Source of the DNA: Escherichia coli | Lineage (GTDB): Bacteria > Pseudomonadota > Gammaproteobacteria > Enterobacterales > Enterobacteriaceae | NCBI RefSeq assembly: GCF_003018235.1 | Contig: NZ_CP027437.1 | Direction: 5' to 3' (one strand) | DNA: 64,000 nucleotides | Shown here: piece by piece, positions 1 to 64,000 of the stretch | How the letters are laid out: each line of letters starts with the position of its first letter | Numbering within the stretch: the stretch's first letter is position 1 | Translations under genes and position numbers: made by a program | The notes under the pieces: generated by a model | The model's input: the letters and a program-made list of their open reading frames with translations, nothing else | The model's database searches: none | Told to the model about the DNA's origin: nothing

Positions 1-2
1 AG

Positions 3-284
3 CGTCAGTATTGTCTGGAGAAAGGCGCGCCAGTCATCGAACAACATGCGGCGGATTTTGTCGCTAAACGTCTTGCTCCGGCATTACCGACTAATGACGG
101 TAAGCAAACCCCCATGCGCGGGCATCCGGTGTTTATCGCTCAGCACGCCACTGCAACCTGTTGTCGCGGTTGTCTGGCTAAGTGGCATAACATTCCGCAG
201 GGTGTTTCGTTAAGCGAGGAACAACAACGTTATATCGTGGCGGTAATCTATCACTGGTTGGTTATACAGATGAATCAGCCATGA
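3..284 (+). CDS. yneG: 3' end of a small conserved protein (DUF4186-like), partial at window edge
   Basis: Open frame from position 3 to TGA at 282-284; tail ...CCRGCLAKWHNIPQGVSLSEEQQRYIVAVIYHWLVIQMNQP. Assigned by synteny upstream of yneF-uxaB; sequence identity to YneG not verified. Confidence 0.55.
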   Translation, partial: RQYCLEKGAPVIEQHAADFVAKRLAPALPTNDGKQTPMRGHPVFIAQHATATCCRGCLAKWHNIPQGVSLSEEQQRYIVAVIYHWLVIQMNQP

Positions 285-422
285 TAATTGCGGAAAACGA
301 TAAAATAGCATTCCCAGGATATCTTTATTTGCCGCCGCTGTCAGCGAACATGCTATCCTTTATAAGAATTTACTTATTACGTTGAGATAATTGCCACCCG
401 CAATTGTATGGACAGATAATTA

Positions 423-1841
423 ATGCATGTACAGCCCATTTCAACTTTCCGTTTGTTCCAGGAAGGTCATCTGCTACGTAATAGCATCGCTATTTTTGCG
501 CTAACCACGCTGTTCTATTTTATTGGTGCAGAGTTACGGCTGGTTCACGAACTTTCTCTTTTCTGGCCGCTGAATGGCGTAATGGCGGGGGTGTTTGCCC
601 GCTATGTCTGGCTTAATCGACTGCATTACTATGCGATCAGTTATGTGGCAATGCTGGTTTATGATGCCATAACCACCGAATGGGGGCTGGTTTCACTGGC
701 TATCAATTTCTCCAATATGATGTTTATTGTTACCGTCGCCTTACTGGTCGCGCGGGATAAGCGTCTGGGGAAAAATAAGTACGAGCCAGTAAGTGCCTTA
801 CGGCTATTTAATTACTGTCTGATTGCCGCATTATTATGCGCTATTGTCGGGGCGATTGGTTCGGTCAGTATTGATAGTCTGGATTTCTGGCCTTTGCTTG
901 CCGACTGGTTCAGTGAGCAATTCTCAACGGGCGTGTTGATAGTGCCTTGTATGCTGACGTTGGCAATTCCTGGAGTGCTGCCGCGCTTTAAAGCAGAACA
1001 GATGATGCCCGCTATCGCGCTTATTGTGTCGGTTATTGCCTCGGTAGTCATTGGCGGAGCGGGGAGTCTGGCGTTCCCGCTGCCTGCATTAATCTGGTGT
1101 GCAGTGCGCTATACGCCGCAGGTAACATGTCTGTTGACCTTTGTCACCGGTGCGGTGGAAATCGTACTGGTGGCAAATTCGGTGATTGATATCTCGGTCG
1201 GTTCGCCATTCTCCATTCCAGAAATGTTCTCCGCACGTCTCGGTATTGCCACGATGGCGATATGCCCAATTATGGTTTCTTTTAGCGTGGCAGCGATCAA
1301 TTCGCTAATGAAGCAAGTTGCGCTGCGAGCCGACTTTGATTTTCTGACTCAGGTTTACTCACGGTCCGGTCTTTATGAGGCGCTGAAAAGTCCATCGCTG
1401 AAACAGACACAACATCTGACTGTCATGCTGCTTGATATCGACTATTTCAAAAGTATTAACGATAACTATGGACATGAATGTGGCGATAAAGTGTTAAGCG
1501 TGTTTGCAAGGCATATTCAGAAGATTGTCGGTGATAAGGGGCTGGTGGCACGAATGGGCGGCGAAGAATTTGCTGTTGCAGTGCCATCGGTGAATCCTGT
1601 CGATGGTCTGCTAATGGCGGAAAAAATCCGTAAAGGCGTTGAACTGCAACCGTTCACCTGGCAACAAAAAACGCTTTATCTCACGGTAAGTATTGGCGTC
1701 GGTAGTGGTCGCGCATCGTACCGAACGCTGACCGATGACTTTAATAAATTGATGGTCGAAGCCGATACGTGTCTGTATCGCTCGAAGAAAGATGGGCGCA
1801 ACCGTACCAGCACTATGTGTTACGGTGAGGAAGTTGTCTGA
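423..1841 (+). CDS. dgcF: Membrane-anchored diguanylate cyclase (GGDEF domain, GGEEF motif)
   Basis: 472-aa ORF; N-terminal multi-TM region then GGDEF domain with RMGGEEF. Start codon uncertain. Confidence 0.85.
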   Translation: MHVQPISTFRLFQEGHLLRNSIAIFALTTLFYFIGAELRLVHELSLFWPLNGVMAGVFARYVWLNRLHYYAISYVAMLVYDAITTEWGLVSLAINFSNMMFIVTVALLVARDKRLGKNKYEPVSALRLFNYCLIAALLCAIVGAIGSVSIDSLDFWPLLADWFSEQFSTGVLIVPCMLTLAIPGVLPRFKAEQMMPAIALIVSVIASVVIGGAGSLAFPLPALIWCAVRYTPQVTCLLTFVTGAVEIVLVANSVIDISVGSPFSIPEMFSARLGIATMAICPIMVSFSVAAINSLMKQVALRADFDFLTQVYSRSGLYEALKSPSLKQTQHLTVMLLDIDYFKSINDNYGHECGDKVLSVFARHIQKIVGDKGLVARMGGEEFAVAVPSVNPVDGLLMAEKIRKGVELQPFTWQQKTLYLTVSIGVGSGRASYRTLTDDFNKLMVEADTCLYRSKKDGRNRTSTMCYGEEVV

Positions 1842-2067
1842 CATCTTTATTCATTCAGAGCGATTTAAATGCAATGTGTTCTACCACTTTATGATCCAAG
1901 AAAAGGCGTTTTTCCTCGATTAAACCATGATCCGCGCCACACTTTTCTCATAAAACTGCTCATTAATCATCAGGAGTTGATCAAAACAGGGGTTCGGCGT
2001 ATTAAAGTTTGCTAACCTGTCGTACCAATTCAAACAGGTTGTATGACTAATCAGAAGGGAACCCATT

Positions 2068-3519
2068 GTGAAAACACTAAATCGTCGCGATTTTCCCGGT
2101 GCACAGTATCCAGAACGTATCATTCAGTTTGGTGAAGGTAACTTCCTGCGCGCCTTTGTTGACTGGCAAATCGATCTCCTGAATGAGCACACCGATCTGA
2201 ATTCTGGCGTGGTCGTTGTTCGTCCGATTGAAACTTCATTCCCGCCGTCACTGAGCACGCAGGATGGTCTGTATACCACCATTATCCGTGGCCTGAATGA
2301 GAAGGGTGAAGCGGTCAGCGACGCGCGTCTGATTCGCTCGGTTAATCGTGAAATCAGCGTCTACAGTGAATACGATGAATTCCTGAAACTGGCGCATAAC
2401 CCGGAAATGCGCTTTGTTTTCTCTAACACCACCGAAGCGGGTATCAGCTACCATGCGGGCGATAAATTCGATGACGCGCCAGCGGTAAGTTATCCGGCAA
2501 AACTGACCCGTCTGCTGTTCGAACGTTTTAGCCATTTCAACGGTGCGCTGGATAAAGGTTGGATCATCATCCCGTGTGAGTTGATCGACTACAATGGCGA
2601 CGCGTTGCGTGAACTTGTGCTGCGCTATGCGCAAGAGTGGGCACTACCAGAAGCATTTATTCAATGGCTGGATCAGGCTAACAGCTTCTGTTCTACGCTG
2701 GTGGACCGTATCGTTACCGGCTATCCGCGTGATGAAGTGGCTAAACTGGAAGAAGAACTGGGTTATCACGATGGTTTCCTCGACACCGCTGAACACTTTT
2801 ACCTGTTTGTGATTCAGGGGCCGAAATCCTTAGCGACTGAGCTGTGCCTGGACAAATATCCACTCAACGTGCTGATTGTTGACGATATTAAACCGTACAA
2901 AGAACGCAAAGTGGCAATCCTCAACGGTGCGCACACCGCGCTGGTGCCGGTGGCGTTCCAGGCAGGGCTGGATACCGTAGGTGAAGCGATGAACGATGCT
3001 GAAATTTGCGCATTCGTTGAAAAAGCCATCTACGAAGAAATTATTCCGGTACTGGATTTGCCTCGTGATGAACTGGAATCTTTCGCCAGTGCAGTCACCG
3101 GACGTTTCCGTAACCCGTACATCAAACATCAGTTGCTATCTATCGCCCTCAACGGTATGACCAAGTTCCGCACCCGCATCCTGCCGCAACTGCTGGCAGG
3201 GCAGAAGGCAAACGGCACACTTCCGGCGCGCCTGACTTTCGCATTAGCGGCATTGATTGCGTTTTATCGCGGTGAGCGTAATGGAGAAACATATCCGGTA
3301 CAGGACGATGCACACTGGCTGGAACGTTATCAGCAACTCTGGAGCCAGCATCGTGACCGTGTTATCGGTACCCAGGAACTGGTAGCGATTGTGTTGGCAG
3401 AAAAAGACCACTGGGAGCAGGACCTGACGCAAGTGCCTGGTCTGGTCGAGCAGGTGGCTAATGACCTGGATGTGATTCTCGAAAAAGGAATGCGCGAAGC
3501 TGTACGTCCGTTGTGCTAA
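2068..3519 (+). CDS. uxaB: Altronate oxidoreductase (tagaturonate reductase)
   Basis: 483-aa ORF matching UxaB throughout ([30 protein letters not shown]...); GTG start with AAGGGA SD upstream. Confidence 0.95.
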
Positions 3520-3526
3520 TACCCTG

Positions 3527-3555
3527 AACCCGGTTTCGACCGGGTTTCTTATTTC
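3527..3555 (+). terminator. Rho-independent terminator downstream of uxaB
   Basis: AACCCGGT-ttcg-ACCGGGTT hairpin followed by TCTTATTTC. Confidence 0.6.
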
Positions 3556-3715
3556 ACTATATTAGTTACAACATCCTATGTGCCTTAACCATTAACGGGT
3601 GCCATATGCCACACCTGTATATGTTGTAAGCTTGTAGGTAATTTGTAAGTAGTGTCTTGAGAATGTGATCGTAATCACGTTTAATAGGGCGACTTTTCCA
3701 AGCCTGAAGATAACC

Positions 3716-4630
3716 ATGATTGTTCGTCCACAACAACACTGGCTGCGCCGTATTTTTGTCTGGCACGGTTCAGTATTATCCAAGATATCCTCGCGCTTAC
3801 TACTCAATTTTCTCTTTTCTATCGCTGTTATTTTCATGCTGCCCTGGTACACGCATCTGGGCATCAAATTCACCCTCGCACCGTTCAGCATTCTCGGTGT
3901 CGCCATCGCCATTTTTCTTGGTTTTCGTAATAATGCCGGGTACGCCCGTTACGTTGAAGCGCGAAAACTTTGGGGGCAGTTGATGATTGCCTCACGGTCG
4001 TTACTGCGGGAGGTAAAAACGACATTGCCAGATTCGGCAAGTGTAAGGGAGTTTGCCCGGCTGCAAATCGCCTTCGCTCACTGTTTACGCATGACATTAC
4101 GCAAACAACCACAGGCGGAAGTGCTGGCTCAATATCTCAAGACGGAAGATCTTCAGCGTGTACTGGCTTCGAACTCTCCAGCTAACCGTATCTTGTTAAT
4201 AATGGGGGAGTGGTTGGCGGTTCAGCGCCGCAATGGACAGCTTTCAGATATCCTGTTTATTAGCCTCAACGATCGGCTTAATGATATTTCAGCGGTTCTG
4301 GCAGGCTGCGAGCGCATTGCCTATACGCCAATTCCCTTTGCCTACACCCTGATTTTGCATCGTACCGTTTATCTGTTTTGTATCATGCTGCCGTTCGCGC
4401 TGGTCGTGGACCTGCATTACATGACGCCTTTTATCTCTGTGCTGATTTCCTACACTTTTATTTCGCTGGATTGTCTGGCGGAAGAACTGGAAGATCCGTT
4501 CGGTACTGAAAACAATGATTTACCGCTGGATGCCATCTGCAACGCTATTGAAATTGACCTGTTACAGATGAACGATGAAACAGAAATTCCAGCAAAAATT
4601 CTTCCCGATCGTCATTACCAGCTGACGTAA
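3716..4630 (+). CDS. yneE: Bestrophin-family membrane protein
   Basis: ORF 3665..4630; preferred start ATG 3716 (MIVRPQQHWLRRIF...) giving 304 aa as recalled for YneE. Confidence 0.85.
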   Translation: MIVRPQQHWLRRIFVWHGSVLSKISSRLLLNFLFSIAVIFMLPWYTHLGIKFTLAPFSILGVAIAIFLGFRNNAGYARYVEARKLWGQLMIASRSLLREVKTTLPDSASVREFARLQIAFAHCLRMTLRKQPQAEVLAQYLKTEDLQRVLASNSPANRILLIMGEWLAVQRRNGQLSDILFISLNDRLNDISAVLAGCERIAYTPIPFAYTLILHRTVYLFCIMLPFALVVDLHYMTPFISVLISYTFISLDCLAEELEDPFGTENNDLPLDAICNAIEIDLLQMNDETEIPAKILPDRHYQLT

Positions 4631-4633
4631 TAT

Positions 4634-5392
4634 TTAATCCGTACGCCGGGCAACAATAAACAGACGCGGAAATGCCAGCAGTATCTCTCCGTTCTCTTGC
4701 AGTGGATACTGCTCTTCCAGCATCTGATGGTAGCGCGTAAGAAAATGCTGCTGTTCGCTCTCGGTCAGATCCTGTAACCACGGACGTAATCCGGTGGCGG
4801 TCACCCAATCGATAATCGCCTGGTGCGACGGCATCTGGTGATAGTAGGTGGTTCGCCAGATATCGACCTCACATCCGGCTTCGCTCAAAATATCGTAGTA
4901 AGCATGAACGCCAGCCAGCGGCTCACGCCCGCGATCCGGGTAGTTTTGTTCCCAGGCAACTTCGCGCATGAGCACATGGGTCGGCTCTAGCCAGTTATCT
5001 GGCATCTGTACTGCCAACACACCCTGCGGATTAAGTAAAGAAACCAGATGAGGGAACAATTCGTAGTGGTCGGGCAGCCATTGCAGTGAGGCATTAGCAA
5101 AAATCAGATCGAGTGCCTGTTCCGGTTGCCAGTTGCGGATGTCTGCTTCCACGAACTGGCAGTCTGGCAAAGCACTGCGCGCTTCAGCAATCATCGCCGG
5201 AGACGAGTCGATGCCTGTTATCCTGGCCGCAGGCCAACGTTGATGCAGCAGGGCGGTGCTGTTACCTGGGCCACAGCCAAGATCGGCAACGTATTCGATA
5301 TTTTCCAGCGGCACTCTGGCAAGCAGCTCCACCGCCGGACGCGATCGTTCAGCGGCAAAGTGCAGATATAAAGAGGGGTTCCAGTCAGACAT
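4634..5392 (-). CDS. tam: Trans-aconitate 2-methyltransferase
   Basis: 252-aa ORF, SAM-MTase motif [10 protein letters not shown]; located directly downstream of lsrG on the same strand. Confidence 0.95.
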
Positions 5393-5448
5393 TTTTTTAC
5401 TCCCGTCAGCGCGTTACCCCAATTGTAGATAAAATTGATAAATTCGCC

Positions 5449-5739
5449 TCACGGCATCAACCCATTGAACAGACGTTTTTTACGCGGCCCGGTCATTAAA
5501 GATTCCAGTTTCGCGACACAGGTTTTGTAGTGGGGCGTGGTTTTATGGAACGCCACTGCGTCTTCATCTTTATAGGCTTCGTAGATAAAAAAGCGCGAAT
5601 TCACTTCCGGGTCCTGTAAGACATCGAAGCGCAAATTGCCTTCTTCCTGTACCGAGCCCAGGTGGTTCTGGCGAAAAACTTCGATAAACTCGTCAACCTT
5701 GTCTTCATGAACGTTAATTTCAACCAGTGTGACGTGCAT
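5449..5739 (-). CDS. lsrG: (4S)-4-hydroxy-5-phosphonooxypentane-2,3-dione isomerase (AI-2 degradation)
   Basis: 96-aa ABM-fold ORF at the end of the lsr operon. Confidence 0.9.
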
Positions 5740-5762
5740 AATTCTTCTCCTTAATTCCGCAG

Positions 5763-6638
5763 TTACTGTTTTTCACTCAGATAGAGTTCATATGCCCGAT
5801 CAGCCGTTTCGTTATGGTGTACCACCGCCTGTACGGCTTTCATCATCGCCACCGGATGGTCAGACTGGAAAATATTACGCCCCATATCCACACCAGAAGC
5901 GCCCTGATCGATAGCCTGCCAGCACATTTCCAGCGCCTCGCGCTCCGGTAATTTTTTACCGCCAGCAATAACAATGGGTACCGGACATCCGGCAACAATC
6001 CGTTCAAAACCTTTTTCGACATAATAGGTTTTGATAATTTGCGCCCCCATTTCAGCGGCGATTCGAGTCGCGAGCGAGAAATAACGCTGATCGCGCACCA
6101 TATCTTTGCCCACGCCAGTCACGGCCATGGTCGGCATTCCCACTTTCATTCCGGCATCGATCAGCTGAATAATATTTTTGATCGATTGATGTTCATATTC
6201 GCTGCCGATATAAACCTGCGCCGCCACCGCGCAACTGTTCAGGCGCACGGCGTCATCCATCGATAACGCCACGGCTTCATTACTTAATTCCGCCAGAATA
6301 GAGTTCGCACCTGACGCCCGCAGTACCACCGGCTTATTGGTTGCAGGGGGGACTACGCTGCGCAAAATGCCGCGCGTACACATTAATACATCGGCATGTT
6401 CAAACAGCGGGGCGATATTTATATCAATGCGTTCAAGTCCGGTAGTCGGCCCCTGAAAATAACCATGGTCAAAGGCCAGCATCACGGTTTTACCCGTTTT
6501 CGGATTAAATATCCGTGATAAGCGTGACTGCATTCCCCAATCCAGCGCACCGCAACCTTTCAGGGTAAAAGGGATATTTTGTTGCGGTTGATCGGTACGA
6601 AAATCTTTACCATCTTTAATATCGTCTAAATCTGCCAT
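5763..6638 (-). CDS. lsrF: 3-hydroxy-5-phosphonooxypentane-2,4-dione thiolase (aldolase-like)
   Basis: 291-aa ORF, class I aldolase-like; operon context. Confidence 0.9.
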
Positions 6639-6664
6639 AACGTACTCCGGTTAAGTAATGCACA

Positions 6665-7687
6665 TCAGAAATCGTATTTGCCGATATTCTCTTTGTTGAA
6701 TATCACGCGCTCCGGTAACAGTACGATGCCATTACCATCCGCTTCGTAGTCATAGCCCTGAACGCTGTTTGGCGAGACTTCCACCTGACCTACGCCCTGG
6801 ATATCCAGCTTGTCGCCCGTTTTCATTGATCCTTTTTTCAATAATGCATCCGCGACATAAACTGAAATTTTGCCTTGCTGAACCACATCCCACAGGCCAA
6901 ATTCTTTCACCGTGCCGCGCTCTACATACGGGCGCATCACATTTGGCGTACTGAATCCGACAATCGCAACTTTGTCATTTTTCAGGTTTTCTGCGGCTTG
7001 TGCGGCAGCGGGCAGGGCGTTGGCATCGGGGGCGATAATGGCGTCGAGATCGCTATACGCTTTTAATATTCCTTCTGCGGTTTGTAATGATTTAGTGGCA
7101 TCGTTATAGCCAAACTGCGTAGTGACAATTTCCCAGCCAGGATGCTCTTTGGCGATTTTCGCTTTCGCTTCTTTCACCCACTGGTTTTGGTCCGTAACGG
7201 TGGGGCTTGAGTAGAAAAACGCGACTTTGGCTTTGTCTTTATTCACCTGACGCGCCGCCATATCCACCAACATACCTCCCAACTGGGCGGGCGTTCCCTG
7301 ATTAATGTAGTAAGAGCGGCACTCCGGTTTGGTATCAGAGTCCCAGGTCAGCACTCTCACACCACGTTGCATGGCGCGTTTCAGTGCCGGACACAAGCCA
7401 TCAGGCGAAACCGCAGAAACGATAATGGCGTTATACCCCTGATTGACGAAGTTATTAATCAACTGTACCTGACCAGAAACACTGGGTTCTGTCGGCCCGT
7501 CGTAGGTCACATCAACGCCCAGCTCTTTACCCGCTTGTTGTGCGCCGTTGCCACCGCTGGTAAAAAATCCTACGCCAACCAGTTTGGGAATAAATGCAAT
7601 ACGCTCTGCCGCCTGCACATTCATAGAGATTACGGCAATGCCAAGCGCGCTAAGTAAGGCGATTTTCTTAAAGCGATGAAGTGTCAT
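6665..7687 (-). CDS. lsrB: AI-2 periplasmic binding protein
   Basis: 340-aa ORF with signal peptide, sugar-binding-protein fold; lsr operon context. Confidence 0.9.
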
Positions 7688-7698
7688 GAAGATATCCT

Positions 7699-8691
7699 TT
7701 ATGGCAATGGGTTATTGGCCCGACGCGCCAGCCACTCTTTAATTTGCTGGCGATGCAGGCTAACGGAACGACCTACGACAACGACGATAAGTAGCGCACC
7801 GGAAAGGGCGCTGGACACCTGATTTGGCACTCCTGCCATTTGCAAACCTTGTTGCAAATATCCCACTAATAAAACCGCAATGGCGGTGCCGATAATGGAA
7901 CCAGAACCACCATAAATATTGGCACCGCCGAGCACTACGGCGGTGATGGCGGGCATCAGAAACGACGCACCGAGATCGGAACGTGCTGAACCAAAATACG
8001 ATACCAGCAGCACAGCGGCGACCGCAGACGCCAGCCCCGTCATGGCATAGAGCGCACATAAGGTGCGGTTAACTGGAATCGCGCTATAAACCGCCACACG
8101 CGGGCTTTGCCCAATTAAAAACACGTTACGTCCGGCATGGGTTTTATGCAGCCAGAGCCAGAAAACGAGGAGACATATCAGGAAGATAATCAGCGGAACG
8201 GGGAGTCCCAGTACATCCAGGTTAGCGAAATCTGTAAACGCCATCGGGAATCCACCAATACCTTCGTACCCCGTCGCTCCGGCCATCCCGGAAAGCAGCA
8301 GGGCGCTTCCGGCAAACAGATACAGCGTGCCAAGCGTAATCACCAGCGGGTTAACTTTGGTATAGATAATTAATCCGGCGTTGATCAGCCCGCACAATGC
8401 GCCGAGCAGTAAGGTCAGGAGAATCGCCAGCGGCATCGGCACACGACTTTGAAACAGTACGCCCAATGCAATGGCGCAGAGGCCGATAGTCGAACCAAAC
8501 GAAATATCGATCCCACCACTGACAATCACCATCGTCAGCGGTAGGGCGACAATGCCAATGCAGATAAAGTCACTGGTGCTGAACAGCAACATATTGAGAT
8601 CTAACATCCGCGGGTTAATTGCACCAAATGCTACAATCTCAATAACGAGCAGTGCGGCAAGAGCCAGTTCCCAACCGTAGCGAATACGCAT
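7699..8691 (-). CDS. lsrD: AI-2 ABC transporter permease
   Basis: 330-aa polytopic permease; 1-nt overlap with lsrC. Confidence 0.9.
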
Positions 8692-9719
8692 TATGCAGCC
8701 TCCCGTTTTTTACCTGACGAAGCGGGTTTAACGGATGGCGGTGGTGTCATAAAGCGGGCATATTTTTGCCGCCGCAGATTACGTTCCAGCGCACAACGCA
8801 GGCGTCCATCAAACACCAGCACCGCCAGCAGCACGAGGCCCGCGATAAAATCGTTCCACCATGCCGGAATGCGCAACAGCACCAGTACACTATCGATCTG
8901 CGTCAGGAACCATGCGCCTAATACCGCACCGATGATCGCGCCGGAACCGCCGAGCAAACTAATGCCGCCCAGCACGCAGGCTGCAATTGCTTTCATCTCC
9001 AGCCCGGTACCGGTCTGGTTGGGGATAAAACCAATCTGCGAAGCAAACACAATTCCCGCCAGTGCCGCCATGCAGCCGTTCAACGAAAATGCCACAATGC
9101 GAATGGCTTCCGTACGAACGCCCAGTTGACGAGCGCCCTGTAAATTATCGCCCGTGACATAAAAACTGCGTCCAAACGCCGTCTTTGCCAGCAGCCAGGC
9201 CATAAATGCCACCAGAATTATCGTCAACCAACCAATCGCGGAAACGCCAAACAGCAGCGGTGCGGAGAGCTGTTTCAGTTCGGCGGGTAACCCTTCAATC
9301 CATTTGCCGCCAGTCCACAGCAACATGATGCCTCTGTACAACCCTAACGTGCCAAGGGTGGCAACAATGGCAGGGATCTTTAGCCACGCGACCAGGACAC
9401 CGTTGAAAAATCCCGCGAGCAAACCAAGCAGTAAAGTCGCGACACAGGCAACAGGTAGTGAATATCCTGCGTTCAGTAACATCCCCAACAGCACCGCGCA
9501 CATTCCGGTAATCGAACCCACTGAAACATCAATATTGCGCGTAAGCATTACCAGCGTCGCGCCCATTGCCAGCAGGATCAGGATTTGCGCGCTGCTATAA
9601 ACCATGGTCAGCGTTTGCACACTTAAATACTGGCGGTCGAGAAAACCGGGTAATACAAACAGCAGCACCACCGCCAGCAGTGCTGTGATTTCACGGTTGT
9701 TCTGAATAAATTTCAGCAT
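8691..9719 (-). CDS. lsrC: AI-2 ABC transporter permease
   Basis: 342-aa polytopic permease; overlaps lsrA by 7 nt. Confidence 0.9.
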
Positions 9720-11248
9720 GACGCCTCCTGACGCTGACTATCGCCGAAGGCAACGCGCATAATGGTCTCGACATTAATATCGCGTCCGGTCAGTGCAGAG
9801 TGGGCAATTTCGCCCTGATGCATCACATATACGCGATCTGCCATCAGTTCGATCTCTTCCAGATCAGAGGAGATAAGCAGCACTGCCACATTCTGTGCGG
9901 CGATGCTGCGCAACAGCTGGTAGATATCATTACGGGCTGAGACATCCACGCCGCGCGTCGGCTCATCGACAATCAATACTTGCGGCGAGGCTTCCAGACA
10001 TTTGGCAATCAGGATTTTTTGCTGGTTGCCGCCGGATAAGGTCCGCGCAGCTTGTTCCGGTTGGTTAAATTTAATATTCAGCGCCCGACGATAACGTTCC
10101 AGTGTGGCGCTATCTTTCGCGGTTTTCGCCCAGAATCCACGAAGGTTATGAGTAAGGGCGCAGACGTTCCAGGCCAGCGAAGCATCGAGATTCAGTCCGG
10201 ATGACTGGCGATCTTCCGGCAGATAAACCAGACCGCGCAGTAAACGTTCTCCAGTGGATAATTTATTGATCTCTTTACCATTCAGCATAATGCGTCCGCC
10301 ACGCAAAGTACGCAGACCATAGAGCGTCTCGGCCAGTTCTGTGCGTCCGGCCCCCACCAGCCCAGCCAGACCCAGAATTTCTCCGGCATTAAGCGTCAGG
10401 CTGACATTCATAAAACCTTCGCCGGTCAGGTTTTCCAGTGTCAGCACCGGCGTTCCGGCGGCATGTTGTGGGCGGTTGCTAGGTAACTCCAGCCATAATT
10501 TTTGGCTGGCAGAGAGCGATTTTTCCCGTAGCGCTGGCGTGATGGCCTGAATAATGTCGTCGGTAGACAGTTCGCTGGTTTTGCCGCTTAAGGCGATAGT
10601 TCCGTCGCGCATCACGCTAATCCGATCGGCAATCTGGCGAATTTCCGGCAGCTTATGCGAGATAAAAACAATACCCACGCCAGTAGCAAGCAGCTCTTGC
10701 AAGCGAGTAAACAAGCGTTCGGTTTCCGCAGGGGTAAGCGAGGCGGTAGGTTCATCGAGGATCAGAATCCGCGAGTCGCGCATCAGCCCGCGGAGGATTT
10801 CCACCATTTGGCGATCGGCGACATCCAGAGATCCTGCCAGACTATGCAGATCAAACTGGCAGCCCAGCGCCGCCAGCAAGTTCTTCATTTTCTGCATGGA
10901 GAGCTGTTTTTTTGCCAGCCCAAACAGGATGTTTTCTTTTATCGACAGGCTTGGGAAAAGCAGCGGTTCCTGGGGAACGAGATAAATACCCAGCTGATGA
11001 GCATGAACTGGCGTTAATCTGGCGTAGTAGTTGCCCCCAATCTCCAGCGTACCGCTATCAGCAGGGGTAATACCGGCAATAATCTTCATTAACGTCGATT
11101 TACCGGCACCATTGCCGCCGAGCAGGGCGTGGACCTCCCCCTGATGCAACGTAAAATCGATGCCTTTCAGGACATTGACCCCTGAATACTGTTTATAAAC
11201 CGAGCGGGCGCAAAGTAGCGGTAACGCGCGGGTATCACTCGTTTGCAT
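9713..11248 (-). CDS. lsrA: AI-2 ABC transporter ATP-binding protein (duplicated ATPase)
   Basis: 511-aa ORF with two Walker A motifs (GGNGAGKST; second cassette). Confidence 0.95.
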
Positions 11249-11412
11249 ATTTCCCCCGTTCAGTTTTGCAGGTGAGTTTTGAACAAATGTATTTCTGCTT
11301 TTAATTTGTTCATAACCTTAGGTGGACATTGCACATATTTCCGACGAATAGATCACAATTTATGCTATTTTGATTTTCACGGTTGCGTTTGTTCATGCTC
11401 GTAGAGTCAAAC

Positions 11413-11428
11413 TGTGGTTGCCATCACA
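11413..11428. promoter_or_regulatory. Putative CRP site in the lsrR/lsrA divergent promoter region
   Basis: TGTGG-ttgcca-TCACA matches TGTGA-N6-TCACA; the lsr operon is known to be cAMP-CRP dependent. Exact site is inferred. Confidence 0.5.
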
Positions 11429-11496
11429 GATATAAATGCGCAAGAACTGAACAATTGCATTAAAGATTTAAGTATGTTCAAAGTGAAGAATGAATT

Positions 11497-12450
11497 ATGA
11501 CAATCAACGATTCGGTAATTTCAGAACAGGGAATGTGTGAAGAAGAACAGGTCGCGCGGATTGCGTGGTTTTACTACCACGACGGGCTGACCCAGAGTGA
11601 GATCAGCGATCGTCTCGGCCTGACCCGTTTGAAAGTGTCGCGATTACTGGAGAAAGGGCATCAATCCGGCATTATTCGCGTACAGATTAATTCTCGCTTT
11701 GAAGGCTGTCTGGAATATGAAACACAATTACGTCGTCAGTTTTCGCTGCAACATGTCCGGGTGATCCCAGGGCTTGCGGATGCTGATGTCGGCGGGCGAC
11801 TAGGGATAGGCGCGGCGCATATGTTGATGAGTTTACTTCAACCACAACAGATGCTGGCGATTGGTTTTGGCGAGGCAACCATGAATACGCTGCAACGCTT
11901 AAGTGGTTTTATTTCGTCACAGCAAATTCGACTGGTCACGCTCTCCGGTGGAGTCGGTTCTTATATGACGGGTATCGGGCAGCTTAACGCGGCGTGCAGT
12001 GTGAATATTATTCCGGCTCCGTTGCGGGCATCCTCCGCTGACATTGCCCGTACGCTAAAAAATGAAAATTGCGTCAAAGATGTTCTGCTAGCCGCGCAAG
12101 CAGCGGATGTGGCGATTGTCGGCATTGGGGCTGTGAGTCAACAAGACGACGCAACAATCATTCGCTCCGGCTATATCAGCCAGGGCGAACAGTTAATGAT
12201 TGGTCGAAAAGGGGCTGTTGGCGACATTTTAGGCTACTTTTTTGATGCAAAAGGTGACGTTGTCACGGATATCAAAATACATAACGAACTGATTGGCTTA
12301 CCTTTAAGCGCGCTGAAGACTATTCCCGTCCGGGTTGGCGTGGCAGGGGGAGAAAATAAAGCCGAAGCAATTGCCGCTGCAATGAAAGGCGGTTATATCA
12401 ACGCACTGGTTACCGATCAGGATACTGCAGCGGCGATTTTACGTAGTTAA
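11497..12450 (+). CDS. lsrR: Lsr operon transcriptional repressor (SorC family)
   Basis: 317-aa ORF, N-terminal HTH; divergent from lsrA. Confidence 0.95.
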
Positions 12451-12528
12451 ATTTGCATGACCTTATTACCGGGAATGATGGAGAACGTACAGAGGAACAG
12501 ACAGAACGCATAAGCCGAGGATAATCTA

Positions 12529-23296: not shown

Positions 23297-24100
23297 ATGA
23301 AAAGCGTACTTGCAGCAGCGGCTATGTCGCTTGTTATTTCTGATTTTGCTAATGCTGAGGAAACAAGAGGTAAAGCTATGATGAAAATAGAACCGTCAGC
23401 GATTTCGGAAGCTGATATTCGTTCCGTCTCACCGGCTCTCGCGCGCTTTGGTCGCGAAGCTATTACTGAAGATCTGTGGACACGCGACGCCCTCTCACCG
23501 AGGGATCGTAGTGTGGTGACCGTCGCCATGCTGATTGCCCGCAACCAGCCTGCCGAGCTTAAGCACTATATTGACGTCGCTCTCGATAGCGGCGTGACGC
23601 CAGCGGAATTATCAGAAATCATTACCCATCTGGCGTTCTACTCAGGTTGGCCAAATGCAATGTCAGCCGTCAGCGTGACCAAAGCAGTATTTGAAACTCG
23701 TGGCGTCACGCCAGATGCGCTTCCTGACGCTTCTCCGGACCTGCTTCCTCTCAATCAGGAAGCAGAAAAGCAGCGTTCAGAGACAGTGGAAAAAAATGTT
23801 GGCCCAATATCTCCAGGCCTGGTTAAATTCACTGCTGATCCACTCTTCCTGGATCTATGGCAAAGACCCGCGCTGAAACCCCGCGACAGAAGCCTGATTA
23901 CGGTCAGCGCCTTAATCGCATCCGGACAGAGCGCGCAGATTGGCTATCACCTCAATAGAGCAATGGATAATGGACTTTCTGTTGAGGAAGCTGGTGAGAT
24001 CGTTACCCAGGCCGCCTTCTATGCTGGCTGGCCAAACGCATTTACCGCTGCTCCGGTTGTGGGAGAGGTGCTAAACAATCGATCATCGAGTAAAAGGTAA
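23297..24100 (+). CDS. Secreted protein with two carboxymuconolactone-decarboxylase (CMD/AhpD-like) domains
   Basis: 267-aa ORF; signal peptide (MKSVLAAAAMSLVISDFANA|EE); internal duplication (...HLAFYSGWPNAMSAV... and ...QAAFYAGWPNAFTAA...). Confidence 0.7.
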   Translation: MKSVLAAAAMSLVISDFANAEETRGKAMMKIEPSAISEADIRSVSPALARFGREAITEDLWTRDALSPRDRSVVTVAMLIARNQPAELKHYIDVALDSGVTPAELSEIITHLAFYSGWPNAMSAVSVTKAVFETRGVTPDALPDASPDLLPLNQEAEKQRSETVEKNVGPISPGLVKFTADPLFLDLWQRPALKPRDRSLITVSALIASGQSAQIGYHLNRAMDNGLSVEEAGEIVTQAAFYAGWPNAFTAAPVVGEVLNNRSSSKR

Positions 24101-24149
24101 CATTACCGAACACTAAAACTTGACGCACATCACAACATTAGAACGAACA

Positions 24150-24234
24150 GTTCATGAACCAATAAGCGTAACATCGAGTGATTTATGGACAGCGTTTAAC
24201 ACAGTTATGAACCAAAACTGAGTTCATAACTGTG
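24150..24234. promoter_or_regulatory. Palindromic motif cluster: 10-bp palindrome GTTCATGAAC and a perfect 13-bp inverted repeat with 9-bp spacer
   Basis: GTTCATGAAC at 24150-24159; CACAGTTATGAAC (24200-24212) / GTTCATAACTGTG (24222-24234). No T-tract follows, so operator-like rather than terminator-like. Confidence 0.4.
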
Positions 24235-24514
24235 AGTTTGAATCGCCATTTGATTAATATCCATTTAAAACAGTTTGTTATGCTGTTTCTGGTGCTGAAG
24301 TCAATTATGTATATCCCTCAAACCCAGAATAGTTAAATGGAATTTGAGTGATGCGAAGCGATTTTCCAGTCGTCGTTATTACTTCAGGGTTCCAGAACAT
24401 AAAGCCTCTCCTCTTTCATGATTGGCCTGTGCATACCGGATATAGGCTGGCTGGTATGCAGGTTTGCCGTTTGCCGCATCTTCCCTGCGTTGAAGAGTCA
24501 GGCTGGCAAACCGC

Positions 24515-24769
24515 GTGCAAATGAACACCCCCACTTTCCATCAACACTTCAGACAGCTTGCGGGAATGAGTCCACTCCGGTATCAGAAATGGCTACGCCT
24601 CAATGAAGCCAGGCGACTGATGCTGAATGAACATTACGATGTCACCACTGCAGCCTATGCTGTCGGTTACGAAAGCTTATCCCATTTCAGTCGGGAATAT
24701 TCGCGGATGTTTGGAGAGTCACCTAAGAGAGATATTACCGGGTTAAGAAAGTCTGTCGGTCAGCTTTAA
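24515..24769 (+). pseudogene. C-terminal fragment of an AraC/XylS-family regulator (second HTH only)
   Basis: 84-aa ORF with the AraC signature region (...GYESLSHFSREYSRMFGESPKR); no ligand-binding domain or first HTH in any upstream frame. Confidence 0.6.
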
Positions 24770-25202
24770 TAAACCCTGCACTTATCTGTTTAGAGCAATT
24801 CCGTGTTAGTTACACCAGTCAAACATTAACCATAGCTAATGTTTTATAGCCATATAAACCATTGGCCGCTCTTGACCTTTCCTGACACTTCCCTTGTTCG
24901 CAATAATATTCTGTTTAGTCGCTGTTTATAAATAACATGCATAATGAAATCGTAATGTTATTTAGCGACATAAAATGTCTTTGCAAATACCCTCTACAAC
25001 AAGTGCTGCAATAAACTTGTTGTGATTAGGTGTCCTTGTAATTTAAAGATATTATCGTTCTTCGTGAAATGTAATAACCCTGGAAACTATATTCTCAGGG
25101 CAATATCCCATCAAGAATGATTCTTGTTTTATAAGCAATAACAGAATGACTTAATTGTTAACTTTCTTTATTCAGCTACTTAAATATAAATTTTGGAGAA
25201 TT

Positions 25203-25766
25203 ATGAAACTCAAACATGTCGGTATGATTGTCGTTTCTGTGTTGGCGATGTCGTCTGCTGCGGTAAGCGCAGCCGAGGGTGATGAATCAGTAACGACCAC
25301 TGTTAATGGCGGTGTTATTCATTTTAAAGGTGAAGTGGTAAATGCCGCTTGTGCGATTGATTCAGAATCAATGAACCAAACGGTTGAGCTGGGTCAGGTC
25401 CGTTCTTCTCGTCTGGCTAAAGCGGGTGACCTCAGCTCCGCCGTTGGCTTCAATATCAAGCTGAATGATTGTGATACCAATGTTTCCAGTAATGCAGCTG
25501 TTGCATTCCTGGGTACTACTGTCACCAGTAATGACGATACGTTAGCGCTGCAGAGTTCAGCGGCAGGCTCTGCCCAAAATGTCGGTATTCAAATTTTGGA
25601 CCGTACGGGTGAGGTATTAATACTTGATGGTGCCACTTTTAGCGCTAAAACTGACTTGATTGATGGCACGAATATACTGCCGTTCCAGGCTCGTTATATT
25701 GCTCTCGGGCAGTCAGTAGCTGGTACTGCAAACGCTGATGCGACCTTCAAAGTTCAATATCTATAA
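25203..25766 (+). CDS. Fimbrial major subunit (F9/Fml-type pilin)
   Basis: 187 aa from ATG 25203 (GGAG SD 4 nt upstream); signal peptide then pilin domain with a conserved Cys pair. Confidence 0.85.
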
Positions 25767-25807
25767 TTCAATCTTAAGGTGGCTATACGTCATCTGAAAT
25801 TGAAACA

Positions 25808-25836
25808 GGGTGTGTGTGGCATGGCTACGCACACCC
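25808..25836 (+). other. Intra-operon stem-loop between pilin and chaperone genes
   Basis: GGGTGTG(TG)-loop-(CG)CACACCC, 7-9 bp GC-rich stem, no T-tract. Confidence 0.4.
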
Positions 25837-26128
25837 GAGCAATTCACCAATGTTCATCTCATTATTAATGAGGAATAGTTTGTGTTTTGGAGCGGTATGA
25901 AAAAATCACATAATATCTAAACGATCAATAAACAACAGTAGTTAAACTTACTGTTATTTAAAATATTTACTTTGTAGCAAGGTTTTCCTATTAAAAGAGA
26001 ACCAACATTTATTACAAACGCATTAAGTCTGGAAACCCGGCGAGTCGCCAATGTATTAGCAACATTTACCGATTGTCTGATGTAACGGTTTCCCCGCTTA
26101 TCCTCTTAACACATGGAGAATGCATCAG

Positions 26129-26839
26129 ATGCAAACTACGCGTACCCCCTACTCTATTTCCTTTATGGCGACAGTGTTACTTTTATTGCTCTTTGCTTGC
26201 CATAGCACCGTTGCCAACGCAGCTGTCGCACTGGGTGCGACGCGGGTAATTTATCCGGCAAACCAGAAACAGGTTTTATTGCCTGTCACGAATAATGATC
26301 CTGCCAGTGTCTATCTCATTCAGTCATGGATAGAAAATGAGGGTGACCAAAAAGACACCCAGTTTGTCATTACGCCACCGCTTTTTTCCATGCAAGGTAA
26401 AAAAGAGAATACGCTGCGGATAATCAACGCCACTAATCATCAGTTACCAGGCGACCGTGAAAGCCTGTTCTGGGTTAATGTTAAAGCTATTCCTGCTATG
26501 GAAAAAGATCAGAAGAATGAGAATACATTACAGCTGGCAATTATTAGCCGCATAAAAATGTTTTATCGCCCCACGAACCTGGCAATGGCACCTGAAGAAG
26601 CGCCTGCAATGCTTCGGTTTCGTCGCAGCGGCAGCAAACTCACTCTTATTAATCCAACGCCCTACTTCATTACCGTAACAAATATGAAAGCAGGAAATAG
26701 CAATCTCCCAAACACCATGGTGCCGCCAAAAGGTGAAGTATCGGTGGATATCCCGCATGCTGCAACCGGGGATATCAGTTTTCAGACGATCAATGATTAC
26801 GGTGCATTAACTCCGCGTATTAAGGCAACCATGCAATAA
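26129..26839 (+). CDS. Periplasmic fimbrial chaperone (PapD-like)
   Basis: Track ORF 26120..26839; signal peptide plus PapD-like fold. Start 26129 preferred on SD spacing; 26120 is the in-frame alternative. Confidence 0.85.
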   Translation: MQTTRTPYSISFMATVLLLLLFACHSTVANAAVALGATRVIYPANQKQVLLPVTNNDPASVYLIQSWIENEGDQKDTQFVITPPLFSMQGKKENTLRIINATNHQLPGDRESLFWVNVKAIPAMEKDQKNENTLQLAIISRIKMFYRPTNLAMAPEEAPAMLRFRRSGSKLTLINPTPYFITVTNMKAGNSNLPNTMVPPKGEVSVDIPHAATGDISFQTINDYGALTPRIKATMQ

Positions 26840-26880
26840 GCCAGTGACCTAATTAATAATAAACTCAATCGGAATTAAAA

Positions 26881-29532
26881 ATGACAGCCTTTCGTGCCGC
26901 ATTTAAGGCATATCGTATGCATCAGGTGTTACTACTGCCTCGCTTTGCACGGCTTACCATTGCCCTTGGCTTAGCAACTGCGGTATTTCCCGTTGACGCA
27001 GAGTATTATTTTAATCCACGGTTTTTAAGCAATGATCTTGCTGAATCTGTCGATTTATCCGCCTTTACTAAGGGACGCGAGGCACCATCTGGTACATATC
27101 GGGTCGACATTTATTTGAACGACGAATTTATGACTAGTCGGGATATTACTTTTATTGCAGATGATAATAACGCAGATCTCATCCCATGCCTGAGTACAGA
27201 TCTTCTTGTCAGTCTTGGCATAAAAAAATCAGCGTTATTAGACAATAAAGAACATTTGGCAGAAAAACATGTGCCGGACAACAGCGCATGCACACCACTT
27301 CAGGATCGTTTGGCCGACGCATCAACTGAGTTTGATGTTGGTCAGCAACATTTGTCACTCTCCGTTCCGCAAATTTATGTTGGCAGAATGGCTCGCGGCT
27401 ATGTTTCTCCTGATCTGTGGGAAGAAGGAATAAATGCTGGGCTTCTAAACTATAGTTTTAATGGTAATTCTATTAATAATCGTAGTAACCATAATGCAGG
27501 AAAATCCAACTATGCATATTTGAATTTACAGAGTGGCATCAACATTGGTAGTTGGCGACTGCGCGATAACTCAACGTGGAGTTATAACAGTGGGAGTAGC
27601 AATTCATCTGACAGCAATAAATGGCAGCACATCAATACGTCGGCTGAACGTGACATTATTCCCTTACGCTCACGCTTAACGGTAGGTGATAGTTATACCG
27701 ATGGCGATATTTTTGATAGTGTGAACTTTCGTGGCCTCAAAATAAATTCAACAGAAGCGATGTTGCCCGATAGCCAACATGGTTTCGCTCCGGTGATTCA
27801 TGGTATTGCCCGCGGCACCGCACAAGTGAGTGTAAAACAGAATGGATACGATGTTTATCAGACTACTGTCCCACCCGGCCCTTTTACTATTGATGATATC
27901 AACTCTGCGGCCAATGGTGGTGATCTGCAAGTAACCATAAAAGAGGCAGACGGCAGTATTCAGACATTATATGTTCCTTATTCGTCTGTTCCGGTTCTCC
28001 AACGTGCTGGATATACGCGTTATGCGCTTGCCATGGGGGAATATCGTAGTGGAAATAACCTGCAAAGCTCCCCCAAGTTCATACAAGGTAGCTTGATGCA
28101 TGGACTGGAAGGAAACTGGACACCTTATGGCGGAATGCAAATTGCAGAAGATTATCAAGCCTTCAACCTTGGTATTGGTAAAGATTTAGGACTTTTTGGT
28201 GCCTTTTCTTTCGATATCACGCAGGCCAATACGACACTTGCAGATGGCACCCGTCACAGCGGGCAATCGATTAAATCCGTCTACAGCAAATCCTTCTACC
28301 AGACGGGAACCAATATCCAGGTCGCAGGATATCGCTATTCTACGCAAGGTTTTTATAACTTATCCGACAGTGCCTACAGTCGAATGAGTGGTTACACCGT
28401 CAAGCCTCCTACCGGAGACAGCAATGAGCAGACACAATTTATTGATTATTTTAATCTGTTCTACAGTAAGCGTGGTCAGGAACAAATAAGCATCTCTCAG
28501 CAGCTTGGAAATTACGGTACGACATTTTTCAGTGCCAGTCGCCAAAGTTACTGGAACACGTCACGCAGCGACCAGCAAATATCATTTGGATTAAATGTGC
28601 CGTTTGGTGATATTACGACTTCGCTGAATTACAGCTATTCCAATAATATATGGCAAAACGATCGGGATCATTTACTTGCTTTTACGCTTAATGTTCCCTT
28701 CAGTCATTGGATGCGTACAGACAGTCAGTCGGCATTTCGTAATTCAAACGCCAGTTACAGTATGTCAAACGATTTGAAAGGCGGCATGACCAATCTATCG
28801 GGGGTTTATGGCACTCTGCTGCCGGATAATAACCTGAATTATAGCGTTCAGGTCGGTAACACCCACGGGGGTAATACATCGTCTGCCACCAGTGGTTACA
28901 GTTCTCTTAATTATCGTGGAGCTTACGGTAATACTAATGTCGGTTACAGTCGGAGTGGTGACAGCAGCCAAATTTATTACGGAATGAGTGGTGGGATTAT
29001 TGCTCATGCTGATGGCATCACCTTTGGTCAGCCGCTGGGCGACACAATGGTTCTGGTTAAGGCTCCTGGCGCTGATAATGTCAAAATAGAGAACCAGACC
29101 GGAATTCATACCGACTGGCGTGGCTATGCCATATTACCATTTGCGACAGAATATAGAGAAAATCGTGTCGCTCTTAACGCGAATTCCCTTGCAGATAATG
29201 TTGAACTGGATGAAACCGTTGTCACTGTCATCCCAACTCACGGTGCTATTGCCAGAGCAACATTTAATGCACAAATCGGCGGGAAAGTATTAATGACGTT
29301 GAAGTACGGTAATAAGAGCGTTCCATTCGGTGCAATTGTCATACATGGTGAGAATAAAAATGGCAGCATTGTCGCGGAAAACGGTCAGGTTTATCTGACT
29401 GGACTTCCACAGTCAGGGAAATTACAGGTTTCATGGGGCAAAGATAAAAACTCAAACTGTATTGTCGAGTACAAGCTTCCTGAAGTTTCTCCTGGTACCT
29501 TACTGAACCAGCAGACAGCAATCTGTCGCTAA
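26881..29532 (+). CDS. ydeT: Fimbrial outer-membrane usher
   Basis: 883-aa full-length usher ORF with signal peptide. Confidence 0.9.
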   Translation: MTAFRAAFKAYRMHQVLLLPRFARLTIALGLATAVFPVDAEYYFNPRFLSNDLAESVDLSAFTKGREAPSGTYRVDIYLNDEFMTSRDITFIADDNNADLIPCLSTDLLVSLGIKKSALLDNKEHLAEKHVPDNSACTPLQDRLADASTEFDVGQQHLSLSVPQIYVGRMARGYVSPDLWEEGINAGLLNYSFNGNSINNRSNHNAGKSNYAYLNLQSGINIGSWRLRDNSTWSYNSGSSNSSDSNKWQHINTSAERDIIPLRSRLTVGDSYTDGDIFDSVNFRGLKINSTEAMLPDSQHGFAPVIHGIARGTAQVSVKQNGYDVYQTTVPPGPFTIDDINSAANGGDLQVTIKEADGSIQTLYVPYSSVPVLQRAGYTRYALAMGEYRSGNNLQSSPKFIQGSLMHGLEGNWTPYGGMQIAEDYQAFNLGIGKDLGLFGAFSFDITQANTTLADGTRHSGQSIKSVYSKSFYQTGTNIQVAGYRYSTQGFYNLSDSAYSRMSGYTVKPPTGDSNEQTQFIDYFNLFYSKRGQEQISISQQLGNYGTTFFSASRQSYWNTSRSDQQISFGLNVPFGDITTSLNYSYSNNIWQNDRDHLLAFTLNVPFSHWMRTDSQSAFRNSNASYSMSNDLKGGMTNLSGVYGTLLPDNNLNYSVQVGNTHGGNTSSATSGYSSLNYRGAYGNTNVGYSRSGDSSQIYYGMSGGIIAHADGITFGQPLGDTMVLVKAPGADNVKIENQTGIHTDWRGYAILPFATEYRENRVALNANSLADNVELDETVVTVIPTHGAIARATFNAQIGGKVLMTLKYGNKSVPFGAIVIHGENKNGSIVAENGQVYLTGLPQSGKLQVSWGKDKNSNCIVEYKLPEVSPGTLLNQQTAICR

Positions 29533-29545
29533 GGAACAATAGATT

Positions 29546-30076
29546 ATGAAATACAATAACATTATTTTCCTCGGTTTATGTCTGGGGTTAACCACCTATT
29601 CTGCTTTATCCGCAGATAGCGTTATTAAAATTAGCGGGCGCGTCCTCGATTATGGCTGCACAGTCTCATCGGATTCGCTTAATTTTACCGTAGATCTCCA
29701 AAAAAACAGTGCCAGACAATTTCCAACGACCGGTAGCACAAGTCCAGCCGTCCCTTTTCAGATTACGTTAAGTGAATGCAGTAAAGAGACAACGGGGGTT
29801 CGGGTTGCATTTAACGGTATTGAGGATGCAGAAAATAATACTCTGTTGAAACTGGATGAAGGAAGCAATACGGCCTCCGGTTTGGGTATAGAAATACTGG
29901 ACGGAAATATGCGTCCGGTGAAATTGAATGACCTTCATGCCGGGATGCAGTGGATCCCACTGATACCAGAACAGAACAATATTTTGCCTTACTCCGCTCG
30001 TCTGAAGTCAACTCAGAAGTCCGTCAATCCGGGACTGGTGAGGGCTTCGGCAACCTTTACCCTTGAATTTCAATAA
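29546..30076 (+). CDS. ydeS: Fimbrial minor subunit
   Basis: 176-aa ORF with signal peptide and pilin-like domain. Confidence 0.85.
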   Translation: MKYNNIIFLGLCLGLTTYSALSADSVIKISGRVLDYGCTVSSDSLNFTVDLQKNSARQFPTTGSTSPAVPFQITLSECSKETTGVRVAFNGIEDAENNTLLKLDEGSNTASGLGIEILDGNMRPVKLNDLHAGMQWIPLIPEQNNILPYSARLKSTQKSVNPGLVRASATFTLEFQ

Positions 30077-30088
30077 TCAGAGTCAGAT

Positions 30089-30592
30089 ATGAAAAGACTT
30101 CACAAGAGGTTCCTGTTAGCTACGTTTTGCGCGTTATTCACAGTAACTCTCCAGGCCGCCGATGTCACTATCACTGTTAATGGTCGGGTAGTCGCTAAAC
30201 CCTGCACTATTCAAACCAAAGAAGCTAACGTTAATCTCGGGGATCTTTATACGCGCAATCTGCAACAACCTGGTTCTGCATCAGGCTGGCACAATATTAC
30301 TTTGTCATTAACCGATTGTCCGGTTGAAACAAGTGCAGTGACGGCAATCGTGACAGGTTCAACTGACAATACGGGTTATTACAAAAATGAAGGTACTGCC
30401 GAAAATATTCAGATAGAGCTAAGGGATGACCAGGATGCGACGTTAAAAAATGGCGATAGCAAAACGGTTATTGTTGATGAGATCACTCGTAATGCACAGT
30501 TTCCACTTAAGGCAAGAGCTATCACGGTGAATGGAAACGCAAGCCAGGGAACGATCGAGGCGCTAATCAATGTGATCTATACCTGGCAATAA
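30089..30592 (+). CDS. ydeR: Fimbrial minor subunit
   Basis: 167-aa ORF with signal peptide and pilin-like domain. Confidence 0.85.
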   Translation: MKRLHKRFLLATFCALFTVTLQAADVTITVNGRVVAKPCTIQTKEANVNLGDLYTRNLQQPGSASGWHNITLSLTDCPVETSAVTAIVTGSTDNTGYYKNEGTAENIQIELRDDQDATLKNGDSKTVIVDEITRNAQFPLKARAITVNGNASQGTIEALINVIYTWQ

Positions 30593-30652
30593 CATCAATT
30601 TGATTTTTTTTTGCCTCCTTTTTAAATCAATTTTTTAACCTTAGGATATATC

Positions 30653-31567
30653 ATGGGTAAAACATTCAGTATAAAGGTTCTGTTCAGTATTTATCTTCTA
30701 TTAATGGCAGGCAAAGTTTTTGCCTTCAGTTGTAATGTCGATGGCGGGTCAAGTATTGGAGCAGGTACAACCTCTGTTTATGTTAATCTCGATCCTGTAA
30801 TACAACCGGGCCAGAATCTGGTTGTAGACTTGTCTCAGCATATAAGTTGCTGGAATGATTACGGCGGCTGGTACGACACTGATCATATAAACCTGGTACA
30901 AGGCTCAGCTTTCGCAGGCTCTCTACAGTCATATAAAGGATCGCTGTACTGGAATAATGTGACCTACCCCTTCCCGTTGACGACAAATACTAATGTATTA
31001 GATATTGGTGATAAGACACCGATGCCATTACCGTTAAAACTCTATATTACCCCAGTCGGTGCGGCCGGTGGAGTTGTCATAAAAGCCGGGGAAGTTATTG
31101 CCCGTATTCATATGTATAAAATTGCCACGTTAGGAAGCGGAAATCCGCGTAATTTTACGTGGAATATTATTTCAAATAACAGTGTTGTTATGCCAACAGG
31201 CGGCTGCACCGTTGATAGTCGTAATGTCAACGTGAATCTCCCGGACTTTCCTGGAAGCGCAGAAATACCCCTTGGCGTATATTGCTCAAGTGAACAAAAG
31301 CTCTCATTTTATCTTTCGGGTGCTACCACTGACAGTGCCAGACAAGTGTTTGCTAACACAGCACCAGATGCAACAAAAGCATCGGGAGTGGGTGTCTCTC
31401 TGATGCGTAATGGAAAAATACTGGCTACGGGAGAAAATGTTTCCCTCGGAACAGTAAATAAGAGCAAAGTACCTCTGGGTTTAAGCGCAACCTATGGACA
31501 AACAGGAAACAAGGTTGCAGCCGGAACAGTTCAGTCAGTCATTGGTGTCACTTTTATCTATGAATAA
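30653..31567 (+). CDS. ydeQ: FimH-like two-domain fimbrial tip adhesin
   Basis: 304-aa ORF; signal peptide, N-terminal lectin-like and C-terminal pilin-like domains; last gene of the operon. Confidence 0.85.
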
Positions 31568-31639
31568 TTGTGATTTTGACATTAGTCTATGCGTTCCATT
31601 CACGAAAATTGTGCGGATAATTATTTTGTGAAGGCTATT

Positions 31640-31657
31640 ATCCTACACTTGTAAGAA
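31640..31657. promoter_or_regulatory. Putative EvgA box upstream of ydeP
   Basis: ATCCTACA-CT-TGTAAGAA, 17/18 match to my recollection of the published EvgA box, TTCYTACA-NN-TGTARGAA; ydeP is a known EvgA target. Confidence 0.5.
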
Positions 31658-31905
31658 AATCCGCGCACAATTGAAGCCAGAGTCTTATTTTTTATATTGA
31701 AAAACATGTTAATTTAAACACTATGAGAGATGATGCTTAACTTATCGTATTTATACCATTCTATTATTTAACAATAATAGATTAAAAATAGAAAGAGAGT
31801 AGTCCCCTACTCTTATATATCCAGGTTGATGATAAACCTATTATATATACTGTGCATCATCGCTATTACAAATCCTAATAATTCATTTCCACACAGGATA
31901 AGCAG

Positions 31906-34185
31906 ATGAAGAAAAAAATTGAATCCTACCAGGGAGCTGCCGGTGGTTGGGGTGCTGTTAAATCCGTAGCAAATGCAGTACGTAAGCAGATGGATATACG
32001 CCAGGATGTTATTGCCATGTTTGACATGAATAAGCCAGAGGGCTTTGACTGTCCGGGATGTGCATGGCCAGATCCTAAGCACAGTGCGTCATTCGACATT
32101 TGTGAAAACGGCGCAAAAGCAATCGCCTGGGAAGTCACGGATAAGCAGGTAAATGCCTCTTTCTTTGCTGAGAATACGGTTCAATCATTACTTACCTGGG
32201 GAGATCACGAGCTTGAGGCTGCGGGGCGTCTCACTCAGCCTTTGAAATATGATGCCGTCAGCGACTGTTACAAGCCATTAAGCTGGCAACAAGCTTTCGA
32301 CGAAATAGGCGCACGCCTTCAAAGCTATAGTGATCCCAATCAGGTTGAATTCTATACTTCGGGCCGCACTTCCAATGAAGCTGCCTTTCTTTATCAGCTT
32401 TTTGCCCGTGAATACGGGAGCAATAACTTTCCCGACTGTTCCAACATGTGCCATGAACCGACCAGTGTGGGTTTGGCAGCGAGTATCGGTGTAGGTAAAG
32501 GGACCGTGTTGCTGGAAGACTTTGAGAAATGCGATTTAGTCATTTGCATTGGGCATAACCCTGGTACAAACCACCCTCGCATGTTGACTTCGTTGCGCGC
32601 TTTAGTGAAACGGGGAGCGAAAATGATCGCCATCAATCCTCTACAGGAACGTGGCCTGGAGCGATTTACCGCACCGCAAAACCCGTTTGAAATGCTGACG
32701 AACTCTGAGACTCAGTTGGCCAGTGCCTACTACAACGTGCGCATTGGTGGTGATATGGCGTTGCTCAAGGGGATGATGCGCCTGTTAATTGAGCGCGATG
32801 ATGCTGCAAGCGCCGCAGGTCGGCCCTCATTGCTGGATGACGAATTTATTCAAACGCATACCGTCGGCTTTGACGAGCTACGCCGTGACGTTCTCAATTC
32901 CGAGTGGAAAGATATCGAGCGTATTTCTGGACTAAGTCAGACTCAAATCGCCGAACTGGCTGATGCATATGCCGCTGCCGAACGCACCATTATCTGTTAC
33001 GGAATGGGGATCACTCAGCACGAACATGGTACCCAGAATGTACAGCAACTGGTCAATCTGCTGTTGATGAAAGGTAACATTGGCAAGCCTGGTGCGGGTA
33101 TCTGCCCACTACGAGGTCACTCTAATGTACAGGGCGACCGAACCGTCGGTATCACCGAGAAACCGTCTGCAGAGTTTCTGGCTCGCCTGGGTGAGCGCTA
33201 TGGTTTCACCCCACCTCATGCACCTGGACATGCTGCAATTGCCAGCATGCAAGCAATATGTACGGGGCAGGCTCGAGCATTGATCTGCATGGGGGGCAAC
33301 TTTGCACTGGCAATGCCAGATCGGGAAGCGAGCGCTGTACCGTTAACGCAATTAGACCTGGCGGTACACGTTGCCACTAAGCTTAACCGCTCTCATCTGC
33401 TGACCGCACAGCATAGCTATATTCTGCCGGTTCTTGGGCGTAGCGAGATTGACATGCAAAAAAGCGGTGCGCAGGCGGTAACCGTTGAGGATTCAATGTC
33501 GATGATTCATGCCTCGCGTGGCGTGTTAAAACCCGCCGGTGTAATGCTGAAATCAGAGTGTGCAGTGGTCGCGGGAATCGCGCAGGCAGCACTACCCCAG
33601 AGCGTGGTAGCCTGGGAGTATCTGGTGGAAGATTATGATCGCATTCGCAATGACATTGAAGCTGTGCTGCCAGAGTTCGCCGACTATAACCAGCGCATCC
33701 GTCATCCTGGAGGTTTTCACCTGATAAACGCAGCTGCTGAAAGGCGCTGGAGGACGTCGTCAGGTAAGGCTAATTTCATTACCAGTAAAGGGCTGTTAGA
33801 AGATCCCTCTTCAGCGTTTAACAGTAAGCTAGTCATGGCGACAGTACGCAGTCACGATCAGTACAACACGACGATTTATGGTATGGATGATCGCTATCGA
33901 GGGGTATTCGGTCAACGAGATGTGGTCTTTATGAGTGCTAAACAAGCTAAAATTTGCCGTGTAAAAAACGGCGAAAGAGTTAATCTTATTGCGCTTACGC
34001 CAGACGGTAAGCGAAGCTCACGCCGCATGGATAGATTAAAAGTGGTCATTTACCCTATGGCTGACCGCTCACTGGTGACCTATTTTCCAGAATCGAATCA
34101 CATGCTAACACTTGATAACCACGATCCATTAAGTGGCATTCCTGGCTATAAAAGTATTCCGGTTGAATTAGAACCATCAAATTAA
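31906..34185 (+). CDS. ydeP: Molybdopterin oxidoreductase (formate-dehydrogenase-like), acid-resistance associated
   Basis: 759-aa ORF ([25 protein letters not shown]...). Confidence 0.95.
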
Positions 34186-34198
34186 TTCGCCTCCTCAT

Positions 34199-34233
34199 TT
34201 CTTCTGCTGTCATCCGCACAGCAGAAGAATTCC
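34199..34233. terminator. Strong stem-loop downstream of ydeP (putative terminator)
   Basis: TTCTTCTGCTG-(9 nt)-CAGCAGAAGAA, perfect 11-bp stem 14 nt after the ydeP stop; weak T-tract. Confidence 0.5.
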
Positions 34234-34303
34234 TCATTGACCATTGTCGCGCAATTTACTCACATGTGCTAAATTAAACTGCTCGTTATAAGATATATAC
34301 CTC

Positions 34304-34321
34304 CGCCTACAGCTGTAAGAA
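34304..34321. promoter_or_regulatory. Putative EvgA box upstream of safA-ydeO
   Basis: CGCCTACA-GC-TGTAAGAA, same CCTACA-NN-TGTAAGAA core as the ydeP site; safA-ydeO is a known EvgA target. Confidence 0.5.
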
Positions 34322-34432
34322 ACTCCGCTCAGTACCGAAGCGCCAGTCCTATTTCCTCTATTCTCCAGCCTGTTATATTAAGCATACTGATTAACGATGC
34401 TTAACGTCATTCATTTAATAAACACATTTGAA

Positions 34433-34630
34433 ATGCATGCGACCATAGTGAAAAACAAAATCACGCAAAGAGACAACTATAAAGAAATCATGTCTGTAAT
34501 TGTGGTTGTCTTATTACTGACCCTTACGTTGATAGCCATTTTTTCGGCAATTGATCAGCTGGGTATTTCAGAAATGGGTCGCATTGCAAGGGATCTTACA
34601 CATTTCATTATCAATAGTTTGCAAGACTGA
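34433..34630 (+). CDS. safA: Small membrane connector protein (EvgSA to PhoQP)
   Basis: 65 aa from ATG 34433 (MHATIVKNKITQRDNYKEIMSVIVVVLLLTLTLIAIF...), single TM segment. Confidence 0.85.
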   Translation: MHATIVKNKITQRDNYKEIMSVIVVVLLLTLTLIAIFSAIDQLGISEMGRIARDLTHFIINSLQD

Positions 34631-34704
34631 AAATAAACAGCAAATTATAAATATGAAATGTTAAAAAAGTATCGATAAAAACTTTATTGTTTTAAGGAGA
34701 TAAA

Positions 34705-35466
34705 ATGTCGCTCGTTTGTTCTGTTATATTTATTCATCATGCCTTCAACGCTAACATTTTAGATAAAGATTACGCCTTCTCTGACGGCGAGATCCTGATG
34801 GTAGATAACGCTGTTCGTACGCATTTTGAACCTTATGAGCGGCATTTCAAAGAAATCGGATTTAATGAAAATACCATTAAAAAATATCTACAATGCACTA
34901 ACATCCAGACAGTGACGGTGCCTGTTCCTGCGAAGTTTTTACGTGCTTCAAATGTACCGACTGGATTGCTTAATGAAATGATTGCTTATCTCAACTCGGA
35001 AGAACGCAATCATCATAATTTTTCAGAACTTTTGCTTTTTTCTTGCCTGTCTATTTTTGCCACATGCAAAGGTTTCATTACACTATTAACTAACGGTGTG
35101 CTATCCGTTTCCGGGAAAGTGAGAAATATTGTCAACATGAAGCTGGCGCACCCATGGAAGCTGAAAGATATTTGTGACTGCCTGTACATCAGTGAAAGCC
35201 TGCTCAAGAAAAAACTAAAGCAAGAGCAAACGACATTCTCACAGATTCTTTTAGATGCCAGAATGCAGCACGCAAAAAATTTGATACGCGTAGAAGGTTC
35301 AGTTAATAAAATTGCCGAACAATGTGGTTATGCCAGTACATCTTATTTTATTTATGCGTTCCGCAAACATTTCGGCAACAGTCCGAAGAGAGTTTCTAAG
35401 GAGTACCGTTGTCAAAGGCACACGGGAATAAATACGGGCAACACGATGAATGCTTTAGCTATTTGA
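34705..35466 (+). CDS. ydeO: AraC-family acid-resistance regulator
   Basis: 253-aa ORF with C-terminal AraC HTH (...YASTSYFIYAFRKHFGNSPKR). Confidence 0.9.
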   Translation: MSLVCSVIFIHHAFNANILDKDYAFSDGEILMVDNAVRTHFEPYERHFKEIGFNENTIKKYLQCTNIQTVTVPVPAKFLRASNVPTGLLNEMIAYLNSEERNHHNFSELLLFSCLSIFATCKGFITLLTNGVLSVSGKVRNIVNMKLAHPWKLKDICDCLYISESLLKKKLKQEQTTFSQILLDARMQHAKNLIRVEGSVNKIAEQCGYASTSYFIYAFRKHFGNSPKRVSKEYRCQRHTGINTGNTMNALAI

Positions 35467-35868
35467 TTATTTGCTAACAAGTATTCAACCACGCACCCTA
35501 CGTAAAAATTAAAATGGGGCAGCCATTCCCTGCCCCGCGTTGTCTCCAGTCGATATATTATCATGAGATAAATAAGTGACAGCCGTCACATATTTATGCA
35601 TTTACATAACCTGTTGCATGATTATTTATGATCTCAATTCTGGATTTTGTCAGTAAATATAATATTTTATTAAATATCAATGGATTAGATGTTTATCATT
35701 GAGAAATTACTTAGTAGAACAGAAAGTAATGTCAACGCTTTATGGACTGTTATTTCCCTTTTTTTAGCTAAATCTGCTATCTCTTTATGTGACTAACTTC
35801 ACTTACACCCACTTATTTCTCTTCGTAAAATTACTTTGGAATTAAGTACAATAAGAAGAGGAACATTT

Positions 35869-37551
35869 ATGAAGTCTGCATTAAAGAAAAGTGTCGTAAG
35901 TACCTCGATATCTTTGATACTGGCATCTGGTATGGCTGCATTTGCTGCTCATGCGGCAGATGATGTAAAGCTGAAAGCAACCAAAACAAACGTTGCTTTC
36001 TCAGACTTTACGCCGACTGAATACAGTACCAAGGGAAAGCCAAATATTATCGTACTGACTATGGATGATCTTGGTTATGGACAACTTCCTTTTGATAAGG
36101 GATCTTTTGACCCAAAAACAATGGAAAATCGTGAAGTTGTCGATACCTACAAAATAGGGATAGATAAAGCCATTGAAGCTGCGCAAAAATCAACGCCGAC
36201 GCTCCTTTCATTAATGGATGAAGGCGTACGTTTTACTAACGGCTATGTGGCGCACGGTGTTTCCGGCCCCTCCCGCGCCGCAATAATGACCGGTCGAGCG
36301 CCCGCCCGCTTTGGTGTCTATTCCAATACCGATGCTCAGGATGGTATTCCGCTAACAGAAACTTTCTTGCCTGAATTATTCCAGAATCATGGTTATTACA
36401 CTGCAGCAGTAGGTAAATGGCACTTGTCAAAAATCAGTAATGTGCCGGTACCGGAAGATAAACAAACGCGTGACTATCATGACAACTTCACCACATTTTC
36501 TGCGGAAGAATGGCAACCTCAAAACCGTGGCTTTGATTACTTTATGGGATTCCACGCTGCAGGAACGGCATATTACAACTCCCCTTCACTGTTCAAAAAC
36601 CGTGAACGCGTCCCCGCAAAAGGTTATATCAGCGATCAGTTAACCGATGAGGCAATTGGCGTTGTTGATCGTGCCAAAACACTTGACCAGCCTTTTATGC
36701 TTTACCTGGCTTATAATGCTCCGCACCTGCCAAATGATAATCCTGCACCGGAGCAATATCAGAAGCAATTTAATACTGGTAGTCAAACAGCAGATAACTA
36801 CTACGCTTCCGTTTATTCTGTTGATCAGGGTGTAAAACGCATTCTCGAACAACTGAAGAAGAACGGACAGTATGACAATACTATTATTCTCTTTACCTCC
36901 GATAATGGTGCGGTTATCGATGGTCCTCTGCCGCTGAACGGGGCGCAAAAAGGCTATAAGAGTCAGACCTATCCTGGCGGTACTCACACCCCAATGTTTA
37001 TGTGGTGGAAAGGAAAACTTCAACCCGGTAATTATGACAAGCTGATTTCCGCAATGGATTTCTACCCGACAGCTCTTGATGCAGCCGATATCAGCATTCC
37101 AAAAGACCTTAAGCTGGATGGCGTTTCCTTGCTGCCCTGGTTGCAAGATAAGAAACAAGGTGAGCCACATAAAAATCTGACCTGGATAACCTCTTATTCT
37201 CACTGGTTTGATGAGGAAAATATTCCCTTCTGGGATAATTACCACAAATTTGTCCGCCATCAGTCAGACGATTACCCGCATAACCCCAACACCGAGGATT
37301 TAAGCCAATTCTCTTATACGGTGAGAAATAACGATTATTCGCTAGTCTATACAGTAGAAAACAATCAGTTAGGTCTCTACAAACTGACGGATCTACAGCA
37401 AAAAGATAACCTTGCCTCCGCGAATCCGCAGGTCGTTAAAGAGATGCAAGGCGTGGTAAGAGAGTTTATCGACAACAGCCAGCCACCGCTTAGCGAGGTA
37501 AATCAGGAGAAGTTTAACAATATCAAGAAAGCACTAAGCGAAGCGAAATAA
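35869..37551 (+). CDS. ydeN: Periplasmic sulfatase (Ser/Cys-type, needs maturation)
   Basis: 560 aa from ATG 35869 (SD AGGA upstream); signal peptide; sulfatase domain with SGPSRAAIMTGR. Confidence 0.9.
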   Translation: MKSALKKSVVSTSISLILASGMAAFAAHAADDVKLKATKTNVAFSDFTPTEYSTKGKPNIIVLTMDDLGYGQLPFDKGSFDPKTMENREVVDTYKIGIDKAIEAAQKSTPTLLSLMDEGVRFTNGYVAHGVSGPSRAAIMTGRAPARFGVYSNTDAQDGIPLTETFLPELFQNHGYYTAAVGKWHLSKISNVPVPEDKQTRDYHDNFTTFSAEEWQPQNRGFDYFMGFHAAGTAYYNSPSLFKNRERVPAKGYISDQLTDEAIGVVDRAKTLDQPFMLYLAYNAPHLPNDNPAPEQYQKQFNTGSQTADNYYASVYSVDQGVKRILEQLKKNGQYDNTIILFTSDNGAVIDGPLPLNGAQKGYKSQTYPGGTHTPMFMWWKGKLQPGNYDKLISAMDFYPTALDAADISIPKDLKLDGVSLLPWLQDKKQGEPHKNLTWITSYSHWFDEENIPFWDNYHKFVRHQSDDYPHNPNTEDLSQFSYTVRNNDYSLVYTVENNQLGLYKLTDLQQKDNLASANPQVVKEMQGVVREFIDNSQPPLSEVNQEKFNNIKKALSEAK

Positions 37552-37563
37552 CTAAACCTTCAT

Positions 37564-37588
37564 GCGGCGGATTTTTCCGCCGCCTTAT
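37564..37588 (+). other. Stem-loop between ydeN and ydeM
   Basis: GCGGCGGA-tttt-TCCGCCGC, perfect 8-bp stem 13 nt after the ydeN stop; no T-tract. Confidence 0.4.
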
Positions 37589-37602
37589 TGAGCGAGATAG
37601 CG

Positions 37603-38760
37603 ATGCACGTTACAGCCAAGCCCTCCAGTTTTCAATGTAATCTCAAATGTGATTACTGTTTTTACCTTGAAAAAGAGTCGCAGTTTACTCATGAAAAATG
37701 GATGGATGACAGCACTCTGAAAGAGTTCATCAAACAATATATCGCAGCGTCTGGCAATCAGGTCTATTTTACCTGGCAAGGCGGTGAACCCACTCTGGCT
37801 GGCCTGGATTTTTTCCGTAAAGTTATTCACTATCAACAACGCTATGCCGGCCAAAAACGAATTTTTAATGCATTACAAACGAATGGCATTTTATTGAATA
37901 ATGAATGGTGTGCCTTTCTCAAAGAACATGAGTTTCTGGTTGGTATCTCGATCGATGGCCCCCAGGAGCTACATGACCGCTACAGACGCAGTAATTCAGG
38001 TAACGGTACTTTTGCAAAAGTGATAGCAGCCATCGAGCGTCTGAAATCATATCAAATAGAGTTTAATACGTTAACCGTCATTAATAACATTAATGTCCAT
38101 TACCCTCTTGAGGTTTATCATTTTTTAAAATCTATCGGCAGTAAACATATGCAATTTATCGAATTGCTCGAAACCGGGACGCCGAATATTGATTTCAGTG
38201 GTCATAGTGAGAACACATTCCGTATCATTGATTTTTCTGTGCCTCCTACGGCTTATGGCAAGTTTATGTCGACCATTTTTATGCAATGGGTTAAAAACGA
38301 TGTGGGTGAAATTTTCATCCGTCAGTTTGAAAGCTTTGCCAGCCGTTTTTTGGGGAATGGGCATACCAGTTGTATTTTCCAGGAGTCCTGCAAGGATAAT
38401 CTGGTTGTTGAAAGTAATGGAGACATTTACGAATGCGACCATTTTGTCTATCCACAGTACAAAATTGGAAACATTAATAAATCTGAACTTAAAACGATGA
38501 ACAGTGTACAACTGACAGCGCAAAAAAAACGGATTTCAGCGAAATGTCAGCAATGTGCATATAAACCTATCTGCAATGGCGGTTGCCCTAAGCATCGTAT
38601 TACTAAAGTAAACAATGAGACTGTTTCCTATTTTTGCGAAGGTTATAAAATCCTTTTTTCAACCATGGTACCTTATATGAACGCCATGGTGGAGTTAGCC
38701 AAGAACAGAGTACCGCTTTACCACATCATGGATGTTGCAAGACAAATGGAGAATAATTAA
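37603..38760 (+). CDS. ydeM: Anaerobic sulfatase-maturating enzyme (radical SAM/SPASM)
   Basis: 385 aa from ATG 37603 ([21 protein letters not shown]...), CxxxCxxC radical-SAM motif plus C-terminal Cys clusters. Confidence 0.9.
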
Positions 38761-38812
38761 TAACGCTCCCTCTTTGCTCCAGTCTTAGCTTCGTTCTTAT
38801 GGCCTTAACAAG

Positions 38813-38844
38813 ACACCCGACATAAATTACTGTTGGGTGTTTCG
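38813..38844 (+). terminator. Terminator-like hairpin downstream of ydeM
   Basis: ACACCCGACA-(8 nt)-TGTTGGGTGT (one G-U) followed by TTCG. Confidence 0.5.
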
Positions 38845-39050
38845 TCATCATCATCTTCCCTTGCGAAAATTCTGACTTACGTGGTATGCGTCAGGGCATT
38901 AGCAATACCCTTGATTATCAATAGCATAACCATAACCACTGAAAATTAAAAAATTCTTTATATTTCATATTGTTAAATGATACTTAAATAAATTTCATCA
39001 GTAAATCATTGCCATAGATAATCATTGGATGGCACAATCAATTTTCGCTA

Positions 39051-40736
39051 ATGATAACCATTCCCATTACATTTCGTATGTTGATAGCAAAGTATCTCTG
39101 TCTGCTGAAGCCCTTTTGGCTGCGTAAGAATAATAAAACTTCAGTGCTGTTAATCATTATTATCCTCGCCATGATCCTTGGCGTTGTTAAAATTCAGGTC
39201 TGGTTAAACGACTGGAATAATGATTTTTTCAATGCGCTAAGCCAGAAAGAAACCGATAAGCTTTGGCAGCTTGTTCTTTGGTTCCCTGCCCTGCTGGGGA
39301 TCTTTGTATTAATATCCGTAAACAAAACATGGTTAATTAAACTACTGACAATTCGCTGGCGCGAATGGTTAACAGATTACTACCTTAATCGCTGGTTTGC
39401 AGATAAAAACTACTACTTCACGCAGATCTACGGTGAGCATAAAAATACAGATAACCCTGACCAACGTATCGCTGAAGACATTCTCTTACTGATCAGCAAA
39501 ACGCTCAGCCTTTCATTTGGCTTCATCCAGTCACTTAGCATGCTGATCACCTTTACCGTTATTCTTTGGCAAAGCGCGGGTACGCTCTCATTCACTGTTG
39601 GTGGAACTGAATGGAATATCCAGGGGTATATGGTCTATACCGTCGTGCTCATTGTGATCTGTGGAACTTTATTTACCCATAAGGTTGGTAAACGTATTCG
39701 TCCGCTTAATGTGGAAAAACAACGTAGCGAAGCGACATTTCGAACTAATCTTGTGCAGCATAATAAGCAGGCAGAACTGATTGCGCTAAGCAATGCTGAG
39801 TCTTTACAACGCCAGGAGTTGAGCGACAATTTTCATACCATTAAAGAGAACTGGCATCGTTTAATGAATCGTCAGCGCTGGCTTGATTACTGGCAGAATA
39901 TTTATTCGCGCTCGCTTAGCGTTCTTCCCTACTTTCTGTTATTGCCACAGTTTATTAGCGGACAGATCAATCTGGGCGGACTGATGAAATCGCGCCAGGC
40001 ATTTATGCTGGTATCGAACAATTTAAGCTGGTTTATTTATAAATATGACGAACTCGCTGAACTGGCTGCGGTTATCGATCGCTTGTATGAGTTCCATCAA
40101 CTCACCGAACAGCGCCCTACGAATAAGCCAAAAAATTGCCAACATGCGGTTCAAGTGGCTGACGCGAGTATTCGTACTCCTGATAATAAGGTTATATTAG
40201 AGAACCTGAACTTTCATGTTTCGCCAGGCAAATGGCTCTTACTGAAAGGTTACTCTGGTGCGGGAAAAACCACACTGCTTAAAACATTATCCCACTGCTG
40301 GCCGTGGTTTAAAGGTGATATTTCGTCTCCTGCTGACAGTTGGTATGTGTCACAAACACCGTTAATCAAAACCGGCTTACTGAAAGAGATAATTTGTAAA
40401 GCACTTCCCTTGTCCGTAGACGATAAATCGTTGAGCGAAGTACTGCATCAGGTTGGTCTGGGGAAATTGGCTGCGCGTATTCATGACCACGATCGCTGGG
40501 GAGATATTCTTTCCAGCGGCGAAAAACAACGTATCGCCCTGGCACGATTAATTTTACGACGTCCGAAATGGATATTTCTTGACGAAACTACCTCTCATCT
40601 TGAGGAACAAGAGGCTATCCGCTTACTGCGTTTAGTGCGTGAAAAACTACCCACAAGCGGCGTCATTATGGTTACACATCAACCCGGTGTCTGGAACCTG
40701 GCTGATGATATTTGTGACATTAGCGCGGTTTTATAA
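39051..40736 (+). CDS. yddA: Fused ABC transporter permease/ATPase
   Basis: 561-aa ORF; N-terminal TM domain, C-terminal ABC ATPase (GYSGAGKTT, LSSGEKQR). Confidence 0.9.
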   Translation: MITIPITFRMLIAKYLCLLKPFWLRKNNKTSVLLIIIILAMILGVVKIQVWLNDWNNDFFNALSQKETDKLWQLVLWFPALLGIFVLISVNKTWLIKLLTIRWREWLTDYYLNRWFADKNYYFTQIYGEHKNTDNPDQRIAEDILLLISKTLSLSFGFIQSLSMLITFTVILWQSAGTLSFTVGGTEWNIQGYMVYTVVLIVICGTLFTHKVGKRIRPLNVEKQRSEATFRTNLVQHNKQAELIALSNAESLQRQELSDNFHTIKENWHRLMNRQRWLDYWQNIYSRSLSVLPYFLLLPQFISGQINLGGLMKSRQAFMLVSNNLSWFIYKYDELAELAAVIDRLYEFHQLTEQRPTNKPKNCQHAVQVADASIRTPDNKVILENLNFHVSPGKWLLLKGYSGAGKTTLLKTLSHCWPWFKGDISSPADSWYVSQTPLIKTGLLKEIICKALPLSVDDKSLSEVLHQVGLGKLAARIHDHDRWGDILSSGEKQRIALARLILRRPKWIFLDETTSHLEEQEAIRLLRLVREKLPTSGVIMVTHQPGVWNLADDICDISAVL

Positions 40737-40773
40737 AAACAATAAAAGCCCTGCTGTACGGAGATAAAAATAA

Positions 40774-43146
40774 ATGAAGCGAGTTCTTATTCCTGGCGTC
40801 ATTTTATGTGGCGCTGATGTGGCGCAGGCCGTCGATGACAAAAATATGTACATGCATGTTTTTGAAGAGATGACGGTCTATGCTCCTGTCCCTGTACCCG
40901 TAAACGGCAACACGCATTACACCAGTGAAAGCATCGAGCGTTTACCGACCGGGAATGGCAATATCAGCGATCTGCTGAGAACCAACCCTGCGGTACGCAT
41001 GGATTCAACGCAAAGTACCTCATTGAACCAGGGAGATATTCGCCCTGAGAAAATCTCTATTCACGGTGCGTCGCCCTACCAGAATGCCTATTTGATTGAT
41101 GGTATTAGTGCAACTAATAACCTGAACCCAGCGAATGAGTCCGATGCCAGTAGTGCAACCAATATTAGCGGGATGTCACAGGGGTATTATCTAGATGTCA
41201 GCTTACTTGACAATGTGACGCTTTATGACAGTTTTGTGCCGGTTGAATTTGGTCGCTTCAATGGCGGGGTAATTGATGCAAAGATCAAACGCTTCAATGC
41301 TGATGATAGCAGCGTGAAACTGGGTTATCGCACTACGCGTTCGGACTGGTTAACATCGCATATCGATGAGAATAACAAGAGCGCATTTAATCAAGGTTCT
41401 TCAGGAAGTACTTATTACTCTCCAGATTTTAAAAAGAACTTTTATACCTTGTCGTTTAATCAGGAACTGGCTGATAACTTCGGCGTTACCGCCGGTTTAT
41501 CGCGCCGCCAGTCTGATATCACCCGCGCGGATTATGTTTCGAATGACGGCATTGTCGCCGGTCGGGCACAGTATAAAAACGTTATCGATACCGCAGTGAG
41601 CAAATTTACCTGGTTTGCCAGCGACCGCTTTACCCACGATTTAACATTAAAATATACCGGCTCCAGTCGTGATTATAATACCAGCACCTTCCCGCAGTCT
41701 GATCGTGAAATGGGTAATAAATCCTACGGTCTGGCATGGGATATGGATACGCAGCTCGCAAGGGCCAAACTACGTACCACCGTTGGTTGGGATCATATTA
41801 GTGATTATACCCGTCACGATCATGACATCTGGTACACCGAACTTTCATGTACATATGGTGATATTACAGGGCGTTGCACCCGTGGCGGATTAGGACACAT
41901 TTCCCAGGCTGTAGATAATTACACCTTCAAAACACGCCTGGACTGGCAAAAATTCACCGTGGGTAATGTTTCGCATCAACCCTACTTCGGCGCGGAATAC
42001 ATCTATTCCGATGCATGGACTGAACGCCATAACCAGTCTGAATCCTATGTGATTAATGCTGCCGGAAAGAAAACTAACCATACCATTTACCATAAAGGTA
42101 AAGGCAGCCTGGGAATTGACAACTATACGCTGTATATGGCGGATCGCATTAGCTGGCGTAATGTGTCATTAATGCCCGGCGTGCGGTATGACTATGACAA
42201 CTATCTGTCAAACCACAATATCTCCCCGCGCTTTATGACGGAATGGGATATTTTTGCTGATCAAACCTCAATGATTACCGCCGGTTATAACCGTTACTAT
42301 GGCGGGAATATTCTTGATATGGGATTACGTGATATCCGCAATAGCTGGACGGAATCGGTATCAGGCAATAAAACCCTGACGCGTTATCAGGATTTGAAAA
42401 CACCTTATAACGATGAACTGGCAATGGGGTTGCAGCAGAAAATCGGTAAGAACGTTATTGCGCGTGCAAACTATGTTTATCGTGAAGCGCATGATCAAAT
42501 CAGTAAAAGCAGTCGTACCGACAGCGCGACTAAAACCACCATTACTGAATATAACAACGACGGCAAAACCAAAACGCATTCGTTCAACCTCAGTTTTGAA
42601 CTGGCCGAACCCCTGCATATCAGCCAGGTAGATATTAACCCGCAAATTGTCTTTAGCTATATCAAGAGCAAGGGCAACTTGTCGTTAAACAATGGTTATG
42701 AGGAAAGCAATACCGGCGATAACCAGGTGGTTTATAACGGTAATCTGGTCTCTTACGATAGCGTTCCAGTGGCAGATTTTAATAACCCATTAAAGATCTC
42801 CTTAAACATGGATTTCACGCATCAACCGAGCGGGTTGGTGTGGGCGAATACGCTGGCCTGGCAAGAAGCGCGTAAAGCTCGCATTATCCTGGGTAAGACG
42901 AATGCGCAATACATCAGCGAATATTCAGATTACAAGCAGTATGTTGACGAAAAACTGGATAGCAGCCTGACCTGGGACACCCGCTTGTCCTGGACGCCAC
43001 AATTTCTGAAACAACAAAACCTGACGATCAGTGCCGATATTCTCAATGTACTGGATAGCAAAACCGCGGTTGATACAACGAATACCGGTGTGGCGACCTA
43101 CGCCAGTGGCCGTACTTTCTGGCTTGATGTCAGCATGAAATTTTAA
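40774..43146 (+). CDS. yddB: TonB-dependent-receptor-like outer membrane protein
   Basis: 790-aa ORF with signal peptide and a beta-barrel-like C-terminus ending in F. Confidence 0.85.
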   Translation: MKRVLIPGVILCGADVAQAVDDKNMYMHVFEEMTVYAPVPVPVNGNTHYTSESIERLPTGNGNISDLLRTNPAVRMDSTQSTSLNQGDIRPEKISIHGASPYQNAYLIDGISATNNLNPANESDASSATNISGMSQGYYLDVSLLDNVTLYDSFVPVEFGRFNGGVIDAKIKRFNADDSSVKLGYRTTRSDWLTSHIDENNKSAFNQGSSGSTYYSPDFKKNFYTLSFNQELADNFGVTAGLSRRQSDITRADYVSNDGIVAGRAQYKNVIDTAVSKFTWFASDRFTHDLTLKYTGSSRDYNTSTFPQSDREMGNKSYGLAWDMDTQLARAKLRTTVGWDHISDYTRHDHDIWYTELSCTYGDITGRCTRGGLGHISQAVDNYTFKTRLDWQKFTVGNVSHQPYFGAEYIYSDAWTERHNQSESYVINAAGKKTNHTIYHKGKGSLGIDNYTLYMADRISWRNVSLMPGVRYDYDNYLSNHNISPRFMTEWDIFADQTSMITAGYNRYYGGNILDMGLRDIRNSWTESVSGNKTLTRYQDLKTPYNDELAMGLQQKIGKNVIARANYVYREAHDQISKSSRTDSATKTTITEYNNDGKTKTHSFNLSFELAEPLHISQVDINPQIVFSYIKSKGNLSLNNGYEESNTGDNQVVYNGNLVSYDSVPVADFNNPLKISLNMDFTHQPSGLVWANTLAWQEARKARIILGKTNAQYISEYSDYKQYVDEKLDSSLTWDTRLSWTPQFLKQQNLTISADILNVLDSKTAVDTTNTGVATYASGRTFWLDVSMKF

Positions 43147-43163
43147 TAGTTCGGATTTTACTT

Positions 43164-43187
43164 AACCGGGTAAATTTGCCCGGTTTT
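43164..43187 (+). terminator. Hairpin with T-tract between yddB and pqqL (terminator or attenuator)
   Basis: AACCGGG-(8 nt)-CCCGGTTTT ending ~15 nt before the pqqL start. Confidence 0.5.
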
Positions 43188-43202
43188 CGCATGGAGATAA
43201 TT

Positions 43203-45986
43203 ATGAGAAACCTCTGTTTCTTACTGACGTTAGTGGCAACTCTGTTGCTCCCCGGGCGACTGATTGCCGCCGCCTTACCGCAGGATGAAAAGTTAATTAC
43301 CGGGCAACTGGACAATGGCTTGCGATATATGATTTATCCGCATGCTCAACCAAAGGATCAGGTAAATTTATGGCTGCAAATTCATACGGGTTCATTGCAG
43401 GAAGGAGACAATGAGCGCGGCGTGGCTCATTTTGTAGAACATATGATGTTTAACGGCACAAAAACATGGCCGGGTAATAAAGTCATCGAAACATTTGAGT
43501 CGATGGGTCTGCGCTTTGGTCGCGATGTTAATGCCTATACCAGCTATGACGAAACGGTGTATCAGGTGAGTTTGCCGACTACGCAGAAACAAAATCTGCA
43601 ACAAGTGATGGCAATCTTCAGTGAATGGAGTAATGCCGCAACCTTTGAAAAACTCGAAGTAGACGCTGAACGCGGCGTAATTACTGAGGAATGGCGTGCC
43701 CATCAGGATGCGAAATGGCGCACCTCTCAGGCGCGCCGCCCTTTCCTGCTGGCTAATACCCGTAATTTAGACCGTGAACCTATCGGCCTGATGGATACTG
43801 TCGCTACGGTCACACCGGCACAATTGCGCCAATTTTATCAACGCTGGTATCAACCAAATAATATGACCTTTATCGTGGTCGGCGATATCGATAGTAAAGA
43901 AGCGCTGGCGCTGATTAAGGATAATTTAAGTAAGCTTCCGGCTAACAAAGCAGCTGAAAATCGCGTCTGGCCGACAAAAGCCGAAAACCACCTGCGCTTT
44001 AATATCATTAATGATAAAGAAAACCGGGTGAACGGCATCGCACTCTATTATCGCCTGCCAATGGTGCAAGTGAGCGATGAGCAAAGCTTTATCGAACAAG
44101 CTGAATGGAGCATGTTGGTTCAGCTGTTCAATCAGCGTCTGCAGGAACGCATACAGTCGGGCGAGTTGAAGACTATTTCTGGCGGCACTGCGCGCAGCGT
44201 TAAAATTGCACCCGATTATCAGTCGCTGTTTTTCCGTGTAAATGCACGAGACGATAATATGCAGGATGCTGCGAATGCATTAATGGCAGAGTTGGCAACT
44301 ATTGATCAGCATGGTTTTTCTGCTGAAGAACTCGATGATGTCAAATCTACCCGTCTCACCTGGCTGAAAAATGCGGTTGATCAGCAAGCTGAACGTGATT
44401 TACGTATGCTGACCAGTCGCCTGGCATCCAGCTCATTAAATAATACGCCGTTCTTGTCGCCGGAAGAGACATATCAACTTTCGAAACGTCTGTGGCAGCA
44501 AATTACCGTGCAAAGTCTGGCGGAAAAATGGCAGCAGTTAAGAAAGAACCAGGATGCATTTTGGGAGCAAATGGTAAACAATGAGGTTGCTGCCAAAAAC
44601 GCATTGTCTCCTGCGGCTATCCTGGCGCTGGAAAAAGAGTACGCCAACAAAAAGCTGGCGGCTTACATCTTCCCAGGCAGAAATTTATCGTTAACAGTAG
44701 ACGCTGACACACAGGCGGAAATTAGCAGCAAAGAAACGCTGGCTGAGAATCTGACATCATTAACACTTTCCAATGGTGCCAGGGTTATTCTGGCAAAATC
44801 CGCGGGTGAAGAGCAAAAACTACAAATTACTGCCGTATCTAATAAAGGCGATTTAAGTTTCCCTGCGCAGCAAAAATCACTTATCGCGCTGGCAAATAAA
44901 GCAGTAAGCGGAAGCGGCGTTGGTGAACTCTCCTCTTCCAGCCTGAAACGCTGGAGTGCGGAAAACTCGGTAACCATGAGCAGTAAAGTCAGTGGCATGA
45001 ATACATTGCTCTCTGTTAGCACGCGGACTAATAACCCTGAACCTGGTTTCCAGTTGATTAACCAGCGAATCACCCACAGCACGATTAACGATAATATTTG
45101 GGCATCGCTACAAAATGCTCAAATTCAGGCGTTGAAAACGCTCGACCAGCGTCCAGCGGAGAAATTCGCCCAGCAGATGTATGAGACGCGCTATGCTGAT
45201 GACCGCACGAAATTACTGCAAGAAAATCAGATTGCACAGTTTACTGCCGCAGATGCGCTGGCTGCCGATCGCCAGTTGTTTTCATCTCCAGCGGATATCA
45301 CGTTTGTCATTGTCGGTAATGTCGCAGAAGACAAACTCCTGCCGTTAATTACGCGTTACTTAGGATCAATCAAACACTCTGATTCGCCATTAGCCGCAGG
45401 TAAACCATTAACTCGCGCGACGGACAACGCATCGGTTGCTGTAAAAGAACAAAATGAACCTGTGGCACAGGTTTCACAGTGGAAGCGTTATGATTCCCGG
45501 ACACCTGTAAATCTGGAGACGCGTATGGCGCTCGATGCTTTTAACGTCGCACTGGCAAAAGATCTACGCGTTAATATTCGTGAACAGGCATCTGGAGCAT
45601 ACAGCGTTTCTTCTCGCCTCTCGGTTGATCCTCAGGCCAAAGATATCAGTCATTTGCTGGCTTTTACTTGTCAACCGGAACGACATGATGAACTGTTAAC
45701 GTTAGCGAATGAAGTGATGGTTAAACGTCTGGCTAAAGGGATCAGTGAGCAAGAACTGAACGAATACCAGCAAAACGTTCAGCGCAGCCTCGATATCCAA
45801 CAGCGTAGCGTTCAACAATTAGCGAACACCATTGTAAATAGTCTTATTCAATATGACGATCCTGCAGCATGGACTGAGCAGGAGCAATTGTTGAAACAAA
45901 TGACGGTAGAGAATGTTAACACTACCGTTAAACAATATCTTTCTCATCCGGTAAATACTTATACCGGAGTATTATTGCCAAAATAA
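43203..45986 (+). CDS. pqqL: M16-family zinc peptidase, secreted
   Basis: Track ORF 43176..45986; start 43203 preferred (GGAG SD 6 nt upstream; signal peptide MRNLCFLLTLVATLLLPGRLIAA); in-frame ATG 43191 is the alternative. HFVEH zinc motif. Confidence 0.9.
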   Translation: MRNLCFLLTLVATLLLPGRLIAAALPQDEKLITGQLDNGLRYMIYPHAQPKDQVNLWLQIHTGSLQEGDNERGVAHFVEHMMFNGTKTWPGNKVIETFESMGLRFGRDVNAYTSYDETVYQVSLPTTQKQNLQQVMAIFSEWSNAATFEKLEVDAERGVITEEWRAHQDAKWRTSQARRPFLLANTRNLDREPIGLMDTVATVTPAQLRQFYQRWYQPNNMTFIVVGDIDSKEALALIKDNLSKLPANKAAENRVWPTKAENHLRFNIINDKENRVNGIALYYRLPMVQVSDEQSFIEQAEWSMLVQLFNQRLQERIQSGELKTISGGTARSVKIAPDYQSLFFRVNARDDNMQDAANALMAELATIDQHGFSAEELDDVKSTRLTWLKNAVDQQAERDLRMLTSRLASSSLNNTPFLSPEETYQLSKRLWQQITVQSLAEKWQQLRKNQDAFWEQMVNNEVAAKNALSPAAILALEKEYANKKLAAYIFPGRNLSLTVDADTQAEISSKETLAENLTSLTLSNGARVILAKSAGEEQKLQITAVSNKGDLSFPAQQKSLIALANKAVSGSGVGELSSSSLKRWSAENSVTMSSKVSGMNTLLSVSTRTNNPEPGFQLINQRITHSTINDNIWASLQNAQIQALKTLDQRPAEKFAQQMYETRYADDRTKLLQENQIAQFTAADALAADRQLFSSPADITFVIVGNVAEDKLLPLITRYLGSIKHSDSPLAAGKPLTRATDNASVAVKEQNEPVAQVSQWKRYDSRTPVNLETRMALDAFNVALAKDLRVNIREQASGAYSVSSRLSVDPQAKDISHLLAFTCQPERHDELLTLANEVMVKRLAKGISEQELNEYQQNVQRSLDIQQRSVQQLANTIVNSLIQYDDPAAWTEQEQLLKQMTVENVNTTVKQYLSHPVNTYTGVLLPK

Positions 45987-45992
45987 TAACAG

Positions 45993-46023
45993 CCCCGTCA
46001 ACACATCGTTGGCGGGGATTTTA
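45993..46023 (+). terminator. Rho-independent terminator downstream of pqqL
   Basis: CCCCGTCAAC-(5 nt)-GTTGGCGGGG followed by ATTTTATC. Confidence 0.6.
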
Positions 46024-46248
46024 TCAATATTCGCTATTTTTATGTAATAATTTTATAAATGCGTTCAAAATAATAACCAAGTACTAATAGTGATATTTTA
46101 AGGTCTGATTTTTACGTGATAATTCAGGAGGCGTAGAAAGTGCATAAAAATAACAGCATAAAACACCTTGCCACCACCCAAGAATTCAATAATGTATTGA
46201 TTTTCAATGATAAAATATTATTCGCATAATATCTCACGATAAATAACA

Positions 46249-46268
46249 TTAGGATTTTGTTATTTAAA
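46249..46268 (+). promoter_or_regulatory. GAD box (GadE/GadX-dependent activation site) upstream of gadB
   Basis: Exact 20-mer TTAGGATTTTGTTATTTAAA about 80 nt upstream of the gadB start. Confidence 0.85.
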
Positions 46269-46347
46269 CACGAGTCCTTTGCACTTGCTTACTTTATCGA
46301 TAAATCCTACTTTTTTAATGCGATCCAATCATTTTAAGGAGTTTAAA

Positions 46348-47748
46348 ATGGATAAGAAGCAAGTAACGGATTTAAGGTCGGAACTACTCGATTCACGTTT
46401 TGGTGCGAAGTCTATTTCCACTATCGCAGAATCAAAACGATTTCCGCTGCACGAAATGCGCGATGATGTCGCATTCCAGATTATCAATGACGAATTATAT
46501 CTTGATGGCAACGCTCGTCAGAACCTGGCCACTTTCTGCCAGACCTGGGACGACGAAAATGTCCACAAGTTGATGGATTTATCCATTAACAAAAACTGGA
46601 TCGACAAAGAAGAATATCCGCAATCCGCAGCCATCGACCTGCGTTGCGTAAACATGGTTGCCGATCTGTGGCATGCGCCTGCGCCGAAAAATGGTCAGGC
46701 CGTTGGCACCAACACCATTGGTTCTTCCGAGGCCTGTATGCTCGGCGGGATGGCGATGAAATGGCGTTGGCGCAAGCGTATGGAAGCTGCAGGCAAACCA
46801 ACGGATAAACCAAACCTGGTGTGCGGTCCGGTGCAAATCTGCTGGCATAAATTCGCCCGCTACTGGGATGTGGAGCTGCGTGAGATCCCTATGCGCCCCG
46901 GTCAGTTGTTTATGGACCCGAAACGCATGATTGAAGCCTGCGACGAAAACACCATCGGCGTGGTGCCGACTTTCGGCGTGACCTACACCGGTAACTATGA
47001 GTTCCCGCAACCGCTGCACGATGCGCTGGATAAATTCCAGGCCGACACCGGTATCGACATCGACATGCACATCGACGCCGCCAGCGGTGGCTTCCTGGCA
47101 CCGTTCGTCGCCCCGGATATCGTCTGGGACTTCCGCCTGCCGCGTGTGAAATCGATCAGTGCTTCAGGCCATAAATTCGGTCTGGCTCCGCTGGGCTGCG
47201 GCTGGGTTATCTGGCGTGATGAAGAAGCGCTGCCGCAGGAACTGGTGTTCAACGTTGACTATCTCGGTGGTCAGATTGGGACTTTCGCCATCAACTTCTC
47301 CCGCCCGGCGGGTCAGGTGATTGCACAGTACTATGAATTCCTGCGCCTCGGTCGTGAAGGCTATACCAAAGTACAGAACGCCTCTTACCAGGTTGCCGCT
47401 TATCTGGCGGATGAAATCGCCAAACTGGGGCCGTATGAGTTCATCTGTACCGGTCGCCCGGACGAAGGCATCCCGGCGGTTTGCTTCAAACTGAAAGATG
47501 GTGAAGATCCGGGATACACCCTGTACGACCTCTCTGAACGTCTGCGTCTGCGCGGCTGGCAGGTTCCGGCCTTCACTCTCGGCGGTGAAGCCACCGACAT
47601 CGTGGTGATGCGCATTATGTGTCGTCGCGGCTTCGAAATGGACTTTGCTGAACTGTTGCTGGAAGACTACAAAGCCTCCCTGAAATATCTCAGCGATCAC
47701 CCGAAACTGCAGGGTATTGCCCAGCAGAACAGCTTTAAACATACCTGA
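46348..47748 (+). CDS. gadB: Glutamate decarboxylase beta (PLP-dependent)
   Basis: 466 aa from ATG 46348 ([23 protein letters not shown]...); called gadB rather than gadA because gadC follows. Confidence 0.95.
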
Positions 47749-47768
47749 TAACGTTTAACGGTAACGGT

Positions 47769-47858
47769 GTCCCGAAACACACCCGTTTCGGGACAATTTC
47801 CAAAGTCTGTTCACTGGCATTAGCAACGGAAAATATTGTTCTGAATACGCTTCAGAAC
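47769..47858 (+). other. Two perfect hairpins in the gadB-gadC intergenic region
   Basis: GTCCCGAAAC-acaccc-GTTTCGGGAC (47769-47794) and GTTCTGAA-tacgc-TTCAGAAC (47838-47858); no strong T-tracts. Confidence 0.45.
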
Positions 47859-47903
47859 AAAACAGGTTCGGTTCCGACAGGAATACCGTTTTAGGGGGAT
47901 AAT

Positions 47904-49439
47904 ATGGCTACATCAGTACAGACAGGTAAAGCTAAGCAGCTCACATTACTCGGATTTTTTGCCATAACGGCATCGATGGTAATGGCTGTTTATGAATACC
48001 CTACCTTCGCAACATCGGGCTTTTCATTAGTCTTCTTCCTGCTATTAGGCGGGATTTTATGGTTTATTCCCGTGGGACTTTGTGCTGCGGAAATGGCCAC
48101 CGTCGACGGCTGGGAAGAAGGTGGTGTCTTCGCCTGGGTATCAAATACTCTGGGGCCGAGATGGGGATTTGCAGCGATCTCATTTGGCTATCTGCAAATC
48201 GCCATTGGTTTTATTCCGATGCTCTATTTCGTGTTAGGGGCACTCTCCTACATCCTGAAATGGCCAGCGCTGAATGAAGACCCCATTACCAAAACTATTG
48301 CAGCACTCATCATTCTTTGGGCGCTGGCATTAACGCAGTTTGGTGGCACGAAATACACGGCGCGAATTGCTAAAGTTGGCTTCTTCGCCGGTATCCTGTT
48401 ACCTGCATTTATTTTGATCGCATTAGCGGCTATTTATTTGCACTCCGGTGCCCCCGTTGCTATCGAAATTGATTCGAAGACCTTCTTCCCTGACTTCTCT
48501 AAAGTGGGCACCCTGGTTGTATTTGTTGCCTTCATTTTGAGTTATATGGGGGTAGAAGCATCTGCAACCCACGTCAATGAAATGAGCAACCCAGGGCGCG
48601 ACTATCCACTGGCTATGTTACTGCTGATGGTGGCGGCAATCTGCTTAAGCTCTGTTGGCGGTTTGTCTATTGCGATGGTCATTCCGGGTAATGAAATCAA
48701 CCTCTCCGCAGGTGTAATGCAAACCTTTACCGTTCTGATGTCCCATGTGGCACCGGAAATTGAGTGGACGGTTCGCGTGATCTCCGCACTGCTGTTACTG
48801 GGTGTTCTGGCGGAAATCGCCTCCTGGATTGTTGGTCCTTCTCGCGGGATGTATGTCACAGCGCAGAAAAACCTGCTGCCAGCGGCATTCGCTAAAATGA
48901 ACAAAAATGGCGTACCGGTAACGCTGGTCATTTCGCAGCTGGTGATTACTTCTATCGCGTTGATCATCCTCACCAATACCGGTGGCGGTAACAACATGTC
49001 CTTCCTGATCGCACTGGCGCTGACGGTGGTGATTTATCTGTGTGCTTATTTCATGCTGTTTATTGGCTACATTGTGTTGGTTCTTAAACATCCTGACTTA
49101 AAACGCACATTTAATATCCCTGGTGGTAAAGGGGTGAAACTGGTCGTGGCTGTTGTCGGTCTGCTGACTTCAATTATGGCGTTTATTGTTTCCTTCCTGC
49201 CGCCGGATAACATCCAGGGTGACTCTACCGATATGTATGTTGAATTACTGTTCGTGAGTTTCCTGGTGGTACTTGCCCTGCCCTTTATTCTCTATGCTGT
49301 TCATGATCGTAAAGGCAAAGCGAATACCGGCGTCACTCTGGAGCCAATCAACAGTAAGAACGCACCAAAAGGTCACTTCTTCCTGCACCCGCGTGCACGT
49401 TCACCACACTATATTGTGATGAATGACAAGAAACACTAA
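47904..49439 (+). CDS. gadC: Glutamate:GABA antiporter (APC family)
   Basis: 511-aa polytopic ORF directly downstream of gadB. Confidence 0.95.
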
Positions 49440-49464
49440 CCATGTCTGAATGGTTATAAGACAA

Positions 49465-49492
49465 GGGAACGATAATTCATCGCTCCCTTTTT
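49465..49492 (+). terminator. Rho-independent terminator downstream of gadC
   Basis: GGGAACGAT-aattc-ATCGCTCCC (one mismatch) followed by TTTTT. Confidence 0.7.
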
Positions 49493-49569
49493 CGTGCTTG
49501 CTGTCGTATTGACTTAACCGGGATAAGTACGAGAATGAGCGCACATCTGTTTACCGGAAACCAGCACAT

Positions 49570-50889
49570 ATGGATATCTGCTCCCGAAACGAGAAATTAG
49601 CGATTAGAAGACCAGCGATACTGGTTGCACTGGCACTTTTACTGTGTAGTTGTAAAAGCACGCCTCCAGAGTCCATGGTGACACCACCAGCGGGTTCAAA
49701 GCCACCAGCCACGACGCAACAATCGTCACAACCGATGCGTGGCATCTGGCTGGCCACGGTGTCTCGCCTCGACTGGCCACCGGTTTCCTCGATTAACATT
49801 AGTAACCCCACCAGCCGGGCCCGTGTACAACAACAGGCGATGATTGACAAACTGGATCATCTGCAACGTCTCGGCATAAACACGGTCTTTTTCCAGGTCA
49901 AGCCGGACGGTACCGCCCTGTGGCCATCAAAAATTTTGCCGTGGTCCGATCTTATGACCGGAAAGATTGGTGAAAATCCAGGTTACGATCCGCTGCAATT
50001 TATGCTCGACGAAGCCCACAAGCGTGGGATGAAAGTACACGCCTGGTTTAACCCCTATCGCGTATCGGTTAATACGAAGCCCGGTACTATCAGGGAACTG
50101 AATAGCACTCTGGCTCAACAACCAGCGAGCGTCTATGTGCAACACCGCGACTGGATCAGAACGTCCGGCGATCGCTTTGTCCTCGACCCGGGCATCCCTG
50201 AAGTTCAGGACTGGATCACATCAATAGTCGCGGAAGTGGTTTCCCGCTATCCGGTAGATGGCGTGCAGTTTGACGACTATTTCTATACTGAGTCACCGGG
50301 TTCACGGCTAAATGATAACGAAACGTACCGCAAATACGGAGGCGCATTTGCGTCAAAAGCAGACTGGCGGCGCAACAATACTCAGCAGTTAATTGCGAAG
50401 GTATCGCACACCATTAAAAGCATTAAGCCGGAAGTCGAATTTGGCGTTAGCCCGGCAGGCGTGTGGCGTAACCGATCACACGATCCGCTCGGTTCCGATA
50501 CCCGAGGCGCGGCAGCCTATGACGAATCCTACGCTGACACCCGTCGATGGGTGGAACAAGGATTGCTGGATTACATTGCTCCCCAAATTTACTGGCCGTT
50601 CTCACGGAGTGCCGCACGTTATGACGTTTTGGCAAAATGGTGGGCAGATGTCGTTAAACCGACCAGGACCCGCCTGTATATCGGTATCGCCTTCTATAAA
50701 GTGGGTGAACCTTCAAAGATAGAGCCAGACTGGATGATTAACGGCGGCGTACCGGAACTGAAAAAACAGCTCGATCTTAACGATGCCGTGCCAGAAATTA
50801 GCGGCACAATCTTGTTCCGTGAGGACTATCTGAATAAGCCACAGACTCAACAAGCGGTCAGCTATCTGCAAAGTCGTTGGGGCAGTTAA
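49570..50889 (+). CDS. yddW: Outer-membrane lipoprotein, glycoside-hydrolase-like (GH10-type)
   Basis: 439-aa ORF with lipoprotein signal (LALLLCSC); synteny between gadC and dosC. Confidence 0.85.
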   Translation: MDICSRNEKLAIRRPAILVALALLLCSCKSTPPESMVTPPAGSKPPATTQQSSQPMRGIWLATVSRLDWPPVSSINISNPTSRARVQQQAMIDKLDHLQRLGINTVFFQVKPDGTALWPSKILPWSDLMTGKIGENPGYDPLQFMLDEAHKRGMKVHAWFNPYRVSVNTKPGTIRELNSTLAQQPASVYVQHRDWIRTSGDRFVLDPGIPEVQDWITSIVAEVVSRYPVDGVQFDDYFYTESPGSRLNDNETYRKYGGAFASKADWRRNNTQQLIAKVSHTIKSIKPEVEFGVSPAGVWRNRSHDPLGSDTRGAAAYDESYADTRRWVEQGLLDYIAPQIYWPFSRSAARYDVLAKWWADVVKPTRTRLYIGIAFYKVGEPSKIEPDWMINGGVPELKKQLDLNDAVPEISGTILFREDYLNKPQTQQAVSYLQSRWGS

Positions 50890-50906
50890 ACTCCCATTCT
50901 TACTTT

Positions 50907-50940
50907 GTAACAAGCCGGTGCTTTCCCCCCGGCTTGTTAC
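50907..50940 (+). terminator. Terminator-like hairpin downstream of yddW
   Basis: GTAACAAGCCGG-(10 nt)-CCGGCTTGTTAC, perfect 12-bp stem; weak T-tract. Confidence 0.5.
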
Positions 50941-51264
50941 CCTCTTGAAATATCCCACTAGTAATCATGCTTACTTAAGTCAAATTAACTACGCAATTAA
51001 CCACACTTAGTTAAACAGTCATAAATCCCCTAATAAAAATGTATGAATATGAAAAAACATACGATATTCGCTGTCACCGAAAAATAATTACGATGGGCTA
51101 TACTCTTCTGAAGAACAGTAGCGTAGATTGAAACTGTCCTAAGTCGCTTATTTGTTTTCAGTATATCTTCATATTTCAGGAGAATATGGTGCAGTTAGTC
51201 GATCTCGCACGTTGCGTTTCGTTTTGATTCCGTCTGCTTTCCCAGCCTTATAAGGGTGTGAATT

Positions 51265-52647
51265 ATGGAGATGTATTTTAAAAGAATGAAAGATGAGTGG
51301 ACCGGGCTTGTCGAACAAGCAGATCCGCTCATTCGTGCTAAAGCCGCGGAAATTGCCGTTGCGCATGCCCATTATCTGAGTATTGAGTTTTACCGAATTG
51401 TCCGTATCGACCCGCATGCCGAAGAATTCTTGAGTAATGAACAAGTTGAGCGGCAGTTGAAAAGTGCGATGGAACGCTGGATTATTAACGTGCTTTCTGC
51501 CCAGGTTGACGATGTCGAAAGGCTAATACAAATCCAGCATACCGTTGCGGAAGTGCATGCCCGCATAGGAATTCCGGTAGAAATTGTCGAGATGGGGTTT
51601 CGGGTGCTGAAAAAAATCCTCTATCCAGTCATCTTCTCTTCGGATTATTCCGCCGCAGAAAAACTTCAGGTCTACCATTTCTCTATTAACAGTATTGATA
51701 TCGCTATGGAAGTGATGACCCGCGCGTTTACCTTTAGTGACAGTAGTGCCTCAAAGGAAGATGAAAACTATCGTATCTTCTCGTTACTGGAAAATGCCGA
51801 AGAAGAAAAAGAACGGCAAATAGCCTCATTACTTCCATGGGAAATAGATATTATCTATAAAGTCCTGCTGGATTCTGATTTAGGCAGTAGTTTGCCTTTA
51901 AGCCAGGCTGATTTTGGCCTGTGGTTTAACCATAAAGGGCGACATTATTTTAGCGGCATAGCCGAAGTGGGCCATATCTCCCGTCTGATTCAGGATTTTG
52001 ACGGTATTTTCAATCAAACCATGCGTAACACCAGGAATTTGAATAACAGAAGTTTACGGGTGAAATTTTTATTACAGATAAGAAATACCGTATCGCAAAT
52101 TATTACCTTGTTGCGTGAATTGTTTGAAGAAGTATCGCGCCACGAAGTCGGTATGGATGTACTGACGAAATTACTTAACCGCCGTTTCCTGCCGACGATC
52201 TTCAAACGCGAAATTGCCCATGCCAACCGGACCGGCACACCGCTGTCAGTGCTGATTATTGACGTTGATAAATTCAAAGAGATCAACGATACGTGGGGCC
52301 ATAACACTGGCGATGAAATTCTGCGTAAAGTCTCTCAGGCCTTTTATGACAACGTCCGCAGTAGTGATTATGTTTTCCGCTACGGTGGCGATGAATTTAT
52401 CATTGTTTTGACTGAAGCTTCTGAAAACGAAACGTTACGTACCGCAGAACGTATTCGCAGTCGGGTGGAGAAAACCAAACTGAAAGCCGCAAACGGCGAA
52501 GATATTGCCCTCTCACTTTCCATCAGTGCTGCCATGTTTAATGGTCATCCTGACTATGAGCGCCTCATTCAAATAGCCGATGAAGCTCTGTATATCGCCA
52601 AAAGACGAGGTAGAAACCGTGTTGAACTCTGGAAAGCCAGTCTTTAG
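51265..52647 (+). CDS. dosC: Globin-coupled oxygen-sensing diguanylate cyclase
   Basis: 460-aa ORF (MEMYFKRMKDEW...), globin domain plus GGDEF (RYGGDEF). Confidence 0.95.
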   Translation: MEMYFKRMKDEWTGLVEQADPLIRAKAAEIAVAHAHYLSIEFYRIVRIDPHAEEFLSNEQVERQLKSAMERWIINVLSAQVDDVERLIQIQHTVAEVHARIGIPVEIVEMGFRVLKKILYPVIFSSDYSAAEKLQVYHFSINSIDIAMEVMTRAFTFSDSSASKEDENYRIFSLLENAEEEKERQIASLLPWEIDIIYKVLLDSDLGSSLPLSQADFGLWFNHKGRHYFSGIAEVGHISRLIQDFDGIFNQTMRNTRNLNNRSLRVKFLLQIRNTVSQIITLLRELFEEVSRHEVGMDVLTKLLNRRFLPTIFKREIAHANRTGTPLSVLIIDVDKFKEINDTWGHNTGDEILRKVSQAFYDNVRSSDYVFRYGGDEFIIVLTEASENETLRTAERIRSRVEKTKLKAANGEDIALSLSISAAMFNGHPDYERLIQIADEALYIAKRRGRNRVELWKASL

Positions 52648-52733
52648 ATGCGCCAGGATGCAGAGGTAATCATGAAGCTAACCGATGCGGATAATGCCGC
52701 CGATGGCATTTTTTCCCCGCCCTTGAGCAAAAT

Positions 52734-55070
52734 ATGATGGGCGCGGTGTTAATTAACGAAAATGATGAAGTGATGTTTTTCAACCCCGCCGCAGAGAAGC
52801 TCTGGGGGTACAAACGTGAAGAAGTTATTGGCAATAACATTGATATGCTGATTCCGCGGGATTTGCGTCCCGCGCATCCTGAATACATCCGTCACAACCG
52901 TGAAGGCGGTAAAGCGCGCGTCGAGGGGATGAGTCGGGAGCTGCAGCTGGAGAAAAAAGACGGCAGTAAAATCTGGACCCGTTTTGCGCTATCGAAAGTG
53001 AGCGCCGAGGGTAAAATTTATTACCTGGCGCTGGTACGGGATGCCAGCGTAGAAATGGCGCAAAAAGAACAGACCCGACAATTGATTATTGCCGTTGACC
53101 ATCTCGACCGACCGGTGATTGTCCTCGATCCGGAACGCCATATTGTGCAGTGCAATCGCGCATTTACCGAAATGTTTGGTTACTGCATTAGCGAAGCCAG
53201 CGGTATGCAGCCCGATTCACTCCTTAACATTCCAGAATTCCCTGCTGATAACCGCATTCGTTTACAACAGTTGCTATGGAAAACCGCCCGCGATCAGGAC
53301 GAATTTCTGCTGTTGACGCGCACCGGTGAAAAAATCTGGATTAAAGCCTCTATCAGCCCGGTCTATGATGTGCTCGCGCATCTGCAGAACCTGGTAATGA
53401 CTTTCTCGGATATCACCGAAGAACGGCAAATCCGCCAGCTTGAAGGCAATATTCTCGCCGCCATGTGCAGCAGCCCGCCATTTCATGAAATGGGGGAAAT
53501 TATTTGTCGTAACATCGAATCTGTACTCAACGAATCGCATGTTTCGCTGTTCGCGCTGCGCAACGGGATGCCGATACACTGGGCGTCATCTTCGCACGGT
53601 GCAGAAGTTCAAAATGCGCAAAGCTGGTCAGCGACCATTCGTCAGCGTGATGGTGCGCCTGCGGGGATCCTGCAAATTAAAACCTCGTCAGGAGCAGAAA
53701 CCAGCGCCTTTATCGAACGCGTGGCAGATATCAGCCAGCATATGGCCGCGCTGGCGCTGGAACAGGAAAAAAGCCGTCAGCATATTGAACAACTCATCCA
53801 ATTTGATCCGATGACCGGTCTGCCAAATCGCAATAACCTGCACAATTACCTCGATGACCTGGTCGACAAAGCCGTCTCTCCGGTGGTCTATCTCATCGGT
53901 GTTGACCATATTCAGGATGTGATTGATAGCCTTGGCTATGCGTGGGCCGATCAGGCATTGCTGGAAGTAGTCAATCGCTTTCGTGAAAAACTCAAACCGG
54001 ATCAGTATCTCTGTCGTATCGAAGGTACGCAGTTTGTCCTCGTGAGCCTGGAAAACGACGTCAGTAACATAACCCAAATCGCCGATGAGCTACGGAATGT
54101 GGTCAGCAAGCCGATAATGATTGACGATAAACCATTCCCGCTCACCTTGAGCATTGGCATCAGCTACGACGTGGGTAAAAACCGCGATTACCTGCTCTCC
54201 ACTGCTCACAATGCAATGGATTATATTCGCAAGAATGGCGGTAACGGCTGGCAGTTCTTCAGCCCGGCGATGAACGAAATGGTAAAAGAGCGTTTGGTTT
54301 TAGGCGCGGCGCTGAAAGAAGCAATTAGCAATAACCAACTGAAACTGGTTTACCAGCCGCAAATCTTCGCAGAAACGGGTGAACTGTACGGCATCGAAGC
54401 CCTTGCTCGCTGGCACGATCCCCTGCATGGTCATGTGCCCCCTTCACGGTTTATTCCTCTCGCAGAAGAGATCGGTGAAATCGAAAACATTGGGCGCTGG
54501 GTCATCGCGGAAGCTTGTCGTCAGTTAGCAGAATGGCGTAGCCAGAATATTCATATCCCGGCGCTTTCCGTTAACTTGTCGGCGCTGCACTTTCGCAGTA
54601 ATCAACTGCCTAATCAGGTGTCTGATGCAATGCACGCCTGGGGTATTGACGGCCACCAGCTGACGGTGGAAATCACGGAAAGCATGATGATGGAACACGA
54701 TACCGAAATCTTTAAGCGCATTCAGATCCTGCGCGATATGGGCGTGGGTTTATCGGTAGATGATTTTGGCACGGGCTTTTCCGGATTATCCCGCTTAGTC
54801 AGTCTTCCGGTAACGGAAATCAAAATTGACAAAAGTTTTGTCGATCGTTGTCTGACCGAAAAACGCATCCTTGCCTTACTTGAAGCCATTACCAGCATTG
54901 GGCAAAGCCTTAATTTAACCGTCGTGGCGGAAGGCGTCGAAACCAAAGAGCAATTTGAGATGCTACGCAAGATCCACTGTCGCGTTATTCAGGGATATTT
55001 CTTTTCCCGCCCCCTGCCCGCCGAAGAAATTCCAGGCTGGATGAGCAGTGTGTTACCGCTGAAAATCTGA
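52734..55070 (+). CDS. dosP: Heme-PAS oxygen-sensing c-di-GMP phosphodiesterase; 5' end frame-disrupted relative to the expected N-terminus
   Basis: 778-aa ORF with PAS, degenerate GGDEF and EAL domains. An in-frame-expected N-terminal extension (ATG 52648 or 52672) is in the -1 frame here; see findings. Confidence 0.85.
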   Translation: MMGAVLINENDEVMFFNPAAEKLWGYKREEVIGNNIDMLIPRDLRPAHPEYIRHNREGGKARVEGMSRELQLEKKDGSKIWTRFALSKVSAEGKIYYLALVRDASVEMAQKEQTRQLIIAVDHLDRPVIVLDPERHIVQCNRAFTEMFGYCISEASGMQPDSLLNIPEFPADNRIRLQQLLWKTARDQDEFLLLTRTGEKIWIKASISPVYDVLAHLQNLVMTFSDITEERQIRQLEGNILAAMCSSPPFHEMGEIICRNIESVLNESHVSLFALRNGMPIHWASSSHGAEVQNAQSWSATIRQRDGAPAGILQIKTSSGAETSAFIERVADISQHMAALALEQEKSRQHIEQLIQFDPMTGLPNRNNLHNYLDDLVDKAVSPVVYLIGVDHIQDVIDSLGYAWADQALLEVVNRFREKLKPDQYLCRIEGTQFVLVSLENDVSNITQIADELRNVVSKPIMIDDKPFPLTLSIGISYDVGKNRDYLLSTAHNAMDYIRKNGGNGWQFFSPAMNEMVKERLVLGAALKEAISNNQLKLVYQPQIFAETGELYGIEALARWHDPLHGHVPPSRFIPLAEEIGEIENIGRWVIAEACRQLAEWRSQNIHIPALSVNLSALHFRSNQLPNQVSDAMHAWGIDGHQLTVEITESMMMEHDTEIFKRIQILRDMGVGLSVDDFGTGFSGLSRLVSLPVTEIKIDKSFVDRCLTEKRILALLEAITSIGQSLNLTVVAEGVETKEQFEMLRKIHCRVIQGYFFSRPLPAEEIPGWMSSVLPLKI

Positions 55071-55082
55071 CAAATTCCTCTC

Positions 55083-55101
55083 GCCCGCACTCGCGGGTTT
55101 T
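55083..55101 (+). terminator. Rho-independent terminator downstream of dosP
   Basis: CCCGC-actc-GCGGG followed by TTTTCCTTT. Confidence 0.55.
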
Positions 55102-55327
55102 CCTTTAACGTGACACCGTCACTTAAATACTGTGATTTCAGCTACGATTCCGGGAGATTCCTTCTTTAACTTCCCCTCTTGCACCAAAACTGCACTACGC
55201 TGCACGAATGTTGATCAAAAGTTAAAAAATATAACTTTAAGCCAGCATTCTGGCGCTTATCCCGGCATGGCATGAGATCTGCATAAGCGGAAAGCGCAGC
55301 AATTTTTGTCTTATACAGGAACCGTTT

Positions 55328-55909
55328 ATGTCGGATACCACCGAACTGGTTGATTTAGCCGTGATCTTCCCTGATCTGGAGATCGAATTGAAATACGCCT
55401 GCGCTGATAACATCACAGGTAAAGCTATTTATCAGCAAGCGCGTTGTCTGTTACACAAGGATGCGATTACTGCGCTGGCGAAAAGTATCAGTATCGCCCA
55501 GCTGTCAGGCTTACAACTGGTGATTTACGATGCGTATCGCCCACAACAAGCACAGGCGATGTTGTGGCAAGCCTGCCCAGACCCGCAATATGTTGTTGAT
55601 GTGGCGGTCGGTTCTAATCACAGCCGTGGCACGGCGATCGACCTGACGCTTCGTGATGAGCACGGGAACATCCTGGATATGGGTGCAGAGTTCGATGAAA
55701 TGCACGAACGTTCCCATGCTTATCACCCTTCCGTCCCGCCCGCCGCTCAGCGCAATCGGCTGTTGCTGAATGCGATTATGACTGGCGGTGGCTTTGTCGG
55801 TATCCCGAGCGAATGGTGGCACTTCGAATTACCCCAGGCAGCGAGTTACCCACTACTCGCTGATCAATTCACCTGTTTTATATCCCCTGGCACACAGCAC
55901 GCCAGTTAA
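55328..55909 (+). CDS. ddpX: D-alanyl-D-alanine dipeptidase (VanX homologue)
   Basis: 193-aa ORF with VanX-like motifs (SNHSRGTAIDLTL, EWWHFE). Confidence 0.95.
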   Translation: MSDTTELVDLAVIFPDLEIELKYACADNITGKAIYQQARCLLHKDAITALAKSISIAQLSGLQLVIYDAYRPQQAQAMLWQACPDPQYVVDVAVGSNHSRGTAIDLTLRDEHGNILDMGAEFDEMHERSHAYHPSVPPAAQRNRLLLNAIMTGGGFVGIPSEWWHFELPQAASYPLLADQFTCFISPGTQHAS

Positions 55910-55922
55910 TCAGGAAACTGTC

Positions 55923-57473
55923 ATGAAGAGATCGATATCGTTTCGTCCTACATTGCTCGCGATCGTCCTTGCCACAACAATGCCGGTTGCGCACGCCGCC
56001 GTACCGAAAGATATGTTGGTGATCGGTAAAGCTGCCGACCCACAAACCCTCGACCCGGCGGTAACAATTGATAATAACGACTGGACAGTGACCTACCCGT
56101 CTTATCAGCGACTGGTTCAGTACAAAACGGACGGTGATAAAGGCTCAACCGACGTTGAAGGCGATCTGGCGAGTAGCTGGAAAGCGTCTGACGATCAAAA
56201 AGAGTGGACGTTCACCCTGAAGGACAATGCTAAATTTGCCGATGGCACACCTGTCACTGCCGAAGCAGTAAAACTCTCTTTTGAGCGGTTACTAAAAATC
56301 GGCCAGGGGCCAGCAGAAGCATTTCCCAAAGATTTAAAGATTGATGCTCCCGACGAACATACAGTGAGGTTTACCCTTAGCCAGCCATTCGCACCGTTCC
56401 TCTACACACTGGCGAATGACGGTGCATCCATTATCAATCCGGCGGTCTTAAAGGAGCATGCGGCGGATGATGCCCGTGGTTTCCTCGCGCAAAATACCGC
56501 TGGCTCCGGACCGTTTATGCTGAAAAGCTGGCAAAAAGGTCAGCAATTAGTTCTGGTGCCAAATCCGCATTACCCCGGCAATAAACCGAATTTCAAACGG
56601 GTATCGGTAAAAATTATCGGTGAAAGTGCCTCCCGTCGCCTGCAGCTCTCCCGTGGCGACATTGACATTGCCGATGCGCTGCCGGTGGATCAACTCAACG
56701 CACTGAAGCAGGAAAACAAAGTCAATGTGGCAGAGTATCCGTCACTGCGCGTCACCTATCTGTATCTGAATAACAGCAAAGCGCCACTTAATCAGGCGGA
56801 TTTGCGTCGGGCCATTTCCTGGTCTACCGATTATCAGGGCATGGTTAACGGCATTCTGAGTGGTAACGGAAAACAGATGCGCGGCCCGATTCCGGAAGGC
56901 ATGTGGGGATACGATGCGACGGCAATGCAATACAACCATGACGAAACGAAAGCCAAAGCCGAATGGGATAAAGTGACGAGCAAACCCACCAGCGTGACGT
57001 TTCTCTATTCTGATAATGATCCGAACTGGGAGCCTATTGCTCTGGCGACACAATCCAGTCTCAACAAGCTGGGCATCAATGTGAAGCTGGAAAAGCTGGC
57101 GAACGCCACCATGCGCGACAGAGTGGGTAAAGGTGATTACGACATCGCGATTGGCAACTGGAGTCCGGATTTTGCCGACCCGTATATGTTTATGAATTAC
57201 TGGTTTGAGTCCGACAAAAAAGGTCTGCCGGGTAACCGCTCGTTCTATGAAAACAGTGAGGTCGATAAGTTACTGCGCAATGCGCTAGCGACCACCGACC
57301 AGACGCAGCGTACCCGGGACTACCAGCAGGCACAGAAAATCGTCATTGATGACGCTGCTTATGTGTACCTGTTCCAGAAAAACTACCAACTGGCGATGAA
57401 CAAAGAGGTGAAAGGCTTTGTGTTCAATCCCATGCTGGAACAGGTCTTCAATATCAATACCATGAGTAAATAA
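55923..57473 (+). CDS. ddpA: Periplasmic D,D-dipeptide-binding protein (ABC substrate-binding)
   Basis: 516 aa from ATG 55923 (MKRSISFRPTLLAIVLATTMPVAHA..., AGGA SD 7 nt upstream), within track ORF 55788..57473. Confidence 0.9.
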   Translation: MKRSISFRPTLLAIVLATTMPVAHAAVPKDMLVIGKAADPQTLDPAVTIDNNDWTVTYPSYQRLVQYKTDGDKGSTDVEGDLASSWKASDDQKEWTFTLKDNAKFADGTPVTAEAVKLSFERLLKIGQGPAEAFPKDLKIDAPDEHTVRFTLSQPFAPFLYTLANDGASIINPAVLKEHAADDARGFLAQNTAGSGPFMLKSWQKGQQLVLVPNPHYPGNKPNFKRVSVKIIGESASRRLQLSRGDIDIADALPVDQLNALKQENKVNVAEYPSLRVTYLYLNNSKAPLNQADLRRAISWSTDYQGMVNGILSGNGKQMRGPIPEGMWGYDATAMQYNHDETKAKAEWDKVTSKPTSVTFLYSDNDPNWEPIALATQSSLNKLGINVKLEKLANATMRDRVGKGDYDIAIGNWSPDFADPYMFMNYWFESDKKGLPGNRSFYENSEVDKLLRNALATTDQTQRTRDYQQAQKIVIDDAAYVYLFQKNYQLAMNKEVKGFVFNPMLEQVFNINTMSK

Positions 57474-57474
57474 C

Positions 57475-58497
57475 GTGACCTTCTGGAGTATTTTACGCCA
57501 ACGCTGCTGGGGGCTGGTGCTCGTGGTGGCGGGCGTCTGTGTGATTACGTTTATTATCTCGCACCTGATCCCCGGCGATCCGGCGCGGTTACTGGCGGGT
57601 GACCGCGCCAGCGATGCTATCGTGGATAATATTCGCCAGCAACTGGGACTGGACCAGCCACTGTATGTACAGTTTTACCGCTACGTCAGCGACCTGTTTC
57701 AGGGTGACCTGGGAACATCCATTCGTACCGGGCGTCCGGTGCTGGAAGAGTTGCGCATATTTTTCCCGGCGACGCTGGAACTGGCTTTTTGTGCCCTGCT
57801 GCTGGCACTCCTGATTGGCATCCCGCTGGGCATACTCTCTGCAGTCTGGCGAAATCGCTGGCTGGATCATCTGGTGCGAATAATGGCCATTACCGGAATC
57901 TCCACACCTGCGTTCTGGCTTGGGCTGGGCGTCATTGTGCTGTTTTATGGTCATCTGCAAATTCTTCCCGGCGGCGGAAGGCTTGATGACTGGCTGGATC
58001 CACCAACGCACGTTACCGGCTTTTATCTGCTCGATGCGCTGCTTGAAGGCAACGGTGAAGTCTTCTTCAATGCGCTGCAACATCTCATCTTACCGGCATT
58101 AACGCTGGCGTTCGTTCACCTGGGAATTGTCGCTCGCCAGATCCGCTCAGCTATGCTGGAACAATTGAGTGAAGATTACATTCGTACCGCCCGGGCCAGC
58201 GGCTTGCCCGGCTGGTATATCGTTTTATGTTATGCGCTACCCAATGCGTTGATCCCATCGATTACCGTATTGGGTCTGGCGCTGGGCGATTTGTTGTATG
58301 GCGCAGTGCTCACCGAAACCGTTTTTGCCTGGCCCGGAATGGGTGCATGGGTAGTAACATCAATACAGGCGCTCGACTTCCCGGCAGTGATGGGCTTTGC
58401 CGTCGTGGTTTCGTTTGCTTATGTGCTGGTGAACCTGGTGGTGGATTTGCTCTATTTGTGGATTGATCCGCGTATCGGACGTGGAGGTGGTGAATGA
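57475..58497 (+). CDS. ddpB: D,D-dipeptide ABC transporter permease
   Basis: 340-aa polytopic ORF; starts 2 nt after ddpA. Confidence 0.95.
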   Translation: MTFWSILRQRCWGLVLVVAGVCVITFIISHLIPGDPARLLAGDRASDAIVDNIRQQLGLDQPLYVQFYRYVSDLFQGDLGTSIRTGRPVLEELRIFFPATLELAFCALLLALLIGIPLGILSAVWRNRWLDHLVRIMAITGISTPAFWLGLGVIVLFYGHLQILPGGGRLDDWLDPPTHVTGFYLLDALLEGNGEVFFNALQHLILPALTLAFVHLGIVARQIRSAMLEQLSEDYIRTARASGLPGWYIVLCYALPNALIPSITVLGLALGDLLYGAVLTETVFAWPGMGAWVVTSIQALDFPAVMGFAVVVSFAYVLVNLVVDLLYLWIDPRIGRGGGE

Positions 58498-59390
58498 TGC
58501 TAAGCGAGGAAACGTCAGCCGTGCGCCCACCAAAACAAACGCGATTTAACGGTGCAAAACTGGTATGGATGCTGAAAGGCAGCCCGCTTACCGTGACCGG
58601 CGCAGTCATCATTGTATTAATGCTACTGATGATGATTTTTTCACCGTGGCTGGCGACGCATGATCCCAACGCCATTGATTTAACCGCCCGCCTTTTGCCG
58701 CCTTCTGCGGCGCACTGGTTTGGCACCGATGAAGTGGGACGCGATCTGTTTAGCCGCGTACTGGTCGGCAGTCAGCAATCAATTCTCGCCGGATTAGTGG
58801 TGGTCGCCATTGCAGGTATGATGGGGTCGCTACTCGGGTGTCTATCCGGTGTGCTTGGCGGACGTGCAGACGCGATTATCATGCGCATCATGGACATTAT
58901 GCTGTCGATTCCTTCGCTGGTGCTGACAATGGCACTGGCAGCCGCTCTCGGGCCGAGTTTGTTTAACGCCATGCTGGCGATTGCTATTGTGCGAATTCCC
59001 TTTTATGTGCGCTTGGCGCGGGGGCAAACATTAGTTGTTCGCCAGTATACCTATGTTCAGGCGGCGAAAACCTTTGGTGCGTCGCGTTGGCATCTGATCA
59101 ACTGGCATATTTTACGTAACTCCCTGCCGCCGCTGATTGTGCAGGCATCGCTGGATATCGGTAGCGCGATTTTAATGGCCGCCACGTTGGGATTTATTGG
59201 CCTGGGTGCTCAACAACCGAGTGCTGAATGGGGGGCGATGGTGGCGAATGGTCGCAACTATGTACTCGATCAGTGGTGGTATTGCGCATTTCCGGGGGCA
59301 GCGATTTTGCTTACCGCCGTCGGGTTCAATCTCTTTGGTGATGGTATTCGCGATCTGCTTGACCCGAAAGCAGGAGGAAAGCAGTCATGA
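58494..59390 (+). CDS. ddpC: D,D-dipeptide ABC transporter permease
   Basis: 298-aa polytopic ORF; 4-nt overlap with ddpB. Confidence 0.95.
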   Translation: MMLSEETSAVRPPKQTRFNGAKLVWMLKGSPLTVTGAVIIVLMLLMMIFSPWLATHDPNAIDLTARLLPPSAAHWFGTDEVGRDLFSRVLVGSQQSILAGLVVVAIAGMMGSLLGCLSGVLGGRADAIIMRIMDIMLSIPSLVLTMALAAALGPSLFNAMLAIAIVRIPFYVRLARGQTLVVRQYTYVQAAKTFGASRWHLINWHILRNSLPPLIVQASLDIGSAILMAATLGFIGLGAQQPSAEWGAMVANGRNYVLDQWWYCAFPGAAILLTAVGFNLFGDGIRDLLDPKAGGKQS

Positions 59391-60373
59391 CCCAACCCGT
59401 TCTGGACATTCAACAGCTGTATTTGAGTTTCCCCGGTTTTAACGGCGACGTTCACGCGCTCAACAATGTGTCATTGAAAATCAACCGCGGTGAAATTGTC
59501 GGTCTGGTGGGAGAATCCGGCTCGGGTAAATCAGTCACTGCAATGTTGATTATGCGTCTGTTACCGACGGGCAGTTATTGCGTACATCGGGGACATATTT
59601 CACTGCTGGGAGAAGATGCTCTTAACGCTCGGGAAAAGCAGCTTCGTCAGTGGCGCGGCGCACGAGTGGCGATGATCTTTCAGGAACCGATGACCGCCCT
59701 TAATCCGACACGTCGAATAGGTCTTCAGATGATGGACGTGATCCGCCATCATCAACCAAAAAGTCGTCGGGAAGCCAGAGCTAAAGCGATTGCCCTGCTG
59801 GAAGAGATGCAAATCCCGGATGCCGTGGAAGTTATGTCGCGCTATCCGTTTGAGCTTTCAGGTGGTATGCGACAGCGGGTAATGATTGCGCTGGCATTCT
59901 CCTGCGAGCCGCAATTGATTATTGCCGACGAACCGACTACGGCGCTGGACGTCACGGTACAGTTGCAGGTACTGCGTCTGCTTAAACATAAAGCCCGCGC
60001 CAGTGGAACTGCGGTACTGTTCATCAGCCATGATATGGCCGTGGTGTCGCAACTGTGCGATAGCGTTTACGTGATGTATGCCGGAAGCGTGATTGAGAGC
60101 GGCGTGACGGCAGACGTTATCCATCATCCCCGGCATCCGTATACCATTGGTTTGCTGCAATGCGCACCGGAACATGGAATACCGCGCCAGCCATTACCCG
60201 CTATTCCGGGGACGGTACCAAACCTCACCCATTTGCCTGACGGCTGCGCTTTTCGCGATCGTTGCTATGCGGCAGGTGCACAGTGTGAAAACGTCCCGGC
60301 GCTAACAGCGTATGGTGACAACAACCACCGCTGCGCCTGTTGGTATCCTCAGCAGGAGGTCATTAGTGTCTGA
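59387..60373 (+). CDS. ddpD: D,D-dipeptide ABC transporter ATP-binding protein
   Basis: 328-aa ORF with Walker A GESGSGKS; 4-nt overlap with ddpC. Confidence 0.95.
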   Translation: MTQPVLDIQQLYLSFPGFNGDVHALNNVSLKINRGEIVGLVGESGSGKSVTAMLIMRLLPTGSYCVHRGHISLLGEDALNAREKQLRQWRGARVAMIFQEPMTALNPTRRIGLQMMDVIRHHQPKSRREARAKAIALLEEMQIPDAVEVMSRYPFELSGGMRQRVMIALAFSCEPQLIIADEPTTALDVTVQLQVLRLLKHKARASGTAVLFISHDMAVVSQLCDSVYVMYAGSVIESGVTADVIHHPRHPYTIGLLQCAPEHGIPRQPLPAIPGTVPNLTHLPDGCAFRDRCYAAGAQCENVPALTAYGDNNHRCACWYPQQEVISV

Positions 60374-61292
60374 CACGTTATTAACGTTACGCGACGTCCA
60401 TATCAATTTCCCGGCCCGAAAAAACTGGCTTGGTAAAACTACGGAACATGTTCATGCCATCAATGGTATTGATTTACAGATCCGTCGTAGTGAAACCTTA
60501 GGGATCGTCGGTGAGTCAGGCTGCGGCAAAAGCACCCTCGCACAGCTTTTAATGGGTATGCTGCAACCGAGCCACGGGCAGTACATCCGTTCAAGATCAC
60601 AACGCATTATGCAGATGGTGTTTCAGGACCCGCTCTCTTCGCTCAATCCGCGCTTACCGGTGTGGCGCATCATCACAGAACCGCTCTGGATAGCTAAGCG
60701 TAGTAGTGAACAACAGCGGCGAGCGTTGGCAGAGGAGCTGGCTGTGCAGGTGGGTATTCGTCCGGAGTATCTCGATCGCTTGCCTCATGCGTTCTCAGGC
60801 GGGCAGCGGCAACGTATCGCCATTGCCAGAGCACTCTCTTCGCAGCCTGACGTGATTGTGCTTGATGAACCAACCTCGGCGCTGGATATCTCCGTGCAGG
60901 CGCAGATCCTCAATTTACTGGTAACGCTACAGGAAAATCGCGGGCTGACTTATGTGCTGATTTCACACAATGTCTCGGTGATACGTCATATGAGCGATCG
61001 GGTGGCGGTGATGTATCTCGGACAGATTGTGGAACTAGGAGACGCGCAACAGGTGCTGACAGCTCCGGCACATCCATACACCCGATTATTGCTGGATTCC
61101 CTCCCCGCCATTGATAAACCGCTGGAGGAAGAATGGGCATTACGTAAAACGGATCTACCAGGAAACCGCACGTTGCCACAAGGCTGTTTTTTCCGCGAAC
61201 GCTGCCCTCTGGCAACCCACGGATGTGAAGTCCGGCAATCATTAACAATAAGGGAGGACGGACGTGAGATCCGGTGCTGGCGGGCGCTGTAG
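60366..61292 (+). CDS. ddpF: D,D-dipeptide ABC transporter ATP-binding protein
   Basis: 308 aa from GTG 60366 (VSDTLLTLRDVHINF...), Walker A GESGCGKST; 8-nt overlap with ddpD. Track ORF starts at 60312. Confidence 0.85.
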   Translation: MSDTLLTLRDVHINFPARKNWLGKTTEHVHAINGIDLQIRRSETLGIVGESGCGKSTLAQLLMGMLQPSHGQYIRSRSQRIMQMVFQDPLSSLNPRLPVWRIITEPLWIAKRSSEQQRRALAEELAVQVGIRPEYLDRLPHAFSGGQRQRIAIARALSSQPDVIVLDEPTSALDISVQAQILNLLVTLQENRGLTYVLISHNVSVIRHMSDRVAVMYLGQIVELGDAQQVLTAPAHPYTRLLLDSLPAIDKPLEEEWALRKTDLPGNRTLPQGCFFRERCPLATHGCEVRQSLTIREDGREIRCWRAL

Positions 61293-61299
61293 AGACGCT

Positions 61300-61345
61300 A
61301 ACAACGCATCAGGCAATCACGCGCCTGACGCGTCATCCGGCAACG
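61300..61345. repeat. REP-like palindromic element between convergent ddpF and osmC
   Basis: CGCATCAGGC...GCGCCTGACGCGTCATCCGGCA, imperfect GC-rich palindromes resembling enterobacterial REP units. Confidence 0.4.
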
Positions 61346-61347
61346 CT

Positions 61348-61779
61348 TTACGATTTCAACTGGTAATCAAGCGTAATTTCAGCTTTCAGTACCTGAGAAA
61401 CCGGGCATCCTGCTTTTGCTTTCTGGATAATGCCGTCAAAAGTAGAGGCATCAATACCCGGCACCGCAACTTCGCTCTTCAGTGCGATTTTAGTAATCGC
61501 AAAACCTGCATCCACTTTATCCAGCGACACATCGGCGGTGGTATCAATCGATGTTGGCGTGAATCCCGCTTCCCCCAGCATTAATGAAAGCGCCATTGAG
61601 AAACATGCGGCATGCGCTGCGCCAATCAGTTCTTCAGGGTTGGTTCCTTTTTCGCCTTCAAAACGCGTGTTAAATCCATACGGCTGTTGGTTCAGCACGC
61701 CGCTCTCGGTGGATACAGTTCCCTTCCCGCGTTTGATATCGCCTTCCCAGTGTGCCTGACCTTTCTTATGGATTGTCAT
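61348..61779 (-). CDS. osmC: Osmotically inducible peroxiredoxin (OsmC/Ohr family)
   Basis: 143-aa ORF (MTIHKKGQAHWEGDIKRGKGTVSTESGVLNQQPYGFNTRFEG...). Confidence 0.95.
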   Translation of the reverse strand: MTIHKKGQAHWEGDIKRGKGTVSTESGVLNQQPYGFNTRFEGEKGTNPEELIGAAHAACFSMALSLMLGEAGFTPTSIDTTADVSLDKVDAGFAITKIALKSEVAVPGIDASTFDGIIQKAKAGCPVSQVLKAEITLDYQLKS

Positions 61780-62123
61780 TGTTGCTCTCCTGTGGGCTTA
61801 AAAAGGAAATTATAGACTACGTGAGAAACCGCACGAGGATAAGCAGGATATTCCGAATGAAATCCGGCGAAAACATTATCTCTGTACTTAAATTAAATTC
61901 CCACAATAGATAACAGGAAATATATGACTCAAAAGATATTGTATCAATATTAATCGATTCACACCAATAACAATCCCTATCAATATCATAGTGTTAAAAT
62001 ATAAAACTCATCAACCAGGACTAATCTTAACAACGAAGCGGCAAATATTTGCCATGCTGAATGTGCTTTATAAATCTGCGATCCGTAGCAGACACCATAA
62101 ATACACAGACACGGAGAATCACT

Positions 62124-62339
62124 ATGTTTACTTATTATCAGGCAGAAAATTCAACAGCAGAACCCGCTCTGGTTAATGCCATTGAGCAAGGCCTTCGGGC
62201 AGAGCACGGTGTTGTCACTGAAGATGACATTCTCATGGAGCTGACCAAATGGGTGGAAGCTTCTGATAACGACATCCTCAGTGATATCTACCAGCAAACG
62301 ATCAATTATGTGGTCAGTGGCCAGCACCCTACGCTTTAA
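62124..62339 (+). CDS. bdm: Biofilm-dependent modulation protein
   Basis: 71 aa from ATG 62124 (MFTYYQAENSTAEPALVNAIEQG...), GGAG SD 7 nt upstream. Confidence 0.85.
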   Translation: MFTYYQAENSTAEPALVNAIEQGLRAEHGVVTEDDILMELTKWVEASDNDILSDIYQQTINYVVSGQHPTL

Positions 62340-62440
62340 GGTGCTATGCTTGATCGGCAACCTAATTTAGGGGTTTAGCACGTGTTTCTTCGCTACGGCG
62401 ATGTTGTCCTTAAAACTAGCAACAGGATTGAGGAGTTAAA

Positions 62441-62578
62441 ATGAAATCGAACCGTCAGGCACGTCATATTCTTGGACTGGACCATAAAATTTCTAACCAG
62501 CGCAAAATAGTTACCGAAGGTGACAAATCCAGCGTGGTAAATAACCCAACCGGCAGAAAACGCCCCTCTGAAAAGTAA
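62441..62578 (+). CDS. sra: Stationary-phase-induced ribosome-associated protein (45 aa)
   Basis: Hand-translated (below the ORF-track cutoff): AGGAG SD at 62431-62435, ATG 62441, [45 protein letters not shown]. Confidence 0.85.
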
Positions 62579-62609
62579 TTCATAACCATCAGTCCTCAAT
62601 GACGATTAA

Positions 62610-62643
62610 ACACCATTGCCTGCGCAATGGTGTTTTTGTTTTT
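62610..62643 (+). terminator. Rho-independent terminator downstream of sra
   Basis: ACACCATTG-cctgcg-CAATGGTGT followed by TTTTTGTTTTT. Confidence 0.85.
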
Positions 62644-62734
62644 ATCTGCTTTATACTTGGGGCCGACGCCCTGGCGGTAAAGCAAAGACGATAAAAGCGT
62701 GCCAGGGATGGATATTCAAAAAAGAGTGAGTGAC

Positions 62735-64000: not shown

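Follow-up and report, generated by a model that had tools for sequence, protein, structure and literature searches.

The window, a 64-kb stretch of an E. coli chromosome, contains yddA, yddB and pqqL. The stretch with these genes is 97–99% identical to chromosomes annotated with them and is matched in 5411 of 5426 genomes, and together with the ORFs and the Pfam domains this confirms which genes these are and that they lie compactly on one strand, as stated in a preliminary description of the locus. No fourth ORF of the cluster is found between ydeM and gadB. The region is the previously described, Fur-repressed yddA-yddB-pqqL operon of E. coli, constitutes one transcription unit, and is as such already known. 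It has the following features:

39009–39038, + strand: promoter-like site 5' of yddA, TTGCCA, 18 nt, TG-CACAAT, from the consensus scan
39011–39071, no strand assigned: Fur operator region, two Fur-consensus matches plus published binding
39051–40736, + strand: yddA, ORF of 561 aa with Pfam domains, a fused TMD-NBD ABC half-transporter of the ABC_membrane_2 / SbmA-BacA family, FusD homologue
40774–43146, + strand: yddB, ORF of 790 aa with a Plug domain, a TonB-dependent outer-membrane transporter of the FusA clade
43164–43185, + strand: intercistronic stem-loop AACCGGGUA-AAUU-UGCCCGGUU with the core CCGGG/CCCGG and the tail UUCGCAUGG, from folding
43193–43196 (GGAG) and 43203–43205 (ATG), + strand: ribosome-binding site and start of pqqL, read directly off the sequence
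43203–45986, + strand: pqqL, ORF of 927 aa with Pfam M16 and M16_C domains and a signal peptide, a periplasmic M16 zinc metalloprotease, FusC analogue
45993–46027 (hairpin 45993–46017), + strand: terminator-like hairpin closing the operon, CCCCGTCAAC...GTTGGCGGGG + ATTTTATCAA, from the terminator scan

The pqqL ORF spans 43176/43203–45986 on the + strand and has two candidate starts, ATG 43203, which is used in the PGAP annotations, and the in-frame ATG 43191 of the K-12 annotation, which lacks a Shine-Dalgarno sequence. The hairpin downstream of pqqL is the top match of the consensus terminator scan, with 10 pairs, 7 of them GC, and -17.3 kcal/mol.

YddA carries the Pfam domains ABC_membrane_2/SbmA_BacA and ABC_tran, and its best solved match is PDB 6TQE (E 5.5e-68), which we take to be the mycobacterial importer Rv1819c, with transporters of the ABCD family next. 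Transporters of the SbmA/BacA type are involved in the uptake of hydrophilic compounds, cobalamin or peptides. YddB shows a TonB Plug domain and is itself the protein in PDB 6OFR, with a further match at E 7e-79 to FusA (4ZGV), a ferredoxin receptor. PqqL, with Peptidase_M16 and M16_C domains, is the protein in PDB 6OFS/6OFT, and 6B03/6B05/6BRS, labelled 'putative zinc protease' and presumably FusC, match at about E 1e-59. It is known to be periplasmic, proteolytically active and iron-regulated; close homologues of PqqL are confined to Escherichia, and beyond them the top match has 29% identity.

A promoter-like site with an extended -10 TG is located upstream of yddA, scoring 9 of 12 as a consensus match only. 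The search for Fur sites upstream of yddA that was proposed earlier is positive. The main Fur box GCTAATGATAACCATTCCC at 39047–39065 overlaps the ATG of yddA and agrees with the Fur consensus at 15 of 19 positions, which is the joint best value in the 64 kb, and a second Fur-type site at 39011–39029, with the core GATAATCATT, covers the -35 region and spacer with 12 of 19. The same main box has been published for CFT073, where urine and loss of fur both raise expression of the genes, a Fur ChIP peak is reported at yddA together with 42–56-fold derepression in the fur mutant, and in K-12 Fur is bound upstream of yddA. Membership of the Fur regulon is thus indicated by a computed box at the promoter and by published Fur binding and derepression.

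By folding, the stem-loop between yddB and pqqL is the centroid structure of the junction, with -13.3 kcal/mol when folded alone and with arms that are more than 90% paired in all sequence contexts folded. It has 8–9 bp including five G-C pairs, at about -12 to -13.3 kcal/mol, and in this respect shows the GC-rich stem expected of a terminator. The ninth pair is specific to the allele in this window (T at 43177), and a C in nine of ten other sequences leaves 8 pairs and -12.3 kcal/mol. The GC hairpin reported in the preliminary description is therefore present, but the T-tract assigned to it is just TTTT (43184–43187) with two of these T paired in the stem. The tail UUCGCAUG has three U in eight, or four in eight as UUUUCGCA with two A-U pairs opened, where a U-rich tract has at least five, and the consensus terminator scan made no call at the stem-loop, though the same scan called 45993–46017. 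The distance to pqqL, previously given as about 15 nt, is 17 nt from the 3' end of the stem-loop to ATG 43203, but only 5 nt to the K-12 start at 43191. The stability is within chance, with a z-score of -1.7. An Rfam search gave no match at E up to 1, and the complementarity to RyhB is unremarkable. The sequence occurs at a median of one place per genome and is not a member of the REP family.

The core and the tail of the stem-loop are invariant in the 11 sequences compared. In this set (7 distinct sequences with little divergence) six of the nine pairs are invariant, two change on one side from A-U to G-U, and one is allele-specific; compensatory changes are found in none of the nine, so that support for the structure comes from thermodynamic stability and conserved sequence. 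The substitution A43164T in three E. coli strains unpairs the outermost base pair, AA to GG in MOD1-EC7003 retains G-U pairs, and the sole change in the Escherichia sp. E1V33 lineage is at the loop-closing position. Compared with E1V33, the most divergent Escherichia lineage, positions 43150–43202 differ at 1 of 53, against a local third-codon divergence of 26.5% (binomial P ~2e-6). The spacer between yddA and yddB, which contains no hairpin, is equally conserved with 2 differences in 37, and the conservation of the junction may thus reflect translation-initiation signals, not the hairpin. From the conservation of the region and its folding in every context, the stem-loop is probably functional in some way.

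The preliminary description suggested attenuation or differential expression of pqqL at the hairpin, and named read-through without differential regulation as the finding that would speak against it, which is largely what existing data contain. In CFT073, RT-PCR amplicons span adjacent genes at both junctions, indicating that yddA, yddB and pqqL are co-transcribed. The fold-changes in RNA between fur mutant and wild type are 52.0 for yddA, 55.7 for yddB and 42.2 for pqqL, and all three proteins are up in fur mutants of CFT073 and MG1655, with an inconsistent ordering. The genes are tightly co-expressed in an expression compendium, and an iron chelator raises the level of PqqL protein. These relative values give no sign of lower or differently controlled expression of pqqL. 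The 3'-end tables (Adams 2021 Term-seq, TERMITe and the TRS supplements) have no entry for yddB or pqqL and thus no end at their junction, which is weak evidence because the operon is Fur-repressed and barely expressed in those cultures, which were not iron-limited.

A regulated attenuator, in which termination depending on a signal would uncouple pqqL from yddAB, is not supported and must be considered very improbable. Only the position of the hairpin between yddB and pqqL and older databases, where yddAB and pqqL are separate units, speak for it, whereas the Fur-dependent fold-changes are equal, the co-expression is tight and the genes are co-transcribed. The sole alternative partner that might form a competing antiterminator, CCCCGGGCG at 43249–43257, is broken in one lineage, which leaves no conserved alternative pairing, and neither a leader peptide nor a riboswitch was found at the junction; the lack of an Rfam match and of special complementarity to RyhB points in the same direction. 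Even less credible is an operator at the DNA level, where the 7-bp inverted repeat AACCGGG-N8-CCCGGTT would bind a dimeric regulator of an internal pqqL promoter. The palindrome is perfect and its arms are conserved, but the + strand carries no promoter-like site over the ~1.2 kb that precede pqqL, expression of pqqL tracks the Fur-controlled yddA promoter, and no known regulator is at hand.

A constitutive partial terminator, which would stop a fixed fraction of polymerases, keep the pqqL mRNA always below that of yddAB and so set the ratio of receptor to protease, is unlikely but has more in its favour. The GC-rich stem lies just past the stop codon and is followed by UUUU if the core CCGGG/CCCGG alone is counted, core and tail are invariant, and the fold-change of pqqL is slightly lower (42 vs 52–56); a constant stop would besides leave no trace in such data, because fold-changes cancel it. 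Against it, the tail has three to four U in eight followed by CGCAUGG and fails the scan, RT-PCR crosses the junction, PqqL is readily induced, and the 3'-end datasets, which have little power here, show no end at the junction. The terminator discriminant calculated here is negative, yet it separates poorly, since the bona fide-looking terminator downstream of pqqL scores below zero too. That the hairpin has no function of its own, and is a chance palindrome in a spacer conserved for translation initiation signals or because the island has a recent shared ancestry, is possible though somewhat doubtful. Its stability is ordinary (among 200 shuffled sequences 12 give an equally good fold, and 48 loci on the + strand of the 64 kb equal or exceed it), covariation is lacking, variation is free in the outer pairs, the ninth pair is allele-specific, the hairpin-free spacer of yddA-yddB is conserved to the same degree, and disruption of the stem-loop in silico leaves the predicted accessibility of the ribosome-binding site nearly unchanged (0.43–0.46 vs 0.40–0.45). 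On the other hand, a single difference in 53 nt contrasts with the local synonymous divergence, the 40 conserved nt upstream of the Shine-Dalgarno sequence exceed what a ribosome-binding site usually needs, and the changes in the E1V33 lineage and in MOD1-EC7003 are confined to the loop-closing position or keep G-U pairs.

We consider it likely that the locus as a whole is a single Fur-repressed operon for Fus-like import, with the stem-loop as a passive element that is read through. When iron is scarce, Fur leaves the operator over the promoter and the yddA start, as shown in the literature, giving one mRNA of ~7 kb. By analogy with FusA, YddB with its large external cavity would import an iron-containing protein, which PqqL, whose activity and location in the periplasm are published, might cleave, and YddA, as a half-transporter of the SbmA/BacA type and FusD homologue, is presumed to carry the released product over the inner membrane. 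The stem-loop lies between a ribosome terminating on yddB and one initiating on pqqL, and RNA polymerase should as a rule read through it, with no regulated attenuator involved. It may act as a passive barrier to 3'-to-5' exonucleases, shielding yddAB when the transcript is cleaved or terminated by Rho within pqqL, a role proposed because published work places both a Rho-dependent region and an RNase-dependent site in this gene, and it might also delimit the pqqL ribosome-binding site on its 5' side. Its effect on pqqL output would be at most a constant trimming. Only tentatively can it be suggested that the conserved 53-nt spacer with its hairpin fixes the ratio of receptor and ABC transporter to protease, via weak constitutive termination or protection of yddAB from 3' exonucleases once Rho or an RNase has acted within pqqL; RyhB might contribute, since a fur ryhB mutant has less of the proteins than a fur mutant.

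The physiological role of the operon was earlier called poorly defined, which is outdated: a Fus-like import system, crystal structures of YddB and PqqL, membership of the Fur regulon and a contribution to UPEC fitness in systemic infection are all published, and the operon represents protein import of this kind in E. coli. A role of the hairpin, if true, would be at most a small detail of how one operon balances its products, by a mechanism, the intercistronic stem-loop, that is decades old. What is useful here is a negative result, namely that the attenuation idea fails on existing data by the finding it had itself named, and the region therefore needs no pursuit as a regulatory novelty.

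In comparison with known systems, the stem-loop resembles intrinsic terminators and attenuators in its GC-rich stem, its loop of 4–6 nt and its position shortly after a stop codon, but differs in that the U-tract is short and interrupted, read-through is published, and antiterminator, leader peptide and riboswitch are lacking. The REP element of malE-malF is an example of an intercistronic stabiliser hairpin. Like the stabiliser hairpins or SRPS in a survey (PMC10667835), the yddB-pqqL structure is a stable stem-loop without a U-tract, located between two cistrons on the 3' side of the preceding one, and the products of the operon are probably required in differing amounts, but the stem is short (8–9 bp), single-copy and not REP, and the sole listed RNase-dependent site is inside pqqL, with none at the junction. 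YddA has the domains of Rv1819c (6TQE) and ABCD4, ABC_membrane_2 / SbmA_BacA with one ABC_tran domain, but unlike these its direction of transport is disputed, with multidrug efflux in one paper and uptake-like amino-acid effects in another. The designation as an ABC exporter thus holds for the exporter-type fold, whereas export itself is qualified by this literature and by 6TQE as the closest solved relative.

By analogy, the operon is interpreted as a Fus-like protease-associated protein import system. It differs from FusABCD of Pectobacterium (Grinter et al. 2016, 2019) in gene order and in having no dedicated gene for a TonB-like FusB, although FusB is not required in the wider family of protease-associated import systems, where the composition of the clusters varies (PMC6793856). 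PqqL left the plant and human ferredoxins and the globins that were offered uncut, and loss of yddB or pqqL causes no growth defect in iron-limited LB, also unlike the Fus system. Shared with FusABCD are a TonB-dependent transporter of the FusA clade (YddB), an adjacent periplasmic two-lobed M16 protease of the FusC type (PqqL), a fused ABC transporter (YddA) that has been termed a FusD homologue (PMC5095587), and the regulation by iron and Fur.

The yddA, yddB and pqqL cluster on the plus strand (39051–45986) was correctly identified in the preliminary description, as seen from the ORFs, the annotated E. coli matches and the Pfam domains of the products. The region 38700–46300 is matched in 5411 of 5426 complete E. 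coli genomes with 95–99% identity and is annotated there as ydeM, yddA, yddB and pqqL, and the gene order along transcription is ydeN, ydeM, yddA, yddB, pqqL, gadB and gadC, the same as in K-12. The features are the following:

39051–40736, plus strand, yddA, ORF
40774–43146, plus strand, yddB, ORF
43164–43185, plus strand, hairpin between yddB and pqqL
43203 (PGAP start) or 43191 (K-12 start) to 45986, plus strand, pqqL, ORF
45993–46017, convincing terminator-like hairpin located 3' of pqqL, found by a consensus terminator scan

The ATG at 43203 gives a pqqL product of 927 residues and is preceded by GGAG 6 bases upstream, and the in-frame ATG at 43191, located 5 nt past the hairpin, gives 931 residues and has no Shine-Dalgarno sequence. 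The sequence evidence thus favours 43203 as the start codon.

The gene cluster is already well characterised. RT-PCR by Subashchandrabose et al. (2013) established co-transcription of the three genes in CFT073. In that study each gene was up more than 30-fold in urine and also up in a fur mutant, a Fur box lay over the yddA start, and yddB and pqqL mutants had reduced fitness in systemic infection. Grinter et al. (2016, 2019) classed the operon with the Fus-like "protease-associated import systems", solved the structures of YddB and PqqL, and described PqqL as a periplasmic, active and iron-regulated protein; its substrate was not found, and growth in iron-limited LB showed no defect. Fur binding and regulation of the operon have been confirmed in both K-12 and CFT073. 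The search for Fur sites upstream of yddA proposed earlier is therefore positive, with an answer that was already known: the published box at 39047–39065 matches the 19-bp Fur consensus in 15 of 19 positions and is the joint best in the 64-kb window. A promoter-like site is present at 39009–39038, and a second Fur-like site, whose core reads GATAATCATT, shares bases with its -35 region. Another consensus-like match (14/19, minus strand, GAGGATAATAATGATTAAC) is found at 39146–39167, about 100 nt within yddA and downstream of the main operator. The other 15/19 match, at 19331–19349, equals the yddA site in score and lies inside an ORF of 459 residues (18674–20053), and is probably due to chance.

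The hairpin between yddB and pqqL, AACCGGGUA-AAUU-UGCCCGGUU, is the structure predicted as centroid for the junction; it folds alone at -13.3 kcal/mol, and its pairing exceeds 90% in all contexts tried. The ninth stem pair requires a T at 43177, which is present only in the window and its closest relative; with the C that nine other sequences carry there, the stem has 8 pairs and folds at -12.3 kcal/mol. The hairpin is not unusually stable, with a z-score of -1.7, 12 of 200 shuffled sequences folding equally well, and 48 same-strand loci in the window that are at least as stable. The preliminary description of a GC hairpin with a T-tract holds for the hairpin and fails for the T-tract: the bases that follow are UUCGCAUGG, with U in only 4 of 8 positions counted from the GC core, and the consensus scan that called the terminator after pqqL did not call this structure. 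It is an ordinary intercistronic stem-loop that is not terminator-like and has no terminator tail. A d'Aubenton-Carafa-type discriminant was -1.7 to -30 for the hairpin and also negative (-11) for the convincing terminator after pqqL, and was therefore not relied on. Another stable hairpin (ACACCCGACA / TGTTGGGTGT, followed by TTCGTC) is located at 38811–38838, about 50 nt past the ydeM stop codon; it has a similarly poor T-tract, and the small ORF yneP, annotated on the minus strand, overlaps it.

It had been proposed that the hairpin leads to attenuation or differential expression of pqqL, and the published data on the junction speak against this, largely indicating read-through without differential regulation. 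RT-PCR amplicons cross the operon junctions, the three genes are tightly co-expressed in an expression compendium, and an iron chelator raises the PqqL protein. RNA fold-changes for yddA, yddB and pqqL are 52.0, 55.7 and 42.2 in a CFT073 fur mutant and 52.0, 59.7 and 48.5 in fur ryhB. The proteins are all strongly induced in fur mutants, YddA 298, YddB 2613 and PqqL 90 in CFT073, and 86, 35 and 713 respectively in MG1655, and the order of induction is inconsistent between the two strains. Folding of the junction revealed no conserved structure competing with the hairpin, and there was no Rfam match at E up to 1 over 38000–47000. A duplex scan with K-12 RyhB was unremarkable for the yddA 5' end and both spacers, 32–74% of background windows scoring as well or better. 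With this co-regulation, and with no conserved competing structure, Rfam family or RyhB complementarity above background, regulated attenuation at the hairpin is unsupported. An antiterminator candidate, CCCCGGGCG at 43249–43257, pairs with the 3' arm once the 5' arm is disrupted in silico; it is CCCCGGACG in one lineage and was rejected since it is not conserved. In the CFT073 proteomics of Banerjee (2020), induction of YddA, YddB and PqqL is weaker in fur ryhB than in fur by a factor of 2 to 12, and Beauchene (2015) reported that RyhB raises the RNA level of the operon, in which our scan gave no obvious RyhB target.

A constant partial stop, with the hairpin acting as a weak constitutive terminator, would cancel out in ratios of fold-changes, and no 3' end or processing site at the junction is listed in the supplementary tables of Adams 2021, TERMITe, TRS and the SRPS paper, a silence of little power since the cultures were apparently not iron-limited. 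We regard such a stop as rather doubtful, and as somewhat less likely than a role of the hairpin as a barrier to 3' exonucleases. The stem starts 18 nt past the yddB stop codon, and ATG 43203 follows its end after 17 nt, so that it sits between terminating and initiating ribosomes and can persist on translated mRNA. The only entries in these 3'-end and processing datasets, a Rho-dependent termination region, K-12 1573502(-), and an RNase-dependent site, K-12 1572809(-), fall within pqqL at about 44891 and 45584 when placed on the window by a gap-free alignment. After such events inside pqqL, a stem of this strength at the yddB end would keep 3' exonucleases from degrading the yddAB segment. 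A 3'-protecting stem between cistrons is the classic arrangement of an intercistronic stabiliser. This barrier role can be put forward only tentatively, and it is about equally likely that the hairpin itself has no function. A role as insulator of the ribosomal binding site was discarded, as the predicted accessibility of the pqqL site is barely altered with versus without the hairpin.

Comparison between genomes bears on the same question. Close PqqL homologues are confined to Escherichia, the genome scan giving three species-level genomes with 89–97% identity; the next best is only 29% identical, which makes a deep alignment of the junction impossible. Escherichia sp. E1V33, the most divergent of the three, has a third-codon divergence of 26.5% in the flanking 300 nt and differs from the window in only 1 of 53 positions at 43150–43202 (binomial P about 2e-6), indicating that the spacer is under constraint. 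The alignment does not tie this constraint to the hairpin in particular; the spacer between yddA and yddB, which has no hairpin, is equally conserved (2/37 differences). The outer stem pairs are variable, AA being replaced by GG with retained G-U pairs in the Escherichia genome MOD1-EC7003, and in three E. coli strains the last pair is lost through A43164T. No compensatory changes were found by formal count, and 6 of the 9 pairs are invariant. The structure is plausible and probably meaningful, and covariation gives no proof of it.

In about 15% of the complete E. coli genomes, roughly 800 of 5411, yddA and yddB are missing together with the promoter and the 5' portion of pqqL (38760–45000). 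There are at least two deletion types, one as in Ecol_732 keeping 17% of the region and one as in LF82 keeping 22%. A ydeN-pqqL fusion deletion in S1-ZIM-01-A was considered as the cause and is unique to that genome, the others carrying different deletions. Several other genomes have IS1 or ISEc52 inserted in yddA, yddB or pqqL. From these deletions and insertions the system is evidently dispensable and has been lost repeatedly. The G+C content is 42–47% in the cluster (39000–46000) and 37% just upstream, and the E. coli mean is about 51%; low G+C and close homologues in Escherichia only would both fit an island acquired by horizontal transfer.

YddA has ABC_membrane_2/SbmA_BacA and a single ABC_tran domain in Pfam, and its nearest solved relative is 6TQE (E 5.5e-68), presumably Rv1819c, an importer of exporter-type fold, followed by ABCD-family transporters. 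The earlier label "ABC exporter" is therefore sound for the fold and does not settle the direction of transport, on which published reports conflict, with efflux in one paper and uptake-like effects in another. YddA has been named a FusD homologue (PMC5095587). YddB contains the Plug domain of TonB-dependent receptors and PqqL contains Peptidase_M16 and M16_C; the structures of both proteins have been solved (6OFR, and 6OFS and 6OFT, respectively). The next relative of YddB among structures is FusA, the ferredoxin receptor of Pectobacterium (4ZGV, E 7e-79), and those of PqqL, at about E 1e-59, are 6B03, 6B05 and 6BRS ("putative zinc protease"), which we take to be the FusC protease. The operon resembles the Fus system of Pectobacterium, with YddB corresponding to FusA, PqqL presumably to FusC, and YddA to FusD as published.

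Follow-up and report, generated by a model that had tools for sequence, protein, structure and literature searches.

In the gadBC operon of Escherichia coli, a perfect stem-loop (HP1) lying shortly after gadB is, in the reading that we favour with moderate confidence, an operon-internal 3′-end determinant: a leaky terminator, a barrier to 3′ exonucleases, or both, giving rise to a gadB-only mRNA. 3′-end formation at HP1 is supported by a mapped RNA 3′ end, by covariation in its stem, and by the recurrence of hairpins at this place across species. HP1 shares the intergenic spacer with a second perfect hairpin (HP2). The pair is real and well above chance, and the spacer hairpin element is probably functional, and of an ordinary kind.

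The gadB-gadC spacer and its hairpins

The window, i.e. the whole 64,000-nucleotide stretch of DNA that was analysed, carries the pqqL-gadB-gadC-digH segment of E. coli with all genes on the + strand, in an orientation opposite to that of K-12 (Table 1). The identities of gadB and gadC were taken from NCBIfam equivalog models and from how RefSeq annotates MG1655 and near-identical E. coli records. The gadB frame ends in TGA (47746-47748), and an in-frame TAA comes next; 3′ of gadC the operon is closed by a terminator with a 9-bp stem (one A.C mismatch in this strain), followed by TTTTT and the 3′ end at 49493. Co-transcription of gadB and gadC was reportedly described by De Biase et al. in 1999. 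It is likewise stated in PMC6604978 and PMC11210196.

Table 1. Features of the gadBC region, in window coordinates
Feature	Position	Strand	Sequence or basis
pqqL	43176-45986	+	
gadB CDS (glutamate decarboxylase)	46348-47748	+	NCBIfam TIGR01788, E 1.9e-208; RefSeq annotation
gadB-gadC intergenic spacer, 155 nt	47749-47903	+	
Hairpin 1 (HP1)	47768-47795	+	TGTCCCGAAAC-ACACCC-GTTTCGGGACA
24-nt block, between HP1 and HP2	47803-47826	+	AAGTCTGTTCACTGGCATTAGCAA
Hairpin 2 (HP2)	47836-47860	+	TTGTTCTGAA-TACGC-TTCAGAACAA
Possible small third hairpin, near-upstream of the gadC RBS	47869-47888	+	GGTTCC-GACA-GGA..ACC; MFE folds
gadC Shine-Dalgarno (GGGGGA) and ATG start (47904)	47894-47906	+	read from the sequence
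gadC CDS (glutamate/GABA antiporter)	47904-49439	+	NCBIfam TIGR00910, 1024.9 bits; RefSeq annotation
Terminator at the operon end, 3′ of gadC	49465-49493	+	
digH	49570-50889	+	

The first-pass annotation had described two perfect hairpins between gadB and gadC, with stems of 10 and 8 bp and without strong T-tracts. Both hairpins are there, and their stems turn out to be slightly longer, at 11 and 10 bp. HP1 starts 20 nt downstream of the gadB stop (19 nt intervening) and consists of 11 perfect pairs (arms 47768-47778 and 47785-47795) around a 6-nt loop; in K-12 it has 12 pairs and a 4-nt loop. HP2 has 10 perfect, AU-rich pairs (arms 47836-47845 and 47851-47860) around a 5-nt loop and ends 43 nt upstream of the gadC ATG. 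HP1 folds with an energy of -18.5 kcal/mol (z -3.8), HP2 with one of -10.9 kcal/mol (z -6.5), and in neither case did any of 200 shuffles fold as well; for the 155-nt spacer in full the value is -48.3 kcal/mol (z -3.8). The 64-kb window has four perfect hairpins whose stem is 10 bp or longer and whose loop is 3-8 nt, two of them in this one spacer; dinucleotide shuffles give 0.43 on average and 2 at most.

The lack of strong T-tracts was borne out as well. On the + strand a U-tract follows neither hairpin, and the terminator scan of that strand calls neither: the tail of HP1 reads AATTTCCA / AAUUUCCA, with three U only, and that of HP2 AACAGGTT / AACAGGUU. By its stem HP1 qualifies as an intrinsic terminator (11-12 bp, 6-7 G-C pairs, and the folding energy given above) and HP2 does so weakly (3 G-C pairs). 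A U-tract of about five or more U in 8 nt is absent after both on the + strand, and HP1 is for this reason not filed as a canonical intrinsic terminator.

Between the two hairpins lies a 24-nt block that is identical in all 11 distinct Escherichia spacer variants, E. albertii included; this block, and not either hairpin, is the most conserved part of the spacer. A long-range partner for it within the operon was not found (the best duplex, at -25.7 kcal/mol, compares with a mean of -24.7 for shuffled blocks), nor was an overlapping ORF with a start codon. By eye, a promoter-like match (TTCACT, 18 nt, TATTGT; 47810-47839; 8/12) can be made out near the block, and the promoter scan did not call it. 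The small third hairpin recurs in the MFE folds of every Escherichia variant; among these variants 6 of its 8 pairs are invariant and none covaries, and we list it, with low confidence, as a possible structure predicted by folding.

Several other identities were tried and rejected. The spacer element is not a REP, BIME or ERIC-type repeat, since it is single-copy: across 5,407 genomes, blastn at E<=10 finds it at a median of 1 place each, and in pattern searches of the window its parts match themselves only. It is not a family of Rfam 15 either; a scan of 46000-50000 at E<=10 gave nothing in the spacer, and its two chance-level matches, to eukaryotic families, both lie outside it. For an Hfq-dependent 3′-UTR sRNA a U-tail is absent, and the gadB and gadC chimeras among the Hfq CLASH entries listed, in the part of that dataset covered, are intragenic. 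A small ORF is equally discounted: one frame stays open from 47751 until a TAG (47892-47894) and holds no ATG, GTG or TTG start, and the + strand of the spacer has no ORF of at least 20 aa. Rho termination within gadC was set aside, as bicyclomycin and 3′-end entries are absent from K-12 1569xxx-15704xx, in LB cultures where the operon is weakly expressed. A description of these hairpins was absent from the full-text literature searched; the classical gad papers may mention a stem-loop or a gadB-length transcript.

RNA 3′ ends and the proposed course of transcription

The first-pass annotation had further suggested that both hairpins may set differential mRNA stability or processing, and had named 3′-end mapping across the junction as the check. 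Published Term-seq data for MG1655, grown in M63 minimal glucose medium to OD 0.4, place an end 4 nt past the stem of HP1 (Adams et al. 2021; PMC7815308, Suppl. file 1, sheet M63 0.4). It lies at K-12 position 1570594 on the - strand, which by the K-12/window alignment used for all such conversions is window position 47799 on the + strand: the final U of AAUUU, 51 nt beyond the gadB stop. Its average read count is 33,816.8; the atlas classes it as "orphan" and lists its flanking sequence as ...GTCCCGAAACGAACCCGTTTCGGGACAATT[T]CCAAAG (PMC7815308). The second and only other 3′ end of the operon, at K-12 1568900 (window 49493), sits in the U-tract of the terminator after gadC and has an average count of 70,553. 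The count at HP1 is thus of the same order of magnitude and about half as high, from which we take it that a substantial share of the stable gadBC 3′ ends in M63 lies at HP1. No 3′ end is listed at HP2, within gadC, or on the opposite strand (PMC7815308 lists). The suggestion is partly supported: a role in processing or 3′-end formation has the backing, for HP1, of the mapped end, the covariation and the recurrence across species, and would be conjectural for HP2, where no end is listed.

The HP1 end was recorded in one condition of one study, by a method that is blind to the difference between termination and processing. It is missing from the LB sheets at OD 0.4 and 2.0, where gadBC may be too weakly expressed; the bicyclomycin table, also from LB cultures in which expression of the operon is probably weak, has no entry at gadBC, and the SMRT-Cappable-seq tables have none for gadB or gadC. 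In vivo the end lies 4 nt past the stem rather than the roughly 7-9 nt of canonical terminators, which is compatible with trimming or with atypical termination.

Our proposal runs as follows. RNA polymerase would initiate at the gadB promoter, and some transcripts would stop just beyond HP1, with their 3′ end at 47799, yielding a gadB-only mRNA whose end would be shielded by the 11-12 bp stem. Others would read on past the spacer, cover gadC and end at about 49493, in the U-tract terminator, and so supply gadC. The HP1 end might be made by intrinsic termination, weak because the tail has three U only, or by 3′-to-5′ exonucleases that digest a transcript, cleaved by an endonuclease or terminated farther 3′, as far as the stem. 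Leaky termination is favoured by the canonical U-tracts that follow the equivalent hairpins in some relatives; the exonuclease barrier is favoured by the lack of a U-tract here and by the end lying 4 nt from the stem. By both routes the gadB message would be uncoupled from the gadC message and is predicted to be more abundant or longer-lived. We infer that the HP1 end would come about by one or both of these routes and would bear on the GadB:GadC ratio. Translation of gadB should be no obstacle: given the known ribosome footprint, a ribosome terminating 20 nt upstream should not block the folding of HP1.

HP2 could be a second barrier or the 5′ protector of a processed gadC mRNA; it could also be part of a fold controlling the gadC RBS, or an opposite-strand terminator. 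GadB forms an abundant soluble hexamer, and the antiporter GadC, a membrane protein, is less needed and costly in excess. With such a pairing of enzyme and antiporter, more gadB than gadC message would be sensible.

Conservation within Escherichia and recurrence in other bacteria

The spacers compared were those of K-12 and eight more E. coli genomes, together with those of five Escherichia representatives at species level and of 14 contigs from metagenomes. They gave an alignment of 11 distinct variants, on which pairs were counted for a specified structure; the metagenome scan, made with the 24-nt block, contributed 14 loci and one new variant and no added covariation. In HP1, 4 of 12 pairs are changed on both sides (U-A to C-G, A-U to G-C), E. 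albertii accounting for three and strain SCPM-O-B-8794 for one. All four modelled helices together hold 5 double-change pairs, against 1.6 +/- 1.0 in shuffles (of which 1 in 500 reaches 5) and 0-1 in slid controls. In addition, HP1 has G-U and U-G variants that pair solely in the + strand RNA; since they are A.C mismatches in the other strand and in the DNA palindrome, it is the + strand RNA that fits. The loop varies among E. coli strains (ACACCC, GAACCC, GAAGCC) while the core stem is unchanged.

HP2 is less telling. Its stem is intact in the E. coli strains, with TACGC or TACGT in the loop. One of its 10 pairs is compensatory (U-A to C-G), and each possible intermediate occurs elsewhere: one lineage has U-G and three have C.A. 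In E. albertii it is eroded to 5 bp, 2 mismatches and 3 bp, the lower half of the stem being broken. The HP1 changes stem from essentially two independent lineages, and the statistics are thin; with so few independent events we regard the covariation at HP1 as supportive, not as conclusive, and that at HP2 as weak.

The rate of change of the spacer points the same way. Between the window and E. albertii the spacer is 0.83 identical, and with two other Escherichia species 0.92-0.93, against 0.67-0.76 for gadC third codon positions in the same comparisons (0.67 in E. albertii). The spacer evolves more slowly than gadC synonymous sites and is therefore under purifying selection. From the paired changes in the alignment we argue that it is the structure of HP1, rather than its sequence, that selection appears to have held.

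A scan for GadC in one genome per species gave 80 loci, 66 of them with gadB directly upstream. Outside Escherichia, 54 of the spacers, all proteobacterial, are 40 nt or longer, and 47 of these have a hairpin at least as strong as -14 kcal/mol. Taking the best hairpin of each, the median is -19.2 kcal/mol, compared with -7.4 for shuffles of the same spacers and -10.6 for gadB pieces of equal length; z is -2 or lower in 41 of the 54, and 39 have a hairpin that begins no more than 45 nt after the gadB stop. Between groups the hairpins are unrelated in sequence and occupy the same gadB-gadC position. In the Providencia/Proteus-type group (eight loci) 9 of the 13 pairs of the consensus hairpin are compensatory. 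A second, small hairpin, its ATCAGT/ACTGAT stem conserved and its loop variable, is present in several Providencia-type spacers as well; the two-hairpin layout is thus not peculiar to E. coli.

Only 6 of the 47 hairpins have at least five T in the 8-nt tail, among them those of Yersinia rohdei, of Serratia, and of two further proteobacterial loci (L056 and L058), which look like canonical terminators. Tail positions 2-5 are mildly T-rich (0.40-0.53 against a background of 0.29). Mild enrichment with few full U-tracts would fit deliberately leaky ends. Eight gadBC operons have spacers shorter than 40 nt, below the minimum of the scan, and were left unfolded; the intercistronic hairpin is accordingly common and not obligatory.

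The paralogue gadA offers a further comparison. At about 3666115-3666160 in K-12, a 15-bp perfect stem starts 18 nt past its stop codon, without a U-tract and ahead of gadX. It resembles HP1 in being a strong stem at a similar offset, lacking a U-tract, with a gene following downstream. It differs from HP1 in sequence, to which it is unrelated (gadA/gadB homology ends 4 nt beyond the stop codon), and in having no listed Term-seq 3′ end; a hairpin alone evidently does not guarantee a detectable end. Tramonti et al. are said to have found, in 2002, that gadX is partly co-transcribed with gadA.

Competing readings and known systems

HP1 might instead be left over from the terminator of a gadA/B-type decarboxylase gene, at one time monocistronic, that became joined to gadC, its 3′ end being a transient decay product with no effect on expression. 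Judged by protein identities, the Escherichia gadBC operon indeed looks chimeric, with an apparently mosaic origin: set against operons with a GadC of 70-79% identity, Escherichia has a GadB of 56-60% identity, and the GadBs of those other operons are 76-95% identical to one another. The hairpin at the same offset behind gadA fits this history too, and 3′ ends often pile up at stable stems. A leftover would decay, whereas compensatory changes keep the stems here and the spacer changes more slowly than synonymous sites. Unrelated hairpins are moreover kept at the same place in many gadBC operons that are not chimeric, one group of which has the 9 covarying pairs of 13 mentioned above, and the end has about half the count of the operon terminator; we think this origin rather unlikely as an account of HP1. 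A different emphasis would have the spacer (the HP1 tail, HP2, the third hairpin and the 24-nt block) chiefly control access to the gadC RBS, the HP1 end being secondary. Here AUUUCC (47796-47801) would pair with the GGGGGA Shine-Dalgarno sequence, or a protein or sRNA would bind. That pairing does appear in some MFE folds (K-12 and three other variants); it does so without covariation, and the E69 variants break two of its pairs. The spacer, chiefly the 24-nt block, is conserved beyond the needs of the hairpins, yet no partner above the null was found within the operon, and spacer sRNA chimeras are absent among the Hfq CLASH entries listed, in the part of the dataset covered. GGA motifs lie near the gadC Shine-Dalgarno sequence, and CsrA represses the translation of gadA and gadB at such motifs, in work that covers only the gadB 5′ leader (PMC11210196). 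Published support for control of gadC in this manner was not found in our searches, and we consider it unlikely to be the main function of the spacer. Further still goes the idea that the whole spacer is a dedicated post-transcriptional switch, in which a ligand (a protein, an sRNA, or a physical signal such as pH) would set the amount of GadC per GadB, reinvented with unrelated sequences across Proteobacteria and kept in Escherichia after replacement of the decarboxylase; we find this quite improbable. Its components would be HP1, the 24-nt block, HP2 and the hairpin proximal to the Shine-Dalgarno sequence, acting together.

Two more readings do without a function of the + strand hairpins as RNA. 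The palindromes could serve at the level of DNA, as operators for dimeric regulators or as flanks of an internal gadC promoter at 47810-47839. HP2 is a perfect 10-5-10 palindrome, and the weak sigma-70-like match (8/12) overlaps the 24-nt block and the start of HP2. The promoter scan passes over this match, and the region has no more sites of promoter type than expected by chance (6 vs 6.0). The G-U variants of HP1 break the symmetry of the DNA and keep the pairing of the RNA, loops and spacings are variable, and the literature searched gave neither an internal gadC promoter nor a regulator site, its single match for "gadCp" being the name of a primer for the gadBC promoter. A role in DNA is on this evidence very unlikely. 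HP2 could alternatively terminate, on the - strand, a transcript antisense to the gadC 5′ end. On that strand it is followed by TATTTTCC / UAUUUUCC, a terminator-like tail, and is called by the scan; the C.A variants of three lineages become U-G there; a further lineage shows the reverse, a U-G on the + strand. As no 3′ end of the antisense strand is listed near K-12 15705xx in three Term-seq conditions, and promoter evidence for such a transcript was not found, we regard antisense termination as extremely improbable.

If our preferred reading is true, namely that HP1 sets 3′ ends within the operon, HP1 would be a simple device for the GadB:GadC ratio in the main extreme-acid resistance system of E. 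coli, and it would account for the "orphan" 3′ end in the published atlas. It would also call for caution, in that readouts of gadB and of gadC would not be interchangeable as reporters of the operon, and it would offer a defined, tunable element for the engineering of GABA-producing strains. That many gadBC operons have hairpins in this one place, unrelated to each other, makes a clean case of structure conserved without sequence. Two by-products of the analysis are more curious: the 24-nt block that is the same in all the Escherichia variants, and the apparently mosaic history of the operon in that genus.

Intercistronic stem-loops that stabilise the upstream message are known from malE-malF of E. 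coli (REP hairpins), pufBA of Rhodobacter capsulatus, and papB-papA. As with HP1, the stem-loop there lies just 3′ of the more-needed gene and the upstream message ends at the stem; the outcome to be expected, for gadBC as well, would be more upstream than downstream message. HP1 differs from the malE-malF REP elements in being a unique sequence with a single copy per genome. Leaky internal terminators and attenuators also tune operon stoichiometry, as exemplified by the rplL-rpoB attenuator and by partial terminators that end mapping has brought to light. Attenuators of that type resemble HP1 in lying between two cistrons and in combining partial 3′ ends with read-through to a strong terminator. 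HP1 is unlike leaky intrinsic terminators in its tail of three U and in its end at 4 nt, not about 7-9 nt, past the stem. Further, stem-loops are known that stop PNPase and RNase II and in this way fix where a processed or Rho-terminated transcript has its stable 3′ end (Dar & Sorek 2018; PMC6061677), and HP1 matches the ends described there: a strong hairpin, no U-tract, and an end a few nt (here 4) past the stem. With its position, the stability of its stem, a mapped 3′ end and a conserved structure, HP1 has the features of the stabilising barriers; HP2 lacks the mapped end. By these likenesses, HP1 is most likely a newly recognised and reasonably well-supported member of the familiar class of stabilising stem-loops.

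The gadB-gadC spacer within Escherichia

Between HP1 and HP2, the two perfect hairpins of the spacer separating the glutamate decarboxylase gene gadB from the antiporter gene gadC, lies a 24-nt block that is unchanged in all 11 distinct Escherichia spacer variants aligned, and is better conserved than either hairpin. E. albertii is among these variants, although at the third codon positions of gadC its identity is down to 67%. No explanatory open reading frame, pairing partner or convincing promoter was found for these 24 nucleotides. In the complete genome of E. coli KC-Dl-1 (L087:2400-2600), a deletion has taken out HP1 and brought what is left of the gadB 3' portion up against the HP2 region; this gadB is annotated as a frameshifted pseudogene, and an intact gadC follows 9 nt downstream of it. 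Searched against the E. coli genome collection, the spacer gives 5,408 matches, five of which are plasmid-borne rather than chromosomal.

Features of the spacer and other hairpins
Feature	Position	Sequence	Setting
Invariant 24-nt block	47803-47826	AAGTCTGTTCACTGGCATTAGCAA	Between HP1 and HP2
12-bp perfect hairpin	34199-34229	TTCTTCTGCTGT-CATCCGC-ACAGCAGAAGAA	14 nt past stop of 759-aa ORF (31906-34185)
12-bp perfect hairpin	62608-62635	AAACACCATTGC-CTGC-GCAATGGTGTTT, then TTGTTTTTAT	
gadC terminator stem, this strain	49465-49487	GGGAACGAT/ATCGCTCCC	
gadC terminator stem, K-12		GGGAGCGAT	
gadA hairpin, 15-bp perfect	region L104:1531-1683, - strand	AACCGAAUGCCCAGC...GCUGGGCAUUCGGUU	K-12, downstream of gadA

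Other hairpins in the window and after gadA

The 759-aa reading frame is, going by the K-12 map, presumably ydeP, another acid-resistance gene, and the hairpin behind it has no U-tract, a feature shared with HP1, HP2 and the gadA hairpin. By its appearance, the hairpin at 62608-62635 resembles a canonical intrinsic terminator. The gadC terminator stem carries an A.C mismatch in this strain and is perfect in K-12. The similarity of gadB to its paralogue gadA stops 4 nt beyond the stop codon; the gadA hairpin starts 18 nt past the gadA stop, with gadX next downstream, and is unrelated in sequence to the gadB-gadC hairpins. The published Term-seq listing of RNA 3' ends in K-12 MG1655 (Adams 2021, PMC7815308) has no 3' end at the gadA hairpin.

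Comparison with gadBC of other bacteria

Judged from sequence identities, the Escherichia gadBC operon (46348-49439) looks chimeric against the other Proteobacteria compared (loci L007-L049). Escherichia GadC is 70-79% identical to theirs, the same range as is found among them; Escherichia GadB reaches only 56-60%, against 76-95% for their GadBs with each other. A published paper gives 73% identity between the GadBs of Brucella microti and E. coli, so closer GadB relatives exist outside this sample. In Providencia-like spacers (L026, L028, L030, L031, L035), the main post-gadB hairpin is followed by a second, small one, whose ATCAGT/ACTGAT stem is conserved while its loops vary; the two-hairpin layout thus recurs beyond Escherichia, in unrelated sequences.

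Follow-up and report, generated by a model that had tools for sequence, protein, structure and literature searches.

The micro-ORF upstream of Escherichia coli dosC is yddY: a start site kept across Escherichia, a variable peptide and a possible role in cis

Short translated ORFs in the 5′ leaders of operons include the attenuation leader peptides (trpL, pheL, hisL, mgtL, rhoL, tnaC). Upstream ORFs of another kind, the erm- and cat-type leaders and coupled operon genes, unmask the start of a gene downstream. Start-stop and minimal ORFs have reportedly been found in E. coli by Meydan and colleagues in 2019 with retapamulin profiling. A further group, comprising MgrB, MgtS and PmrR, consists of small proteins induced through PhoQP.

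Here we analyzed a 13-codon ORF immediately upstream of dosC in a 64,000-nucleotide stretch of E. coli DNA (the window), which an initial annotation had put forward as a possible leader peptide or small protein affecting dosCP expression. The ORF, which we identify below as yddY, resembles the attenuation leader peptides in being a short translated ORF in an operon 5′ leader, although in this case the leader is a putative one, and rhoL was found by the low-Mg2+ screen that also yielded yddY (PMC11429745). It differs from them in that it has no regulatory-codon run, repeated codon class or known arrest motif, in that no terminator/antiterminator pair was detected in the region 50800–51400, where only a 4-bp hairpin with a U-rich tail is present, and in that the ORF is not conserved between species; yddY is not a classical attenuation leader peptide. 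It may work like the uORFs that unmask a downstream start. Folding predicts that the dosC start lies paired within a helix, the opposite strand of which borders the yddY ribosome-binding site; keeping the yddY start open frees the dosC AUG in silico, and in one common allele the yddY stop codon overlaps the dosC Shine-Dalgarno (SD) sequence. Unlike those systems, yddY shows neither a stalling signal nor covariation, and the masking is absent in the deeper Escherichia lineages. The likeness to minimal ORFs is confined to the leaders of Escherichia lineages other than E. coli (L004, L005, L006 and L012), where the SD is followed by ATG-GTG-NNN-TAA or, in E. albertii, by ATG-ATG-TAG, so that judging from these sequences only initiation could matter; the window allele, with its 13 codons, does not belong to this class. 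Like the PhoQP-induced small proteins, yddY is induced in low Mg2+ and is PhoQ-dependent, but unlike them YddY is not a membrane protein, has no phenotype, lacks a clear PhoP box and is not conserved.

The elements of the locus to which we refer are as follows.

51098–51104, + strand: candidate sigma-S-type −10 element CTATACT with C at −13, read from the sequence by eye and from its conservation
51145–51178, + strand: 5′ arm (anti-start segment) of a predicted long-range helix, from MFE and consensus folds
51178–51182, + strand: yddY Shine-Dalgarno sequence AGGAG, invariant in 11 Escherichia sequences
51186–51227, + strand: yddY coding sequence, 13 codons plus TGA, identical to the entry in Table 1 of VanOrsdel 2018 (b4746 / YP_009518783.1)
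51189–51191, + strand: in-frame GTG, candidate alternative yddY start with 6-nt SD spacing, a start-type codon in all five lineages
51192–51212, + strand: body of the yddY ORF (codons 3–9), a patch that is hypervariable between species in the alignment
51195–51197, + strand: yddY codon 4, TTA (Leu), aligned with TAA in non-coli Escherichia
51215–51224, + strand: tandem CGTTT ×2; loss of one copy gives a 20-aa variant ending at TAA 51251–51253 on the dosC SD
51252–51256, + strand: dosC Shine-Dalgarno sequence AAGGG, read from the sequence, with an unpaired probability of about 0.3
51259–51299, + strand: 3′ arm of the predicted helix, which spans the start codon of dosC and its first 12 codons
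51265–52647, + strand: dosC, encoding the 460-aa diguanylate cyclase DosC, the downstream gene by gene identification

The coordinates in the initial annotation proved exact when read against the sequence, with AGGAG at 51178–51182, ATG at 51186, GTG at 51189 and the end of the ORF at 51227, as did its gap of 37 nt to dosC (51228–51264, with the dosC ATG at 51265). The ORF reads ATG GTG CAG TTA GTC GAT CTC GCA CGT TGC GTT TCG TTT TGA, that is, 13 sense codons followed by a stop at 51225–51227, and its SD and ATG are separated by the three nucleotides AAT. The neighboring genes gadC, digH (yddW), dosC and dosP all lie on the + strand. Initiation at the in-frame GTG would have the more usual SD spacing of 6 nt rather than 3 nt and a slightly stronger anti-SD duplex (−7.4 kcal/mol, against −6.2 for the ATG), and the start-type character of this second codon is conserved, being GTG in E. 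coli and three other lineages and ATG in E. albertii.

It is beyond reasonable doubt that the micro-ORF is yddY (b4746), an already known gene. The MG1655 record NC_000913.3 annotates a CDS at 1567178–1567219 as yddY, b4746, YP_009518783.1, "protein YddY", and the peptide encoded by 51186–51224 is identical to this CDS and to the entry in Table 1 of VanOrsdel 2018. Its placement matches that in K-12, between digH (yddW) and dosC and on the same strand as dosC, and the two loci share the 13 amino acids, the SD and the 37-nt distance to dosC; the window ORF departs from K-12 only by a synonymous TCG/TCA difference. YddY was detected in LB with a chromosomal C-terminal SPA tag by immunoblotting (VanOrsdel 2018), and when YddY-SPA was blotted again it was among the least abundant small proteins (Weaver 2019). 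Retapamulin start-site mapping, which the initial annotation had proposed as a check, has been published and was positive for yddY in low Mg2+: by retapamulin ribosome profiling yddY was one of 17 sORFs induced under this condition (Vellappan 2024-25, PMC11429745). In the same study a region 200–500 bp upstream of yddY drove a PhoQ-dependent reporter, YddY was not a membrane protein, and neither its deletion nor its overexpression had an effect (PMC11429745). The micro-ORF is hence a genuine translated ORF, identical in peptide and context to a gene whose product has been detected. The 3-nt SD–ATG spacing that had led the initial annotation to call it weakly supported is indeed short.

Genomes annotated by PGAP omit yddY, among them K-12 HMS174 and a strain 100% identical to the window over a 441-nt query, and this omission accounts for the rediscovery of the gene from sequence. 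As yddY is named, annotated in MG1655 and experimentally detected, finding it has little discovery value in itself; candidates from sequence scans should be checked against the curated list of K-12 small proteins, or yddY will keep being rediscovered.

Several features of the surrounding sequence were recorded in passing. About 20 nt past the digH stop, at 50908–50939, lies an 11-bp stem (TAACAAGCCGG / CCGGCTTGTTA) with a 10-nt loop and no T-run, the core of which other Escherichia retain; it was not called as a terminator, but may mark the end of the digH transcript or stabilize it. The digH–yddY spacer contains a 12-nt insertion or duplication at 50984–50995 (AATTAACTACGC) that is present in the window and the MS57-2 type and not in K-12, and pairwise variation in the 5′ half of this spacer (about 6%) is far higher than in the half containing the promoter and leader. 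Downstream, a T-run in dosP (52709–52714) has six T in the window against seven in GF131, K-12 and MS57-2. The window dosP is consequently frameshifted after codon 13 with an in-frame TGA at 52735–52737 (region 52672–52737), and a 778-aa ORF restarts at an ATG at 52734. This could be a homopolymer sequencing error, or else a genuine pseudogene or N-terminal truncation.

An ORF of this size is no surprise by chance. Random 375-nt spacers of matched composition contain an ORF of ≥13 codons opening with ATG or GTG in 96.5% of cases, with a mean of 2.6 such ORFs each, and the digH–dosC spacer itself holds three further ORFs of that length class besides yddY. As nearly all random spacers hold such ORFs, length is uninformative as evidence. 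An AGGAG or GGAGG located 3–16 nt before such an ORF is found in only 1.0% of the random spacers; across the 64-kb window there are 23 combinations of AGGAG with a start codon, 10 of which open ORFs of 10–50 codons. Taken by itself, the sequence would make a moderate case for the yddY ORF, and we accept the ORF as real because of its published experimental detection and its annotation in NC_000913.3.

In order to compare the leader between species, DosC was used as the query in a scan of one genome per species, which yielded dosC loci in four non-coli Escherichia lineages (L004, E. whittamii L005, E69 L006 and E. albertii L012) and in five other genera (Citrobacter, Kluyvera, Phytobacter, Enterobacter and Trabulsiella). 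The leader aligns well within Escherichia, and the stretch from CTATACT (51098–51104) through AGGAGAATATG(G/A)TG is nearly invariant, the sole change in AGGAGAATATG(G/A)TG across the genus being one G/A. What follows the start differs: ATG GTG CCG TAA (MVP*) in L004, ATG GTG CTG TAA (MVL*) in E. whittamii, ATG GTG CGA TAA (MVR*) in E69 and ATG ATG TAG (MM*) in E. albertii. The initial annotation had made its proposal depend on conservation of the reading frame among enterobacterial dosC leaders, and this conservation is not found. The frame is cut to 2–3 codons in all four of the non-coli Escherichia lineages, has no counterpart in the other genera and differs in length between E. coli strains, so that among the lineages compared the 13-codon frame belongs to E. 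coli only. Since the alignment shows TAA in all four outgroup lineages where E. coli has TTA, it is most simply read as an ancestral ORF of 2–3 codons that grew to 13 codons when TAA became TTA at codon 4 on the E. coli branch.

The body of the ORF is the most variable patch of the leader. Within codons 3–9, 15 of 22 alignment columns vary, compared with 31 of 123 in the remaining non-coding leader (Fisher p=0.00025), and the patch measures 20, 21 or 22 nt depending on the species, with indels that are not multiples of three. The block 3′ of this patch, from GTTGCGTTTCGTTTT to GATTCCGTCTG, is conserved even where it lies outside any ORF, and the conservation of codons 9–13 in E. coli is therefore attributed to non-coding constraint. 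In the SD–start block just one of 14 columns is variable, a rate not significantly below that of the leader background (p=0.19). Together, these alignments suggest that the conserved unit is the yddY start site, comprising the ribosome-binding site and the first two codons, and not the peptide.

Outside Escherichia the dosC leaders of the five genera are non-homologous to that of E. coli, and no convincing SD-led uORF was found in them. In Enterobacter (L013, L014, L015 and L017) an ATG-TAG start-stop with a weak SD is common to the leaders about 121–124 nt upstream of dosC; it was rejected as a uORF since it sits inside a −10-like CATAAT / CATAATGTAGCA and is more likely a promoter element. 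A separate match came from a 398-bp contig of 0.9x coverage in an Oceanospirillum linum assembly (L029, NZ_MTSD02000211.1) that is 99% identical to K-12 yddY-dosC and is almost certainly a contamination of that assembly.

Variation within E. coli was surveyed with a 90-nt query across yddY, which matched 5,401 records; representatives of each identity class were examined, and genome counts were made for two exact alleles. Most E. coli genomes encode the 13-aa product, and the window, K-12, BL21, GF131, E2863 and MB20 all carry the canonical peptide with only the synonymous changes TCG/TCA and TGC/TGT; O157:H7 has the substitution C10R. In E. coli W and its relatives one CGTTT copy is lost, which exchanges the last two residues for a 9-residue tail and produces a 20-aa YddY whose stop overlaps the dosC SD. 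Exact copies of this allele were counted in 1,173 E. coli genomes (about 22%). Among the roughly 5,400 complete E. coli genomes, about 1,050 (about 19%) have lost most of dosC; that strains often lack dosC has been reported before (PMC5635171). The deletions correspond to 51224–51905 and 51953–52482 of the window and leave a 47-nt island between them (L002, L090, L091 and L092). The left junction falls at the 3′ end of yddY, with the sequences diverging from codon 12. In these genomes the ORF beginning at the yddY start runs through 57 codons, in a frame other than that of the dosC remnant, and dosP, further downstream, is intact. The dosC-deleted lineage also carries V5A, D6N and L7P, and in strain SF-468 the SD is mutated to AGGAA, whereas codons 3–9 are invariant in the eight dosC-positive strains examined. 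This pattern of relaxed constraint is suggestive, but with only four sequences against eight we do not rely on it. In strain WL297 (L087) the ATGGTG reads ATGTG and the downstream T-run has an extra T, giving a 3-codon MCS*; these paired homopolymer changes are possibly assembly errors.

Since the frame is absent from the sister species and the length of YddY differs in roughly 40% of E. coli genomes, a sequence-specific function of YddY is unlikely, and the lack of conservation of the frame likewise makes a sequence-specific leader peptide or a trans-acting protein unlikely. The peptide sequence is probably not the functional unit. A variable and apparently young peptide agrees with the published absence of a phenotype.

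The position of yddY relative to the transcript was then considered. Transcription would start near 51111, about 75 nt upstream of yddY, which would place yddY in the 5′ leader of dosCP. A C at position −13 is a feature of the sigma-S consensus, applied here to GGGCTATACT, and GATGGGCTATACTCTTC shows no variation among the Escherichia lineages other than a single G/A change. Scans of 50800–51400 for sigma-70 promoters and intrinsic terminators found nothing, and because the promoter scan was negative the promoter is proposed from the sigma-S-type −10 read by eye and from its conservation. An Rfam scan of 50500–51600 at E≤10 returned only chance-level matches to unrelated families. The literature describes dosCP as an operon under RpoS control and provides no base-resolution transcription start site for dosC/yddV; the sigma-holoenzyme peaks known from genomic SELEX, close to the spacer and within yddW, are approximate in position.

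Of the PhoP-box-like matches in the spacer the best, GGATTTATGACTGTTTA (51012–51028, − strand), has two mismatches relative to (T/G)GTTTA-N5-(T/G)GTTTA; it lies about 90 nt upstream of the putative transcription start in a segment that is not conserved outside E. coli, and matches across the window (199, with 167 expected) are near background. IraM is known to stabilize RpoS under Mg2+ starvation via PhoPQ (PMC10948607). Given this link and the background level of PhoP boxes in the spacer, the PhoQ dependence of yddY is probably indirect, running from PhoP through IraM and RpoS stabilization to a sigma-S promoter common to dosCP. CsrA, suggested by GGA motifs within the SD of yddY and at the start of dosC, is a candidate regulator only, the sole support for this idea being the reported increase of yddV mRNA in a csrA mutant.

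Folding of 51111–51300 gave a structure of −48.9 kcal/mol (z=−2.5) in which a predicted helix crosses the dosC AUG with a 14-bp run (51160–51173 / 51264–51277) and the yddY SD pairs with 51238–51242. The predicted unpaired probability of the dosC AUG is about 0.001 and rises to 0.63 if 51171–51201 is kept unpaired, as under a ribosome initiating on yddY; keeping unpaired the positions that a terminating ribosome would occupy had no effect on the dosC AUG in silico. Of random 34-mers taken from the window, 0.03% match the duplex energy of the two arms (−25.4 kcal/mol), but for the start regions of other genes a partner of comparable strength occurs in the gene's own leader in 7% of cases; among 37 control genes, 3% show masking as strong as that of dosC. 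The helix is retained in the consensus fold, with 97.7% pairing in 11 sequences against 43–58% in slid registers. Covariation was uninformative, with 24 of 32 pairs invariant, no compensatory pair and a covariation term of +1.24, and because the 3′ arm is dosC coding sequence the pairing could reflect conservation alone. Strong masking of the dosC AUG is a prediction for E. coli, L004 and E. whittamii alone; E69 (0.42), E. albertii (0.23) and the other genera are not predicted to have it. The helix does not explain why SD and ATG are retained throughout the genus, since E69 and E. albertii keep both without the masking.

The reading we lean towards, without holding it to be established, is that yddY is a weakly expressed ORF in the putative dosCP leader that acts in cis. 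Ribosomes loading at the yddY start would exert the effect, and the peptide would have no sequence-specific function. In the proposed mechanism 51145–51178 would pair with 51259–51299 and so mask the dosC AUG, and a ribosome initiating on yddY would open the helix and allow dosC to be translated; in the W-type allele the end of the ORF on the dosC SD would add direct coupling by termination and reinitiation. A role of yddY in cis in dosCP expression is plausible from these models, but no more than that, given the lack of covariation and of masking in E. albertii. That opening of the helix by a yddY-initiating ribosome frees the dosC AUG in E. coli is a more doubtful proposition. The main functional study of yddY nowhere mentions dosC (PMC11429745), and we found no experiment in the literature connecting yddY with dosC expression.

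The strongest alternative, which we regard as a serious though tentative one, is that yddY is a functionless by-product: the leader would be conserved for other reasons (promoter-proximal elements, RNA structure, or a site for a regulator or sRNA), and a fortuitous SD and ATG would be translated. Consistent with this are the low abundance of YddY and the absence of a phenotype on deletion or overexpression, the unconserved and length-variable peptide, the conservation of the SD–start block at no more than the level of the leader, the chance expectation of short ORFs and the other genera without a uORF. It accounts less well for the retention of a consensus AGGAG and two consecutive start-type codons in five Escherichia lineages, where the one G-to-A change turns GTG into ATG, another start codon, for the rarity of such an SD-led ORF in random spacers (1%) and for the regulated rather than constitutive expression of yddY; moreover, where a leader is structured, any ribosome translating it would probably exert some effect in cis.

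Ribosomes on yddY might also act in cis through the fate of the transcript, by shielding the leader from Rho or RNase E or by blocking attenuation at a weak hairpin and U-tract (51206–51216 followed by UUUCGUUUUGAUU). Inside yddY there is indeed a small CGCA/UGCG hairpin with a U-rich block, conserved in the genus, after it, the 2–3-codon ORFs are compatible with such a mechanism in that their terminating ribosome reaches roughly 51210, and the mechanism is independent of the helix missing in E. albertii. Nevertheless, no intrinsic terminator was called, the stem has only 4 bp, and 5 nt of the U-rich block are deleted in 22% of genomes, and we consider this route improbable.

That the 13-aa YddY acts in trans, binding or modulating a target under Mg2+ limitation or in stationary phase as MgrB, MgtS and AcrZ do, is very unlikely: the tagged protein accumulates, is induced alongside other PhoQP-dependent small proteins and has codons 3–9 invariant in the eight dosC-positive strains, with V5A, D6N and L7P only in the dosC-deleted lineage, but the frame is missing from every non-coli Escherichia lineage, about 22% of genomes have an altered tail and about 19% the 57-codon fusion, O157:H7 has C10R, the product is not a membrane protein and has no phenotype, and its 3′ codons belong to a stretch that is kept as non-coding sequence in species whose ORF does not reach it.

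Returning to the reading in which yddY acts in cis from its start site, a broader version can be put forward, which taken as a whole is rather unlikely: a minimal uORF conserved in the genus, consisting of an SD and one to three codons, would gate dosCP, and in E. coli the TAA-to-TTA change would have made a 13-aa peptide de novo, still changing in length (13, 20 and 57 codons), coincident with a new helix masking dosC. What appears modestly new in the present analysis is the evolutionary interpretation, with a conserved start and a young, length-polymorphic peptide, together with the candidate masking helix. If the broader version is true, it would add a translational layer to the oxygen-sensing control of c-di-GMP and would provide a dated case of the birth of a micro-protein from a regulatory start site. 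For E. coli small proteins without a phenotype, yddY offers context, as a gene whose start is kept, whose peptide is young and whose ORF in one fifth of strains is fused through a deletion of dosC.

Follow-up and report, generated by a model that had tools for sequence, protein, structure and literature searches.

DosP of Escherichia coli (also PdeO, YddU or EcDOS; UniProt P76129) is a heme-PAS oxygen-sensing c-di-GMP phosphodiesterase. As described in the work on its full-length structure (Nat Commun 2024, PMC11543664), the ON state with bound O2 is stabilised by Met30, which touches the other monomer at residues 93-95 and 114-116. The M30A mutant has a lowered O2 affinity and a weak phosphodiesterase activity which is stimulated by neither air nor CO (PMC11543664). 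Residue numbers in this literature are historical and include an 8-residue extension, MRQDAEVI, given in the Methods of the same paper. Natural isolates with a lost or truncated dosC or dosP have been described before (PMC5635171).

Gene pairs whose stop and start codons overlap constitute a second described system of relevance here. ATGA and TGATG overlaps are geometries supporting termination-reinitiation (Huber et al. 2019, PMC6728339). The contribution of the Shine-Dalgarno sequence (SD) to this process differs between gene pairs. In E. coli, its removal abolished reinitiation in one of five pairs and reduced it by 60-90% in three of them, and SD-less reinitiation is inefficient in this bacterium (PMC6728339).

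The locus described here was found in a window of 64,000 nucleotides of E. coli DNA, the whole stretch that was analysed. It shares with DosP P76129 the same locus, gene order, heme ligands, EGTQF motif and EAL domain. Unlike P76129, it has lost one T in codons 13-15, the native frame ends after 21 codons and a shortened product would be made at most. Every sequence-level feature of DosP was thus found, except an uninterrupted 799-aa frame from the native start. The deletion, from seven T to six (T7 to T6), is real, and it is inherited and fixed in this E. coli clone. Taken as a whole, an inherited T7 to T6 change leaving the clone with a null or strongly weakened DosP is, in our judgement, the likely account of this locus. 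The event is of an ordinary and known kind, a homopolymer frameshift in E. coli dosP, and the lesion is already labelled in RefSeq. The original prediction, made from the window alone, had omitted the outcome that convention would put first, namely a null or near-null pseudogene, as PGAP labels the same allele in strains VR50 and 2EC1.

The dosCP locus and its T tract

dosC, the first gene of the dosCP operon, has an intact reading frame. The gene order digH-dosC-dosP-ddpX and the neighbouring genes match those of KE55, MEW, AF39 and 042. Features of the locus are collected in Table 1. All coordinates of the original prediction hold, for the ATGs at 52648 and 52672 as well as for the GAGG, the T6 run, the TGA and the 778-aa ORF. 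The SD pairing at the ATG at 52648 is weak (-3.3 kcal/mol). The upstream frame reads MRQDAEVIMKLTDADNAADGIFSPPLSKI* and terminates at the TGA at 52735-52737, which overlaps the ATGATG at 52734-52739 and so creates both an ATGA and a TGATG stop-start overlap.

Table 1. Features of the dosCP locus in the window
Feature	Position	Strand	Basis
dosC, diguanylate cyclase DosC, 460 aa	51265-52647	+	ORF list; Pfam Protoglobin, DosC_2nd, GGDEF; RefSeq orthologues
SNP private to the window genome, dosC codon 421 AGC (Ser) for GGC (Gly)	52525	+	
dosC stop codon TAG	52645-52647	+	
ATG of the historical 807-residue numbering (MRQDAEVI...), abutting the dosC stop	52648-52650	+	PMC11543664, Methods
GAGG Shine-Dalgarno of the native dosP start	52662-52665	+	-7.1 kcal/mol duplex with the 16S rRNA 3' end
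Native dosP start codon (UniProt P76129, RefSeq; MKLTD...)	52672-52674	+	RefSeq CDS start in KE55, MEW, AF39, 042
Residual native-frame ORF, 21 codons (MKLTDADNAADGIFSPPLSKI) + TGA	52672-52737	+	Translation
T6 run, site of the 1-bp deletion; T7 in reference alleles	52709-52714	+	Sole indel versus 042 in 24.5 kb
ATGATG, two in-frame Met codons (Met30 and Met31, historical numbering), candidate reinitiation site	52734-52739	+	
dosP remainder, intact 778-codon ORF	52734-55070	+	ORF list; -1 frame relative to the upstream frame
dosP overall, frameshifted gene, pseudogene by PGAP criteria	52672-55070	+	Same T6 allele 'frameshifted' in VR50 and 2EC1

The residues upstream of the 778-aa ORF had been proposed to be the in-frame N-terminus of the reference protein. 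The PDB DosP chains and RefSeq dosP from four genomes agree with this, as they read MKLTDAD.AADGIFFPALEQNMMGAV in frame with MMGAV. The heme ligands known in the literature as His77 and Met95 are His48 and Met66 of the 778-aa ORF. The predicted offset of 29 residues is borne out as the sum of the 21 residues of the UniProt and RefSeq protein (MKLTDADNAADGIFFPALEQN) and the 8 residues (MRQDAEVI) of the historical numbering.

T7 is the norm among complete E. coli genomes. An exact 97-nt junction with T7 matches 1,299 complete-genome records, and the exact 96-nt junction with T6 gave no match, the locus being carried by some 5,300 complete genomes of E. coli. Alignment of dosC-dosP junctions from other E. 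coli genomes, with the T run counted in each, gave T7 in the references and confirmed the supposition that a single T has gone from the homopolymer. The T7 tract spans dosP codons 13-15. All ten T7 loci fetched (L001-L004 and L021-L026; the T6 loci being L006-L010 and L016-L020) code for a protein of 799 aa whose start corresponds to the ATG at 52672, and not, with T6, at the methionine of MMGAV, the arrangement on which the original prediction would have fallen. The difference between T6 and the reference T7 is a direct sequence difference, in which no statistical pattern is involved.

Possible restart at the premature stop

Ribosomes loaded at the well-equipped ATG at 52672 would terminate after 21 codons, and full-length DosP would be absent. 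Any further translation of dosP would depend on the two ATGs at the premature stop. Their SD duplex energy is -1.9 kcal/mol versus -7.1 kcal/mol for the native start. Pairing is weaker here than the window-wide ATG median (-2.4 kcal/mol, 1,291 ATGs), and falls short of the SD threshold of -3.5 kcal/mol applied in PMC6728339. The internal ATGs thus lack SD pairing, so that translation from them could proceed solely via SD-less reinitiation; de novo initiation at an internal ATG is unlikely.

The premature TGA overlaps the ATG-ATG in both canonical geometries, as in the stop-start overlap pairs described above. Unlike in those pairs, the overlap came about accidentally within a single gene, and the downstream start lacks the upstream SD that most E. 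coli pairs need. Reinitiation at TGA/ATGATG is plausible but probably inefficient. While the frame consequences of the deletion and the missing SD are read directly from the DNA, we infer the extent of reinitiation from the pairs studied by Huber et al. Some of the terminating ribosomes may resume at the ATG-ATG and yield a DosP of 778 or 777 residues, and as the restart site has no SD pairing, the yield of this product should be low. The truncated DosP from an internal start envisaged in the original prediction is in this sense a possible product but not a favoured one, given that the internal ATGs are without SD pairing.

The possible 778-codon product and its predicted activity

The 778-codon remainder encodes the heme-PAS core with its His and Met ligands, the PAS-PAC region, the silent GGDEF domain (EGTQF) and the EAL domain. 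By Pfam, the PAS core covers residues 24/25-124 in the 799-aa form and residues 4-103 in the 778-aa form, and PAS_9 scores 97.7 bits in both. PAS_4, GGDEF and EAL were also found, and the scores of these later domains are unchanged relative to the 799-aa form. What the short form lacks is the segment ahead of the PAS core. The chain sequence of the cryo-EM structure 9CMF starts at historical residue 20, from which we take residues 20-29 (GIFFPALEQN) to be ordered in DosP.

The first residue of the ORF is Met30 itself in historical numbering. Compared with DosP M30A (PMC11543664), the same element of the hPAS dimer interface is affected here; in contrast to M30A, the Met30 side chain may remain, while the chain preceding it is gone. 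Given the role of Met30 at the interface and the phenotype of M30A, a product that begins with Met30 or Met31 and has no chain ahead of it is likely impaired at this same interface. The comparison with M30A, from which we infer the activity of the product, further suggests that O2-stimulated c-di-GMP hydrolysis is impaired. The restart product would thus keep every catalytic domain, the heme ligands and the PAS core, but be deprived of the ordered residues 20-29. Met30, on which the oxygen-bound ON state depends at the dimer interface, would be left as a free N-terminus or removed. The net effect would be that oxygen-stimulated c-di-GMP degradation, which acts opposite DosC, is lost or strongly weakened.

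On the other hand, the 778-codon ORF is well preserved. When the T run is repaired in silico, the resulting 799-aa protein is exactly the common allele, present in 410 blocks of the protein collection, and the 778-aa ORF is identical in amino acids to residues 22-799 of this common intact allele. Therefore, no amino-acid change has accumulated since the frameshift. T7 genomes with that allele differ from the window dosP by 12-18 substitutions; since the proteins do not differ, every one of these is silent. In 11/11 T6 sequences (nine of the clone, VR50 and 2EC1), the 778-codon ORF is intact. Eight SNPs were observed within the clone, of which dosP contains none versus about 2.2 expected, a comparison based on few events and little divergence. 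The absence of decay fits a recent lesion and a tolerated short protein alike.

This preservation bears on the idea that restart is efficient and provides useful amounts of a 778-aa DosP, with O2 sensing and c-di-GMP degradation kept and the frameshift nearly silent. An ORF maintained intact without amino-acid change in every T6 genome examined would fit a truncated protein which is still useful. The canonical ATGA/TGATG geometry is there to support coupling, and the PAS core is complete by Pfam in the short form, the downstream domains being retained with unchanged scores. However, the restart site has no SD (-1.9 kcal/mol), and loss of the SD reduced or abolished reinitiation in 4/5 E. coli pairs (PMC6728339). 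Moreover, the ON state requires the side-chain contact of M30, the residue at which the product begins, and the ordered segment ahead of M30 is gone. Finally, a recent mutation would account just as well for the lack of decay, the clone isolates being 1-3 SNPs apart per 8.4 kb. For these reasons, we regard efficient restart as unlikely and prefer a null or strongly weakened DosP.

Members of the clone are accordingly best treated as dosP-deficient or dosP-attenuated. Oxygen control of c-di-GMP in these strains, and through it their behaviour with respect to curli, PNAG and biofilms, may not be that of K-12. Gene callers reporting a 778-aa 'DosP' at this locus conceal a frameshift. The T6 allele also represents an accidental experiment of nature on the roles of the first 29 residues and of the placement of Met30 in DosP signalling, a question arising directly from the full-length structures of 2024 (PMC11543664).

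A different evolutionary scenario would involve the dosC gene as well. The G421S change, carried by the window genome alone, sits in the GGDEF domain of DosC, within its conserved SIG strand, and lowers the GGDEF profile score from 173.1 to 167.8 bits; PleD has a Gly at the position aligned to DosC 421. The DosC sequence with this change is on record from a single contig. The corresponding nucleotide is G in all eight other assemblies of the T6 clone. One could imagine the T7 tract as a recurrent target of adaptive tuning. Loss of a T would give a low-abundance restart DosP without its N-terminal segment, in which the heme-PAS interface would be locked towards OFF. DosC-derived c-di-GMP would rise and the allele would be fixed by selection, with G421S then acting as a second-site compensation lowering cyclase output. 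We mention this scenario as a speculative one, of quite low probability.

It is very doubtful that the frame is restored by slippage, either through RNA polymerase adding a U on U6 or through tRNA-Phe slipping -1 on U_UUU, to give the wild-type GIFFPALEQNMM and some full-length DosP. A -1 slip in the P site would indeed read UUC CCC GCC CUU GAG CAA AAU AUG AUG, which is the exact wild-type peptide. Yet the native-frame codons are AUU UUU UCC and offer no in-frame X XXY YYZ tandem-slippery heptamer, the signal of programmed -1 frameshifting, so that the A-site tRNA cannot re-pair after the shift. As for transcriptional slippage, a tract of six T/U is short, being below the run lengths known to give it to an appreciable extent. 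From these sequence features, we expect slippage to yield traces of full-length DosP at most.

Inheritance and recurrence of the T6 allele

The deletion and its inheritance are observed directly. Decisive for a true mutation is that 14 contigs on record encode the exact 778-aa product. Eight further assemblies of the clone, three assembled from SRA runs (L006-L008) and five NCBI drafts (L016-L020), all carry T6, which is therefore an inherited allele of the clone. They differ from the window at 1-3 positions per about 8.4 kb, and each has one or two SNPs beyond the shared difference at 52525, except L020, which has none. The five drafts list no protein for the interval from dosC to ddpX, which would be expected if dosP was annotated as a pseudogene by the submitters. 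Over positions 39501-64000 of the window (24.5 kb), the T run is the sole indel relative to E. coli 042. The remaining indels of the window versus 042 all lie between annotated genes of 042, judging from the alignment coordinates (about 58 kb aligned overall). When 39 complete genes of 042 were projected onto the window, 38 of them were full length and gap-free, dosP alone being broken. Homopolymer errors are therefore not a tendency of this assembly.

The original prediction had left room for a homopolymer base-calling or assembly error in an isolate that is truly T7 with an intact dosP. Homopolymer runs are a classic place for indel errors, and the lineage of the window is absent from complete RefSeq genomes (best match 99.2% over 24 kb). 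Such an error is nevertheless effectively refuted, as T6 is common to eight other assemblies that come from different runs and BioSamples and differ by private SNPs, and the alignment of about 58 kb holds no other in-gene indel, with 38/39 projected genes intact.

The same lesion was also observed outside the clone. A 40-nt T6 query, which cannot seed on T7, retrieved two complete genomes, VR50 (NZ_CP011134.1) and 2EC1 (NZ_CP047571.1), in both of which RefSeq/PGAP annotates dosP as a 'frameshifted' pseudogene. Control queries with T7 (41 nt) and T8 (42 nt) gave no hit, presumably because BLAST masks the longer T run as low-complexity sequence, and carry no information on how frequent T7 or T8 is. 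Like the window, VR50 and 2EC1 display the identical T6 lesion, the 21-codon residual frame and the intact 778-codon ORF. Unlike it, they carry different dosCP haplotypes, with 83 (VR50) and 78 (2EC1) mismatches to the window per 3.8 kb and 54 between the two; 2EC1 also has GAA where the window has GAG, upstream of the restart ATG. Each of the three T6 haplotypes is about as near to T7 genomes as to the other T6 haplotypes. The presence of T6 on such divergent haplotypes suggests that the same deletion probably arose more than once, with independent origins in VR50, 2EC1 (represented by one assembly each) and the present clone.

Could the T tract then be a phase-variable contingency locus, toggling dosP on and off at high frequency? 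The passage from T7 to T6 on three haplotypes that are 54-83 differences apart per 3.8 kb would agree with this, but phase variation is unlikely, and we give this reading hardly any weight: contingency loci would call for a tract longer than 7 nt, the clone shows no variation of tract length among its close relatives (9/9 sequences are T6), and T6 was found in only two of the roughly 5,300 complete genomes carrying the locus. Two points may retain the attention of specialists of this system: the restart codon created by accident is that of Met30, and the T tract has probably been a target more than once.

Probable recurrent T loss in the dosP tract, and other runs

The two unrelated complete genomes VR50 and 2EC1 carry differing dosCP haplotypes and display the identical T7-to-T6 loss in dosP. 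In both, the 778-codon ORF, that is the remainder of dosP 3′ of the frameshift, is unbroken. The dosP T tract looks like a recurrent slippage site. A yddB deletion was found in the close relative AF39, where it adjoins a short G run; yddB is unbroken in the window. The C-run between digH and dosC differs in both length and sequence among close relatives, with C6 in the window, C5 in MEW and an interrupted run in AF39, and it falls in the region expected to contain the dosCP promoter or leader.

Features in the window and in compared genomes
Feature	Location	Description
1,183-aa ORF	window 14651-18202; further segment 18182-18786	ESPR type V secretion signal
hipBA	window 18447-20053	
Four ORFs	window 20846-24100	all in one direction; between hipA and the fimbrial operon
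C-run	window 50925-50930	digH-dosC intergenic, upstream of dosC
dosC codon 421	window 52525	AGC (Ser) vs GGC (Gly)
yddB	AF39 (L003, NZ_OZ547136.1) 1274-3645	1-nt deletion; aligned to window 42321; annotated 'frameshifted'
dosP	VR50 (L009, NZ_CP011134.1) 3477-5875	T7-to-T6 deletion; annotated 'frameshifted'
dosP	2EC1 (L010, NZ_CP047571.1) 3477-5875	T7-to-T6 deletion; annotated 'frameshifted'
ddpX, short call	SRR22548703 (L008) 5595-6104	169 aa vs 193

Substitutions in dosC and ddpX

DosC residue 421 sits within a conserved GGDEF-domain strand (...SLSIGAA...), and the equivalent position in PleD is Gly. Within the window's own clone, which carries T6 (the T6 clone), Ser is found in the window's genome alone, Gly being present in all eight other assemblies as in reference DosC. 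With Ser421, the score against the Pfam GGDEF profile is 5.3 bits lower. The substitution could weaken the cyclase partner of an already broken phosphodiesterase; alternatively, it may be no more than a single erroneous base.

Another isolate of the T6 clone, SRR22548703, displays a C-to-T change at the position matching window 55835 together with its short ddpX call, which would fit a putative premature stop at ddpX codon 170. Shortened ddpX or ddpA calls likewise occur in several genomes with T7 dosP (L022-L024).

Gene content around hipBA

The 1,183-aa ORF gave no match to an autotransporter beta-barrel domain at a cut-off of 1e-5, and its orthologue in E. coli 042 is annotated as a pseudogene. 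The ORF, which adjoins hipBA, is probably what remains of a truncated autotransporter. The alignment between the window and 042 is interrupted at 18182; hipBA looks complete in the window and is partial in 042.

The four ORFs beyond hipA encode a flavodoxin-like fold protein, an aldo/keto reductase, an ABM monooxygenase-domain protein and a carboxymuconolactone decarboxylase-family protein. They look like a small accessory island, and 042 lacks them at the equivalent position.
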